Shown here: positions 1-64,000 of the stretch, piece by piece | Layout of the letters: each line of letters starts with the position of its first letter | Position numbering within the stretch: the stretch's first letter is position 1 | Assembly (NCBI GenBank): GCA_016869175.1 | Contig: VGEV01000001.1 | Coordinates: 1,476 to 65,475 of the forward strand | Direction: 5' to 3' | Source of the DNA: Alphaproteobacteria bacterium | GTDB lineage: Bacteria; Pseudomonadota; Alphaproteobacteria; GCA-2731375 | DNA length: 64,000 nucleotides | Made by a program: the position numbers and the translations under genes | Notes under the pieces: generated by a model | Told to the model about the DNA's origin: nothing | The model's database searches: none | Seen by the model: the letters and a program-made list of their open reading frames with translations, nothing else

Positions 1-1
1 G

Positions 2-769
2 CGCCAGCGGGCGATGGAGGAACTGCGGGTGGCGCGCGACGTGGCCGATGCCGCGAACCGGGCCAAGTCTCAGTTCCTGGCCAACATGAGTCACGAATTG
101 CGCACCCCGCTCAACGCGATCATCGGTTTTTCCGAGGTGATGGGCGAGGAGATGTTCGGCCCCGTCGGCAACGAGACCTATCGCGGATACGTCGCCGACA
201 TCCATCGCAGCGCCCGCCACCTGCTGGCGATCATCTCCGACATCCTGGACATGTCGCGCATCGAGGCCGGCCAGTATCAGATCGAGGACGGCGAGGTCGC
301 GTTGCGTTCGCTGCTCGACGAAGTCATTGCCATGCTGGCGCCCTTGCTGCGCAATGCCGACCTCGCGCTGGATGCCAGCGGTGCCGGTTCAACATTATGC
401 GTGCGGGCCGACCGGCGCGTGCTGAAGCAGGTGCTGCTCAACATCCTGTCGAACTGCATCAAGTTCACGCCGGCAGGAGGGCGGATCGTGCTGCTCGCCC
501 GGGTGACCGAGACCGGCGCGCTGCGGCTGTGGGTCAGCGACACCGGGGAGGGGATCGCACCGGATCGGTTGCCGCGACTGTTCGAGCCGTTCCAGCAGGG
601 CGATGCCTCGCAGGCGCGCCGGCAAGGCGGCGCCGGGCTGGGTTTGTGGATCAGCCGGGGCTTGATGCAGGCGCATGGCGGGGACCTGTGGCTTGAGAGT
701 GCGCCGGGCCACGGCACCACCGCGCATCTCGTGCTGCCGGCCGATCGGGTGCTGCCGCCGGCCGCTTGA
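2..769 (+). CDS. Sensor histidine kinase, C-terminal part (HisKA + HATPase_c); 5' end lies outside the window
   Basis: Frame is open back to the window start. H-box MSHELRTPLNAIIGFSE. ATP-lid motifs DTGEGI and GGAGLGLWIS. Stop at 767-769. Confidence 0.85.
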   Translation, partial: RQRAMEELRVARDVADAANRAKSQFLANMSHELRTPLNAIIGFSEVMGEEMFGPVGNETYRGYVADIHRSARHLLAIISDILDMSRIEAGQYQIEDGEVALRSLLDEVIAMLAPLLRNADLALDASGAGSTLCVRADRRVLKQVLLNILSNCIKFTPAGGRIVLLARVTETGALRLWVSDTGEGIAPDRLPRLFEPFQQGDASQARRQGGAGLGLWISRGLMQAHGGDLWLESAPGHGTTAHLVLPADRVLPPAA

Positions 770-879
770 GCCGCTCCGACGGTGCACTCTGTTGCTGGCA
801 GGGGACGAAGGCCGGTGCTATAAACCGCCGCCCCGGATCGCCCTAGCGACGTCGACGCCGGGCACACGAACCGCGACCG

Positions 880-965
880 GCGGGCGTGGCGGAATTGGCA
901 GACGCGCCAGGTTTAGGTCCTGGTGATCGCAAGTCGTGGGGGTTCGAGTCCCTCCGCCCGCACCA
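880..965 (+). tRNA. tRNA-Leu (anticodon TAG), long variable arm, 3' CCA encoded
   Basis: Acceptor gcgggcg/cgcccgc. Anticodon stem ccagg/cctgg with loop tttaggt. T-loop ggttcgagtcc. Ends ..gcccgcacca. Confidence 0.85.
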
Positions 966-1020
966 ACGCGCGTCCTTGTTGGCCGACCGCTGCGCCCCTG
1001 TTCCTTGCCGAGAAGAATCC

Positions 1021-2385
1021 ATGCAAGTCCAGGAAACGTTGAACGAAGGTCTGAAGCGCGAGTACCAGGTGACGATCGCCGCCGCGGATATCGAGGGGCG
1101 GGTGGCCGGTCGGCTGGGCGAACTCGCGCAAACCGCCCGCTTGCCGGGCTTCCGGCCGGGCAAGGCGCCGGTCTCGCTGTTGCGCAAGATGCACGGCCGG
1201 GCGGTGCTGGGCGAAGTGCTGCAACAGACCCTCAACGAAAGCACCGCCAAGGCACTGCAGGAGCGCGAACTGCGGCCGGCGCTGCAGCCCAAGGTGGAGA
1301 TTCTGAAGTTCTCCGACGGCGCCGATCTGGAATACAAGGTGAGCATCGAACTGCTGCCGGACGTCGACCCTGGGGATTTCGCCGAGCTGGAGATCGAGCG
1401 CTTGGTCGCGGCGGTGAGCGAGGAAGAGGTCAGTCAGCGGCTGCAGCGGCTGGCCGACGACATGAAGAGCTACGTCGCCGCGGCCGAGGGCCAGGGCGCG
1501 CAGAACGGCGACCGTTTGACGCTGGATTTCGTCGGCTCGCTGGACGGCAAGGCCTTCTCCGGCGGCAGTGCGACCGACTATGCCCTGGTCTTGGGCGGTG
1601 GCGGTTTCGTGCCCGGCTTCGAGGACTCGGTGGTCGGCTTGAAGGCGGGCGAGAGCAGGCGCTTTCCGCTGAGCTTTCCGGCGGACTACGCGGCCAAGAA
1701 CCTGGCGGGCAAGGCCGTCGAGTTCGCCGTGACGGTGAAGAAGGTCGAGGTGGCGTTGCCGACCGCCGTGGACGATGGCCTGGCGGAAAAGCTGGGGCTG
1801 AAGACGCTGGACGAACTGCGCGGCACGGTGCAGCAGGCGGTGAGCCGCGAGCATGCGATGCTGTCGCGGGCGCGGACCAAGCGGCGGTTGCTGGATGCGT
1901 TGGCCGAGAGGCATCGGTTCGCGGTGCCGGAAGGCATGGTGGAAATGGAGTTCCAAGGCATCTGGCAGCAGTTCGAAGCGGAAATGAAGCGCCAGGGCAA
2001 GGCCGAGGCAGAATGGGAGAAGCCAGTCGAGGCGCTGAAGGCGGAGTACTGGGCGATCGCCGAGCGGCGGGTGCGACTGGGCCTGCTGCTGTCCGAGGTC
2101 GGCCGCCGGCAGAACCTGCAGGTCACGCAAGAGGAGCTGAATCGGGCGATCGCCGAACAGGCCCGTCGGTTCCCGGGTCAGGAACAGCGGGTGTTCCAGT
2201 TCTACCAGCAGAACCAGGAGGCGCAGACGCAGTTGAAGGCACCGATCCTGGAGGACAAGGTCTGCGATTTTATCCTGGAGATGGCGAAGGTTAGCGAGCG
2301 CGAGGTGGCCTTGGAGGAGCTTTTGCGCGAGCCCGACGAGCCGGCTGCGCCGCTGCCAGTGCCCGATCCGCAAGGCAATGGTTGA
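1021..2385 (+). CDS. tig: Trigger factor (ribosome-associated chaperone / PPIase)
   Basis: [20 protein letters not shown]-terminus is typical of trigger factor. Length is about 454 aa. Conserved tig-clpP-clpX-lon synteny. The ORF-track start at 886 overlaps the tRNA and is spurious. Confidence 0.93.
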
Positions 2386-2411
2386 GGGGCCGGCCGCCCT
2401 ATATTAATCAT

Positions 2412-2432
2412 GCGCCAGTCTGGCGCTTCCTT
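2412..2432 (+). terminator. Candidate hairpin terminator/attenuator between tig and clpP (gcgcca-gtc-tggcgc then ttcctt)
   Basis: 6-bp GC stem with 3-nt loop followed by a weak U-rich tract. Inferred from sequence only. Confidence 0.3.
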
Positions 2433-2468
2433 AGCGGACACCCGTCCGCCGCAAGAAACGGTAACGGT

Positions 2469-3125
2469 ATGGCGACGCCCCACGACATCTACATGAACAT
2501 GCTGGTCCCGATGGTCATCGAACAGACCAATCGCGGCGAACGTGCGTATGATATCTATTCCCGTTTGCTAAAGGAAAGAATCATTTTTGTCGTTGGTCCG
2601 ATCAACGACGCCGTCTCCAGTTTGGTGACCGCCCAGCTATTGTTCCTTGAGGCGGAAAACCCGAGCAAAGACATTGCGATGTACATCAACTCTCCGGGCG
2701 GAATCGTTACCTCGGGCTTGGCGATCTATGATACGATGCAGTATGTCCGGCCGGACGTGTCGACGCTCTGTGTCGGTCAGGCGGCCTCGATGGGCTCGCT
2801 GCTGATGGCGGCCGGTGCGGCCGGCAAGCGCTATGCCCTGCCGAATGCCCGGATCATGGTCCACCAGCCCTCTGGCGGTTTCCAGGGGCAGGCCACCGAT
2901 ATCGAGATCCACGCCCGCGAAATCCTGGAGTTGCGCGAGCGGCTCAACCGTATCTATGTGACACATACGGGACAGAGCCTGGAGGCGATCGAGCGGACCA
3001 TGGAGCGCGATACCTTCCTCTCCGCCGAAAAGGCCAAGGAATTCGGCATTATCGATGAAGTGGTCGTGCATCGGCCGCGGAGCGAGGAGGCGGTTGCCGC
3101 CGCCGGCGGCGGCAACGGCCGCTAG
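2469..3125 (+). CDS. clpP: ATP-dependent Clp protease proteolytic subunit ClpP
   Basis: [29 protein letters not shown] and [14 protein letters not shown] (active-site Ser region). Alternative start at MNM (2496). Confidence 0.95.
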
Positions 3126-3285
3126 GGCCGGGGGAAGGGTTTTACGAAGTGTTGAACGGGCCGCCGATACCGTGGTCGTATGGCGGGCGGGGTAGCACCC
3201 GGGGCGCGAGCGGGCGGCCCGGCCCGGCCGGGATCGAACGGCAAGGTCTTTGCACAGTCCGCCACAAGGCGGATACGGGGTGTCC

Positions 3286-4551
3286 ATGACGAAGCTGAGC
3301 GGCAGCGATCCCAAGAACACGCTTTACTGCTCCTTCTGCGGCAAGAGCCAGCACGAGGTGCGAAAGCTGATCGCCGGCCCGACGGTGTTCATTTGCGATG
3401 AATGCGTCGAGCTGTGCATGGACATCATTCGTGAGGAGAACAAGAGCTCGCTGGTCCGCCCGAAGGACGGGGTGCCGTCTCCGCGCGACATCTGCAAGGT
3501 GCTGGACGATTACGTGATTGGCCAGGCCCATGCCAAGCGGGTGTTGGCGGTTGCGGTGCACAACCACTACAAGCGGCTGCACAACGGCACCAAGAGCAAC
3601 GACGTCGAGATCCAGAAGTCCAACATCTTGCTGATCGGGCCGACCGGCTGTGGCAAGACCCTGTTGGCGCAGACCTTGGCGCGGGTCATCGACGTGCCGT
3701 TCACCATGGCCGACGCCACCACGCTGACCGAAGCCGGCTATGTCGGCGAGGATGTTGAGAACATCATCCTGCGGCTGCTGCAAGCCGCCGACTACAATGT
3801 CGAGCGGGCGCAGCGCGGCATCGTCTATATCGACGAGGTCGACAAGATCAGCCGCAAGTCGGACCACCCCTCAATCACTCGCGACGTATCGGGCGAGGGC
3901 GTGCAGCAGGCGCTGCTCAAGATCATGGAGGGCACCGTTGCCAGCGTGCCGCCGCAGGGCGGCCGCAAGCACCCGCAGCAGGAGTTCTTGCAGGTCGACA
4001 CCACCAACATCCTGTTCATTTGCGGCGGCGCGTTCTCCGGGCTCGACAAGCTCATCTCCGCGCGCGGTCGCGGCAGCTCGATCGGTTTTGGTGCCGATGT
4101 GCGGGCCCCCGACGAGGGCTCGATCGGCGAAATCCTGCAGCGGATCGAGCCCGAGGATCTGCTGCGCTTCGGTCTCATCCCGGAATTCGTCGGACGCCTG
4201 CCGGTGGTGGCGACGCTGACCGACTTGAGCGAGGACGCGCTGGTCGAGATCCTGGTCAAGCCGAAAAACGCCCTGTCGAAGCAGTATCAGCGCCTGTTGG
4301 AGATGGAGAGCTGCCGGCTAACCTTTACCGAGGACGCGCTGCGCGGCATCGCGCGCAAGGCGATCCTGCGCAAGACCGGAGCCCGCGGCTTGCGTTCGAT
4401 CATGGAAGGCATCCTGCTGAATACCATGTATGAGCTGCCTTCGGCCGAAGGCGTTGAGGAAGTGGTGGTCAACGCCGAGGTGGTTCAGAACGGCAGCAGG
4501 CCGCTCTATATATACTCCGACCGACGCGAGGATGTCGGCACCGGAGCCTGA
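3286..4551 (+). CDS. clpX: ATP-dependent Clp protease ATP-binding subunit ClpX
   Basis: Zinc-finger [27 protein letters not shown]. Walker A GPTGCGKT. Start ATG at 3286 within ORF 3250-4551. Confidence 0.96.
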
Positions 4552-4658
4552 GCGGACAGTCTGGCCGGGCCAGCGCCAGCGCTTGCTGACAGGTCGGTAA
4601 TGGGGTCCGGCGCGGCACGGCCAAACGGCCGGGCGGCGCCGAAGGGGTGAGGTTGAAG

Positions 4659-7067
<2,409 letters not shown>

Positions 7068-7085
7068 GCCATGGTGCTTGTCACC

Positions 7086-7114
7086 CGCCCGGAATACGGG
7101 CGTGGTTTGGCTTT
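7086..7114 (+). terminator. Candidate lon terminator hairpin (cgcccg-gaata-cgggcg followed by tggtttggcttt)
   Basis: 6-bp GC stem with 5-nt loop and an interrupted T-rich tract 19 nt after the lon stop. Confidence 0.35.
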
Positions 7115-7224
7115 GACGCTGTCAGCGGGCGACGCCTAAAGTGATCGTTGGTCGTGCGTGACCCGGCTGTCACAACGAGGTTCCAACAACCCGGGTGGGG
7201 CGCGTTTGTGTCGAGGGAGCCAAG

Positions 7225-7497
7225 ATGAACAAGAACGATCTGGTCGCCGCGGTGGCGGATGCCGCCAGCTTGCCCAAGAACGATGCCCAGCGTGCTGTCG
7301 ACGCGGTGTTCGACGTACTGACCGGGGCCTTGAAGAAAGGCGAAGAGATCCGTTTGGTCGGATTTGGCACCTTCGTTGTAAAGGCGCGCGAGGCGAGCGA
7401 AGGACGCAACCCGCGCACCGGCGAGACGATCCGCATCCCGGCCTCGCGTCAGGTCAAGTTCCGCGCCGGCAAGGGCTTGAAGGACGAAGTCAACTGA
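7225..7497 (+). CDS. hupB: DNA-binding protein HU
   Basis: MNKNDLVAAVA...GFGTFVVKAREASEGRNPRTGETIRIPA is a canonical HU fold signature. 90 aa. Confidence 0.95.
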   Translation: MNKNDLVAAVADAASLPKNDAQRAVDAVFDVLTGALKKGEEIRLVGFGTFVVKAREASEGRNPRTGETIRIPASRQVKFRAGKGLKDEVN

Positions 7498-7547
7498 ACC
7501 GACGCGGCTTGCGCTGCCGGCCCACTGCGGGCAGTCTCGGTCGGCCG

Positions 7548-7622
7548 GGCGGTTAGCTCAGCCGGTAGAGCATCTCGTTTACACCGAGAGGGTCGGCGGT
7601 TCGATCCCGTCACCGCCCACCA
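7548..7622 (+). tRNA. tRNA-Val (anticodon TAC)
   Basis: gggcggttagctcagccggtagagc...ctcgtttacaccgag...ggttcgatccc..caccgcccacca. Acceptor gggcggt/accgccc. Confidence 0.85.
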
Positions 7623-7677
7623 GCGTTAGCAGAGACAGGTGGATTGAGCAGCCGCGCGCGATCGGCCGCGCGCGCGT

Positions 7678-9213
7678 TCAGGTTGCGCTTCCGCGGGCGC
7701 CAGCGGCGGCGAGCAGCGTTGCGAACAGGCTCGCGTCGTTGACGATGCGCGGCACCTTGTGCTGGCCGCCCAGTTGCCCGCGCGCGCGCATCCAGCCGGC
7801 GAAGAAGCCGGGGGCGACGGCCAGCACCTGGGGCGCGCCCAGGCCGAAGCCACCGCCGCGATGGCCGCGATAGTCGTCGTTTGCGTCGCTGAGATGAGTG
7901 TCGAGCGTCGCGGCGAACCGGACGATGGCATCGCTCGGCTGGGCGGTTGCGAACTCGACCACATAGACGTGGTGGCTGAGCGCACCGGGCGTCGCGGGCA
8001 GGCGGGCGCCCAGTGCATAGTCGGTGACATCGGCGCCGATCGCGCCGGCGGCGGCGGCAATGGCGGCCTCCACCTCCTCGACGATCAAGTGCTCGCCAAA
8101 GGCCGACATCGTCTGGCCGACGCGGCCGGTGATGGCCAGGCGCGGCGGGTCCCGCGAGACGAGGCGCACCGTGTCGCCCAGCAGATAACTCCAGGCCCCG
8201 GCGCAGGTGCTGAGCGCAAGCGCGTAATCGACGCCGAGTTCCGCGTCGCCGAGCCAGTGCCGGCGGGGCGAGGCGGCGGCGAGCTCGGCGCTCGGCACGA
8301 ATTCATAGAACAGGCCGTTGTCGAGGTTGAGGCGCAGGCCTTCGCCCGGGCCGCGGTCGGCGCTGGCGATGAAGCCTTCGCTGGCCGGGTAGACTTCGCG
8401 ATAGTCCACGTGGCTGCCCAGCAATTCGCCAAAGCGGTGGCGATAGGGCCTGAAGTCAACGCCGCCGTGCAGCAGCAGTTCGAGCTTGGGAAACGGCGCC
8501 GGCGGCTGGCCGCGGGCCTGGCGCAGCGCGCGCATGCGGTCGAGCAGGATCAGCAACCAGCTTGGCGTGCCGGTCAGAATGCGGATATCGCGATTGAGCG
8601 CGGCGTTGGCCAGTCGCTCGATCTTGATGTCCCAGTCCTTGAGCAGCGCCAGCCCGCGGTCGGGGAAACCGAATGGCCGCGCCCAGCGGGGCGTCGTCGC
8701 GACCGCGATCCCCGAGAGGTCGCCCGAGGCGACGCCCGGTGCCTCGGGGGTCAGGTTGCTGGCCCCGCCCAGCATGAAGGCGCGCCCGGCGAAGGCGCGC
8801 GATCGGGGGCGCGCCAGCAGGTGATGCACGATGACGTCGAGGCCGGCGCGGACGTTCGAACGGCACATTGCGGCGGTCACCGGTATGTATTTGCTGCGTC
8901 CGCTGGTGGTGCCGGAGGTGACGGCGAAAAACGGCACCAGGCCCGGCCAGGAAACATCGACCAGGCGCGGGAAGGCGGGCTGCCACCAGTCGCGCCAGAA
9001 GTCCTCGTAGCGACGGAGTGGCACGCGAGCCAGGTAGTCGGGCACCTCGCGGATGGCGTCGAAGCCATGCTCCCGGCCGAAGCGCGTCGCGGTCGCCTGG
9101 CCGACCAGCTTGAGGAGCTGCCGGCGCTGGCTGGCGACCGCGTGAAGCGCGGCCAACTGCCGTCCGCGCCAGGCGGCGTAGAGCCGGAAAAGGGGGGTGG
9201 CGTCCGGCCGCAT
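7678..9213 (-). CDS. GH3-family acyl-acid amido synthetase (adenylate-forming, auxin-responsive GH3 / IaaL-like superfamily)
   Basis: GH3 motif 1 TSGTTSGRSKYIPVT, motif 2 VYPASEGFIA, motif 3 YLLGDTVRL. 511 aa, no signal peptide. Start codon lies 6 nt downstream of the acylase stop, so the two are likely co-transcribed. Confidence 0.75.
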   Translation of the reverse strand: MRPDATPLFRLYAAWRGRQLAALHAVASQRRQLLKLVGQATATRFGREHGFDAIREVPDYLARVPLRRYEDFWRDWWQPAFPRLVDVSWPGLVPFFAVTSGTTSGRSKYIPVTAAMCRSNVRAGLDVIVHHLLARPRSRAFAGRAFMLGGASNLTPEAPGVASGDLSGIAVATTPRWARPFGFPDRGLALLKDWDIKIERLANAALNRDIRILTGTPSWLLILLDRMRALRQARGQPPAPFPKLELLLHGGVDFRPYRHRFGELLGSHVDYREVYPASEGFIASADRGPGEGLRLNLDNGLFYEFVPSAELAAASPRRHWLGDAELGVDYALALSTCAGAWSYLLGDTVRLVSRDPPRLAITGRVGQTMSAFGEHLIVEEVEAAIAAAAGAIGADVTDYALGARLPATPGALSHHVYVVEFATAQPSDAIVRFAATLDTHLSDANDDYRGHRGGGFGLGAPQVLAVAPGFFAGWMRARGQLGGQHKVPRIVNDASLFATLLAAAGARGSAT

Positions 9214-9219
9214 GCCGGC

Positions 9220-11481
9220 TCAGCGGCGCGCCGGTTTGAGCCGGGTGAGCAGCGGGAACTCGCTCGCCACCCGTTCCGCCGTCAGCGGCATGCGCACATA
9301 TTGGCCGGCGCGCCAGAGCAAGATCTGGTCGGCGAAATTGGCCGAGCCGAGCCAGCCGTCGTTGCCGCCATAGAGCACGAACCAGTTGGCGTCGGGGTCG
9401 CTCATGTCGGATATATGCCGCGTCTGCGACCCATAGCGGGCGGCGTGGCGCTCACGCACCAGGTCGTGGGCGGTTTTCATCGCGGTCTCGCGGCTGCCGC
9501 CGGCTGGCGCGTCGCCATAGACGAACAACTCGCCGATGACCGGCAGCAGCGACAGCAGATGCGCGACCTTCAGGCGGTGCATGTCGCCCCAGGTGGCGAA
9601 GCGGGCCGCGTCGCGCGCCGCCGCCGCGACCGCCCGCCGCAGCAGCGCCTCGCGCGCCGCCGCCGGACGGGCATCGATATCGCCGATCAGGAACTCGGTC
9701 AGGTAGTTCCATTGCTGCGCCTGGGCCGGCAGCTCGGCCGGCCGTTCGGCCTGGAACAGGTCCAGGGTCAGGTGATAGAGTAGTGCCTCGAAGGCAACCG
9801 CCCCGTTCGCGCTCGCGGCGTAATCACCATCCCAACCCCTGAGCCGGGCAATGAAGGCGGCCTCGCCCGGCCCGCCCGGGAGCGCCTCAAGCCGGTCGAG
9901 CAGGGCGCGGCAAAGCTGGGCCGCGTCCTGCGAGAGCGTGTCGGTTTGCAATGCGATCAAGTCCGCAACCGTCACCCGCGGCCGCGCCGCCAGGAATTGC
10001 TGTAGCCGGCGCACGCGCTCGTCGTCGCTGAAGAAGAAGCCGACGGGCACGGCGGTGTCGGGTCGGTTGTTGGCGGAGGCGAGGAAGCCTTCGGTCAGGT
10101 TGAGCGAATAGGGCAGGTCGAGCGCGCCCAGCCGGCCGTTCCAGGCGGCATTGGGATCGTCCGGCCGTTGCACCAGGTCGGGCTCCACCAGCTTGCGGCG
10201 GCCGGGCAGCCTGGCGGCCATGAGTTGGCCGATATTGCCCGCGCGATCGGCGAACAGGATGTTCTGCGCCGAGACGCCGAAGCTGGCGAAGGACCGGCGG
10301 AACTCCTCCGGCGTGGTGGCCCGGGCGGCGCCCAGCATGGCGGTGATCTCGTCGCTTGGCTCGTGCCCGACCCAGCGCAGCGCCAGCCGCTCAGCCGCCC
10401 CGGTGCCCAGCAGACCGGCATCGGAGATCAGCGGCCCCAGCGGACTTTGCCGCAGCGGGCGCTCGGCGGCGAACCAGAAACGCCGCGCGATGCGGGTGCG
10501 GCGTTCGGTGATGGCGTCGGCCGGCAGGGTCGAGACATCGAACAGATCGCTGGCGGCGGCGCGCATGTTGGTGCCACCCCAGGCAAAATGCGACGAGCAG
10601 CCGACCGCCACCACCGGCAGGCCGGGCGGCATCAGGCCGACAATCTGGAAACTGGGCGAACGCAGCCCGGCGATCAGCCAGAGGTTCGGCAAGGACAGCC
10701 CCAGATGCGGGTCGTTGGCGAGCAGGGCGCCGCCGCTGGCGCTGCGGGTCGGCGCCACCGCGACGCTGTTGGAGCCGCTCTTGCCGAATCCGTTCAACAG
10801 ATCGTTGAGCAGGCTTTGCCGGCTGTCGGCGCGGAAGCTCACGGCGGCGTTGGCGCCGGCCTGCCGGGAACGCCGCCACCACTCGGCGAAGTCCGGCCGC
10901 CCGCGTTCGCGCAGGATGGCGAAATAGGCGAACCAGTTGACATCGGCGCCGGCCAGACGCCCGATGCCAATCAGGTCCTCCGCCGTCCACGGCTCGGCGC
11001 GCAGGCCCAGCAGAGCGAATTCCGGCGGTGGCGCCGGCGCCGCGCGCTGATAGGCGTTCAGGCCCTCGACGAAGGCGTCGAGCCAAGCCCGGCTCTCCGC
11101 CGGCATCGCGGCCAGGATCGGCTTGGCGGCGCGGCCGAGGTCGAGGATGCGCAAGGCATGGTCGACCTCGGTGGCGAAGGAACCGGCCAGTTCGGACAGC
11201 CGGCCTTGCACCACGCGCTTGGCGGCGGCCAATTGCGCGCCCCGCAGGTGGGCATGGACCAGGCCCAGCGCCAGTGCCAGATCGGGATCGGTTTGCGCTT
11301 CGATATAAGGCACTTGGCGCGCGTTCCAGCGAATGGTGACGGTGCGTTCCAGACCCGGCACGACGGTGGGCATGGCACGCAGCCGCTCCTCGGTGCCGCG
11401 CGGGCTGGGGTTGAGCGCGGCACAGCCCGACAGCGCGAACGCCAGCACGGCAAGGCCGGCGCGTCGGTGCGAACTGGTCAT
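9220..11481 (-). CDS. Penicillin amidase / acyl-homoserine-lactone acylase family protein (peptidase S45, Ntn-hydrolase), predicted lipoprotein
   Basis: Lipobox LAFALSGC in the signal peptide. Autoprocessing and nucleophile region GSNSVAVAP...GGALLANDPHLGLSLPNLW is typical of the PGA/PvdQ/QuiP family. 753 aa. Confidence 0.82.
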   Translation of the reverse strand: MTSSHRRAGLAVLAFALSGCAALNPSPRGTEERLRAMPTVVPGLERTVTIRWNARQVPYIEAQTDPDLALALGLVHAHLRGAQLAAAKRVVQGRLSELAGSFATEVDHALRILDLGRAAKPILAAMPAESRAWLDAFVEGLNAYQRAAPAPPPEFALLGLRAEPWTAEDLIGIGRLAGADVNWFAYFAILRERGRPDFAEWWRRSRQAGANAAVSFRADSRQSLLNDLLNGFGKSGSNSVAVAPTRSASGGALLANDPHLGLSLPNLWLIAGLRSPSFQIVGLMPPGLPVVAVGCSSHFAWGGTNMRAAASDLFDVSTLPADAITERRTRIARRFWFAAERPLRQSPLGPLISDAGLLGTGAAERLALRWVGHEPSDEITAMLGAARATTPEEFRRSFASFGVSAQNILFADRAGNIGQLMAARLPGRRKLVEPDLVQRPDDPNAAWNGRLGALDLPYSLNLTEGFLASANNRPDTAVPVGFFFSDDERVRRLQQFLAARPRVTVADLIALQTDTLSQDAAQLCRALLDRLEALPGGPGEAAFIARLRGWDGDYAASANGAVAFEALLYHLTLDLFQAERPAELPAQAQQWNYLTEFLIGDIDARPAAAREALLRRAVAAAARDAARFATWGDMHRLKVAHLLSLLPVIGELFVYGDAPAGGSRETAMKTAHDLVRERHAARYGSQTRHISDMSDPDANWFVLYGGNDGWLGSANFADQILLWRAGQYVRMPLTAERVASEFPLLTRLKPARR

Positions 11482-11559
11482 GAATGCCCCCTTGGCTCAA
11501 GCCCCGATCGCCCGCACGACCAATGGAAAGTTAATCTTGTTCGGCCAGGATGAAAGACA

Positions 11560-11573
11560 AGCGGCATGCCGCT
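11560..11573. promoter_or_regulatory. 14-bp perfect palindrome AGCGGCATGCCGCT in the upstream region of the acylase-GH3 operon (candidate operator)
   Basis: Reverse complement is identical to the sequence. Located about 80-90 bp upstream of the acylase start codon (minus strand). Not part of tRNA-Asp. Confidence 0.3.
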
Positions 11574-11601
11574 GCCGTTCCCCGCGGATGCGCGGATGTC
11601 C

Positions 11602-11631
11602 TTGACTTGGCGCTTGCCGGGACCCTACAAA
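11602..11631 (+). promoter_or_regulatory. Sigma-70-like promoter for tRNA-Asp (and probably read-through into nuo): -35 TTGACT, 18-nt spacer, -10 TACAAA
   Basis: TTGACT at 11602-11607 and TACAAA at 11626-11631. tRNA starts at 11644. Confidence 0.45.
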
Positions 11632-11643
11632 CGGCCTCGCGCC

Positions 11644-11720
11644 GGGGGCGTAGCTCAGTCGGTTAGAGCGCCGGCCTGTCACGCCGGAGGTCGCGGGTTC
11701 GAGCCCCGTCGCTCCCGCCA
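11644..11720 (+). tRNA. tRNA-Asp (anticodon GTC)
   Basis: gggggcgtagctcagtcggttagagcgccggcctgtcacgccggaggtcgcgggttcgagccccgtcgctcccgcca, near-identical in architecture to E. coli tRNA-Asp. Confidence 0.88.
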
Positions 11721-11750
11721 CTTGCGTGCCTCTGCCGCCTGTTCCTGGGG

Positions 11751-12122
11751 GTGTGCGTGGACGGCCTGCTGCGGGAATACCTGCCCATCCTGATGTTCCT
11801 GGGCGTCGCCATCGCCATTGCGGCGGCCATGCTGGTCGCTTCCCTGGTGGCGGCCCGGCAGCGACCGGACCCGGAGAAGCTTTCGGCCTATGAATGCGGT
11901 TTCGAGGCGTTCGGCGATGCCCGCCGGCAGTTCGACGTGCGTTTCTATCTCGTGGCCATCCTGTTCATCATTTTCGACCTGGAAGTCGCTTTCCTGTTTC
12001 CCTGGGCGATCACGCTGGCCGACACCGGCGCCTATGGCTTCTGGTCGATGATGGTGTTCCTGGCCGTGCTCACCTTGGGCTTCGTCTACGAGTGGAAGAT
12101 GGGGGCGTTGGAATGGGAGTGA
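11751..12122 (+). CDS. nuoA: NADH-quinone oxidoreductase subunit A
   Basis: GTG start. [18 protein letters not shown]...[12 protein letters not shown]. 123 aa. Confidence 0.9.
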
Positions 12123-12634
12123 TGCCGCCCGCCGGCGAACAGGACGCCCTGTTCAAGGAAGTCTCCGAGGAACTGGCCGACAAGGGCTTTTTCGTCAGCC
12201 AAGTGGACAAGGTCGTGAACTGGGCCCGCACCGGGTCGCTGTGGCCGATGACCTTCGGCCTGGCCTGTTGCGCGGTTGAAATGATCCACGCCTATATGCC
12301 GCGCTACGACCTCGACCGCTTCGGGGTGGTACCGCGCGCCAGTCCGCGGCAATCGGACGTAATGATCGTGGCCGGAACGCTGACCAACAAGATGGCCCCG
12401 GCCTTGCGCAAGGTCTACGACCAGATGGCCGAACCGCGCTACGTGATCTCGATGGGGAGCTGCGCCAACGGCGGCGGCTATTACCATTACAGTTACTCGG
12501 TGGTGCGCGGCTGCGACCGCATCGTGCCGGTCGATATCTATGTGCCCGGCTGCCCACCGACGGCGGAGGCGCTGGTCTATGGCATCCTGCAACTGCAGCG
12601 CAAGATTCGCCGCACCGGCACCATCCTGCGCTAG
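12113..12634 (+). CDS. nuoB: NADH-quinone oxidoreductase subunit B
   Basis: [20 protein letters not shown]...[36 protein letters not shown] (Fe-S cluster N2 ligands). Internal start within ORF 11894-12634. Confidence 0.93.
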
Positions 12635-12676
12635 CCGATCGGCGCCCCTCGCAACCTCAAGGAAGCGCGACAAGGC

Positions 12677-13303
12677 ATGGACGAGCAAGCGTTGACCGAG
12701 CTCGGGCAGTATGTCGCGGCCGCACTCGCCAGCGAGGTGCAGGCGGTCGAGGTGGCGCATGGCGAACTGATGCTGAGCGTCGGGGCCGAGGCGATCGGGC
12801 GCACGCTCAGCTTCTTGCGCGACGATTCGCAATGCCTGTTCAAGCTGCTGGTGGATGTTTGCGGCGCCGACTATCCGGAGCGGCCGCAGCGGTTCGAGGT
12901 GGTCTACAACCTGCTCAGCATCAAGCACAACCAGCGCATCCGGGTGAAGGTGGCAACCGACGAGGCGACGCCGGTGCCGAGCGTCGCGGAGGTGTTCAGC
13001 GCGGCCGGCTGGTACGAGCGGGAAGCCTGGGACATGTACGGCATCCTGTTCGCCGAGCATCCCGATCTCAGGCGGCTGTTGACCGACTACGGCTTCGAGG
13101 GGCATCCCTTGCGCAAGGACTTCCCCCTGACGGGTTTCGTGGAGTTGCGTTACGACGACGAGCAGAAGCGCGTGGTCTATGAGCCGGTCAAGCTGACCCA
13201 GGAATTCCGCCGCTTCGACTTCATGAGCCCTTGGGAGGGCGCGCGCTACGTGCTGCCGGGCGACGAGAAGGCAAAGCCGGCGGACGGGGCAAAGAAGGCC
13301 TGA
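12677..13303 (+). CDS. nuoC: NADH-quinone oxidoreductase subunit C
   Basis: 30-kDa subunit signature [14 protein letters not shown]...[16 protein letters not shown]. Confidence 0.92.
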
Positions 13304-13307
13304 GGCC

Positions 13308-14486
13308 ATGGCGGAATTCGCGATCAAGAACCTGACCATGAATTTCGGGCCGCAGCATCCGGCGGCGCATGGCGTGCTGCGCCTGGTCATGGAACTGGAC
13401 GGCGAGGTGATCGAACGCTGCGATCCGCATATCGGCCTGTTGCACCGGGGCACCGAGAAGCTGATCGAATACAAGACCTACCTGCAGGCGGTGCCCTATT
13501 TCGACCGGCTGGACTATGTCGCGCCGATGAGCCAGGAACACGCCTTCGCGCTGGCGGTGGAGAAGCTGCTGGGCTGCGAGGTGCCGCCGCGCGGGCAGGC
13601 GCTGCGGGTGCTGTTCGCCGAGATCAGCCGCATTCTCAACCACCTGCTGAATATCACGACGCAAGGCATCGACGTTGGGGCCGTTACGCCGGCGCTGTGG
13701 GGCTTCGAGGAGCGCGAGCGGCTGATGGAGTTCTACGAGCGGGTGTGCGGTGCCCGCCTGCATGCCGCCTATTTCCGCCCGGGCGGCGTGCACCAGGACC
13801 TGCCGGCCGGCCTGGCCGAAGACATCGGCAAATATGCCGACGGGTTCCCGCGGTTTCTCGACGATCTGGAAGCGCTGCTGACGGAGAACCGCATCTACAA
13901 GCAGCGCAACGTCGACATCGGCAAGGTCTCGGCCAAGGACGCGCTCGACTGGGGTTTCACCGGCGTCATGCTGCGCGGCTCGGGCGTGCCGTGGGACTTG
14001 CGCAAGGCGCAGCCCTATGACGGCTACGAGCGGTACGAGTTCGACATTCCGGTCGGCAAGAACGGCGATTGCTACGACCGCTATCTCTGCCGGGTGGAGG
14101 AGATGCGGCAATCCACCCGCATCATCCGGCAGGTGCTGGACACGCTGCCGGAGGGTCCGGTGGTGACGCTCGACCGCAAGATCGCGCCGCCGCCCCGGGC
14201 CGAGATGAAGCGCTCGATGGAGGCGCTCATCCACCACTTCAAGCTCTATACCGAGGGCTATCACGTGCCGGCGGGCGAGACCTACACGGCGGTCGAGGCG
14301 CCGAAGGGCGAGTTCGGCGTCTACCTCGTGGCGGACGGCACGAACAAGCCCTATCGCTGCAAGATCAGGGCGCCGGGATTCGCGCATTTGCAGGCGCTCG
14401 ACTACCTCTGCAAAGGTCACCTGCTGGCCGACAGCGTGGCGGTGATCGGCAGCCTGGATGTCGTGTTCGGCGAGATCGATCGATGA
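13308..14486 (+). CDS. nuoD: NADH-quinone oxidoreductase subunit D
   Basis: [23 protein letters not shown]...RIEYLEK-type 49-kDa subunit. 392 aa. Confidence 0.95.
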
Positions 14487-15091
14487 CTGACGCTTGGCAA
14501 CCGCCGGCCGCGCCCGCACAGTTCGCGTTTTCCGCGGAGAACGAGGCCCGCGCCCGGACGATCATCGCGCGCTATCCGCAAGGCCGCCAGCACAGCGCGG
14601 TGATGCCGCTATTGGACCTGGCACAGCGCCAGCAGGGCTGGCTGCCGCCCGCGGCCATCGAGCATGTCGCGCGGTTCCTCGAGATGCCCCGCATTCGGGT
14701 GCAGGAGGTGGCGAGTTTCTACACCATGTACCGCCTGCGCCCGGTCGGCCGGCATCTGGTGCAGGTCTGCACCACCACTCCGTGCTGGCTGCGCGATAGC
14801 GATGCCGTCGTCGCCGCCTGCAAGAACAAGCTGGGGGTGGAGTTCGGCGGCACCACGGCGGACGGCAAGTTCACCTTGCTCGAGGTCGAATGCCTGGGGG
14901 CCTGCGTCAACGCGCCGATGCTGCAAATCGACGACGACTACTACGAGGACCTGACGCCCGAGGCAACGGAACGCATCCTGGACGCCTTCGCCCGGGGCGA
15001 GAAGCCGGCGCCCGGCCCGCAGGGCGGCCGCCGCAGTTCCGAACCGACCGGCGGCCCAACCACGCTAGCCCAGTTCACGAAGGACGGCTGA
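14483..15091 (+). CDS. nuoE: NADH-quinone oxidoreductase subunit E (24 kDa, [2Fe-2S])
   Basis: Start ATG overlaps the nuoD stop (ATGA). Cys ligands in [12 protein letters not shown] and [10 protein letters not shown]. Confidence 0.92.
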
Positions 15092-16371
15092 TGCTGCTCG
15101 ACCAGGACCGCATCTTCACCAACCTCTATGGCTACCAGCATTGGGGCCTGGCGGCGGCGCGCAAGCGCGGCGACTGGGATGGTACCAAGGCGATCATGGA
15201 CAAGGGCCAGGACTGGATCGTCGAGGAGGTGAAGAAGTCAGGCTTGCGCGGCCGTGGCGGCGCCGGCTTTCCGACCGGCCTGAAATGGTCGTTCATGCCC
15301 AAGCAGTCGGATGGCCGGCCGTCCTACCTGGTGGTGAACGCCGACGAAGGCGAGCCCGGCACCTGCAAGGACCGCGACATGCTGCGCCACGACCCGCACA
15401 AGCTGGTCGAAGGCTGCCTGCTGGCGGGCTATGCCATGCGCGCCGTCGCCGCCTATATCTACATCCGCGGCGAGTTCCACAATGAGGCTGACATCCTGGA
15501 AGCCGCCATCGCCGAGGCCTACGAAGCCGGCCTGATCGGCAAGAATGCCTGTGGCTCGGGTTACGACTTCGATGTCTTCGTGCATCGCGGCGCCGGCGCC
15601 TATATCTGCGGCGAGGAGATGGCGCTGATCGAAAGCCTGGAAGGCAAGAAGGGTCAGCCGCGGCTGAAGCCACCGTTCCCGGCCAACCAGGGCGTCTGGG
15701 GCTGTCCGACCACGGTCAACAACGTCGAAAGCATCGCCGTGGCGCCAACCATCTTGCGCCGCGGCGCCTCATGGTTCGCAGGCTTCGGGCGGCCCAACAA
15801 CACCGGCACCAAGGTCTTCTGCATCTCCGGCCACGTCAACAAGCCGTGCAATGTCGAGGAGGCGATGAGCATCCCGATGCGGGAACTCATCGACAAGCAT
15901 GCCGGCGGGGTGCGCGGCGGCTGGGACAACCTGTTGGCGGTGATCCCGGGCGGCGCCTCGGTGCCGGTCATCCCGAAGTCGATCTGCGATTCCGTGCTGA
16001 TGGATTTCGATGCGTTGCGCGAGGTGAAGTCGGGCCTGGGCACCGCGGCGGTCATGGTCATGGACAAGTCGACCGACATCGTCAAGGCGATTGCCCGGCT
16101 GTCGAAATTCTACATGCACGAGAGTTGCGGCCAGTGCACGCCCTGCCGCGAAGGCACCGGCTGGATGTGGCGGGTGATGGAGCGGCTGGTCAAGGGCCGG
16201 GCGGAGGTGTCGGAGATCGACATGCTGCTCGACGTGACCTATCAGGTCGAAGGACATACGATCTGCGCGCTCGGCGACGCGGCGGCCTGGCCGATCCAAG
16301 GCCTGATCCGGCATTTCCGGCCCGAGCTGGAGCGCCGCATCCTGGACTACCGCCGCGCCAAGGCGGCGTGA
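15091..16371 (+). CDS. nuoF: NADH-quinone oxidoreductase subunit F (51 kDa, FMN/NADH binding)
   Basis: [15 protein letters not shown] and [15 protein letters not shown] [4Fe-4S] motif. 426 aa. The long upstream extension of the ORF-track frame is an artefact. Confidence 0.95.
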
Positions 16372-16402
16372 CCCAGCCCCTGCGACAGGAGCCCAACCGG
16401 CC

Positions 16403-18463
16403 ATGCCGACGCTGACCATCGACGGCCGCGAGATCACGGTGGAGCCGGGCACCACGGTGCTGCAGGCCTGCGAGTTGCTGGGCATCGAGGTGCCCCGCTT
16501 CTGCTACCACGACCGCCTGTCGATCGCCGGCAATTGCCGGATGTGCCTGGTGGAGCAGGAGCGCGCGCCGAAGCCAATCGCGAGCTGCGCCATGCCGTGC
16601 GCCGACAAGATGGTGATCCGCACCAACACCGCTGGCGTGCGCAAGGCGCGCAACGGGGTGATGGAGTTCCTGCTGATCAACCACCCGCTCGACTGCCCGA
16701 TCTGCGACCAGGGCGGGGAATGCGACTTGCAGGATCAGGCGATGGCCTATGGTTTCGATCGCGGCCGCTTCCACGAGAACAAGCGCGCGGTCAAGGACAA
16801 GCAGATGGGGCCGTTGATCAAGACGATCATGACCCGCTGTATCCACTGCACCCGCTGCGTCCGTTTCGCCACCGAGATCGCCGGGGTCGAGGAACTGGGG
16901 GCGACCGGCCGCGGCGAGCATATGGAGATCACCACCTATCTGGAGCAGGCGATCGGCAGCGAGCTGTCGGGCAACCTGGCCGACATCTGCCCGGTCGGCG
17001 CGTTGACCCACAAGCCCCATGCCTTCGCCGCCCGGCCGTGGGAGCTGCGCAAGACCGAATCCGTCGACGTGCACGACGCGGTTGGCAGCAATATCCGCAT
17101 CGATGCCCGCGGTCGCGAGGTCATGCGGATCCTGCCGCGGCTCAACGAGGACATCAACGAGGAGTGGCTGTCGGACAAGAGCCGCTATGCCGTCGATGGC
17201 CTGAAGCGTCAGCGGCTCGACCGGCCGTTTGTGCGCGAGGGCGGCAAGCTCAGGCCGGCGGAGTGGAGCGAAGCCTTCCAGGCGATCGCGGCGCGGCTCA
17301 AGGGCCAGGACGGCAGGCGGCTGGGCGCCATCGCCGGCGATCTGGTCGAAGCCGAATCGCTGCTGGCACTCAAGGATCTCATGGCGGCCTTGGGCTCGCC
17401 CCATCTGGATTGCCGGCAGGACGGCGCCAAGCTGCCCGGCGGGGTGCGGGCCGGCTATCTCTTCAACAGCACCATCGCAGGGATCGAGGCGGCCGACGCG
17501 CTGGTCATCGTCGCCAGCAATCCGCGGCGCGAGGCCGCGCTGATCAACGCCCGCATCCGCAAGCGCTGGCTGCGCGGCGGCTTGCGGGTCGGGCTGATCG
17601 GCCAGCGCGCGGGCCTGACCTACAAGTACGAGCATCTGGGCGCCGGCCCGCAGACGCTGAAGGAACTGGCGGACGGCCGGCATTCCTTCTTCGAGGTGCT
17701 TCGGGGCGCCAAGCGGCCGATGCTGATCCTGGGCATGGCCGGCCTGGCCCGGCCCGACGGCGCGGCGGTATTGGCCGAGGCGCGCCGGCTGGCGGAGACG
17801 GCGGGCCTGATCCGGGAGGGCTGGAACGGGTTCAACGTTCTGCATACGGCGGCCGGCCGCGTCGCCGGCATGGATCTGGGCTTCTTGCCGGGTGAGAGCG
17901 GACTCGATACCGAGGGCATGCTGGCGGCGGCCGAACGCGGTGAGCTGGCGGCCCTGTGGCTGCTGGGCGCCGACGAGTTGCCGATGCGCCGGCTGGGCAC
18001 TGCCTTCGTCGTCTACCAGGGCCACCACGGCGATGCCGGCGCGCACCGGGCCGACGTGGTGCTGCCGGGCGCCGCCTATGCCGAGAAGGACGGCCTGTGG
18101 CTCAACACCGAGGGCCGCCCGCAGCTCGGCCGACGCGCCAGCTTCCCGCCGGGCGACGCGCGCGAGGACTGGACCATCCTGCGGGCCTTCTCCGAGGTCA
18201 TTGACAAGCGATTGCCCTATGACACGCTGGCCGATCTGCGCCGGCGGCTGTTCCAATTGGCGCCGCATTTCGCCCGGCTGGACGCCGTCGAGCCGGCGCC
18301 GTGGGGCGAGTTCGGCCGGGCGGACCGGCTGGATGCCGCGCCCTTCGGCGTGGCGGTCAGCGATTTCCATCTCACCAACCCGATCGCCCGGGCCTCCGGC
18401 ATTATGGCGGAATGCAGTCGGCTGGCCGCCGGAGGCGCCGCCGGGACCGGCACCCATGGCTGA
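16403..18463 (+). CDS. nuoG: NADH-quinone oxidoreductase subunit G (75 kDa)
   Basis: N-terminal 2Fe-2S and 4Fe-4S Cys clusters: [42 protein letters not shown]. Confidence 0.95.
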
Positions 18464-19469
18464 GCTCTGGCAGGGCTATCTGTGGCCGGGCGCCATCATC
18501 CTGGCGCAGATCCTGGCCATCGTGGTGCCGCTGCTGCTCTGCGTCGCCATGCTGACCTATGCCGAACGCAAGGTCATGGCGGCCATGCAATTGCGCATGG
18601 GCCCCAACGTGGTGGGGCCGTTCGGCCTGCTGCAGGCCTTCGCCGACGGGCTGAAGCTGCTGCTCAAGGAAACCGTGTTTCCCACCGGCGCCAACAAGGT
18701 GGTGTTCGCAGTGGCGCCGATGCTGACCTTCGTTCTCAGCCTGATCGCCTGGGCGGTGATTCCGTTCGGCGCCGGCCTGGTGCTGGCCGATATCAACGTC
18801 GGCATCCTCTACCTGTTCGCGATCTCCTCGCTGGGCGTGTACGGCATCGTGATGGCCGGCTGGGCGTCGAACTCGAAATATCCCTTCCTGGGCGCGCTGC
18901 GCTCGGCCGCGCAGATGGTGAGCTACGAGGTCTCCATGGGCTTCGTGATCATCACGGTGCTGCTCTGCGTCGGCTCGCTGAACCTGAGCCGCATCGTGGA
19001 AGCGCAGCGCGACGTGTGGTTCTGCATCCCGCTGTTCCCGATGTTCGTGATCTTCTTCATCTCGGCGTTGGCGGAGACCAACCGGCATCCCTTCGACCTG
19101 CCGGAGGCGGAGGCCGAACTGGTCGCGGGCTACCAGGTCGAGTATTCGTCGATGACCTTTGCCATGTTCTTCCTGGGCGAATACGCCAACATGATCCTGA
19201 TGAGCGCCAGCACGACGATCCTGTTCCTGGGCGGCTGGCTGCCGCCGGTCGACGTGGCGCCGCTCAATTGGATCCCCGGACCGCTCTGGCTGATCGCCAA
19301 GATCTGCGTGCTGCTGTTTGTCTTCATCTGGGTGCGGGCAACCCTGCCGCGCTATCGCTATGACCAGTTGATGCGGCTGGGCTGGAAGGTGTTCCTGCCG
19401 TTCTCGCTCCTCTGGGTGGCGCTGACGGCGGGGGCGCTGCTCGCTTTCGGCTGGCTGCCCGCGGCATGA
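18456..19469 (+). CDS. nuoH: NADH-quinone oxidoreductase subunit H
   Basis: [37 protein letters not shown] is the NuoH/ND1 signature. Start overlaps the nuoG end by 8 nt. Confidence 0.93.
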
Positions 19470-19551
19470 GCGGGCCGCTTGCCTTTGCCGGTGCCGCGAC
19501 TATGGTGGCGCGCGGCCGGGGGACGGGGGCCTGCCGCCAAGGGGTGTGCGC

Positions 19552-20040
19552 ATGAACGTGCTGACCCAGAACGCCAAGAGCCTGCTGCTCTGGGAGATTG
19601 CCAAGGGCATGGCCTTGACCTTCCGCTACATGTTCCGCCGGCGCGCGACGGTCAACTATCCCTACGAGAAGGGGCCGCTCAGCCCGCGCTTCCGCGGCGA
19701 GCATGCGCTCAGGCGCTACCCGAACGGCGAGGAGCGCTGCATTGCCTGCAAGCTGTGCGAGGCGATCTGCCCGGCGCAGGCCATCACCATCGAGGCCGAG
19801 CCGCGAGCCGACGGCAGCCGGCGCACCACGCGCTACGACATCGACATGACGAAATGCATCTACTGCGGCTTCTGCCAGGAGGCCTGCCCGGTCGATGCCA
19901 TCGTCGAGGGGCCGAACTTCGAGTTCGCCACCGAGACGCGCGAGGAACTCTACTACGACAAGGACAAGCTGCTGGCGAACGGCGACCGCTGGGAGCGCGA
20001 GATCGCGCACAACCTGATGGTTGACGCGCCCTATCGCTGA
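19552..20040 (+). CDS. nuoI: NADH-quinone oxidoreductase subunit I (2x[4Fe-4S])
   Basis: [16 protein letters not shown] and [19 protein letters not shown] at 19552 has better SD spacing (AAGGGG) than the GTG at 19546. Confidence 0.93.
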
Positions 20041-20125
20041 GGGGCCGGGCGTGGGGCGGCCCGGCTGAGGGATTGACTCGTGGCCGGCCGGCCGGCCGGT
20101 TGGGAAGTGGGGGGCGCGGCGACCG

Positions 20126-20740
20126 ATGGTCCTGCAGGGACTGGTCTTCTATGTCTTCGCCTTCATCACCGTGGCCGCGGGCTGCATGGTGGTGGCGGCG
20201 CGCAACCCCGTGCATTCGGTGTTGTTCCTGATCCTGGCTTTCTTCACGTCGGCCGGCTTGTTCGTGCTGATCGGGGCGGAGTTTCTGGCGATGATCCTGG
20301 TCATCGTCTATGTCGGCGCGGTCGCCGTGCTGTTTCTCTTTGTCGTGATGATGCTCGATATCAATTTCGTCGAGCTGCGTGAAGGCTTTCTGCAATATCT
20401 GCCGATCGGCGCGCTGATCGGCCTGATCCTGCTGATCGAGCTGTTGCTGGTGCTGGGCGGCATGCGGCTGACGCCCGAGCTGACCCGCCAAACGGCGGCG
20501 CCGATCGCCGCGCTGGCGGCCGAAAGCAATACCCATGCCTTGGGCCAGGTGCTCTACACCCGCTACATCTACCTGTTCCAGGCTGCCGGCATGCTGCTGC
20601 TGGTGGCGATGATCGGGGCCATCGTGCTCACCTTGCGCAGCCGCGAAGGGGTGCGGCGGCAGGCGATCGCCCGCCAGGTCGGCCGTCGGCGCGAGGAGGC
20701 GGTCGAGCTGAAACAGGTCCAGCCGGGTCAGGGGGTCTAG
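20126..20740 (+). CDS. nuoJ: NADH-quinone oxidoreductase subunit J
   Basis: VAARNPVHSVLFLILAFFTSAGLFVLIGAEFLAMILVIVYVGAVAVLFLFVVMML. Confidence 0.92.
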   Translation: MVLQGLVFYVFAFITVAAGCMVVAARNPVHSVLFLILAFFTSAGLFVLIGAEFLAMILVIVYVGAVAVLFLFVVMMLDINFVELREGFLQYLPIGALIGLILLIELLLVLGGMRLTPELTRQTAAPIAALAAESNTHALGQVLYTRYIYLFQAAGMLLLVAMIGAIVLTLRSREGVRRQAIARQVGRRREEAVELKQVQPGQGV

Positions 20741-20743
20741 CGC

Positions 20744-21064
20744 ATGGCGGCGTATTTCGCCATCGGCCTGGGCCATTACCTGACGGTGGCGGCGATCCTG
20801 TTCACGCTCGGTATTTTCGGCATTTTCCTCAACCGGAAGAACGTCATCATCATTCTGATGTCGGTCGAGTTGATGTTGCTGGCGGTCAACATCAACCTGG
20901 TGGCCTTCTCGGTCTTCCTGGGCGACCTGGTGGGGCAGGTCTTCGCCATGTTCGTGCTGACCGTGGCCGCCGGCGAGGCGGCGATCGGGCTCGCCATCCT
21001 GGTGGTCTATTTCCGCAACCGCGGCTCGATCGCGGTTGAGGACATCAACCTGATGAAGGGCTGA
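20744..21064 (+). CDS. nuoK: NADH-quinone oxidoreductase subunit K
   Basis: [17 protein letters not shown]...[20 protein letters not shown]. 106 aa. Confidence 0.93.
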
Positions 21065-21072
21065 GCGCCGGC

Positions 21073-23061
21073 ATGTACGTCGCCATCGTTTTCCTGCCGC
21101 TTTTCGCCAGCATGCTCGCCGGGTTCTTCGGCCGGCTGCTCGGCGACCGCGGCGCGCAGCTCATCACCTGCGGGGCGGTGTCGCTGGCGGCACTGCTGTC
21201 GCTCTATGCCTTCTACGACGTCGCCATCCTGGGCCACACGCAGAAGGTGCAGTTGTTCGAGTGGATCGACTCCGGCAGTTTCGAGGTCGCCTGGGCGCTG
21301 CGCATCGACCAGCTGACCGCGGTGATGCTGGTCGTGGTGTGCGGCGTCTCGGCGCTGGTGCACATCTATTCGATCGGCTACATGGCCGAGGATCCGCACA
21401 TCCCGCGGTTCATGTCCTATCTGTCGCTGTTCACCTTCGCCATGCTGATGCTGGTGACGGCGGACAACCTAGTGCAGCTCTTCTTCGGATGGGAGGGCGT
21501 GGGGCTCGCCTCCTATCTCCTGATCGGCTTCTGGTACGAACGGCCGAGCGCCAATGCCGCCGCCATCAAGGCCTTCCTGGTCAACCGCATCGGCGATTTC
21601 GGCTTCGCGCTGGGGATTTTCGGCGTGTTCCTGGTATTCGACAGCGTCGCCTTCGACCAGGTGTTCAAGAGCGCGCCGGGCATGGCTGGCAGGAGCTTCG
21701 AGTTCCTGGGCTGGCAGGTCGACATCATGACCACGCTCTGCCTATTGCTGTTCGTCGGAGCGATGGGCAAGTCGGCGCAGGTGCCGTTGCATACTTGGCT
21801 GCCGGACGCGATGGAAGGCCCGACACCGGTCAGTGCGCTGATCCACGCCGCGACCATGGTCACGGCGGGCGTATTCTTGGTGGCTCGCTTCTCGCCGATG
21901 TTCGAATACGCGCCCAACGCGCTGGCCGTGGTGGCGGTGGTGGGGGCGTTCACCGCGTTCTTCGCCGGCACCATCGGCCTGGCACAGAACGACATCAAGC
22001 GGGTGATCGCCTATTCGACCTGCAGCCAGCTCGGCTACATGTTCTTTGCCGCCGGCGTGCACGCCTATGGCGCGGCGATCTTCCATCTGTTCACGCACGC
22101 CTTTTTCAAGGCGCTGCTGTTCCTTTCGGCTGGTGCGGTGATCCACGCCATGCACCACGAGCAGGACATGCGGATCATGGGCGGCCTGCGCCACCACCTC
22201 AAGCGCACCTACGTGCTGTTCTGGATCGGCAGCCTGGCGCTGGCCGGGCTGCCGTTCTTCGCCGGCTATTTCTCCAAGGACATCATCCTGGAGGCGGCCT
22301 GGGCGGTGCATACCGGGGTTGGCAATTTCGCCTTCGTGCTGGGCCTCGCCGCGGCGGTGCTGACCGCGTTCTATTCCTGGCGGCTGATCTTCATGACCTT
22401 CCACGGGCAACCGGGCGCGCGCGCGCCTGGCCGCGCGGCGCATCCGCACGGTCACGACACGCACGGCCACGGATCGCATGGCGAGGCTCACGCGATCCAC
22501 GAGGCGCCGCCGGTGATGATGATTCCGCTTTACATCCTGGCGCTGGGGGCGATCTTCGCCGGCTTGGCGTTCAGCGATTACTTCGTCGGCGCTGGCCGCG
22601 AGGCATTCTGGGGCGAGGCGATCAAGGTGCTGCCTGAAAACGACAGCATCGAGGCCGCGCACCATGCCCCGCTCTGGGTCAAGCTGGCGCCGGTGGCAGC
22701 CGGCCTGATCGGCATCCTGGCTGCCTGGTATGGCTATATCCGCCGGCCCGGGCTGCCCGGCGAGTTGGCGCATACCCACGCCGAAGCCTACCGGTTCCTG
22801 CTGAACAAGTGGTACTTCGACGAGATCTACGAGTTCTTCCTGGTGCGGCCGGCGAAATGGCTGGGCCGGCTGCTCTGGAAGGGCGGCGACGGGCGGATCA
22901 TCGACGGCTTCGGGCCGGACGGCATTGCCGCCAGCGTGCTCGATCTGGCCCGCCGCACGAGCCTGCTGCAGACCGGCTTCGTCTACCATTATGCCTTCGC
23001 CATGCTGATCGGCGTCGCTATCTTGGTGACGTGGTATTTCGCGACCGGGCACGGAGGCTGA
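21073..23061 (+). CDS. nuoL: NADH-quinone oxidoreductase subunit L
   Basis: Antiporter-like subunit with ...[17 protein letters not shown]...[23 protein letters not shown]. 662 aa. Confidence 0.95.
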
Positions 23062-23064
23062 GCC

Positions 23065-24603
23065 GTGAACGACTGGCCGCTGCTGTCGCTGGTAACGTTC
23101 CTGCCCCTGGTGGGCGCGCTGGCGATCTTCGCCTTCGCGCATGGACCAAAGGAAGTCGCCGACCGCAACGCGCGCAGCGTGGCCTTGATGACCACCACGC
23201 TGACCTTCCTGGTCAGCCTGTTGATCTGGGCCGCCTTCGATCCCAGGAACCCCGATTTCCAGTTGTTGGAGCAGCGCGCCTGGCTGGCGCCCGGCATCGC
23301 CTACGCCATGGGCGTGGACGGCATTTCCGTGCTGTTCGTGGTGCTGACGTCGTTTCTGATGCCGTTGTGCATTCTGGCCAGTTGGGAGGCGATCCAGACC
23401 CGGGTGCGGGAATATATGATCGCCTTCCTTCTGTTGGAAACCATGATGAACGGCGTGTTCTGCGCGCTCGACGCCGTGTTGTTCTACCTGTTCTTCGAAG
23501 GCGGCCTGATCCCGATGTTCCTCATCATCGGCATCTGGGGCGGCCAGCGCCGGGTCTATTCCAGCTTCAAGTTCTTTCTCTATACGCTGGCGGGCTCGGT
23601 GCTGCTGCTGCTCGCCTTCATCTACATGTACTACCAGGTGGGCTCGACCGATATCCGCGAGCTCATGCGCTTCGCGCGGCAGACCGGGTTCGGCCTGGAG
23701 GCGCAGAACTGGCTCTGGCTGGCCTTGTTCGCTTCCTTCGCGGTCAAGATGCCGATGTGGCCGGTACACACCTGGCTGCCGGACGCCCATGTCGAGGCGC
23801 CCACCGCCGGCTCGGTCATCCTGGCGGGCGTGCTGTTGAAGATGGGCGGCTACGGCTTCATCCGGTTCTCCATGCCGATGCTGCCCAACGCCTCGGAATT
23901 CTTCGTGCCGCTGGTGTTCGCGTTGTCCATCATCGCGGTGATCTACACCTCGCTGGTCGCGCTGATGCAGGAGGACATGAAGAAGCTCATCGCCTATTCC
24001 TCGGTCGCGCATATGGGCTTCGTGACGCTCGGCCTGTTCACCTTCACCACCCAAGGGGTGGAAGGGGCGATGATCCAGATGCTGAGCCATGGCGTGGTTT
24101 CGGCGGCGCTGTTCCTGTGCGTCGGCGTGATCTACGACCGCATGCACAGCCGCGAGATCGCGCGCTATGGCGGCCTGGTTTACCGCATGCCGGTCTATGC
24201 CTTCTGTTTCATGGTGTTCACGCTGGCCTCGGTCGGCCTGCCGGGCACCAGCGGCTTCGTTGGCGAACTGCTGGTGCTGGTCGGTACGTTCAAGGTCAAT
24301 ACCTGGGCGGCGCTGCTGGCTTCGACCGGCGTCGTGCTGTGCGCGGCCTACATGCTCTGGCTCTACCGCAGGGTGATGTTCGGCAAGCTGGAGAAGGCCG
24401 ATCTGATGCATATCGTGGACATGAACCGGCGGGAGATCGCGGTATTCGCGCCGCTCGTTGCCGTGACGTTGTGGATGGGGATCTATCCGAAACCCCTCCT
24501 GGAGGCGATGCACAGCTCGGTCGCATTGCTGCTGGAGCAGCACCGGGCGGCGCTCAAGACGGCCGCTGCCGGTGCCGCCGGCCTGGCGCAGCTTGGGCAA
24601 TAG
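23065..24603 (+). CDS. nuoM: NADH-quinone oxidoreductase subunit M
   Basis: [32 protein letters not shown]. 512 aa. Confidence 0.95.
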
Positions 24604-24605
24604 GC

Positions 24606-26069
24606 ATGGCCATGGCGCAGCCGTCGCACGATTTTGCCCTTGCCGCCCCGGAGATGGTTCTGGCGGCGGCGGCGATGCTGCTGCTGATGTTCGGCGCCTT
24701 TCGTGGCAACCAGGCGACGCGGGTGGTCGCCTGGGGCGCCCTCGCGGCGCTGGCGATTGCCTTGGTGCTGGTGCTGCAAGCTCCCGCCGGACGCGCCGTC
24801 AGTTTCGCCGACATGTTCGTGGTGGACGGCTTTGCCCACTTCGCCAAGGCGTTGGTGCTGCTCGCCGCGGCGCTGGGCATTGTCATGTCGCTCGGCTTCA
24901 TCCGCCGCGAGGGCATGGAACGGTTCGAGTATCCCGTGCTGCTGCTGCTCGCCACTCTCGGCATGCTGATGATGGTGTCGGCCAACGACCTGCTGGCGCT
25001 CTATCTTGGCATCGAGCTGCAAAGTCTGGCGCTCTACGTGGTCGCGGCGTTTCAGCGCGACAACCTGCGTGCGAGCGAGGCGGGCCTGAAATATTTCGTG
25101 CTGGGCGCGGTCGCCTCCGGCATGCTGCTTTATGGTTGCTCGCTGATCTACGGCTTTACCGGCACCACCGGCTTCGACGCCATCGCGGCGACGCTGAAGG
25201 CGCAGCCCGAGCCGCCGCTCGGCCTCATCGTCGGCATCGTTTTCCTCACCGCCGGGCTTGCCTTCAAGGTCTCGGCGGTGCCGTTCCACATGTGGACGCC
25301 CGACGTCTATGAAGGCGCGCCGACGCCGGTCACGGCGTTCTTCGCCATCGCACCCAAGGTGGCGGCGCTGGCGCTGTTCTGCCGTGCCATGTTGACGCCG
25401 TTCGCAGCCATCGTCGCCGACTGGCAACAGATCGTGGTGTTCCTGGCGATCGCGTCCATGCTGCTGGGGGCCTTCGCCGCGATCGGCCAGAACAACATCA
25501 AGCGGCTGATGGCCTACAGCTCGATCGGCCATGTCGGCTACGCGCTGATCGGCCTGGCGGCGGGTGGCGCCGGGGGCATTCAGGCGATCCTGATCTATCT
25601 CGCGATCTATGTGGCGATGAATGCCGGCACATTCGCCTGCATCCTCTGCATGCGGGTGCGCGGCGACATGGTGGAGGGGGTTGGCGATCTGGCCGGGCTC
25701 GGCCGCAATCAGCCGCTGTTGGCCCTGGCGCTGGCGATCTTCATGTTCTCCATGGCCGGGGTGCCCCCGCTGGCCGGCTTTTTTGGCAAATTCTATGTGT
25801 TCGTTGCCGCGATCGAGGCCAAGCTCTATGTCCTGGCGGTGATTGGCGTGCTGGCCAGCGCGGTTGGCGCCTACTACTACTTGCGGATCGTCAAGCTGAT
25901 GTATTTCGACGAGCCGGCGGAAGCTTTCGAGCGCCGGGTGGGTGGCGAGATGGCAGCGGTGCTGGTGGTCACGGCGCTGTTCGTGGTGGTCTTCGCCCTG
26001 TTCGCCGCGCCCATCCTGGACGGCGCGGGGACTGCTGCCCAGGCGCTGGTCGCGGGCGGCAAGGGCTAG
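24606..26069 (+). CDS. nuoN: NADH-quinone oxidoreductase subunit N
   Basis: Start [10 protein letters not shown] is 3 nt after the nuoM stop. [20 protein letters not shown]. The 1086-aa ORF-track frame (22809-26069) is an artefact that runs in an alternative frame across nuoL/nuoM. Confidence 0.93.
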
Positions 26070-26072
26070 CGC

Positions 26073-26807
26073 TTGGCCGTGCCCGGGTTGCTGTTCCGCT
26101 TCCACCGCCACGACCTTCTTACCAGCAGCAACGACGAAGCCAAGCGGCTGGCCCAGGCCGGCGCGCTGGAAGGCAGCATGGTCGTCGCCGGCCAGCAGAC
26201 CGCTGGTCGCGGCCGGCGCGGGCGGAACTGGGAATCCCCGCCCGGCAATCTCTATTGCAGCCTGCTGTTGCGGCCGGCCACGCCGCCGGCTGAGGCGGCA
26301 TTGCTGTCGTTCGTGGCGGCACTGGCGTTGGCGGACGCGGCCGCCGCCTTCGTGCCGGCCGCTCGGCTGGCGCTCAAATGGCCGAACGACGTGCTGCTGG
26401 ACGGCCGCAAGCTGGCAGGCATCCTGCTGGAATCGGCCGGCGAGAACGGCCGCACGGCGTGGCTGGTGGTTGGCATGGGCGTCAACTTGGCCTCGGCGCC
26501 GCCCGACGCCGCGAGCCTGGCGGCGGCGGCCGGCCGGCCGGTCGAGCCCGAGGCGATTCTGGCATGCCTTACCGATGCCTTCGCCTTCTGGTATGGACGC
26601 TGGCACGAGGCGGGCTTCCCGCCTATTCGGCAGGCTTGGCTGGCGCGCGCAGCAGGCCTGGGCGTACCGCTGACGGTGCGGCTGGCGGAGGCGACCTTCG
26701 TGGGGCGATTTGGCGGCATGAGCGAGACCGGTCAGTTGCTGCTGGAGCAGCCTGGCGGCGTGCGGCGGGTGGAGGCGGGCGAGGTGTACCTGCCCGCGCC
26801 GGCCTGA
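26073..26807 (+). CDS. birA: Biotin--[acetyl-CoA-carboxylase] ligase (group I BirA, no DNA-binding domain)
   Basis: QTAGRGRRGRNWESPPGNLYCSLLLRP is the biotin-protein ligase signature GRGRxGRxW. TTG or GTG start. Confidence 0.88.
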   Translation: MAVPGLLFRFHRHDLLTSSNDEAKRLAQAGALEGSMVVAGQQTAGRGRRGRNWESPPGNLYCSLLLRPATPPAEAALLSFVAALALADAAAAFVPAARLALKWPNDVLLDGRKLAGILLESAGENGRTAWLVVGMGVNLASAPPDAASLAAAAGRPVEPEAILACLTDAFAFWYGRWHEAGFPPIRQAWLARAAGLGVPLTVRLAEATFVGRFGGMSETGQLLLEQPGGVRRVEAGEVYLPAPA

Positions 26808-26813
26808 ACGGCC

Positions 26814-27587
26814 ATGCTGCTCGCCATCGACGCCGGCAACACCAACATCGTCTTCGCCGTGATCGAAGCCGCGCGGGTGCGTTGCCAATGGCGCGCGGTG
26901 ACCAACGCGCCGCGCACGGCGGACGAGTACGCGGTCTGGCTGTCGCAACTCATGGGCCTCGAGGGCCTGAAGCTCGCCGACATCGACGCCGCCATCATCT
27001 CCACCGTCGTGCCGCAGGCGCTGTACGACCTGCGCATGCTCTGCCGGCGCTATTTCAAGACCGACCCCATCGTGGTCGGCGAGGATGCGCGACTGGGCAT
27101 GGCGGTCAACGTCGAGCGGCCGAACGAGGTGGGTGCCGACCGGTTGGTGAACGCTGTCGCGGCGTTCAAGAAATATGGCGGCCCGCTCATCGTCATCGAT
27201 TTCGGCACGGCCACCACGTTCGACGTGGTTGGCCGGGAAGGCGACTATCAGGGCGGCATCATCGCCTCGGGCGTCAATCTCAGTTTGCAGGCGCTGCACA
27301 TGGCCGCCGCCAAGCTGCCGCACATTGCGGTCGAACGGCCGTCGCGGGTGATCGGGAGGGGCACGGTGCCGGCGATGCAATCCGGCGTCTATTGGGGTTA
27401 TGTCGGCTTGATCGAGGGCCTAATCCAGCGCATCAAGCAAGAATTCGGCGCGCCCATGCGGGTGGTGGCGACGGGCGGCCTGTCGTCGTTGTTTTCCGGC
27501 GGCACCGACGCCATCGATCTGGTCGACGCCGACCTGACGGTGGAGGGCCTGTTGGAGATCTATCGCCGCACGCGCGCCCGCAACTGA
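26814..27587 (+). CDS. coaX: Type III pantothenate kinase (CoaX/Baf)
   Basis: [11 protein letters not shown] (phosphate-1), [19 protein letters not shown] (phosphate-2), [12 protein letters not shown]. Confidence 0.9.
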
Positions 27588-27612
27588 CCCCGTCGCGCGC
27601 GGATCCGGGCCC

Positions 27613-28401
27613 ATGCTGCTTGCCATCGATGCCGGTAACACGAACATCGTGTTCGCCCTGTTCGAGGGCGAGCGCGAGCTGGGCTTCTGGCGGCTCGCCA
27701 CCCAGCGCGCCCGCGATGCGGACGAATTCGCCGCCATGCTGCTGCCGCTGATGCACGAGGCCGCAATCGCGATCGGCGCCATCGACGGCGCGGTGATCGG
27801 CAGCGTGGTGCCGACGGCGACCGGTGCGTTGAAAGCACTGTACCGCACGGTGTTGGGGGTGGAGCCGGTGGTGCTGGGTGAGAACGCCGTGCTGGGGATC
27901 GGCATCGACGTGGAGGAGCCGCGCGTGGTCGGCGCCGACCGGCTGGCCAACGCCGTGGCAGCGCACGCGGCCTTTGGCGGCCCCACCCTGTCGGTCGACT
28001 TCGGCACCGCCACCAAATTCGACCGGGTCTCCGCCGACGGCGTGTTCCAGGGCGGCGTGATCGCGCTCGGCATCAATCTGTCGATCGCCGCGCTGCACCG
28101 GGCCTCCGCCGCGTTGCCGCGCGCCGCCGTGGTCAGACCGCCCCGGGTGATCGGCCGCAGCACCGAGGGTGCGCTGCAATCGGGCCTTTATTGGGGCTAC
28201 GCCAGCATGGTGGAGGGGGTGCTGAAACGCATCGCGGCGGAGTTGGGCCAGGCGCCCAGGGTGATTGCCACGGGCGGCCTGGCCCCGGTGCTGGCGCAAG
28301 CGGTGCCGGCGATCCACGCGGTCGTGCCGGACCTGACGGTTCGCGGCCTGGCGCTGGTGCATGCCCGCACCCTGGCGGCGCAAGGCGGCGCCGGGCGATG
28401 A
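27613..28401 (+). CDS. Type III pantothenate kinase paralog (second tandem CoaX/Baf-family gene)
   Basis: [42 protein letters not shown]. About 50% identical to the upstream copy. All catalytic motifs are retained. Confidence 0.85.
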   Translation: MLLAIDAGNTNIVFALFEGERELGFWRLATQRARDADEFAAMLLPLMHEAAIAIGAIDGAVIGSVVPTATGALKALYRTVLGVEPVVLGENAVLGIGIDVEEPRVVGADRLANAVAAHAAFGGPTLSVDFGTATKFDRVSADGVFQGGVIALGINLSIAALHRASAALPRAAVVRPPRVIGRSTEGALQSGLYWGYASMVEGVLKRIAAELGQAPRVIATGGLAPVLAQAVPAIHAVVPDLTVRGLALVHARTLAAQGGAGR

Positions 28402-30095
28402 GCGGCGGCTGGGGACCGAAGGATCTGGTCTTCCTGCCGCTGGGCGGGGCCGGCGAGATCGGCATGAATCTCAACCTCTATGGCCATGCCGGCAAGTGGC
28501 TGATGGTCGACCTGGGCATCACGTTTCCGGGCGAAGGGCAGCCCGGCATCGACGTGATCACACCCGATCCCAGCTATATCGCCGACCGGCGGCAGGATCT
28601 GCTGGGACTGGTGCTGACCCATGCGCACGAGGACCACCTGGGCGCCGTGCCCTATCTGTGGTCCAGCCTGCGCTGTCCGGTCTATGCGACGCCGTTCTCG
28701 GCCGCGGTGCTGCGGGGCAAGCTGGCCGAGGCCGGATTGCTGGGCGAGGTGCCGCTGACCGAGGTGCCGCTGGGAGCCCGCTTCAAGCTCGGTCCGTTCG
28801 GCATCCAGTTCCTTTCGATCACCCATTCGATCCCAGAGCCCAACGCGCTGGTCATCCGCACGCCGCTTGGCACGATTCTGCACACCGGCGACTGGAAGCT
28901 GGATCCCGCGCCGGTGGTGGGCCGTCCGACCGAGGAGGCGGCGTTTCGCGCGGTCGGCGACGAAGGCGTGCTGGCCCTGGTCTGCGATTCGACCAATGTC
29001 TTCAATCCCGGCCATTCCGGCTCCGAGGCGGCGCTGGAGGAAGGTCTGGGCCGCCTGGTCGCCGGGCAGAGCGGCCGGGTGGCGGTCACCACTTTCGCGT
29101 CCAACCTGGCGCGGGCGCAGACCGTGGCGCGGGTGGCGCGCGCCCATGACCGGCAGTTGGCGGTGGTCGGCCGCTCCTTGTTGCGGATGCTCGATTGCGC
29201 CCGCGCGACCGGCTATGCCGATGGTCTGGAGAACGTGTTGAGCGAGGCGGAGGGCGGACACCTGCCGGCCGGCAAGGCGCTGTATCTCTGCACCGGCTGC
29301 CAGGGCGAGCCGCGCGGCGCCATGGCGCGGATCGCGGCCGGCGAGCATCGGCACCTTTACCTGGAGCGCGGCGACCTAGCGATCTTCTCGTCCAAGGTGA
29401 TCCCCGGCAACGAGGCTGCCATCGCCCGCGTGCAGAATCGTCTGGTCGAGGGCGGTGTGCGGGTGATCGGCGAGCACGACGCCTTCGTGCATGTCTCGGG
29501 TCATCCTTGCCGTGAGGAACTGGCGCAGATGTATCGCTGGGCGCGTCCGCGCATCGCGGTGCCGGTGCATGGCGAGTTGCGCCACCTGGTCGAGCACGCG
29601 GCCTTTGCCAGTTCGTTGCAGGTGCCGGAGGCGCCGGTGGTGCGCAACGGGCAGGTTCTGCGCCTGGCGCCGGGCCCGGCCGAAGTGGTGGAGGAAGTGC
29701 CGGCCGGTCGCTGGTATGCCGACCAGGACGTGCTGCTGCCCGAAGGCTCGGGCGCCGTGCACGAGCGGCGCAAGTTGATGCAGTCGGGCGGCGCGCAGGC
29801 GACCCTTGTGCTCGACCATCACGCCGAGCCGGCGGCGCTGCCACGCCTCAGCCTCACCGGCATCGCCGCCCGCGATCCGGCCGCGCTGCTGCGCGCCGGC
29901 GAGGCGGCGCTGGCTGACTTGCTGGAGGACCTGCCGCTGGCGGTGCTGCGCGACGACGCCCGGCTGGAGGAGGCGGCCAGGCGTGCGCTGCATGCGGTCT
30001 TGCGGCAGAATGGCGCCAAGCGGCCCCTGGTGACGGTGCAGATCGTCCGGCTGGACGCACCGGGCCGCTCGCGCCGTCGTGGAGGCAGGAAATGA
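28398..30095 (+). CDS. rnj: Ribonuclease J (metallo-beta-lactamase / beta-CASP RNase)
   Basis: HTHAHEDHLGAVPYLW (HxHxDH). Start ATG overlaps the coaX-2 stop (ATGA). About 565 aa. Confidence 0.9.
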   Translation: MSGGWGPKDLVFLPLGGAGEIGMNLNLYGHAGKWLMVDLGITFPGEGQPGIDVITPDPSYIADRRQDLLGLVLTHAHEDHLGAVPYLWSSLRCPVYATPFSAAVLRGKLAEAGLLGEVPLTEVPLGARFKLGPFGIQFLSITHSIPEPNALVIRTPLGTILHTGDWKLDPAPVVGRPTEEAAFRAVGDEGVLALVCDSTNVFNPGHSGSEAALEEGLGRLVAGQSGRVAVTTFASNLARAQTVARVARAHDRQLAVVGRSLLRMLDCARATGYADGLENVLSEAEGGHLPAGKALYLCTGCQGEPRGAMARIAAGEHRHLYLERGDLAIFSSKVIPGNEAAIARVQNRLVEGGVRVIGEHDAFVHVSGHPCREELAQMYRWARPRIAVPVHGELRHLVEHAAFASSLQVPEAPVVRNGQVLRLAPGPAEVVEEVPAGRWYADQDVLLPEGSGAVHERRKLMQSGGAQATLVLDHHAEPAALPRLSLTGIAARDPAALLRAGEAALADLLEDLPLAVLRDDARLEEAARRALHAVLRQNGAKRPLVTVQIVRLDAPGRSRRRGGRK

Positions 30096-30496
30096 TCGGA
30101 CGCTTGAACCACGTGGCCATCGTGGTGCCGGATCTGGCGGCGGCGGCGGCGACCTATCGCACAACGCTGGGCGCACGCGTGTCGGCGCCGCTGCCGTTGC
30201 CCGAGCATGGCGTGACGACGGTGTTCGTGGAACTCGACAACACCAAGATCGAGCTCCTGCATCCGCTGGGCGCGGCCTCGCCCATCGCCAGCTTCCTGGA
30301 ACGCAACCCGGCGGGTGGCATGCACCACGTCTGTTACGAGGTGGCCGACATCCGGGCGGCGCGCGACCGGCTGGCGGCCGCGGGCGCGCGCGTGCTGGGC
30401 GACGGCGAACCGCGACCGGGCGCGCATGGCAAGCCGGTCCTGTTCCTGCACCCCAAGGACTTCTGCGGCACGCTGGTGGAAATCGAGCAGGTCTGA
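30092..30496 (+). CDS. mce: Methylmalonyl-CoA epimerase (VOC/glyoxalase superfamily)
   Basis: MIGRLNHVAIVVPDL...GGMHHVCYEVADI...HPKDFCGTLVEIEQ. 134 aa. Confidence 0.85.
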   Translation: MIGRLNHVAIVVPDLAAAAATYRTTLGARVSAPLPLPEHGVTTVFVELDNTKIELLHPLGAASPIASFLERNPAGGMHHVCYEVADIRAARDRLAAAGARVLGDGEPRPGAHGKPVLFLHPKDFCGTLVEIEQV

Positions 30497-30501
30497 GTGC
30501 C

Positions 30502-30735
30502 TTGGCCTGGCTCACCTGGATCTTGGTCTACACCATCGCCTGGTGCCTGATCTTCTTCATGGTGTTGCCCTGGGGCGTTCGCACCCCGGCCGAAGCCGGC
30601 GTGGAAACGGTGCCCGGCCAGGCCGAGAGCGCGCCGGTACGGCCCCGGCTCGGACTGAAGGCGGCCATCACGTCGGCGCTGGCCCTGCTTGCTACGCTTG
30701 GCTGGCACGGTCTGCGGGCGACCTGGCTCGACTGA
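30502..30735 (+). CDS. Small membrane protein, DUF1467-like (conserved mce-proS neighbour in alphaproteobacteria)
   Basis: WLTWILVYTIAWCLIFFMVLPWGVRTPAEAG... Non-ATG (TTG) start inferred. The upstream part of ORF 30079-30735 is an out-of-frame overlap of mce. Confidence 0.5.
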   Translation: MAWLTWILVYTIAWCLIFFMVLPWGVRTPAEAGVETVPGQAESAPVRPRLGLKAAITSALALLATLGWHGLRATWLD

Positions 30736-31030
30736 GCGAATGGCAAAGTCGTCCGGATGATTCGACATTGGCGCGGGCGGTGTCTGTTGCGATGCAGTAA
30801 ACACGCCTGGAGCCGTCGGATCGCCCGCTTGGCCGAATGCTCTTGAATTTTGCGATTTTTCATTGGCTTACATGGCTGCCTTGCAGGGCGTCGCTGGCGG
30901 GACGCCGGATGGTCGGCAGCGGAGAACGCTTTCGAGCTTGATTTTTCGCGGCGCAAAAACCATATGTTGCCGGCCGTCGGGGGTCGACGATCCCAGGCGA
31001 CGCTTAATGGCGTTTCCTCCCTACACTCAA

Positions 31031-31056
31031 GGCCGGCCTTGCGCCGGCCTTTTTTT
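31031..31056 (+). terminator. Strong Rho-independent terminator: GGCCGGC-cttgc-GCCGGCC followed by T7
   Basis: 7-bp perfect GC stem (31031-31037 / 31043-31049), 5-nt loop, then TTTTTTT (31050-31056). Confidence 0.75.
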
Positions 31057-31104
31057 ACGCCGGCCTTGCGCGAAGCCTTAAGCCAGCCGTGACAAGCTTG
31101 TCGC

Positions 31105-31413
31105 ATGCGTCGCATCGTATTGCCGCTGATCTGTCTGGGGCTGTCATCCGGGGCGGCAGCCAGCGAGACGGTCGTCGTCGACCGGGCGATCTGCCGCCGG
31201 CTGGCACAGCACGTACCGGCCGGCGACGTGGCCTTCCAGCCGGGTGTCGGCCCGGGCGGACGGCCGGTGGCGGCGGCCGACCTGTCGCCGGCGCCGGCGA
31301 GCGGCCTGGTCAGCTACAATGGCCAGCCGCTGGGTGACCCGGAACTGGCTCGCCTGGCGAAACTCTGTCAATCCAACTCGCCGTTGCCAGCGGCGGACGC
31401 CGCGCCTAAATAG
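31105..31413 (+). CDS. Hypothetical small secreted protein (signal peptide, two Cys)
   Basis: [20 protein letters not shown] signal peptide. 102 aa with Cys at about 29 and 88. Located immediately upstream of proS. Confidence 0.45.
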
Positions 31414-31453
31414 GGTCGCTCGCGGCCGCCCCGGCCGCGGCCACGAGGCAGCG

Positions 31454-32782
31454 ATGCGGCTTTCCCAATATTTCCTGCCGGTGTTGAAGGAAACCCCGGC
31501 CGAGGCGCAGATCGTTTCGCACCGACTGATGCTGCGGACGGGCATGGTTCGCCAAGCCACCGCCGGCATCTATTCCTGGTTGCCGCTCGGCTATCGGGTG
31601 CTGCGCAAGATCGAGCAGATCGTGCGCGAGGAGCAGGACGCCACCGGCGCCCAGGAATTGCTGATGCCCACCATCCAGTCGGCCGAACTGTGGCGCGAAA
31701 GCGGCCGCTACGAGGACTACGGCAAAGAGATGCTGCGCATTCGCGACCGACACGAGCGCGACTTGCTCTATGGGCCGACCAACGAGGAACTGATCACCGA
31801 TATCTTCCGCCATTCGGTGCGCAGCTACCGCGACCTGCCGCGCAACCTCTATCACATCCAATGGAAGTTCCGCGACGAGGTGCGTCCCCGTTTCGGCGTC
31901 ATGCGCGGGCGCGAGTTCCTGATGAAGGATAATTATTCGTTCGATGTCGATTTCGCCGGCGCGCGGCATTCCTATAACAAGATGTTCGTTGCCTATCTGC
32001 GGACCTTCGCGCGGCTGGGGCTGAAGGCGATCCCGATGGAAGCGGCCACCGGGCCGATCGGTGGCGACATGAGCCACGAATTCATCATCCTGGCCGAGAC
32101 CGGCGAGAGCCAGGTCTACTGCCACTCCGATTTCCTGGACTTCGATGCGCTGGCGGACGCGGTCGACTACAACAGCGACCTTTCGGCCATCATCAAACAC
32201 TGGACGAGCCGCTATGCCGCGACCGACGAGAAGCACGCGGCCGAGCGCTTCGCCGCCGAGGTGCCAGCGGCCAAGCAACTCACCACCCGCGGCATCGAGG
32301 TCGGCCATATCTTCTATTTCGGCGCCAAATATTCCAAGCCGCTGGGTGCCGTGGTGGCGGCCCCCACGGGCGAGGAGAAGCCGGTGGAGATGGGCTCCTA
32401 CGGCATCGGCGTGTCGCGGCTGGTCGGCGCCATCATCGAGGCGAGCCACGACGAGGCCGGGATCATCTGGCCCGAGGCGGTGGCGCCGTTCCGGGTGGGG
32501 CTGATCAACCTGAAGCCGGGCGACGCGAATTGCGACCGCGTGGCCTCGGACCTCTATGCCAGGCTGTTGGCGGCCGGCGTCGAGGTGTTGCTGGACGACA
32601 CCGAACAGCGGGCGGGCGCCAAGTTCGCCACCATGGACCTGATCGGCCTGCCCTGGCAGCTGGTGGTCGGGCCGCGCGGCGCCGGCGCCGGCACGGTGGA
32701 ATTGAAGCGCCGGCGTGGCGGCGAACGGAGCGAACTGCCGGCCGATCAGGCCATCGCCCGGATCCGCGGCCGGCCCGGTTGA
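31454..32782 (+). CDS. proS: Proline--tRNA ligase (short alphaproteobacterial type)
   Basis: [34 protein letters not shown]... Class II motifs. About 442 aa. Confidence 0.93.
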
Positions 32783-34026
32783 TGTTTCGCGCCTATGAGT
32801 GGCTGATCGCCGTTCGCTACTTGCGTGCCCGGCGGGCCGAGGGCTTCATCTCGGTCATCGCTTGGTTCTCGCTTCTGGGCATCGCGCTGGGCGTGGCCAC
32901 GCTGATCATCGTCATGGCGGTGATGAACGGCTTTCGCGCCGAACTGCTGGGCCGCATCCTGGCGCTGAGCGGCCATGTGGTGGTGCAGGCGCAAGGCGGT
33001 CGCCTGGCGGATTATGACGCCGTGGCGGCGCGCGCGCGACAGGTGCCGGGCGTGGTTCTGGCCACCCCCCTGATCGAAGGCCAGGCGATGGCCATGGCAA
33101 ACGGCCAAGCCTCCGGCGCACTGGTCCGCGGCATCAAGCCGGCTGACCTGGCGGCCCGCGCCATCATTCGCGACAGCCTGGTGGGCGGCTCGCTGGCCGA
33201 CCTAGCGGGCGGCGACGCGGTGTTGCTGGGGGCGCGGCTGGCGCGCAAGCTCGGGCTCTCGCCCGGCGATGTGGTGACCCTGGTGGCGCCGCAGGCGACC
33301 GTCACGCCGATCGGCCAGGTGCCGCGGCTCAATAGTTACCGTGTCGCGGCGCTGTTCGACATCGGCATGTTCGAATACGACAGCGCCTTTATCTTCATGC
33401 CGCTCGAGGCGGCGCAGATCTTTTTTCGCTACGGCGGCACGGTGTCCGGCGTCGAGGTGTTCGTCGCCCTGCCCGACCGCATCGCCGACTACCGGCCCCG
33501 GCTCGCCGCCACGGTCGGCGCCGAGCACCGCTATTTCGACTGGCAACAGGCGCATGCGCATTTCTTCAACGCGCTGCAGGTCGAACGCAATGTGATGTTC
33601 CTGATCCTGACGCTGATCATCCTGGTGGCGGCCTTCAACATCATTTCCAGCCTGATCATGCTGGTGAAGGACAAGGCCCGGCAGATCGCCATCCTGCGCA
33701 CCATGGGCGCGACCAAGGGCGCGATCCAACGGATCTTCTTCCTGGCAGGCTCGGCGGTGGGGGCGATCGGCACGGTCTGCGGCCTGGCGCTGGGCGTGGC
33801 CTTTTGCCAGAACATCGAAACGCTGCGCCGGCTGCTGGAAGGGCTGACGGGGCGCGAGCTGTTCGCCGCGGAGATCTATTTTCTGTCCAAGTTGCCGGCC
33901 AAGCTGGACTTGGGCGAGACCGTCACCATCACGTTGATGGCGCTGCTGCTGACATTCCTGGCGACGCTCTATCCCGCCTGGCGCGCCGCCCGGATGGACC
34001 CCGTTGACGCCTTGCGCAATGAGTAA
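32782..34026 (+). CDS. lolE: Lipoprotein-releasing system transmembrane permease (LolC/LolE family)
   Basis: [18 protein letters not shown]...[33 protein letters not shown] overlaps the proS stop. 414 aa. Confidence 0.9.
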
Positions 34027-34714
34027 GCCGTCACTGGCCTTGGCTGGCATCCGGCGGGCTTTTCGTCAAGGTGGCCGGGTCCTGGAAGTGCTGCGCGGGC
34101 TCGACCTGGCGATCGCCGCCGGCGAGGTGGTGGCGTTGGTCGGCCCGTCCGGTTCCGGCAAGTCGACATTGCTGCACGTGGCGGGGCTGCTGGAGCGGCC
34201 CGACGCGGGCAGCATCCGCGTGGCCGGCGAGGAACTGGCCGCGGCCAACGATGCGCTGCGCACCCGCACCCGGCGCGACCGCCTGGGCTTCGTCTATCAG
34301 TTCCATCACCTGCTGCCGGAATTCTCGGCGCTGGAGAACGTGGCCATGCCGCGGCGGATCGCCGGCTGCGAACGGGCCGAGGCCGAGGCGCGGGCGCGCG
34401 AGCTGCTGGGACTGCTGGGCTTGGCGGAACGTCTGAACCATCGCCCAGCGCAGTTGTCTGGCGGCGAGCAGCAGCGGGTGGCCATCGCCCGGGCGCTTGC
34501 CAACCGGCCGGCGCTGCTGCTGGCCGACGAGCCGACCGGCAATCTCGACCAGGCAACGGGCGGCGCGGTGTTCCAGGAGCTGCTGGCGCTCTCGCGGCAG
34601 ACCGGCCTTGCGGCGTTGATCGCCACGCACAATGCCGAACTCGCGAAACGCTGCGACCGGGTGGTGCGGCTGGAGCAGGGGATCTTGCGCGCGGACGCCG
34701 GCATGCCAGCATGA
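34019..34714 (+). CDS. lolD: Lipoprotein-releasing system ATP-binding protein LolD
   Basis: Walker [10 protein letters not shown], signature [15 protein letters not shown], Walker [13 protein letters not shown]. Confidence 0.92.
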
Positions 34715-34740
34715 CGGCAGGCTGAAGGCGATTCCCGGAC

Positions 34741-37700
34741 ATGGCGCACGCTGATTTTGTTCATCTGCGCACCCACACCGCCTACTCGCTGTCGGAAGGC
34801 GCCCTGCCGATCAAGGAACTGGTCGGGCTTTGCCTCAGCGAGGCGATGCCGGCGGTTGGCATTGCCGACACCGGCAACCTGTTCGGCGCCTTGGAGGCCA
34901 GCGAGGCGCTGACCGCGGTCGGCGTGCAGCCGCTGATCGGCTGTCTGCTGGCGCTGCGGCGCAAGGATGAGGGCCGGCGCAACGGCCGCCCGCAGCCGCC
35001 GGAGCGCGTGTTGCTGCTGGCCCAAGACAATGCGGGCTACGCCAATCTGGTCAGGCTGTCCTCCAAGGCATTCCTGGACAGCGACCCCGGCGGCCCGGCC
35101 GAAGTGACGCTGGACGATCTGGCCACGCATGCCGGGGGCCTGCTGTTGCTGACCGGGGCTGCCGAGGGGCCGCTCGGTCGCTTGTTGCTGGACGGCCAGC
35201 GCGAAGCGGCGCGAGCGCTTGCCGGCAAGCTGGCGGCGATGTTCGCCGGCCGCTGCTATGTCGAGGTGCAGCGTCACGGCACGCCCGCCGAGCAGGCGAC
35301 CGAGCCCGGTTTCCTCGAACTGGCCTACGGTCTGGACCTGCCCTTGGTCGCGACCAACGATGTCTATTTCGCCAGCGCCGACATGCACGAAGCGCACGAC
35401 GTGCTGCTTTGCATCGAGCAAGGCTGCGCCGTCGATGCGAGCGAGCGCCGGCGGGTCACGCCCGAGCACCATTTCAAGTCGGCCAAGGCCATGCAAGCGC
35501 TGTTCGCCGACCTGCCCGAGGCCACGGCCAACACCCTGGTCATTGCCCGGCGTTGTGCGGTTCGCGCACCCAAACGCAAGCCGATCCTGCCCAAATTCGG
35601 CGCCGACGAGCCGGAGCTGCTGCGCCGCATGGCCATGGAAGGACTCGACCGGCGGCTGGCCGACCTGCCTGCGGTCGGGCTGGCCGGAGAGCCGGCGCAA
35701 CCCTATCGCGAGCGGCTGGCCTTCGAACTCAAGGTCATCGCCGAGATGGGCTATGCCGGCTATTTCCTGATCGTCGCCGATTTCATCCAGTGGGCGCTCG
35801 GGCAGGGCATTCCGGTCGGCCCCGGACGCGGCTCGGGCGCCGGCTCGGTGGTGGCCTGGGCGTTGCGCATCACCGATCTCGATCCCTTGCGTTTCGGACT
35901 GCTGTTCGAGCGCTTTCTCAATCCCGAGCGCGTGTCGATGCCGGATTTCGACATCGACTTCTGCCAGGACCGCCGCGAGGAAGTGATCCGTTACGTCCAG
36001 CGCAAATACGGGCCCGAGCAGGTGGCGCAGATCATCACCTTCGGCAAGCTGCAGGCGCGCGCCGTGTTGCGCGACGTCGGCCGGGCTCTGGGCATGGCCT
36101 ATGGCCATGTCGATCGCCTGTGCAAACTGGTGCCGAACAATCCCGCCAACCCGGTCAGTCTGCAGAAGGCGCTGGAGAGCGAGCCCCGGCTGGCCTACGA
36201 GGTGGAGAACGAGCCGCAGGTCGCAAAGCTGTTCGACGTCGCCAGGCGGCTGGAAGGGCTTTATCGACACGCATCCACGCATGCGGCCGGGCTGGTGATC
36301 GGCGACCGGCCGCTCAGCGAACTGGTGCCGCTCTACCGCGATCCGCGTTCCGACATGCCGGTCACCCAGTTCAACATGAAATGGGTGGAGGCAGCGGGGC
36401 TGGTCAAGTTCGACTTCCTCGGCCTGAAGACGCTGACCGTGCTCGACCATACCGTGCGGCTGCTGGCCAGGCGGGGCATCGCCATCGATCTCGGCCGGCT
36501 GCCGCTCGACGACGGCCCGACCTACGCCATGTTGCAGCGGGCCGAGGTGATGGGCGTCTTCCAGTTCGAAAGCGGCGGCATGCGCAACCTGTTGCGCGAC
36601 ACCGCGCCCAGCAACATCGAGGATCTGATCGCGCTCGTCGCCCTGTTCCGCCCAGGGCCGATGGAGAACATCCCGAAATACATCGCCTGCAAGCACGGCC
36701 GGGAAGCGCCGGAATTCCTGCACGAGACCATCGAGCCGGTGGTGCGCGATACCTACGGCGTCATCATCTACCAGGAACAGGTGATGCAGATCGCCCAGGT
36801 TTTCGCCGGCTTCACGCTGGGCCAAGCCGACATCCTGCGCCGCGCCATGGGCAAGAAAAACAAGGCGGAAATGGAAGCCCAGCGCGAGAGCTTCCTGAAA
36901 GGCGCCATGGCGCGCGGCGTCTCGGCCGAGCGGGCGGGCTATGTCTTCGACCTGGTCGACAAGTTCGCCGGCTACGGCTTCAACAAGGCGCACTCCGCCG
37001 GCTATGCCCTGGTGGCCTACCAGACCGCCTATCTCAAGGCGAACCATCCGGTCGAGTTCCTGGCCGCCTCGATGTCGCTCGACATGGGCAACACCGACAA
37101 GCTGAACCTCTACCGCCAGGAACTGGCCCGCCTGGGTATCCGCCTGCTGCCGCCCGACCTGAACCGCTCGGAGGTGGATTTCTCGGTCGAGCCGCTGCCG
37201 GAAGGCGGCAGCGCTATCCGCTATGCCCTGGCGGCCATTCGCAATGTCGGGCGCGAGGCGATGCGGCAGTTGCAGGACGAGCGGGAGGCCAATGGCGCGT
37301 TTCGCGATCTGTGGGATTGCGCTCGCCGCCTGGATCCCCGGCAGGTGAACAAACGCCAACTGGAGAGTTTGGCGAAGGCCGGCGCGTTGGACGGTTTCGG
37401 GGTCAACCGGGCGGCGGCGCTGAAAGCCGTGGATCTGCTGTTGGGCTACGCGCAACGCTCGGCCGAGGAACGGGGCAGCCAGCAAGAAAGCCTGTTCGCC
37501 GGAACCGGCCAGCGTCTGCCCCCGCCGCAGCCGCCGGCGGCGGAGGAAAGCTCGCTCGATGAGCGCCTGGCGCACGAGTTCGATGCGATCGGGTTCTATC
37601 TGTCCGCACATCCGCTGGATGGCTATGCCCGGTTTCTTGCGCGGGCCGAGGTCTGCGACAGCGCCGAATTGCCGGCCCGCGCCGGCCGTGGCGCCAACTG

Positions 37701-38181
37701 GGCGCGCGTCGCCGGCACGCTGCTTGGCAAGACCGAACGCAGCGGCCGCGACGGCAGCCGCTTTGCCCGCCTCAGCCTGTCGGACCGCTCGGGCATCTAC
37801 GAAGTGACGGCGTTCGCGGAAGTGCTGAACCAGGCGCGCGAACTGCTGCAGGCGGGCCGCCGGTTGCTGTTGGAAGTGGCGATCCGCAACGACGGGGAAC
37901 AATTGCGCCTGACCGCGCAGACCGTCGAGGACCTTGCCGCCGCCAGCGCGCGCGGCAGCAGCGGCCTGCGGATATTCCTGCGCGACGAACGGCCGTTGAA
38001 CAGCTTGCGTCAGCTGCTGGGCCAGGGCGCGCGCGGCAAAGGACGGGTGCGGCTGGTGATGGGGCTAGCCGAACTGGGCAAGGAAGTCGAACTGGTACTT
38101 CCGGGCCCGTATGCCATCAGCCCGCAAATACGCAGTGCGATCGAGGGTTTGAACGGCGTCCTTGACGTTCACGACGCATAG
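34741..38181 (+). CDS. dnaE: DNA polymerase III subunit alpha
   Basis: PHP-domain N-terminus FVHLRTHTAYSLSEGAL. Palm motifs PDFDIDFC and GLLKFDFLGLKTL. 1146 aa. Confidence 0.96.
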   Translation: MAHADFVHLRTHTAYSLSEGALPIKELVGLCLSEAMPAVGIADTGNLFGALEASEALTAVGVQPLIGCLLALRRKDEGRRNGRPQPPERVLLLAQDNAGYANLVRLSSKAFLDSDPGGPAEVTLDDLATHAGGLLLLTGAAEGPLGRLLLDGQREAARALAGKLAAMFAGRCYVEVQRHGTPAEQATEPGFLELAYGLDLPLVATNDVYFASADMHEAHDVLLCIEQGCAVDASERRRVTPEHHFKSAKAMQALFADLPEATANTLVIARRCAVRAPKRKPILPKFGADEPELLRRMAMEGLDRRLADLPAVGLAGEPAQPYRERLAFELKVIAEMGYAGYFLIVADFIQWALGQGIPVGPGRGSGAGSVVAWALRITDLDPLRFGLLFERFLNPERVSMPDFDIDFCQDRREEVIRYVQRKYGPEQVAQIITFGKLQARAVLRDVGRALGMAYGHVDRLCKLVPNNPANPVSLQKALESEPRLAYEVENEPQVAKLFDVARRLEGLYRHASTHAAGLVIGDRPLSELVPLYRDPRSDMPVTQFNMKWVEAAGLVKFDFLGLKTLTVLDHTVRLLARRGIAIDLGRLPLDDGPTYAMLQRAEVMGVFQFESGGMRNLLRDTAPSNIEDLIALVALFRPGPMENIPKYIACKHGREAPEFLHETIEPVVRDTYGVIIYQEQVMQIAQVFAGFTLGQADILRRAMGKKNKAEMEAQRESFLKGAMARGVSAERAGYVFDLVDKFAGYGFNKAHSAGYALVAYQTAYLKANHPVEFLAASMSLDMGNTDKLNLYRQELARLGIRLLPPDLNRSEVDFSVEPLPEGGSAIRYALAAIRNVGREAMRQLQDEREANGAFRDLWDCARRLDPRQVNKRQLESLAKAGALDGFGVNRAAALKAVDLLLGYAQRSAEERGSQQESLFAGTGQRLPPPQPPAAEESSLDERLAHEFDAIGFYLSAHPLDGYARFLARAEVCDSAELPARAGRGANWARVAGTLLGKTERSGRDGSRFARLSLSDRSGIYEVTAFAEVLNQARELLQAGRRLLLEVAIRNDGEQLRLTAQTVEDLAAASARGSSGLRIFLRDERPLNSLRQLLGQGARGKGRVRLVMGLAELGKEVELVLPGPYAISPQIRSAIEGLNGVLDVHDA

Positions 38182-38365
38182 GCGCGGGGAGCGGCCGCGG
38201 GGTTGCGCCGGGGCCGCCTTTGGGCTATGTCCCAGCAGGTAATCCACACGCGGGCGTGCGGCCCGTCCGTTCGGCAGAACGGGGGCCGTTCCGGTGTTCC
38301 GGCAGCGGGTCGCGTCGACCCCAAGCCGGAGCGTGCCCGCGGCGGCCCAACCGGAGAACAGCCAA

Positions 38366-39199
38366 ATGACCATCGCGGAACTGCCGTCGTTCAGCATGCG
38401 CCAGCTTTTGGAAGCGGGTGTGCATTTCGGCCACCAGACGCATCGCTGGAACCCGAAAATGGCGCCGTTCCTGTACGGTTCGCGCAATCACATCCACATC
38501 ATCGACCTGCGGCAGACGGTGCCGATGCTGCATCAGGCGCTGCTGGCGATCCGCGACACGGTGCGCAATGGCGGCCGCATCCTGTTCGTCGGCACCAAGC
38601 TGCAATCCTCGGCCCTGATCGCCGACGCCGCCAAGCGCTGCGGGCAGTACTTCGTCAACCACCGCTGGCTCGGCGGCATGCTGACCAACTGGAAGACCAT
38701 CTCGCATTCCATCAAGCGGCTGAAGGAGCTTGAGGAGTTGCTGGCGCAGCAAGGTCTGGGACTGACCAAGAAGGAACTGCTGCAGCTGACGCGCGAGCGC
38801 GACAAGCTGGAACGCGCGCTCGGTGGCATCAAGGACATGGGTGGCCTGCCCGACATGATGTTCGTGGTCGATACGGTCAAGGAAGACATTGCCATCGCCG
38901 AGGCGCGGCGGCTGGGCATCCCGGTCGTGGCGGTGGTCGATTCCAATTCGGACCCCGACCTGGTCAGCTATCCGGTGCCCGGCAACGACGACGCCTCGCG
39001 CGCCATCTCGCTCTATCTCGATCTGGCTGCCAAGGCGGTGATCGCCGGCTTGCAACAGGAGCAGATCGCCAGCGGCGGCGACATCGGCGCCGAGGCGGAT
39101 CTGCCGGGCGAGGAACTGCCGCAGCCGACCGACATCGCCGCCGCCGATGCCGGCGCAATGGAAGGCGCCATCGAGTTGGCCGAGCCGGCCAAGGATTGA
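38366..39199 (+). CDS. rpsB: 30S ribosomal protein S2
   Basis: [28 protein letters not shown]... Confidence 0.95.
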
Positions 39200-39235
39200 G
39201 GCTCGGCCGGCCGGCGGAGCAACGGAGAACGGGAC

Positions 39236-40162
39236 ATGGCGGAGATCACCGCGGCGCTGGTGCGCGAACTGCGCGAGAAGACCGGCGCCGGCATGATGGA
39301 CTGCAAGAAGGCGCTGCAAGAAACAGCGGGCGAACTGGACGCCGCGGTCGATTGGCTGCGTAAGAAGGGCTTGGCGGCAGCCGCCAAGAAAGCGGCCCGC
39401 GTCGCCGCCGAGGGCTTGGTCGCGGCCCGCGCCGAGGGCCGGGTCGGGACTCTGTTGGAAGTCAACTCGGAGACCGATTTCGTCGCCCGGAACGACAAGT
39501 TTCAGGCTTTCGTCGAGACGGTCGTGCACTTGGTGCCCGGCGCGGACGGCGACCTTGAAAGACTGAAGGCCAGCGGCTATCCGGGCAGCGGGCGCAACGT
39601 GGCCGACGAACTGACCCAGCTCGTTGCCACCATCGGCGAGAACCTGCAGCTCCGCCGCTGCGCCCAGTTGCGGGTGACGGAGGGGGTGGTTGCCGCCTAT
39701 GTGCACGGCGCCAGCGCGCCGGGCCTGGGCCGCATCGGCGTGCTGGTGGGCGTGCAGTCGAGCGGCGAGGCGGGCAAGCTCATGGCGCTTGGCCGTCAGC
39801 TCGCCATGCACGTCGCCGCGGCGCAACCGCAATCGCTCGACATCAAGAGCCTGGATCCCAAGGCGGTCGAGCGGGAACGGTCCATTCTGATGGAACAGGC
39901 CGCCGCCAGCGGCAAGGCCGCCAACATCGTCGAGAAGATGGCCGAGGGCCGCTTGCGCAAGTTCTACCAGGACGTGGTCTTGCTGGAGCAGACCTGGGTG
40001 CACGACGGCGAGAGCAAGGTGGCCGACGTGCTGAGCAAGTTCGGGAAGGAACTGGGCCAACCGGTCAGCGTCACGGGCTTCCGGCGGTTCGTCCTGGGCG
40101 AGGGGATCGAGCGGGCGGAGAAGGATTTTGCTGCCGAGGTGGCGGCCGCCGGGGGGCGCTAG
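39236..40162 (+). CDS. tsf: Elongation factor Ts
   Basis: [27 protein letters not shown] (UBA-like N-terminus). Confidence 0.95.
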
Positions 40163-40292
40163 GGCAGGGCGCCCACCAGGCGATGCCGGGGGGCGGCTTC
40201 GCCGTCATGGCGTTTTGTTGTAACTTCACCCGGTCCGCCATGCTGGGCGCGGGTCGCGCCGGGGCTAGGACGGCCGTCCCAGGGGTGTCTTC

Positions 40293-41063
40293 ATGCCGCC
40301 ATTGACCGCAACACCTCTGGCCGAGCCGGCGGTGCCGTTGCGGGCCGACGCCCGGCGCCAGCGGGTCTTGCTGAAGATCTCGGGCGAAGCGCTGATGGGT
40401 CCCGGCGACTACGGCATCGACTTCGGCACCGTGCGGCGCATCGCCGGCGATGTCGGCGCCGTGGTCGCACAGGGGATCGAGGTGTGCCTGGTGCTGGGCG
40501 GCGGCAATATCTTCCGCGGCATCGCCGGCGCCACGGTCGGCATGGAGCGGGCCAGCGCCGACTACATGGGCATGCTGGCAACCGTGATGAACGGCCTGGC
40601 GATGCAGAACGCGCTGGAGAGCCTGGGCGTGCCGACCCGCGTGCAGTCGGCTATCCCCATGGCGACGGTCTGCGAGCCCTATATCCGCCGGCGCGCCATG
40701 CGGCACATGGAAAAGGGCCGGGTGGTGATCTTCGCCGCCGGCACGGGCAACCCGTTCTTCACCACCGACACCACGGCAGCCCTGAGGGCCGCGGAAATGA
40801 ACTGCGACCGGCTGTTCAAGGGCACGCAGGTCGACGGCGTCTACACCGCCGATCCCAAACGGGATCCCGGCGCCAAACGCTTCGAGCGGCTGACCTACCG
40901 CGAGATGCTGAACCGCGACCTCAAGGTGATGGATGCCTCCGCGATCTCGCTGGCGCGCGAGAACGGCATCCCGATCGTGGTGTTTTCCATTCACCGCCCA
41001 GGCGCGTTCGCCGAGGTGCTGGGCGGTCGCGGCCCTTGCACGGTGATCGAAGAAGGGAGGTAG
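40293..41063 (+). CDS. pyrH: UMP kinase
   Basis: [11 protein letters not shown]...[10 protein letters not shown]... Confidence 0.93.
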
Positions 41064-41066
41064 GCG

Positions 41067-41624
41067 ATGTCGGCGATGGACATGGCGGGGGTCAAGCGAC
41101 GCATGCAGGGCGCGATAGAGGTCTTGCGCAAGGACTTCGCGGGCTTGCGCACCGGGCGCGCCTCGACCCAGTTGCTGGAGCCGATCATGGTGGAGATCTA
41201 TGGCAGCATGATGCCGCTCAACCAGGTCGGCACCATCAGCGCGCCCGAGCCGCGCATGCTGTCGGTGCAGGTCTGGGACCGCGCGGCGGTGATCCCGGTC
41301 GACAAGGCCATCCGCAAGGCGGGCCTGGGGGTCAATCCGATTGCCGAGGGCCAGATCATCCGGGTGCCGTTGCCGGAGCTGACGCAAGAGCGGCGCAAGG
41401 AGCTGTCCAAGCTGGCGCACAAATATGCCGAGCAGGCCAGGGTCGCGGTGCGCAATGTCCGCCGCGAAGGTATGGAACAGCTCAAGAAGCTGGAGAAAGA
41501 CAGCAAGATCGGCCAGGACGATCATCGTCATCTCAGCCAGGAACTGCAGAAGCTGACCGACGAGACGGTGGGTCAGGTGGACGCCGCGCTCGGCACCAAG
41601 GACAAGGAAATCATGCAGGTCTGA
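41067..41624 (+). CDS. frr: Ribosome recycling factor
   Basis: [28 protein letters not shown]... Confidence 0.95.
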
Positions 41625-41627
41625 GCG

Positions 41628-42362
41628 ATGCAGATCCCTTCCCCCGTCATCGATCGGCAACCGTTGCCGACGCACGTGGCCATCATCATGGATGGCAATG
41701 GGCGCTGGGCGCAGGCGCGCGGCCTGCCGCGCAGCGCTGGCCACCACCGCGGCGCCGAGGCGGTGCGCCGCGCGGTGGAAGGCGCGCGAGAACTGGGCGT
41801 GGGCTATCTGACGCTCTACGCGTTCTCGTCGGAGAATTGGAAGCGTCCGGCCGCCGAGGTGGACGACCTGATGGGCCTGTTGCGGCTCTATTTGCGCCGC
41901 GAGCTAGCGGAACTCGATCGCAACGAGGTTCGGGTCCGCTTCATCGGCGAGCGCCGGCGCTTGCCGGAGGATATCGTCCAGCTGATCGATGAGGCGGAAG
42001 CGCTGACCGAGCGCAATCGCGGCCTGACGCTGGTGATCGCGCTCAACTACGGCAGCCAGTTGGAAATCGTGCGGGCCGCGCAGGCACTGGCCTGCGAGGT
42101 GGCGCGCGGCAGCCTGTTGCCCGAGGACATCGACGAGACCGCCTTCCGCAAGCGACTGCAGACCGCCGATATCCCAGACCCCGACGTGCTGATCCGCACC
42201 AGCGGCGAGCAACGGCTCAGCAATTTCCTGCTCTGGCAGGCGGCCTATGCCGAACTGGTGTTCCTGGACATCCTGTGGCCGGATTTCGGCAAGGCCGACC
42301 TGGCCGGGGCGATCGACGAATTCCACCGCCGCGAGCGACGCTATGGCGCGGTCAGTTCTTGA
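41628..42362 (+). CDS. uppS: Ditrans,polycis-undecaprenyl-diphosphate synthase
   Basis: [13 protein letters not shown]...[14 protein letters not shown]... Confidence 0.93.
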
Positions 42363-42400
42363 CCGCCGGCCGCCTCGCCGCGATCGGTCGGCGCTGCGAC

Positions 42401-43234
42401 ATGGGCCATAGCGTGGCGTGGGCCGCCGCCCTGGGACCGTCCAACTTGCGGCTGCGGCTCATCTCCGCGGCCGTGCTCATTCCGCTCGCTCTATTGCTGG
42501 TCGGTGCCGGTGGCGTTCTGCTGCTGCTCGGCACGGTCGTCGTCGTGGCGCTGCTGGCGCTCGAATGGGCGCGGATGACCGGGATGGCGGCTCCGTTGGC
42601 CGTGGCGCTGCTGGCGGCGGCCGCCGGCCTGCCGGCCATCGTCGCGCATTTCGCCGGCCTGCTGGCCGCGTTGGCCGCAGTCGCCCTCGGCATGGCGGCG
42701 CTTGCGCTGTTGGCGTCGAAACGCCTGGCCGTGAACGGATGGGCGAGCCTGGCCGTGGCTTGGTTCGGCTTGCCGGCGGTCTGCCTGATCTGGCTGCGCC
42801 AAGCGGGCGAGCATGCCCCGACCGGCCTTGTCTATGTGCTGCTGGTGGTCTGGGCGGCGGACAGCGGGGCCTACCTGGTCGGCCGCTGGTTGGGTGGCCC
42901 GAAGCTGGCGCCGCGGATCAGTCCGGGCAAGACTTGCAGCGGCGCGGCCGGGGGCCTGGTCGCCACGATCCTGGCGGGCGGCGGGCTGGCGGCGGTGACC
43001 GGCCTGGCGTCGGTGCCCGCCCTGGCGGGGCTGAGCCTGCTGCTGGCGGCGGCCGCGGAGATCGGCGATCTTGCCGAATCGGCGGCCAAGCGGCGCTGGG
43101 GCGTGAAGGACAGCGGCCGGCTCATTCCGGGGCATGGCGGAATATTCGACCGGGTGGACGCGTTGCTGTTCGTGTTACCGCTGGCGGCGGCGGCGGCGGT
43201 GCTGAATGGGGGAGAATTGTTGCCATGGCGTTGA
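42401..43234 (+). CDS. cdsA: Phosphatidate cytidylyltransferase
   Basis: Polytopic membrane protein. C-terminal signature SAAKRRWGVKDSGRLIPGHGGIFDRVD. Start is approximate. Confidence 0.85.
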   Translation: MGHSVAWAAALGPSNLRLRLISAAVLIPLALLLVGAGGVLLLLGTVVVVALLALEWARMTGMAAPLAVALLAAAAGLPAIVAHFAGLLAALAAVALGMAALALLASKRLAVNGWASLAVAWFGLPAVCLIWLRQAGEHAPTGLVYVLLVVWAADSGAYLVGRWLGGPKLAPRISPGKTCSGAAGGLVATILAGGGLAAVTGLASVPALAGLSLLLAAAAEIGDLAESAAKRRWGVKDSGRLIPGHGGIFDRVDALLFVLPLAAAAAVLNGGELLPWR

Positions 43235-44415
43235 CCCAGATCGCGCCCGAGCCGGCCCGGCCGCCCCGCCGGCTGAGCGTGCTAGGTGCCACCGGCTCGA
43301 TCGGGTGCAGCACGCTTGACCTGGTTGGCCGCAGCCGGGGCGCCCTGCAGGTCGAGGCCTTGACCGCGCATCGCAACGTCACCGAACTGGCGGCCAAGGC
43401 GCGCGGCTGCGGCGCGGCACTGGCGGTGATCGCCGATGCTTCGCTCTATCGCGAACTGAAACGCGAACTTGATGGCAGCGGCGTGGCGGTGGCGGCCGGC
43501 CAGAGCGGACTGGAAGAGGCCGCCTTGCGGCCGGCCGAGGTGGTGCTGGCCGGGATCGTCGGCGCAGCCGGCTTGGCACCCACCATGGCGGCGGCAAGGC
43601 GCGGTGCCACCGTGGCGCTGGCCAACAAGGAATGTCTGGTTTGTGCCGGTGACTTGCTCCTGGAAGAGGTCAAGCGCGGCGGCGGCACCCTGCTTCCGGT
43701 CGATTCCGAACACAGCGCGATCTTTCAGGTGTTCGACTTCGAGCAGCCCGAGGCGGTCGAACGCATCATCTTGACCTGTTCCGGCGGCCCGTTCCGCAAC
43801 CTGCCGGAAGACGCCATGCGCCAGGTAAGCCCGGCGCAAGCCCGCGCGCATCCCACCTGGGAGATGGGCGCGAAAATCTCCGTCGACTCGGCCACCCTGA
43901 TGAACAAGGGTCTGGAGCTGATCGAGGCCTACCACCTCTTTCCGGTGGAGGAACGCCAGATCGACATCGTCATCCACCCGCAATCGGTCGTGCACAGCAT
44001 GGTCGAATATGTCGATGGCTCGATGTTGGCGCAGCTCGGCACGCCCGACATGCGCACGCCCATTGCCTATGCGCTGGCCTGGCCGCGACGGATGGCCGCG
44101 CCGGGGGCCCGGCTCGACCTCGTGAAGGTCGGCCAGCTCACCTTCGAGGCACCCGACCACGCGCGCTTTCCGGCTCTGGGACTGGCGCGCGACGCGTTGC
44201 GCCAGGGCGGCGCCGCGCCGATCGTGCTCAACGCCGCGAACGAGATCGCGGTGCACGCCTTCCTGGCAGGGCGGATCGGTTTTCTGCAGATCGCGCGCGT
44301 GGTGGAGCAAGCCTTGACCGACCGCCCGCTGTCGCCCCCGCATCAGCTCGACGACGTCCTGGCCATCGACGCCGCCGGCCGCGCCGCCGCGCGCGCGGCG
44401 ATCGACCGTTTGTAA
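43225..44415 (+). CDS. dxr: 1-deoxy-D-xylulose 5-phosphate reductoisomerase
   Basis: LSVLGATGSIG...VALANKECLV...PVDSEHSAIFQ. Internal start within ORF 42418-44415. Confidence 0.93.
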   Translation: MALTQIAPEPARPPRRLSVLGATGSIGCSTLDLVGRSRGALQVEALTAHRNVTELAAKARGCGAALAVIADASLYRELKRELDGSGVAVAAGQSGLEEAALRPAEVVLAGIVGAAGLAPTMAAARRGATVALANKECLVCAGDLLLEEVKRGGGTLLPVDSEHSAIFQVFDFEQPEAVERIILTCSGGPFRNLPEDAMRQVSPAQARAHPTWEMGAKISVDSATLMNKGLELIEAYHLFPVEERQIDIVIHPQSVVHSMVEYVDGSMLAQLGTPDMRTPIAYALAWPRRMAAPGARLDLVKVGQLTFEAPDHARFPALGLARDALRQGGAAPIVLNAANEIAVHAFLAGRIGFLQIARVVEQALTDRPLSPPHQLDDVLAIDAAGRAAARAAIDRL

Positions 44416-44449
44416 CCCGACACCGACCGCACACAGGCTGTTCGCGCAG

Positions 44450-45838
44450 ATGGACTCGCTTCTGGACCTCCTCCTCCTTCGTTACATCGTGCCGTTCCTG
44501 GCGGTGCTGACCGTCCTGGTGTTCGTGCACGAGCTGGGGCACTACCTGGTGGCGCGGGCCTGCGGCGTGCGCGTGCTGGTGTTTTCCATCGGCTTCGGCC
44601 GCGAGCTTTACGGTTGGAACGATCGGGCCGGCACGCGCTGGAAGATCGGCGCGCTGCCCCTGGGCGGCTACGTCAAGTTCTTCGGCGACAGCAATGCCGC
44701 CAGCGCCCAGGATACCCGCCTGCTCGACGAGATGGCGCCGGCCGCGCAGAAGATCTCCTTCCACCACAAGTCGCTGGCCCAGCGCGCCGCCATCGTCGCG
44801 GCGGGGCCGATTGCCAACTTCGTCTATGCCATTCTGGTGCTGGCGCTGCTGTTCATGGCGTTCGGCCAACGGGTCACCCCGCCCGAGATCGGCCGCGTCT
44901 TGCCCGGCGGCGTCGCCGAAAAAGCGGGCCTGCAGGCCGGCGACGTCGTGCGCCAGATTTCCGGCCGCAGGGTCGAGCGGTTCGAGGAAATCGAGGAAGC
45001 GGTGCTGCTCAATCCGGACCGGCCGCAGGTCTGGCGCCTCGACCGACAAGGACTGGCCTTCGAGGTCAAACTGACCCCGTCGGGGGTCGAGCGAAGCGAT
45101 CTGGAAGGCCTGAAACGACGCTATGGCGATGCCGGCATCCTGCCGGCCAATCCGGCGGTGGTGGGCGAGGTCAGGGCAGGCACGCCGGCGGCCGCGGCCG
45201 GCTTTCAGCCGGGCGACCGCATTGTCGCCGCCAACGGCAGGCCGATCGACAGTTTCGAGATGCTGCAAGACGCGGTCGCGGCGAGCGGCGGGCGGAGCAT
45301 CACGCTGAGCGTGCTGCGGCAGGGTGAGCGGCTGGACTTGGTGACCACGCCGAAGCGCGAGACGGTGCCGGCGGCGGGCGGCGGGGGCCGCGAACGCTGG
45401 CTGATCGGCATCCAGCGCGCGCCCCGCCCGCTACTGCGCCTGTCGCTGGGCGAGGCTGTGGTCGAAGCCGCGCGCACGAGCTACGACCTGATCGACCGCA
45501 CGCTCGGCTATCTCGGCGAGATGATCACCGGCCAGCGCGGCACGGAGGACCTGGGCGGTCCGCTGCGCATCGCGCACGCCTCTGGCCAGGCGGCGCAGCT
45601 CGGCTGGGAGCAAGTCGTGATGCTGTCGGTCCTGCTGTCGCTCAATCTCGGCCTGATCAATCTCTTCCCGATCCCGATCCTGGACGGCGGCCACCTGCTG
45701 CTTTATGCCTGCGAAGCCGTGCGCGGACGACCGCTTACCGAACGCATGCAAGATTTCGCTTTCCGTTTCGGCTTGGCGCTCATTGCCATGCTGGCGGTGT
45801 TCGCCACCTGGAACGATCTGGTGAATTTGTCCTGGTGA
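44450..45838 (+). CDS. rseP: RIP metalloprotease RseP (site-2 protease, PDZ domains)
   Basis: HELGHYLVARACGV (HExxH) and LDGGHLL C-terminal motif. Confidence 0.9.
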   Translation: MDSLLDLLLLRYIVPFLAVLTVLVFVHELGHYLVARACGVRVLVFSIGFGRELYGWNDRAGTRWKIGALPLGGYVKFFGDSNAASAQDTRLLDEMAPAAQKISFHHKSLAQRAAIVAAGPIANFVYAILVLALLFMAFGQRVTPPEIGRVLPGGVAEKAGLQAGDVVRQISGRRVERFEEIEEAVLLNPDRPQVWRLDRQGLAFEVKLTPSGVERSDLEGLKRRYGDAGILPANPAVVGEVRAGTPAAAAGFQPGDRIVAANGRPIDSFEMLQDAVAASGGRSITLSVLRQGERLDLVTTPKRETVPAAGGGGRERWLIGIQRAPRPLLRLSLGEAVVEAARTSYDLIDRTLGYLGEMITGQRGTEDLGGPLRIAHASGQAAQLGWEQVVMLSVLLSLNLGLINLFPIPILDGGHLLLYACEAVRGRPLTERMQDFAFRFGLALIAMLAVFATWNDLVNLSW

Positions 45839-45846
45839 ATTTGTCC
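45819..45846 (+). repeat. Perfect 14-bp tandem duplication (TGGTGAATTTGTCC x2) spanning the rseP stop codon
   Basis: Unit 1 at 45819-45832, unit 2 at 45833-45846. Seen directly in sequence. Confidence 0.8.
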
Positions 45847-45906
45847 GTGGTGGAGTTCCTGGCGGGTCTGTTTTCATAGCGCGGCGCCAGGCGGGGGGGA
45901 GGGGGT

Positions 45907-48171
45907 TTGCGATACGCTGCGGCAGCCTTGGCGGTGCTTCTGCTGCTGCTTGTGGCCGCCGGTCAAGCGGCGGCGCAGCGCACCGTCGTTTCCGAGATCG
46001 CCGTACAGGGCAATCAGCGTATCGAGGCGGAAACGGTGCGCTCCTACATGCTGATCGCGCCCGGCGACTTGCTGGACGTCGGCAAGGTCGACGCCTCGCT
46101 GAAGGCGTTGTTCGCGACCGGCCTGTTCGCCGACGTGACCATGCGCCAGCAAGGCAACGCCCTGGTCGTGTCGGTGGTGGAGAACCCGATCATCAACCGC
46201 CTGGCGTTCGAGGGCAACCGCCGCATCCAGGACAAGGTCCTGGAGCAGGAGGTGCAGCTGCGCCCGCGCACCGTCTATACCCGCAGCCGCGTGCAAGGCG
46301 ATGTGCAGCGCATCCTGCAGCTCTATCGCCGCAGCGGGCGGTTTGCCGCCACGGTCGAACCCAAGGTCATCCAGTTGCCGCAGAACCGCGTCGACCTGGT
46401 GTTCGAGATCAACGAGGGCGGGCTGACCGGCATCCGCAAGATCGACTTCATCGGCAACCGCGCGTTCAGCGACAGCCGGTTGCGCGAGGCGATCGCCACG
46501 AAGGAGTCGGCTTGGTATCGCTTCCTGTCGAGCGATGACAGCTACGACCCCGACCGCCTGACGCTGGACCGCGAGCTGCTGCGCAAATACTACCTGTCCC
46601 GGGGCTACGCCGATTTCCGGGTGAGCTCGGCGGTGGCTGAACTGACGCCGGACCGGCGGGATTTCTTCGTCACCTTCGCCGTCGAGGAGGGCCAGCTCTA
46701 TCGCTTCGGCAAGATCGACCTGCAGACCACGCTGAACAACGCCGACATCGGCCTGTTGAAGGGTGTGCTGAAGAGTGTGCCCGGCGCCGTCTACAACGCC
46801 GAGCAGGTGGAACAGTCGGTCGAGGATCTGACCTTCGAATTGGGCCGGCAGGGCTATGCCTTTGTCGATGTCACGCCGCGGGTCAGTCGGCAGCGCGACG
46901 GCCTGGTGATCGACATCGTCTATGAGGTGGCCGAAGGGCCCAGGGTCTATGTCGAGCGGATCAACATCACCGGCAACGTGCGCACGCTCGACAAGGTGGT
47001 TCGGCGGGAGTTCCGCCTGGTGGAAGGCGACGCGTTCAACGCGGCCAAGCTGCGCCGTTCGCGCCAGCGCATCCGCAGCCTTGGATTTTTCGAGAAGGTG
47101 GACGTCGCGCAGCAGCCGGGCAGCGCGCCGGACCGCGTTGTCATCAACGCCGACGTGCAGGAGCGCTCGACTGGCGAACTGAGCTTCGGCGCCGGCTTCT
47201 CCACCGCCGAGAACGTCGTCGGCGACGTGCAGATTCGCGAGCGCAACCTGCTGGGTCGTGGCCAGGACCTGCGGATCGGCCTGTCGATCTCCAGTATCCG
47301 CCAGCAGGTCGACATCGCCTTCACCGAGCCATACTTTCTCGACCGCGACCTGTCCGCCGGCTTCGACCTGTTCAACATCCGCCGTGACCTGCAGCGCCGC
47401 AGCCGGTTCGACGAGACATCGCGGGGCGGGCGGTTGCGCAGCGGCTTCGCGTTGACCGAGAACCTGCGCAGCAACGTGCGCTATACCCTGCGCGACGTGG
47501 AGATCAGCAACATCCGGTTGGAAACCTCCGATCTGATCCGACGCGAAGAAGGGTCGGAGCTGACCTCCGCGGTCGGATACGAACTCGTCTACGACCTGCG
47601 TGACGATCGCATCGAGCCCAGCAGCGGCTGGATCGTGCGTTTCGGGCAGGAGTTCGCCGGCCTGGGCGGCGACGTGCTCTATATCCAGAATACCACGGGC
47701 TGGAGCTATTATTATCCCTTCACCCCCGAGGTGGTTGGCAACCTGTCGATCCGCGGCGGATATATCGACGGCCTGGGCGAGGACATATCGGTCACCAACC
47801 GTTTCTTTCTCGGCGGCGATGCCTTCCATGGCTTCCGCAATGGCGGGGTGGGTCCGCGCGACCGGGTGACCGGGGATTCGATCGGCGGCAATGTGTTCTA
47901 CCTGGGGGCGGTGGAGCTGCGCTTCCCCATCGGCCTGGCGCGCGAGCTTGGCATCAATGGCCGGCTGTTCACGGAGATCGGCGCCGTGACCGACGTCGAT
48001 GCGAGCAGCCCCAACCTGCAGGACACCAAGGACCCGCGGGTCAGCATCGGCACGGGGCTGACCTGGCGCTCGCCGTTCGGCCCCATTCGCGTGGACGTGG
48101 CGACACCAGTGGTGAAAGAGCCCTTCGACCGGAAAGAGATCTTTCGCTTCAGCTTTGGCACGAGGTTCTGA
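45907..48171 (+). CDS. bamA: Outer membrane protein assembly factor BamA
   Basis: Signal peptide. POTRA repeats. C-terminal beta-barrel ending ...FRFSFGTRF. TTG start. Confidence 0.93.
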   Translation: MRYAAAALAVLLLLLVAAGQAAAQRTVVSEIAVQGNQRIEAETVRSYMLIAPGDLLDVGKVDASLKALFATGLFADVTMRQQGNALVVSVVENPIINRLAFEGNRRIQDKVLEQEVQLRPRTVYTRSRVQGDVQRILQLYRRSGRFAATVEPKVIQLPQNRVDLVFEINEGGLTGIRKIDFIGNRAFSDSRLREAIATKESAWYRFLSSDDSYDPDRLTLDRELLRKYYLSRGYADFRVSSAVAELTPDRRDFFVTFAVEEGQLYRFGKIDLQTTLNNADIGLLKGVLKSVPGAVYNAEQVEQSVEDLTFELGRQGYAFVDVTPRVSRQRDGLVIDIVYEVAEGPRVYVERINITGNVRTLDKVVRREFRLVEGDAFNAAKLRRSRQRIRSLGFFEKVDVAQQPGSAPDRVVINADVQERSTGELSFGAGFSTAENVVGDVQIRERNLLGRGQDLRIGLSISSIRQQVDIAFTEPYFLDRDLSAGFDLFNIRRDLQRRSRFDETSRGGRLRSGFALTENLRSNVRYTLRDVEISNIRLETSDLIRREEGSELTSAVGYELVYDLRDDRIEPSSGWIVRFGQEFAGLGGDVLYIQNTTGWSYYYPFTPEVVGNLSIRGGYIDGLGEDISVTNRFFLGGDAFHGFRNGGVGPRDRVTGDSIGGNVFYLGAVELRFPIGLARELGINGRLFTEIGAVTDVDASSPNLQDTKDPRVSIGTGLTWRSPFGPIRVDVATPVVKEPFDRKEIFRFSFGTRF

Positions 48172-48722
48172 TGCGTGGATTGCGGATCGTGGCGCTGGCG
48201 CTGGGCCTGATCGGCGTCGGGCTGCCGACGGCGGCGCAGCAGAGGCTGGCCCCGGCGGCGATTGCCGTGCTGGACTTCCAGCGCGTGTTGCGGGAATCCG
48301 CGGCCGGGGCGGATATCCGCCGGCAGATGGAGGGGCTCCGCAAGCGGCTGCAGGATGACGTCGCCAAGGAGGAGCAGGGCTTGAAGGCGGCGGAACAGTC
48401 GCTGCTGGAGCGGCGGGCGCAAGTCAGCCGGGAACAGTTCGAGGACGCAAGGCGCGACCTGGAGCGTCGCATGGTTGACGCGCAGCGGCGGGCGCAGGAT
48501 CAGGCGCGCGATCTGGATCGCAGCTTCAACGGTGCCGCGGTCCAGGTGCAGGCGGCATTGGTGCCGATCGTGCAGGATCTGGCGCGGGCGAACGGCTTCA
48601 GCCTGGTGATCGACAAGTCGCAAGCCTTGGTGGTCTCGAACGCGGTCGACCTGACCGGGCCGGCGATCCAGCAACTGAACCAGCGGCTGCCGGCGGTGAA
48701 GGTCGTCCCGCCGGCCAACTGA
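48171..48722 (+). CDS. OmpH/Skp-family periplasmic chaperone
   Basis: Signal peptide plus coiled-coil Lys/Arg/Glu-rich body. Conserved position between bamA and lpxD. Confidence 0.85.
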
Positions 48723-48723
48723 G

Positions 48724-49749
48724 ATGGCCGATCCGCGCTTCTTCCCTCGCCAGGGGCCGTTTGCGTTGGGGCAACTGGCCGCGTTGTCGGGCTGCCGGCT
48801 CGAAGGCGAGGCCGAGCGTCGGATCAGCGATGTCGCGCCGCTGGAAACCGCGAGGGCGGACGAACTGACCTTCTTCGACAACCCGGCCTACCGCAAGGCA
48901 TTCCAGGCCTCCGGCGCGGGCGCCTGCGTGTTGGCCGAGCGTGAGCGTCGGCGGGCCCCCGCCGGGATGGCGCTGTTGCTGAGCGAGCAGCCCTACCGCG
49001 CCTTCGCCCTGATCGCCCAGGCGTTCTATCCGGCCGCGCCGCCGGCGGCCGCGATCTCGCCGCTGGCCGATATCTCGCCGCTCGCCAGGCTGGGCGCGGA
49101 CTGCGCGGTAGGTCCCTTCACCACCATCGCCGCCGGAGCGGAGATTGGCGAGGGCTGCCGCATCGGCCCGGGCTGCCAGATCGGCGCCAATGTCGGCATC
49201 GGCCGCCATTCGGTATTGGATGCCGCGGTTACCGTCAGTCACGCGCTGATCGGCGAGCGGGTGCGGCTTTATCCCGGCGTGCGGATCGGCCAGGACGGCT
49301 TCGGTTTCGCCGCCGACCCAACGGGTCATGTCAAGATGCCTCAGCTCGGTCGCGTGCTGATCGGCGACAGCTGCGAGATCGGCGCCAACAGCACGATCGA
49401 CCGTGGCTCGCTTAACGACACGGTGATCGGCGAGGGTTGCTGGATTGATAATCTGGTACAGATTGGGCACAACGTCCGTCTGGGGCGCGGCTGCATCGTG
49501 GTGGCGCAGGTTGGCATTGCCGGCAGCACGCGGCTGGGCGATTTCGTCGCCCTGGGCGGCCAGGCGGCACTGGCGGGGCATTTGCGTATCGGGGCCGGAG
49601 CGCAGATCGCGGCACAGGCGGGTGTGATGAACGATGTTCCGGCCGGCGCCCGATTTGGCGGTACGCCCGCCCGGCCGTTGCGGCAATTTCTCAAGGAGAC
49701 GGCATTGTTGCGACGGTTGGCGGCGCGAAAGGGTGGCGGCGATGAATGA
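48724..49749 (+). CDS. lpxD: UDP-3-O-acylglucosamine N-acyltransferase
   Basis: Left-handed beta-helix hexapeptide repeats. Conserved position in lpxD-fabZ-lpxA. Confidence 0.92.
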
Positions 49750-50212
49750 CGTGTCCGGGCCATCCGCGGTCGGCAGCGCCGATATCGTCCGGATCATGCG
49801 CATGATACCGCACCGCTATCCCATGTTGATGGTGGACAAGGTGGTGGCGATGACGCCGGGCGAGAAGGCGACCGGCATTAAGAACGTCACCATCAACGAA
49901 CCGCAGTTCCAGGGCCATTTCCCCGGCCAGCCGGTGATGCCCGGCGTGATGATCGTCGAAGCCATGGCGCAGACCGCCGCCGTGCTCGTGGTCCAGACTT
50001 TGGGTCCCAGTGCCGAGGGCAAGCTGGTCTATTTCATGGCCATCGACGATTGCCGCTTCCGCCGGCCGATCGGGCCGGGCGACGTGATGCGGATCGAGGT
50101 GGTCAAGCAGCGGCAGCGCGGCAGCGTCTGGCGGTTTGCCTGCGCGGTCGATGTCGACGATCAGCGCTCGGCCGATGCGGTGATCACCGCGATGATCCTG
50201 GACCACAAGTAG
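49742..50212 (+). CDS. fabZ: 3-hydroxyacyl-[ACP] dehydratase FabZ
   Basis: [11 protein letters not shown]...[22 protein letters not shown]. Confidence 0.93.
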
Positions 50213-50218
50213 CTGGCG

Positions 50219-51022
50219 ATGGCAACGACCATCCACCCAACCGCCGTGGTCGACCGTAAGGCCGAACTGGGCGATGGCGTGATGATCGGCCCGTTCTGCG
50301 TGGTCGGACCGCATGTCCAGCTGGGCGCGGACGTGCAACTGTTGAGCCACGTGGTGGTCGACGGCCGCACCAGCATCGGTCCGGGCGGCCGGCTATTCGC
50401 CTTTGCCGCGGTCGGCTTGCCGCCGCAGGACATGAAATACCGGGGCGAACCCTCGCGGCTGACGATCGGTGCCAACGTGGTGGTGCGCGAGCACGCGACG
50501 CTGCATCCCGGCACCGCCGACGGCCGCATGCTGACCGAGGTCGGCGACAATTGTCTGTTGATGGCGGGCGCGCATGTCGCGCATGACAGCCAGATTGGCA
50601 ACCATGTCATCCTGGTCAACCAGGCCACCCTGGGCGGCCATGTGCGGATCGACGATCACGCCATCCTGGGCGGCCTGTCGGCGGTGCACCAGTTCGTGCG
50701 GATCGGTAAGCACGCCATGGTCGGCGGCATGTCGGGGGTGGAACAGGACGTCATTCCGTATGGTTCGGTCATGGGCAACCGGGCCCACCTGAGCGGCCTC
50801 AACCTGGTCGGTCTCAAGCGGCGCGGCTTTCCGCGCGACGCGATCCATCAATTGCGGCGTGTCTATCGCTTGCTGTTCGCCGAGGAAGGCACCATGCAGG
50901 AACGGATCACCGACGTGGCGCAGATGTTCCCCGACAACCCGCTGGTCGCCGACATTGTCGAATTCCTGCGCGGCGAGTCGCTGCGTTCGTTCTGTCAGCC
51001 CAAGATCGAGCGTGCGGCCTAA
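50219..51022 (+). CDS. lpxA: Acyl-[ACP]--UDP-N-acetylglucosamine O-acyltransferase
   Basis: IHPTAVVDRKAELGDGVMIGPFCVVGPHV... Confidence 0.93.
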   Translation: MATTIHPTAVVDRKAELGDGVMIGPFCVVGPHVQLGADVQLLSHVVVDGRTSIGPGGRLFAFAAVGLPPQDMKYRGEPSRLTIGANVVVREHATLHPGTADGRMLTEVGDNCLLMAGAHVAHDSQIGNHVILVNQATLGGHVRIDDHAILGGLSAVHQFVRIGKHAMVGGMSGVEQDVIPYGSVMGNRAHLSGLNLVGLKRRGFPRDAIHQLRRVYRLLFAEEGTMQERITDVAQMFPDNPLVADIVEFLRGESLRSFCQPKIERAA

Positions 51023-51842
51023 GCTCGGCATTCTGGCGGGCCGCGGCGAACTGCCAGGGCAACTGGTCCGGAGTTGCCGCAAGGAGGGGCGCCCGTTCTT
51101 CGTCGTCGCGTTCAGGGGCGAGACCGACCCTGCCACGCTGGACGACGCACCGCATGCCTGGGTCGAGGTTTCCGCCGTCGGCCGGGTGCTGGCGCTGTTG
51201 CGCGAGGCGGGCTGCCAGGAGCTCTGCCTGATCGGCCCGGTCGGCCGTCCCGATCTTAGCCGTCTCAGACCAGACAGGCAGGGCATCCGGTTGTTGCCGC
51301 GCATCGCCGCCGCCTTGCGCCGGGGCGACGATGCGCTGATGGCGGTGCTGGTGCGCTTCCTGGAAGAGGAGGGCTTTCGCGTGGTTGGCGCCGAGATGGT
51401 GGCCGACCAGTTGGCCGCGCCGGCCGGCCGGATCGGCCGCCTCTCGCCGTCGCAACGCGACCGGGCCGATATCGCGCGCGCGGTTGAGGTGGTGCGCGCG
51501 CTCGGCCGCCTGGATATCGGGCAGGCGGCCGTGGTGCGCGAGGGGCGCGTGCTGGCGGTGGAGGCGGCCGAGGGCACCGATGCGCTGCTGGCGCGATTGT
51601 TGCCCTGGCGCCCGGCGAGCCCTTCCGGGGTCTTGGTGAAGTTGCCCAAACCCCAGCAGGAACGCCGGGCGGATTTGCCGACCCTGGGTTTGCCGACGGT
51701 CGCCGGGGCCATCGCCGCCGGCCTGTCCGGCATTGCCTGCGAAGCGGGCGGCACGCTGTTGACCGATCGCGCGGCCCTGGCCGCCGCGGCCGACCAGGGC
51801 GGCCTGTTCCTGTATGGCCTCGGCGCGGGCGACGGCCTGTGA
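51012..51842 (+). CDS. lpxI: UDP-2,3-diacylglucosamine pyrophosphatase LpxI (DUF1009)
   Basis: GTG start. [12 protein letters not shown] is the LpxI N-terminal motif. Sits between lpxA and lpxB as in alphaproteobacteria. Confidence 0.8.
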
Positions 51843-53032
51843 CCGCCGACGCCCGCCATGTGATGCTGGTGGCGGGCGAGGCTTCGGGCGATGCCTTGGG
51901 CGCGGAACTCATGACGGCGCTTCTCGGCACGGGCCTGCCGATCCGGTTTTCCGGCGTTGGCGGGCCGGCGATGACCGCCGCCGGTCTCGCCAGCCTGTTT
52001 CCCATGCGCGAGCTGTCGGTGATGGGGCTGCTGGAAGTGCTGCCCCGGGCGCGCGGCCTGCTGCGCCGCATCGCCGAGACCGCGGCCCATGTCCAGGCGA
52101 TGCGGCCCGACATTCTTGTCACCATCGACTCGCCGGGCTTCACCTTCCGCCTGGCGCGGCGGCTGCAAGGGGCCGGTCTGCCGCTGGTCCACTATGTCGC
52201 GCCGCAAGTCTGGGCCTGGCGGCCAGGCCGGGCGAAGCGCATCGCACCGCTGTTCGATCATCTGCTGGCCTTGCTGCCGTTCGAGCCGCCGCTGTTCAGC
52301 CAGCACGGCCTGCCAAGCACCTTCGTCGGACATCCGGTGACGGAGCGGCTGGCGCGGCCGGCGGATGGCGCGGCATTTCGCCGGGAGCTGGCACTGGCGG
52401 CCGACGCGCCGCTGTTGCTGCTGTTGCCGGGCAGCCGGGCGGCCGAGGTTGGCCGGCTGTTGCCCGTGCTGCTCGCGGCCACCCGCCACTTGCAACGGCA
52501 ACTGGTCGGCCTGCGAACCGTTGTCGTCGCCGCACAACCGGTCGAAGCGCTGTTGCGTCAACGGCTGGCGGCCGAGCATCCGTCGCCCCTGCTGTTGCCG
52601 GCGGCGCGTCGACTGGAAGCGTTCGCCGCCGCCGCGGGCGGGCCCGGCGCGGCTCTCGCCGCCTCCGGCACAGCCACCCTGGAATTGGCCCTGGCCGGCG
52701 TGCCCAGCATCGTGACCTACCGCGCGCAGCCGGTTACCGCGCTGATCGCGCGCCGGCTGATCCGGCTCGACTATGTCGGCCTGCCCAACATCCTGTTGGG
52801 CAAGACCGTGCTGCCGGAACTGCTGCAACAGGATTGCCGGGCCGACCTGCTGACAGCGGCCGCCCACGACCTTCTGGCCAAACCAGCCTCGGCCGAGGCG
52901 CAACGTCAAGCCACCCGGCGGTTGTGGGCCATGCTGCGACCGCCCGGTCCGCCGCCTTCTGTCCGTGCCGCCGAGGTCGTGCTAGAGGTGATGCGAGCCG
53001 GTCGCAGACCGCGTCAAGGGAGCCCCCGATGA
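51839..53032 (+). CDS. lpxB: Lipid-A-disaccharide synthase
   Basis: [17 protein letters not shown]... Confidence 0.92.
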
Positions 53033-53466
53033 GCCGCACGGAGACCGCGCGCCAGTCAGACGGCAGCGAGGCGCAGGGCGTTCGCCTGCTGCATACCATG
53101 CTGCGGGTGATGGACCTGGACAAGTCGCTGGATTTCTACACCCGGCTTTTGGGCATGAAGTTGCTGCGCCGCAAGGACTACCCAAGCGGCAAGTTCACGC
53201 TGGCTTTCGTCGGCTATGGCGAAGAGAGCGAGCAGGCGGTGTTGGAACTCACGCATAACTGGGGCCGGGCCGAACCCTACGAGCTCGGCACCGCCTATGG
53301 TCACATCGCCATCGCGGTGCCCGACGCGGCCGTCGCCTGCGACCGTCTGTCGCGTGCCGGTGTCAAGATTTCGCGCCCCGCCGGCCCCATGGCGCATGGC
53401 GGCAGCGTGATCGCCTTCGTCGAGGATCCCGACGGCTACCGGATCGAGCTGATCGAACGCAGCTAG
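53029..53466 (+). CDS. gloA: Lactoylglutathione lyase (glyoxalase I)
   Basis: [28 protein letters not shown]...[11 protein letters not shown] overlaps the lpxB stop. Confidence 0.88.
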
Positions 53467-53470
53467 GCCG

Positions 53471-53719
53471 TCACTCGGCCACGCTCAGTCCCACGATCGC
53501 TGCCAGCACGGCCAGCAACGCCAGAACGACCAGGGTCAGCCGCGCCAGCAGCGGCCGCCGGTTTTCGTTCGCCGGCCTGCCCGCCGGGCTGACCCGCATC
53601 CACCCGAACTGCGGCCGGGCCGGAACGCCCGTTTCGGGCGCTGGTCTGCTTCGTTCCGGGCGATGCTCCATCGCCGCGTCCTCTCCACTGCGGAAGTTCC
53701 CGCCGGCTGAGCTTAGCAC
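53471..53719 (-). CDS. Hypothetical small tail-anchored membrane protein
   Basis: 82-aa ORF with C-terminal TM helix LLARLTLVVLALLAVLAAIVGL. No recognisable family. Confidence 0.25.
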   Translation of the reverse strand: MLSSAGGNFRSGEDAAMEHRPERSRPAPETGVPARPQFGWMRVSPAGRPANENRRPLLARLTLVVLALLAVLAAIVGLSVAE

Positions 53720-53801
53720 GCCTCTGGGCGATTGCGATTCTCCGATGGCGTTTCCGGCATTGGTCTGGGCGCCAGGGGGGCCGTGCGCCGCCGGCCGCCG
53801 G

Positions 53802-55118
53802 CTAGCGTCGCTGGTGCAGCGGCAGATAGGGCCGCCGCAGCGCGCCGGTATAGAGCTGGCGCGGGCGGCCGATCTTCTGGTTCGGGTCCTCGATCATCTC
53901 GTTCCACTGCGCCACCCACCCGACCGTGCGCGCGACCGCGAAGATCACCGTGAACATGCTGAGCGGGATGCCGATCGCCCGCATGATGATCCCTGAATAG
54001 AAGTCCACGTTCGGGTAGAGCTTGCGCTGGGCGAAATAGTCGTCCTGCAAGGCGATCCGCTCCAGCTCCATGGCCAGTTTGAGAAGCGGTTCTTCCTTGA
54101 CGCCAAGTTCGTCGAGGACTTCGTGGCAGGTCCGCTGCATGACCTTGGCGCGGGGATCAAAATTCTTGTAGACGCGGTGACCAAAACCCATCAGCCGCGT
54201 GGTGTCGTTCTTGTCCTTCACCCGCTTCAGGAATTCCGGCACGTGCTCGACGCTGCCGATCTCCTGCAACATGTGCAGCACCGCCTCGTTGGCGCCCCCA
54301 TGCGAGGGGCCCCACAGGCAGGCGATGCCGGCGGCGATGCAGGCGAAGGGGTTGGCACCAGAGGAACCCGCCAACCGCACCGTCGAGGTCGAGGCATTCT
54401 GCTCGTGGTCGGCATGCAGCATGAAGATGCGGTCCATGGCCTTGGCCAGAACCGGGTTCACCTTGTAGGATTCGGCCGGCACCGCGAACATCATGTGCAT
54501 GAAGTTCTCGGCGTATTTCAGTTCGTTGCGCGGATACATGAACGGCTGGCCCAGCGAATACTTGTAGGCCATGGCGGCTATGGTCGGCATTTTCGCGATC
54601 ATGCGATAGCTGGCGACCATCCGCTGGTGCGGGTCGTTGATGTCGAGACTGTCGTGATAGAAGGCCGACATGGCGCCGACCACGCCCACCATCACCGCCA
54701 TCGGGTGCGCGTCGCGGCGGAAGCCCCGATAGAGGAACGCCATCTGCTCATGCAGCATGGTGTGGTGCGAGATGTTCCACTCGAACTTGGCTTTCTGCTC
54801 GCGGTTCGGCAGTTCTCCGTTCAGCAGCAGATAGCAGCAATCCATGAAGTCGCTATGCTCGGCCAACTCGTCGATCGAGTAGCCGCGATAGAGCAATTCC
54901 CCGGCATCGCCGTCGATAAAGGTGATCCGGCTCTCGCAACTCGCGGTGGAGGTAAAGCCGGGATCGAAGGTAAACATGCCGGTTTCGGCATAGAGCTTTC
55001 GGACGTCAATCACCTGCGGCCCGGCCGAGCCGCCGGCGACCGGCAGCTTGATGGTCTTGCCGCTGCTGTCGTCGGTCAGCGTGACCGTCTGGTTGGATCG
55101 CGCGCTACGCTCGGCCAT
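53802..55118 (-). CDS. gltA: Citrate synthase
   Basis: [27 protein letters not shown]. 438 aa from MAERSARSN. Confidence 0.95.
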
Positions 55119-55209
55119 GCTGGCTTCTCCCCAGTTCACGAACTTTCCGACCTCGGCGCGCACCGCAAGCGATCATGCCGCGCCATCCGATTTCGCTGCC
55201 CCTAACGGC

Positions 55210-56634
55210 TCACCCCGCCGCTGTCAATGGCGCGACCGCCGTCGCGTCGGCCAGACGAGCGAGGGTTTCCTCCCGGCCCAGGGCCGCCATCACTTGGTAG
55301 ATGCCGGGTGAGACGGTGCGGCCGGTCAGGGCGACGCGCAGCGGCTGCGCCACCTTGCCGAGCTTAACGCCCTTTCCATCAACAAAGGCTTTCGTCGCCG
55401 CCTCCAGCCTGGCTTCGCGCCAATCCGGCTCGGCCGCCAACGCTTCGGCCAGACCGGCGAGCAGGCCGGGGGCGTCGCCCTGCAACAGGGCCGCCGCCGC
55501 CGGTTCGACCGCGATCGGCCGACCGGCAACACAGAACCAAGCGCTGTCGGCAAGATCGACCAGGGTCCGGGCGCGCTCCTTCAGGCCCGGCATCGCCGCC
55601 AGCAGCCGGGCCTGGGCAACCGCGTCCGGCTCGCCGCCCAGCCGCTTGGCCAGGCGTGGCAGGACCAGCCCGACCAGTTCGGCATCGGCCGTGTGCCGAA
55701 GGTAATGAGCGTTGACGCTGTCGAGCTTGGCCAGGTCAAAACGCGCCGGTGACTGGCCGACCGCGTCCAAAGCGAACCATGCGATCGCCTGCTCGGTTGC
55801 GATGATCTCGTCGTCGCCATGGCTCCAGCCGAGCCGCAGCAGGTAATTGCGCATGGCGGCCGGGAGGTAGCCCAGTTCGCGATAGTCGAGAACGCTGAGC
55901 GCGCCATGACGCTTGGACAGCTTGGCGCCGTCCGGCCCATAGATCAGCGGAATATGCGCGAACTCCGGCACCGGCCAGTCGAGCGCGTGGTAGATCTGCA
56001 GCTGCCGGGCGGTGTTGGTCAGATGATCGACGCCGCGGATGACGTGCGTAATCTGCATGTCGTGGTCGTCCACCACTACCGCCAGCATGTAGACGGGCGT
56101 ACCATCGCCGCGCAGCAGAACCATGTCGTCGAGATGCGCGTTCTGCACCACGATCTCGCCTTGCACGCGGTCGCGGATCACCGTCTCGCCCTGCCGCGGG
56201 GCCTTGAGGCGTATGGTCGGCTTGATGTCGGCCGGAGCCTCGGCCGGATCGCGGTCGCGCCAGCGGCCGTCATACCGCGATGGCTTGCCCTCGGCCATGG
56301 CGCGCTTGCGCATCTCCTCCAGTTCCGCGGGCGTGCAATAGCAGTGGTAGGCCTTGCCGCTGGCCAGCAATGCGCGCGCGATCTCCGCATGGCGCGGGGC
56401 GCGCTGGAACTGCGAGACCGGCGCGCCATCCCAATCGAGCCCCAGCCAGCGCAGGCCGTCGTAGATCGCCTCAACCGTCGCCTCGGTCGAACGGGCGCGG
56501 TCGGTATCCTCGATGCGCAGGTGGAACCGGCCGCCTGAGTGCTTGGTGAACAGCCAGTTGAACAGGGCCGTGCGCGCGCCGCCAATATGCAGATAGCCGG
56601 TCGGCGAGGGCGCGAAGCGGGTGACGACCGTCAT
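55210..56634 (-). CDS. gltX: Glutamate--tRNA ligase
   Basis: [25 protein letters not shown] (HIGH) and KLSKR (KMSKS-class motif). Confidence 0.94.
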
Positions 56635-56741
56635 GCGGGTCTTGTGGCTCCAGGTCGGGGTCCGGCTGTCTAGCATAGGCGAGAGCAACAGGCGAAGGCG
56701 GGACTGGCGCCGATGCCGGGACCGGTCGAAAATGCAGGGCC

Positions 56742-58773
56742 GTGACGGAACTCTCAGGCTTCGCGCTGCCTGCAAGGCGCGTGCTGGCGCATTGGCCGCG
56801 CGCGCTGGCGGCTTGGCTGGCCGAGCAGGCTGGGGCCGAACGCGGAGGCTGGCCGCTATGGCTGCCGGTGGCGTTCGGCACGGGCATCGCCGGCTATTTC
56901 GCCCTGCCGGTCGAGCCCGCGGCCGCCTGGCTGCCGGCGATGTTGGCGGGCGGGCTGCTGACGATGTTAGGGGCGCGTCGCCATCCGATCAGCCTGCTGG
57001 TGGCGTTCGTCCTGTTCGGCTTCACCGCGGCGCAGTGGCGCGCCAGCCAGGTCGCGGCCCCGGTGATCGCCGAGAGCGAGCGGCCCTGGCTGCTGGAGGG
57101 GCGGCTGGCCGATCTGCGGGGCGATCCGCGCGGCCAGCGCCTGGTATTGAAGGATCTCAGCATTCAGGGCCTGCCCCGGGAGCGCACGCCGGCCGTGGTG
57201 CGGGTGACGTGGCGGGGTGAAGCGGCAAGGACCGCAAGCTCCTTGCGCATCGGCGAACGGGTCCGCCTGCGGGCGATCCTGAACCCACCGGCGGGACCCG
57301 GCGAGCCGGCGGGCTTCGACTATGCCCGGGCCGCCTGGTTCGAGCGGCTGGGAGCCGTCGGCTATGCGCTGTCGGCGCCGCAGGCCGTCGCCAGCAGCGC
57401 GTCGCCCGGCGGCTTCGCCGACCGGCTGGCGGCCATGCGCGAAGCCGTCGAGCGGCAGGTGCGCGCGGCCCTGCCGGGTCCGGAGGGCGCGGTCGCGGCG
57501 GCCCTGTTCACCGGCGATGCCGGGGCCATTCCGCCCGCCGTCATCGCGGCGATGCGCGACTCCGGGCTGCAGCATCTGCTGTCGATTTCCGGCCTGCACA
57601 TGGTGCTGGTGGCCGGCGTCGTGTTCTCCACGATCCGGCTGCTGCTGGCCGCCGTCGAGCCGCTGGCGCTCGCCTGGCCGATCAAGAAGCTGGCGGTGGT
57701 GGCGGCCTTGCTGGCGACCTTCGCCTATCTGCTTCTGACCGGTGGGCCGGTACCGACCCAGCGTGCCTTCCTGATGCTGGCCGTGGTGTTGCTGGCGATC
57801 CTGCTCGACCGGCAGCCGTTGTCCCTGCGCCTGGTCCCGTTGGCGATCCGGTGGCGGGTGGGGGCGCCGCTGTTTGCTCTACCTGGCCGGCCTGCCGCTG
57901 GCCAGCCTGGTGGCCGGATTGGCAACCGCGCCCTACGCCGCTTTCCATTTCAACCGCTTCGCGGTCTATGGCCTGTTCGCCAACCTGCTGGCGGTGCCGC
58001 TCACGTCGTTTCTGGTGATGCCGGCGGCGGTGCTGGCCGCGGCGCTGATGCCGCTCGGCCTGGCGGACCCGGGCTTGTGGCTCATGGGACAGGGGGTGGC
58101 GGGCATACTGGCGATCGCTCACGCCTTCACCGCGTTGCCGGGCGCCGCCTGGCTGGTTGCGGCGCAACCAACGGGCCTGCTGGTTCTGCTGACCGTGGCC
58201 GGCCTGTGGCTGTGCCTGTGGCGGCGGATATGGCGGCATCTGGGCTGGCTTGGCATTGCCGCTGCCCTGCTGCTGGCGGCATTGCCGGGTCGGCCGCCGG
58301 ACCTGCTGGTCGACGGCCAGGGACGGCTGATGGCCGGGCGGGCCGCCGACGGTCGCTTGCTGCTGCCGGCCGGCGCCGAAAAGGGCCTCCTGACGCAGAC
58401 CTGGCTGCGGCGCTTCGGGCAGGCCGAAGCGGTCGCCGATGCCAGCGTGCTGGCCTGCGACCGGCTCGGTTGCGTCTGTCGCCGGGACGGCCGCAGCGTG
58501 CTGCTGGTCCGCCAACGCCGCGCGGCGCTTGAGGATTGCGGTGGGTTCGACCTGTTGTTGGGCGCCAGCTGGCCGCCGCGCTGCCAGCGCGCGGGTACCG
58601 CGATCAGCGGCGACGATATGCGCAGGGCGGGCGCCGTGGCGATCTGGTTCACCGCCGATGGCTACCGGATCGAAAGCGCGCGCGAGCACCGCGGCGAGCG
58701 GCCCTGGGTGCTGGCGGCCGACCGCCAGCCGCGGCCTTCGCGCCGTTCAGTAGCGGCGCAGCAAGGCGACTAG
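56742..58773 (+). pseudogene. comEC: ComEC/Rec2-family DNA internalization channel protein, apparent +1 frameshift near 57850-57880 (two ORFs: 56742..~57870 and 57874-58773)
   Basis: Frame A carries ...LAILLDRQPLSLRLVPLAI, then degenerates. Frame B resumes ...LPLASLVAGLATAPYAAFHFNRFAVYGLFANLLAVPLTSFLVMP (competence domain). The switch lies at GTGGGGGCGCC. Confidence 0.6.
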
Positions 58774-59430
58774 GCGGCCCTGGATCTTCACCCGGTTGGG
58801 GGGAAAGATGCGCGTCTCGTAGCTCTTGTTGGCCGGCTCCAGCGCCACCGAGTTGCCGCGTCGCCGCAGCCGCTTCAGCGTGGCTTCCTCGTTGTCGACC
58901 AGCGCCACCACGATCTCGCCGTTCTCCGCCGCCTCGGTACGCCGGATGACCGCGGTGTCGCCGTCCAGAATGCCCGCCTCGACCATCGAGTCGCCGGCGA
59001 TCTCCACGGCAAAATGCTCGCCCTGACCCAACAGGTCGGAGGGCACGTTGATGAAATTGGAAGGATCGGCCAGCGCGGCGATGGGCGTGCCGGCGGCGAT
59101 GCGGCCGTAGAGCGGCATCGAAACCGACTCAGTTTCGCGCTCGGGCTTGCGCACGCCGGGGAAGTCGGCCTTGACCACTGTCGCCGCGAAACCGCGCGGC
59201 GGCGGCGCCACCGTGGTCTCCGGCAGGCGGACCACTTCAAGCGCACGGGCCCGATGCGCCAGCCGTTTGATGAAACCGCGTTCCTCCAGCGCCGAGATCA
59301 AGCGATGGATGCCGGATTTCGAGCGCAGGCCCAGCGCCTCTTTCATTTCGTCGAAAGACGGCGAGATGCCGTTCTGAGCAAGGTGCTGGTTGATGTACCG
59401 CAACAGCTCGTGTTGTTTGCGTGTCAGCAT
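58747..59430 (-). CDS. lexA: LexA repressor
   Basis: N-terminal winged [15 protein letters not shown]. Cleavage site and peptidase motifs ...AAGTPI...[13 protein letters not shown]. 227 aa. Confidence 0.94.
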
Positions 59431-59490
59431 GCTGGGTGCCTCGCCGTCTCGCCGTCCCCGACCCGCTAGATCTGGAACAAAAGCAAAACC

Positions 59491-59505
59491 TAGGCACATG
59501 TTCTA
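59491..59505. promoter_or_regulatory. Alphaproteobacterial SOS box GTTC-TAGTTTG-GTTC (perfect GTTC-N7-GTTC) upstream of lexA
   Basis: About 60 bp upstream of the lexA start codon. A degenerate second copy, GAACAAAAGCAAAAC, sits at 59466-59480. Confidence 0.7.
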
Positions 59506-59548
59506 GTTTGGTTCGGTCCCGTCGTCAAGCTCGGCAAGGACCGCGCGA

Positions 59549-60775
59549 TCAGAACCCGCCCAGCGTGCCGCTCAGCGCCAGGGCCTGCACCGGCCGGCCC
59601 GCGGTCAGTGCCGGAGCGTGCGGGGCGCGCACGACCAGGGCATCGGCGCGTGCCAGGCGCAGCAGGTTGGAGCTGTCCTGGCGCTCGAACGGGCTCACCT
59701 CCCACTGACCGTCGGCCCTCCAGGCCGCGCTGGCGCGCATGTAGTCCTCGCGCCGGTCGTTGGCCGGCAAGTCGCGGCCCAGCAGGGCCGGGCGGAAGTC
59801 CGGCAGCCCGCCTTCGCAGCCCTGCAAGCGGAAGAGTGCCGGCCGCAGGAACAGCAGGCCGCAGACCAGCGAGGCGACCGGATTGCCGGGGAAGCCGAGC
59901 AGCGGAATATCGCCGACGCGCCCGAACATCAAAGGCTTGCCGGGCCGCATGGCGACCTGCCAGAAGTCGAGCTTCAGACCGCGCGGCGCCAGCGCCTCGC
60001 GCACCAAGTCGTGCTCGCCCACCGACGCGCCGCCCAGCGTCACCAACAGATCACAACCCCTGGCGCCCGCGGCGTGTTCGGCGACCGAGGCGACGCGGTC
60101 GCGGGCGATGCCGAGGTCGACCGTCTCGCCGCCGCTGCCGCGGATGAGCGCGGCCAGCGCCAGCGCGTTGGAGCTGACGATCTGACTGGGGCCGATCGGC
60201 TCGCCGGGCCGCACGATTTCGTCGCCCGTCGCCAACACACCGATTCGCGGTCGCCGCCGGACCTCCAGCCACGGCAGGTTCATCGCCGCCGCCAGGCCGA
60301 TATCGCGCGCGGTCAGCGCCCGGCCGGCGGCGATGCCGACCTGTCCGACCTGAAAGTCGAACCCCGCTTCGCGCACATGCCGGCCCCGGGCAGCGGCCTC
60401 CCGCACCGATACGATGGCGCCCGGTTGCTGGCCTTCGGCTTCGGTATCTTCCTGAATGACGACGGCGTCCGCGCCCTCGGGCAGCACCGCGCCGGTGAAG
60501 ATGCGCACGGCCTGACCGGGGCCCAGCCGGCCGGCGAAGGCCTCGCCCGCCCGGCTCATGCCGACCAGTTTCAGGCGCGCGGGCACGGCCGCCACGTCGA
60601 CGGCGCGCACGGCATAGCCGTCCATGGCGGAGACCGCGGCCGGCGGCTGCATCACGCGGGCCGCCGCGTCGCGCGCCAGCACCCGGCCGTGGCCGGCGGA
60701 CAGCGCCACCGTCTCCCAGGGCAGCGGCGCCAACTCGGCCAGGATGCGGTCACGGGCTTCGACGACTGAAATCAT
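59549..60775 (-). CDS. moeA: Molybdopterin molybdenumtransferase
   Basis: MISVVEARDRIL...VSAMDGYAVRA... Confidence 0.9.
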   Translation of the reverse strand: MISVVEARDRILAELAPLPWETVALSAGHGRVLARDAAARVMQPPAAVSAMDGYAVRAVDVAAVPARLKLVGMSRAGEAFAGRLGPGQAVRIFTGAVLPEGADAVVIQEDTEAEGQQPGAIVSVREAAARGRHVREAGFDFQVGQVGIAAGRALTARDIGLAAAMNLPWLEVRRRPRIGVLATGDEIVRPGEPIGPSQIVSSNALALAALIRGSGGETVDLGIARDRVASVAEHAAGARGCDLLVTLGGASVGEHDLVREALAPRGLKLDFWQVAMRPGKPLMFGRVGDIPLLGFPGNPVASLVCGLLFLRPALFRLQGCEGGLPDFRPALLGRDLPANDRREDYMRASAAWRADGQWEVSPFERQDSSNLLRLARADALVVRAPHAPALTAGRPVQALALSGTLGGF

Positions 60776-60778
60776 CGG

Positions 60779-61255
60779 CTACTCCGCTCGGTAGCTGCCG
60801 GACTTGCCGCCCTCCTTGGCAAGCAAGCGGATGGCTTCAATCCGCATGCCGCGGTCGGCCGACTTGCACATGTCGTAAACGGTAAGGGCCGCGACCGCGA
60901 CCGCGGTCAACGCCTCCATCTCCACGCCCGTACGACCGACCAGCTTGACCGTGGCGCGGATCAGCACCGCGCTGGCGGTCGGGTCGGGAGCAAGCTCGAC
61001 GCTCACCGACGCGAGCGTCAGGGGGTGGCAAAGCGGGATCAGGTCCGCCGTGCGCTTGGCCGCCATGATGCCGGCCAGCCGGGCCACCTGCAGCACGTCG
61101 CCCTTGGCGACGCCGCCCGTCAGGATGCGTTGCAGGGTCTCGGCCCGCATGCACACCCGGCCCTCGGCAACGGCGATGCGTTCGCTCTCGGCCTTGGCCG
61201 AAACGTCGACCATGCGGGCATCGCCCTTGGCATCGAAATGGCTGAACTCCGCCAT
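60779..61255 (-). CDS. moaC: Cyclic pyranopterin monophosphate synthase
   Basis: [17 protein letters not shown]...[10 protein letters not shown]... Confidence 0.93.
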
Positions 61256-61257
61256 GT

Positions 61258-62063
61258 TCAGGCGCTTGCCGGCAGCGGGTGGCGGCCCAGCAGGGCGCGC
61301 GTCGCCGCGCTCACGTCGGCTTGCCGCAGCAACGATTCGCCGACCAGGAAGGCGCGAAAGCCGGCGCGCGCAAGACGCAGCAAGTCGGCGTGCCCGGCAA
61401 GGCCGCTTTCCGCGACGCGAAACACGCCGGCCGGCAGCAGGCTGGCCAGCCGCTCGCTCACCGCAAGATCGACCCGCAGCGACTTGAGATCGCGGTTGTT
61501 GACGCCGATCAGTCGTACCCCCAGCGCCAGCGCCCGCTCGGCTTCCGCCTCGTCATGCACCTCGGTCAAGACGTCGAGACCCTGCTCGCCCGCCGTCGCC
61601 AGCAGTTCGGCCGCCTGCGCATCCGAGACCGCGGCCATGATCAGCAGGATGCAGTCGGCACCGAGCGCGCGGGCCTCCGCCACCTGGTAGGGCTCCAGCA
61701 TGAAGTCCTTGCGCAGAATCGGCAGGGACACCGCCGCGCGCGCCGCCGCCAGATGCGCATCGGCACCCTGGAAATAGGGTTCGTCGGTCAACACCGAGAG
61801 ACAAGCGGCGCTGCCCGCGAGATAGGACCGGGCCAGGCTCGCAGGGTCGAAGTCGGCCCGGATCAGGCCCTTGGAAGGCGAGGCCTTCTTGATCTCGGCG
61901 ATCAGCGCGAAGCCGTCGCGGGCGGCGGCCGCGAGCGCCTTGGCAAAGCCGCGGGGCGGCGGCGCGGCGGCGGCGGCGCGGGCCAGCATGGGATAGGGGA
62001 GCGACGCCTTGCGGGCGGCGATGTGCCGGCGCTTGTCCGCCAGGATACGAGCCAGCGCATCGC

Positions 62064-62067
<4 letters not shown>
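61258..62067 (-). CDS. trpC: Indole-3-glycerol phosphate synthase
   Basis: [13 protein letters not shown]...[13 protein letters not shown]... Confidence 0.92.
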
Positions 62068-63104
<1,037 letters not shown>

Positions 63105-63308
63105 GAGGGGCCTGAGTAAGCCCAGCCCTTCGGCCCCGTCAAGCGGCCGGGGCGGGCATCGCCGCCGGCTGCGTCGCCGCCCGAGCGTTGCCAAGCCGGG
63201 CGCCGCCGCGCAAGGTGGCCCGCGACGGCCACTTGATTCGCGAGGAACCGCCTGCGCCAGCCTCGGCAACCAAGCCAAGCGGGCCGGGGCGCCAGGCGCA
63301 CCCGCCGG

Positions 63309-64000
63309 TTGGCGACCTTTTTCCGCCGCAAACGGGACCTGGGTGGCCTTCTGTCGGTGTCGCTGGCCGCGCTGCTTGCGGCGTTGGCCCTGGTTCTGGT
63401 TTGGCGCGGCGCCGCGCCGCCGCCAGCGGCCGCCGACTACGCGAGCGACATGGCCGACGCGGCCATCGCACCCGCGAGCGGCGGCGATGCCGCGGCGCGA
63501 CCGCAAACCCTCGAGCTGAAGGCCGCATTGCCCGTGCCGCCCACCGCCGCGACGGTGCCGCTGCGCGCAACCGATGGCTCGCCCAAGCGGCGGGCGGCCC
63601 GCTTGGCGCTGGTGATCGACGATCTGGGCCTCAACTCAGCCGCGACGCAGCGCGCCATCGCCCTGCAAGGACCGCTCACGCTTGCCTTTCTGCCCTATGG
63701 CCGCGACTTGCCGTCATTGACCCTGGAGGCCCGGCGGGTCGGTCACGAACTGCTTGTGCACATGCCGATGGAGCCCGACGACGTCACCCGCGACCCGGGT
63801 CCGCTCGCCTTGCGCACGGCCTTGGCGGAGGACGAGCTGCACGCCCGGCTTGCGTGGAATCTTAGCCGGTTCCGGGGCTTCGTTGGGATCAACAATCACA
63901 TGGGCAGCCGGTTCACGCGCGAACGGTCCGGCATGAACCAGATGATGCGCCTATTGGCCGACCGGCAATTGCTGTTTCTCGACAGCATGACCACCGACGA
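63309..64000 (+). CDS. Divergent polysaccharide deacetylase family (YibQ-like) protein, 3' end outside window
   Basis: Frame not in the ORF track because no stop falls in the window. TM anchor LLSVSLAALLAALALVLVW, then ...LALVIDDLG...LPYGRDL...HMPMEP...INNHMGSRFT (PF04748-like motifs). Start is uncertain (TTG 63309, or ATG 63450). Confidence 0.5.
   Translation, partial: MATFFRRKRDLGGLLSVSLAALLAALALVLVWRGAAPPPAAADYASDMADAAIAPASGGDAAARPQTLELKAALPVPPTAATVPLRATDGSPKRRAARLALVIDDLGLNSAATQRAIALQGPLTLAFLPYGRDLPSLTLEARRVGHELLVHMPMEPDDVTRDPGPLALRTALAEDELHARLAWNLSRFRGFVGINNHMGSRFTRERSGMNQMMRLLADRQLLFLDSMTTD

Follow-up and report, generated by a model that had tools for sequence, protein, structure and literature searches.

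A widespread pair of an S45-family acylase gene and an OlsH-like GH3 ligase gene, located between tRNA-Val and tRNA-Asp in an alphaproteobacterial lineage

The DNA analyzed here, referred to below as the window, is a stretch of 64,000 nucleotides from an Alphaproteobacteria bacterium (GenBank assembly GCA_016869175.1, contig VGEV01000001.1). Within it, the space between the genes for tRNA-Val and tRNA-Asp corresponds exactly to positions 7623 to 11643 and is filled by two minus-strand genes (Table 1), such that ARAGORN predictions and open reading frame coordinates both agree with a preliminary description in which about 4 kb of minus-strand coding DNA separated the two tRNAs. In the direction of transcription, the gene for an S45 (penicillin amidase family) acylase lies upstream and that for a GH3-like ligase downstream.

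Table 1. Features of the inter-tRNA region (window coordinates)
Feature	Position	Strand	Basis or remark
tRNA-Val (anticodon TAC)	7547..7622	+	ARAGORN; left boundary of insert
55-nt spacer past GH3 stop	7623..7677	-	GC-rich stem, without U-tract
GH3-like acyl-acid amido synthetase, placed in OlsH sister clade, 511 aa	7678..9213	-	Pfam; without signal peptide, predicted cytoplasmic
Motif 3, G339-AWSYLLGD-347	8173..8199	-	OlsH, GMWSHLIGD; plant, GLYRYRLGD
Motif 2, Y275-PASE-279	8377..8391	-	OlsH, YPCSE; plant, YGSSE
Nucleotide-binding motif 1, T99-SGTTSGRSK-108	8890..8919	-	S100 corresponds to essential S115 of OlsH by alignment
Acylase/GH3 junction GCCGGC	9214..9219	-	TGA-GCCGGC-ATG, 6-nt gap; without own strong ribosome-binding site
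S45 (penicillin-amidase family) Ntn-hydrolase precursor, 753 aa	9220..11481	-	Signal peptide, alpha chain, spacer, beta chain
Codon of Ser237, predicted beta-chain N-terminal nucleophile (G/SNS)	10771..10773	-	Motif and alignment
Signal peptide and lipobox L17-S-G-C20, Ala at +2	11422..11481	-	Translation
162-nt upstream region, presumed promoter location	11482..11643	-	No consensus match
Shine-Dalgarno AAGGGGG	11487..11493	-	5 nt 5' of acylase ATG; read from sequence
tRNA-Asp (anticodon GTC)	11644..11720	+	ARAGORN; right boundary of insert, nuoA next

The tRNA-Val gene lies behind hupB in four relatives as well, and the order tRNA-Val/tRNA-Asp/nuoA is common to loci L089 and L091. That the two tRNAs are normally adjacent, as had been stated, applies to Rhodospirillum centenum and a relative with a 7.3-Mb genome, in which the order lon-hupB-tRNA-Val-tRNA-Asp-nuoA is kept and the tRNAs are 518 and 469 nt apart, respectively, with a small open reading frame in between; it does not apply to two further relatives, in which unrelated genes follow tRNA-Val. 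Among the relatives compared, only this lineage carries the acylase-GH3 pair at this position. As described before, codon usage is host-like, with a GC3 of 0.87 to 0.88 for the two genes (host range, 0.78 to 0.94), and marks of mobility were not found, neither att-like repeats nor, within the window, an integrase; the GC content of the region is 0.71, versus 0.64 to 0.68 in the flanks.

The two genes appear to form a genuine two-gene operon, as originally proposed from the GH3 start codon following 6 nt after the acylase gene, a junction that can be read directly in the sequence. In other genomes, the corresponding junction is a 4-nt overlap in six loci and otherwise ranges from -1 to 62 nt. 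No match to a sigma-70 consensus was found in the 162 nt upstream of the acylase gene, and Pho box, sigma-54, and Fur motifs were not enriched among 87 orthologous upstream regions. A terminator in the 55-nt spacer was not supported, the fold (-21.5 kcal/mol) being no better than those of shuffled sequences (z = -0.01).

The 511-aa protein passed all three GH3 models (PF03321, PF23571, and PF23572, covering the N, M, and C domains) and contains the motifs TSGTTSGRSK, YPASE, and YLLGD, which upheld its assignment to the GH3 family; the likeness to IaaL and plant enzymes that had been read into it was not upheld, with 14 to 19% identity to plant GH3 structures versus 45 to 49% to OlsI-linked planctomycete proteins. 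The best 23 Foldseek matches of its AF2 model (pLDDT, 81) were plant GH3 enzymes, with PaaK-type ligases as the next structural neighbors. Its closest characterized relative (45 to 49% identity) belongs to the OlsH-OlsI(-OlsG) system of Singulisphaera acidiphila, in which OlsH, described in 2025, is an ornithine-lipid enzyme that ligates fatty acids and ornithine at the expense of ATP (PMC12493201). OlsH uses free C14 to C18 fatty acids, ATP/Mg, and ornithine, carries the motif TSGTTQGATK, and is dead as an S115A mutant; it was inactive in living E. coli, for which its authors blamed the scarcity of free fatty acid (PMC12493201). Besides the GH3 fold, the ligase shares with OlsH the variant form of all three nucleotide-binding motifs, essential serine included, and 117 of the 122 positions conserved within both its own clade and the OlsI-linked planctomycete clade are identical.

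We place the ligase in a sister clade of OlsH rather than among IaaL- or plant-like enzymes, and predict that it very probably shares the ability of OlsH to form an amide from an acid and an amino acid with ATP and without CoA or acyl carrier protein. Because of this placement and the OlsH-type motifs, a fatty-acyl substrate appears far more likely than auxin; of the substrates suggested earlier, N-acyl amino acids and AHL-derived fatty acids fit this clade, and auxin or other aromatic acids are the least likely. However, the ligase scored 559.6 bits (E = 6e-168) against the NCBIfam OlsH model NF052613, below the curated cutoff of 620, as did its whole clade (560 to 611 bits), and its acid or amino acid may for that reason differ from those of OlsH. 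A further difference from the OlsH pathway lies in the partners: no OlsI was found next to the proteobacterial GH3 genes (best neighboring alpha/beta-hydrolase, 66 bits versus 385) and no OlsG accompanying the ligase, the partner being an exported S45 amidase instead.

The 753-aa protein matched PF01804 (Penicil_amidase) end to end with 480 bits and thus belongs to the S45 family. Cys20 of the lipobox LSGC noted earlier was confirmed and is kept in 14 of 16 genome orthologues (64 of 93 orthologues by a strict pattern); from its signal sequence, the acylase is predicted to be a periplasmic lipoprotein. All 16 orthologues share the G-S-N motif without variation, Ser237 aligns with beta-chain residue 1 of 4hsr, 1fm2, and 2wyb, the motif G/S237-N-S...NDPHL is present, and nucleophile, spacer, and fold are all intact. 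Its additional labeling as an AHL acylase did not stand, with a score of 33 bits against the PvdQ equivalog model (cutoff, 950), low similarity to PvdQ itself (29 to 36 bits), and a match to UilS far under threshold. None of the NCBIfam subfamily models fitted, and by sequence the acylase falls outside the PvdQ/AHL-acylase branch. Its nearest solved relative is D-succinylase (7EA4), an N-acyl-amino-acid amidase; penicillin G acylases are farther away than D-succinylase and the cephalosporin acylases, and PvdQ and MacQ, which act on fatty-acyl groups, are likewise more remote than the nearest solved relatives. Identity to any of the solved S45 Ntn-hydrolases (D-succinylase, glutaryl-7-ACA/cephalosporin acylase, penicillin G acylase, MacQ, and PvdQ) is only 17 to 26%, and the acylase differs from them in its lipoprotein anchor and in lacking the basic residues that contact the carboxylate of a succinyl or glutaryl group. 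In the succinyl- and glutaryl-binding relatives, the acidic acyl group is gripped by cationic residues, namely Arg beta24 and His beta57/beta70 (the positions that differ between 4hsr and 4hst); in the alignment, the acylase instead has invariant Leu260, Ala or a gap, and Asn305. A GH3 ligase gene as partner sets the acylase studied here apart from the characterized S45 members, none of which has one. A heterodimeric Streptomyces "penicillin V acylase" both hydrolyzes and forms N-lauroyl amino acids (PMC11511702).

Of about 26 proteobacterial genome loci, 16 have the acylase gene directly upstream of the GH3 gene in the same orientation, and the GH3 gene directly follows the acylase gene in 44 of the 76 metagenome loci that could be evaluated; with three convergent pairs and six pairs within a few kilobases, the two are near each other in 53 of the 76. 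The adjacency, always in this order, crosses families, orders, and even classes, with flanking genes that differ from locus to locus. Pairwise identities among the acylases are correlated with those among the GH3 proteins (Mantel r = 0.62, p = 2e-4), and linkage is scattered over the whole proteobacterial GH3 clade, with unlinked acylases limited to approximately three subclades. Some 30 to 40% of the orthologues of either gene lack this linkage, so neither gene needs the other close by in order to work. No S45 amidase partner was present at any of the planctomycete and Bacteroidota loci examined, and neither a transporter for the amine or the product within the two-gene module nor an exporter, flippase, or tailoring gene among the recurrent neighbors was found. 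In locus L147, a gene resembling long-chain-fatty-acid-CoA ligase (FadD-like) occupies the usual GH3 slot, and the same family occurs near the acylase gene in L130 and L131. The pairing, initially deemed unusual, thus recurs at about 60 loci, and it is the inter-tRNA position alone that is specific to the present lineage. We regard the pair as a widespread, self-contained module, carried by Alphaproteobacteria and by a small number of other Proteobacteria and persistent both vertically and horizontally, that in this lineage landed in the variable tRNA-Val/tRNA-Asp spacer. The notion that the amide-forming and amide-cleaving enzymes are functionally coupled gained support from the conservation of the pair in unrelated contexts, translational coupling, and correlated divergence.

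We tentatively propose that the pair acts as a salvage or remodeling shuttle in which fatty-acyl amides of amino acids are broken outside the membrane and rebuilt inside. The acylase would be exported and cleave itself at Ser237, and the mature enzyme would hydrolyze N-acyl amide bonds on the periplasmic side, freeing a fatty acid and an amine outside the inner membrane. Once the acid has crossed that membrane, the ligase would spend ATP to adenylate its free carboxyl group and attach it to the alpha-amino group of an amino acid, thereby trapping it as a new N-acyl amino acid. The acid would most likely be a fatty acid of medium or long chain length, and the amino acid might be ornithine or a different basic one. 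The common substrate class would be fatty-acyl amides of amino acids (lipoamino acids and lyso-aminolipids, possibly also acyl-homoserine lactones), and the shuttle would also feed an OlsH-type enzyme the free fatty acid that it requires. An objection is that hydrolyzing a bond and then re-forming one of the same type consumes ATP, for which a reason would be required. What the sequences show is the families of the two genes, their catalytic motifs, the compartments that signal sequences predict, and the conserved linkage; which class of substrate is used, which way it flows, and what purpose the shuttle serves in the cell are inferred.

The proposed shuttle is favored by the linkage and its spread over the GH3 clade, the overlapping junctions and the Mantel correlation, by the signs of OlsH-type chemistry in the ligase, and by an intact acylase whose nearest solved relative acts on N-acyl amino acids and whose carboxylate-holding residues have been replaced. 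The FadD-like genes near the acylase point to an acylase-first direction, for which there is precedent: in E. coli, periplasmic penicillin G acylase (pac) supplies phenylacetate to the cytoplasmic, adenylate-forming PaaK under the control of PaaX. The logic is that of the shuttle, but there the acid is aromatic and ends up as a CoA thioester to be catabolized, regulation is shared although the genes do not lie in one operon, and the ligase is of the PaaK-type ANL family rather than a GH3 enzyme. LplT-Aas lysophospholipid repair and FadL/FadD vectorial acylation likewise salvage envelope lipids through a cytoplasmic adenylate-forming enzyme and re-use fatty acid arising outside the inner membrane; these differ in enzyme families and lipid classes, and neither includes an amidase. 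Counting against the shuttle are the scores of the ligase clade below the OlsH cutoff, the short dicarboxylic acyl groups used by the nearest solved relatives of the acylase, the lack of a transporter in the module and of a shared regulatory motif in the 87 upstream regions, the unlinked orthologues, and the fact that the FadD-like replacement is essentially a single locus. Moreover, without an OlsI-type O-acyltransferase, the product of the ligase would be a detergent-like single-chain lipid.

The same linkage evidence would serve the reverse order, in which an N-acyl amino acid produced by the ligase would be flipped to the periplasm and there have its acyl chain removed or exchanged by the acylase; such an order could control the level of a detergent-like lipid, remodel aminolipids in a Lands-like cycle, or constitute an acylate-export-deacylate route. 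N-Acyl amino acids, the product class of the ligase, are what the nearest solved relative of the acylase hydrolyzes, and in pyoverdine maturation PvdQ, an S45 enzyme and structural relative of the acylase, removes in the periplasm a fatty acid added by the cytoplasmic adenylating domain of PvdL. That pathway, however, needs a nonribosomal peptide synthetase assembly line and an exporter, neither of which lies beside the pair, and PvdQ is distant by sequence. We consider this order rather unlikely: a synthetase translated from the same mRNA as the enzyme that hydrolyzes its product would give rise to a futile, ATP-consuming cycle unless the two were regulated apart, exporter, flippase, and tailoring genes are not conserved beside the pair, and the acylase-first order fits L147 better, as a FadD-like gene cannot make the acylase substrate. 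Disposal of quorum signals, a special case of the shuttle in which the acylase would cleave acyl-homoserine lactones and the ligase detoxify or re-use the fatty acid, is improbable given the PvdQ and UilS scores and the absence of luxI/luxR from the window and from the recurrent neighbors.

Less probable again is a cycle of auxin-like or aromatic acid signals (IAA or phenylacetate conjugates), a bacterial counterpart of the plant system in which GH3 enzymes and ILR1/IAR3 amidohydrolases, like bacterial IaaL on the synthetase side, set the level of acyl-amino acid conjugates. The synthetase/amidase logic is alike, the ligase has the fold and mechanism common to IAA- and JA-conjugating enzymes, penicillin G acylases favor phenylacetyl amides, and PaaK-type ligases are structural neighbors. 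However, the plant hydrolases are M20 metallopeptidases rather than S45 enzymes, both plant enzymes are intracellular, their genes are unclustered, and their acids are hormones; the identities and motif variants of the ligase point to the OlsH clade, and penicillin G acylases are the more remote relatives of the acylase. Additionally, carriers of the pair are planktonic freshwater, marine, compost, and sediment bacteria without a link to plants, and genes of auxin or phenylacetate pathways do not recur near it. Lower still we rank an acyl-transferase role, in which the S45 protein would replace OlsI and add an ester-linked second fatty acid to yield an acyloxyacyl aminolipid. Its gene does occupy the slot directly upstream of GH3, as olsI does in planctomycetes, no OlsI orthologue stands beside the proteobacterial GH3 genes, and Ntn acylases form acyl-enzyme intermediates and transfer acyl groups, as the S. 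mobaraensis enzyme does from methyl laurate (PMC11511702). Yet for a periplasmic lipoprotein, the lyso-lipid would have to be flipped outward and an acyl donor be available beyond the cytoplasm, S45 enzymes are not known as lipid O-acyltransferases, and an acylase gene is missing from the surroundings of many GH3 genes in that clade, with no fixed sequence differences found between linked and unlinked GH3 proteins. Finally, the two genes might be neighbors without a shared pathway, through inherited synteny or as a selfish co-transferred pair; each does also occur alone, and the functional link is itself predicted from sequence. We hold this to be the least probable reading of all, as the adjacency is found across classes with entirely different flanks, the order is fixed, overlaps are frequent, divergence is correlated, and rearranged loci (convergent or a few kilobases apart) still keep both genes close.

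In the literature searched, no paper linked the S45 acylase and GH3 families, and aminolipid reviews did not mention the breakdown of aminolipids. The original statement that no characterized system has this architecture therefore holds for the pair, albeit not for its ligase half, which has a characterized relative in OlsH. While the OlsH chemistry of that close relative is known, what is new here is the pair of an S45 acylase and an OlsH-like ligase, which makes a good experimental lead.

The two genes between tRNA-Val and tRNA-Asp form one co-inherited operon, encoding a predicted exported, membrane-anchored amide hydrolase (the acylase) and a predicted cytoplasmic, ATP-dependent amide synthetase (the GH3-like ligase). 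Both are read from the minus strand within an inter-tRNA space of 4021 nt and meet at the junction TGA-GCCGGC-ATG, with a good Shine-Dalgarno sequence (AAGGGGG) ahead of the acylase gene only and not ahead of GH3. The ORFs, their coordinates, the junction and every motif quoted in the preliminary description were found as written, and both family assignments made there, S45 and GH3, were right. PF01804 matched the acylase over its full length at 480.1 bits (residues 47 to 739, model positions 1 to 674 of 675), and the ligase passed all three GH3 models (PF03321, PF23571 and PF23572, with 84.1, 37.1 and 63.4 bits; cutoff, 23.6).

Features of the interval between the two tRNA genes (window coordinates)
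Feature	Position	Strand	Basis
tRNA-Val(TAC)	7547-7622	+	ARAGORN
GH3-like ORF, 511 aa	7678-9213	-	ORF translation; three GH3 Pfam models
Acylase ORF, 753 aa	9220-11481	-	ORF translation; Pfam Penicil_amidase/S45
tRNA-Asp(GTC)	11644-11720	+	ARAGORN

The same arrangement was present in three independent metagenome contigs of the window organism, and the GC3 of the pair was as in host genes, with a regional GC content of 0.71 compared to 0.64 to 0.68 in the flanks. The locus does not have the makings of a tRNA-associated genomic island; an integrase was absent, and the only repeats were chance GC-rich ones, none of them att-like. The label "old, domesticated insertion" may fairly be applied to it. 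A GC-rich stem following the GH3 gene, considered as a terminator, was no more stable than shuffled sequences, and a scan of the window for sigma-70 consensus promoters gave no match. The content of the 64-kb window is otherwise housekeeping, without ols-type or other aminolipid genes; an 838-aa ORF without a Pfam match (window positions 50393 to 52909, minus strand) was dismissed as an antisense shadow of fabZ-lpxA-lpxI-lpxB on the plus strand. As a separate observation, three independent assemblies of the window organism (L001 to L003) all break within the acylase gene, 387 to 433 nt upstream of GH3 (window positions ~9600 to 9665), near a GC-rich 20-nt repeat (9607 to 9626 and 9646 to 9665); a repeat that disrupts assembly, or microdiversity among strains, is suspected there.

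The closest relatives of the window organism, as judged from Lon, are only ~80% identical. In two of them, Rhodospirillum centenum and a genome of 7.3 Mb, the order lon-hupB-tRNA-Val-tRNA-Asp-nuoA is retained, with 518 and 469 nt between the tRNA genes and one small ORF in that space; in two other relatives, unrelated genes follow tRNA-Val. Since the relatives differ in what lies downstream of tRNA-Val, we consider this spacer a variable spot, into which the module was inserted in the window lineage. No tRNA gene flanked the pair in 22 other loci. Among the lon-hupB-tRNA-Val regions of these relatives, two carry small ORFs of 73 to 117 aa between tRNA-Val and tRNA-Asp (L089, 12101 to 12454; L091, 12236 to 12457), one with a weak Rap1a match, and two others (L088 and L090) have genes for DctP and a two-component system, and for PAS and DHDPS proteins, where tRNA-Asp-nuoA would stand. 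ARAGORN also called a tRNA-like gene of 82 nt at L090 16089 to 16170, the anticodon of which has four bases (ccac).

For the ligase, the motifs T99SGTTSGRSK, Y275PASE and G339AWSYLLGD fit the three nucleotide-binding patterns of GH3 enzymes (a P-loop-like S/T-SGT-x-x-G-x-x-K, Y-x-x-SE and G-x-x-x-x-x-x-GD), and a two-domain, ANL-like GH3 fold is predicted (AF2 pLDDT, 81.4), with plant GH3s as the top 23 Foldseek matches in the PDB (TM ≤0.76). The single strong NCBIfam match was the equivalog model of OlsH, the ligase that joins a fatty acid to ornithine (NF052613, "lyso-ornithine lipid synthetase"); the score of 559.6 bits (E = 6e-168) lies below the curated cutoff of 620. When this model was calibrated on the GH3 proteins of the fetched loci, planctomycete GH3s neighboring OlsI (the O-acyltransferase partner of OlsH) and OlsG (a further frequent partner) scored 690 to 938 bits, proteobacterial ones 560 to 611 and those of Bacteroidota ~420; the OlsI partners of planctomycete GH3s scored 434 to 440 against a cutoff of 385. 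In a distance tree, the proteobacterial GH3s came out as sister clade to the OlsI-linked ones of planctomycetes, and of the positions conserved within both clades, 117/122 were identical between them. OlsH requires its motif-1 serine, S115, mutation of which kills the enzyme, and makes N-acyl ornithine from free C14-C18 fatty acid, ornithine and ATP/Mg (PMC12493201). The ligase has S100 in alignment with this essential serine and, relative to the OlsH motifs TSGTTQGATK, YPCSE and GMWSHLIGD, the matching variants YPxSE and GxWSxLxGD. It shares motif variants and the essential serine with the planctomycete OlsH system but differs from it in its score below the cutoff and in its surroundings, as the 64-kb window holds no OlsI-like gene. 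On the basis of the sub-cutoff score, the sister-clade position and the 117 shared positions, we regard the predicted chemistry of the ligase as OlsH-like, without calling the protein a curated OlsH. Alpha/beta-hydrolases abutting the pair elsewhere (L018, L020, L155/156 and L017/L009) were rejected as OlsI candidates at ≤66 bits against the cutoff of 385.

The acylase shows the hallmarks of family S45, with a serine nucleophile that begins the beta chain after a spacer peptide and the Ntn alpha-beta-beta-alpha fold, and is predicted to split autoproteolytically into alpha and beta chains as other members do. Its predicted lipoprotein signal, MTSSHRRAGLAVLAFA-LSGC20, fits the lipobox [LVI][ASTVI][GAS]C, which is kept in 14 of 16 orthologues (64/93 under a strict pattern). 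Since an S45 review held no residue-level detail on the acyl pocket, arguments from the pocket were given low weight. S45-type enzymes that hydrolyze and form N-lauroyl amino acids are on record (PMC11511702). In one "Acidithiobacillus" MAG (L019, 1495 to 3771), an in-frame stop follows codon 106 of the acylase orthologue, possibly marking a pseudogene or an assembly error, and the GH3 gene downstream is intact.

The preliminary description presented the pairing as an unusual architecture and knew of no characterized system of this kind. The idea that the two activities are coupled was right, but the pair is widespread rather than unique to the window; it is still undescribed, searchable literature holding no relevant account of GH3 together with a penicillin amidase or acylase, but its ligase half does have a characterized relative in OlsH. 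With the window acylase as query against 80 genome loci containing GH3 relatives, 16 of ~26 proteobacterial loci showed an orthologue of full length (40 to 59% identity) directly ahead of GH3 and in the same orientation, and none of the planctomycete or Bacteroidota loci fetched had one. Carriers include Hypericibacter adhaerens, Inquilinus limosus and Paracraurococcus lichenis, MAGs of Micropepsaceae, Dongiaceae and Acetobacteraceae, and, as further cultured strains, Fodinicurvata sediminis and Indioceanicola profundi, the latter with the pair on a chromid of 1.18 Mb. In the reverse survey, of 80 metagenomic loci with acylase orthologues (76 evaluable), GH3 was directly downstream on the same strand in 44, adjacent and convergent in 3 and within a few kilobases in 6. 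In six genomes the two genes overlap by 4 nt; elsewhere the junction ranged from -1 to 62 nt. About 30 to 40% of orthologues are unlinked; Allostella, for instance, retains an acylase orthologue elsewhere in its genome. Linked GH3s are scattered over the entire proteobacterial GH3 clade, and the acylases that lack the link make up about three subclades, from which we conclude that the association is ancestral and was lost a few times. Pairwise identities of the two proteins correlate (Mantel r = 0.62, p = 2e-4), and the genes flanking the pair bear no relation to each other between loci; that acylase and GH3 are joined by mere synteny is scarcely credible, even with the unlinked orthologues in its favor. 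A fusion of the two was found in one long-read MAG only (L020, OZ253470.1, 5598 to 9524) and was rejected as topologically implausible. This single 1308-aa ORF, without a junction stop and with an out-of-frame TAG at the expected position, represents either an indel in the long reads or a true fusion, which would be odd in joining a lipoprotein to an ATP-dependent enzyme. A second apparent fusion (L025) was an artifact of ORF extension.

All-against-all clustering of neighbors in 37 and then ~96 loci yielded no consistent third gene across the ~96 loci. What recurred was synteny confined to particular lineages (12 Acetobacterales-like loci with an ABC permease, 5 loci with a FadD-like ligase, and in addition SDRs and assorted housekeeping genes), along with antisense shadow ORFs. 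In one locus (L147, 2638 to 4449), a long-chain-fatty-acid-CoA-ligase-like gene lies 84 nt past the acylase, in the usual slot of the missing GH3; in two related loci (L130, 9655 to 11541; L131, 9576 to 11423), the same family occurs 2.4 kb downstream, with GH3 still upstream of the acylase. Pho box, sigma-54 and Fur motifs were not enriched over shuffles in 87 upstream regions, the top k-mers of which were merely GC rich. Genes for dienelactone-hydrolase-type alpha/beta-hydrolases, 64% identical to each other and with a weak match to the AHL lactonase UilS (35.7 bits versus 400) as their sole NCBIfam hit, abut the module, lying 4 nt before the acylase in I. limosus (L017, 3054 to 5741) and ending at the GH3 start in Stella vacuolata (L009, 6409 to 8001). 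In F. sediminis (L174, 11784 to 15416), GH3 directly abuts a convergent ABC operon for lipid trafficking of the Mla type (MlaE/STAS, ATPase, MlaD and an auxiliary lipoprotein). In two Dongiaceae loci (L006, 11570 to 12469; L007, 5015 to 5914), a gene of the fatty-acid-desaturase family (PF00487) lies 49 nt after GH3 on the same strand; its similarity to the models of the arginine hydroxylase GntB and the desaturase DesB is only weak.

As to function, we tentatively favor a shuttle in which an amide is broken outside and rebuilt inside. In the periplasm, the acylase would split N-acyl amides into fatty acid and amine, candidate substrates being aminolipids or lipoamino acids, the cell's own or environmental, and possibly AHLs or lipopeptides; the acid would then pass the membrane and be captured by the ligase as an N-acyl amino acid. 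This order is preferred because the ligase resembles OlsH, which needs free fatty acid, considered limiting in Escherichia coli by its discoverers (PMC12493201), and because the sole other recurrent occupant of the GH3 slot is a fatty-acid-CoA ligase. Against the shuttle, it must be said that the nearest solved relatives of the acylase take short acidic acyl groups, that the cycle uses up ATP, that the module comes without a transporter, and that it shows neither a common regulatory motif upstream nor linkage in all orthologues. Penicillin acylase feeding PaaK in E. coli, LplT-Aas lysolipid repair and FadL/FadD are precedents for acting in this order.

The main rival reverses the steps, so that the ligase builds a lipid that the acylase trims or turns over, as in PvdL/PvdQ or a Lands-type remodeling cycle. 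We regard this order as unlikely. AHLs are among the possible substrates of the acylase, but its match to the PvdQ/AHL-acylase subfamily model is confined to the N-terminal third (NF051460, 33.2 bits; cutoff, 950), and PvdQ chains matched it at 29 to 36 bits in phmmer; AHL disposal specifically is improbable. Conjugation of aromatic or auxin-like compounds, put forward earlier, agrees with the plant GH3 folds retrieved by Foldseek but is made unattractive by an identity of only 14 to 19% to plant GH3s, the motifs being of the OlsH type, and we think it very improbable. The acylase might also be a transacylase that replaces OlsI, a role vacant beside the ligase in the window; we give this even less credence.

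OlsH was first described in 2025 (PMC12493201), and the products of its homologues outside planctomycetes were explicitly left open by the discoverers (PMC12493201; PMC12971839). Homologues in Rhodospirillales, Acetobacterales and Acidithiobacillales were listed, without partner or function, in the OlsH paper (PMC12493201) and a 2026 ornithine-lipid review, and a 2024 aminolipid review nowhere mentions degradation, hydrolysis or turnover. A search of the available literature for the polar lipids of cultured carriers turned up no usable report. Taken singly, both proteins are new members of known families; what is new is their combination, in which the conserved partner of an OlsH-type ligase is not OlsI or OlsG but a periplasmic S45 amidase. 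CoA-independent ligases and long-chain N-acyl-amino-acid amidases are also wanted for green surfactant synthesis (PMC11511702).

With a mechanism that we infer, the module is a solid lead for bacterial lipid biochemistry and not a categorically new system. The proteobacterial sister clade of OlsH has a different conserved partner, a predicted exported S45 amidase in place of OlsI, which gives a concrete hypothesis on the role of the ligase and the source of its unusual free-fatty-acid substrate, directly testable since several carriers are in culture, and makes the acylase a candidate for breakdown of aminolipids or N-acyl amino acids. The acylase may even, though we hold this with considerable doubt, be the first dedicated aminolipid or lipoamino-acid N-deacylase. 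Together with the ligase it would then run a cycle of deacylation and reacylation across the membrane, the bacterial equivalent of a "Lands cycle" for membrane lipids with an amide linkage; in a more radical form, acyloxyacyl aminolipids would be made by a fourth route, independent of OlsI, with the acylase as its missing O-acyltransferase. Ornithine-type lipids are abundant in phosphorus-poor waters, and if the N-deacylase cycle is real, cells could scavenge or remodel such lipids without CoA or ACP.
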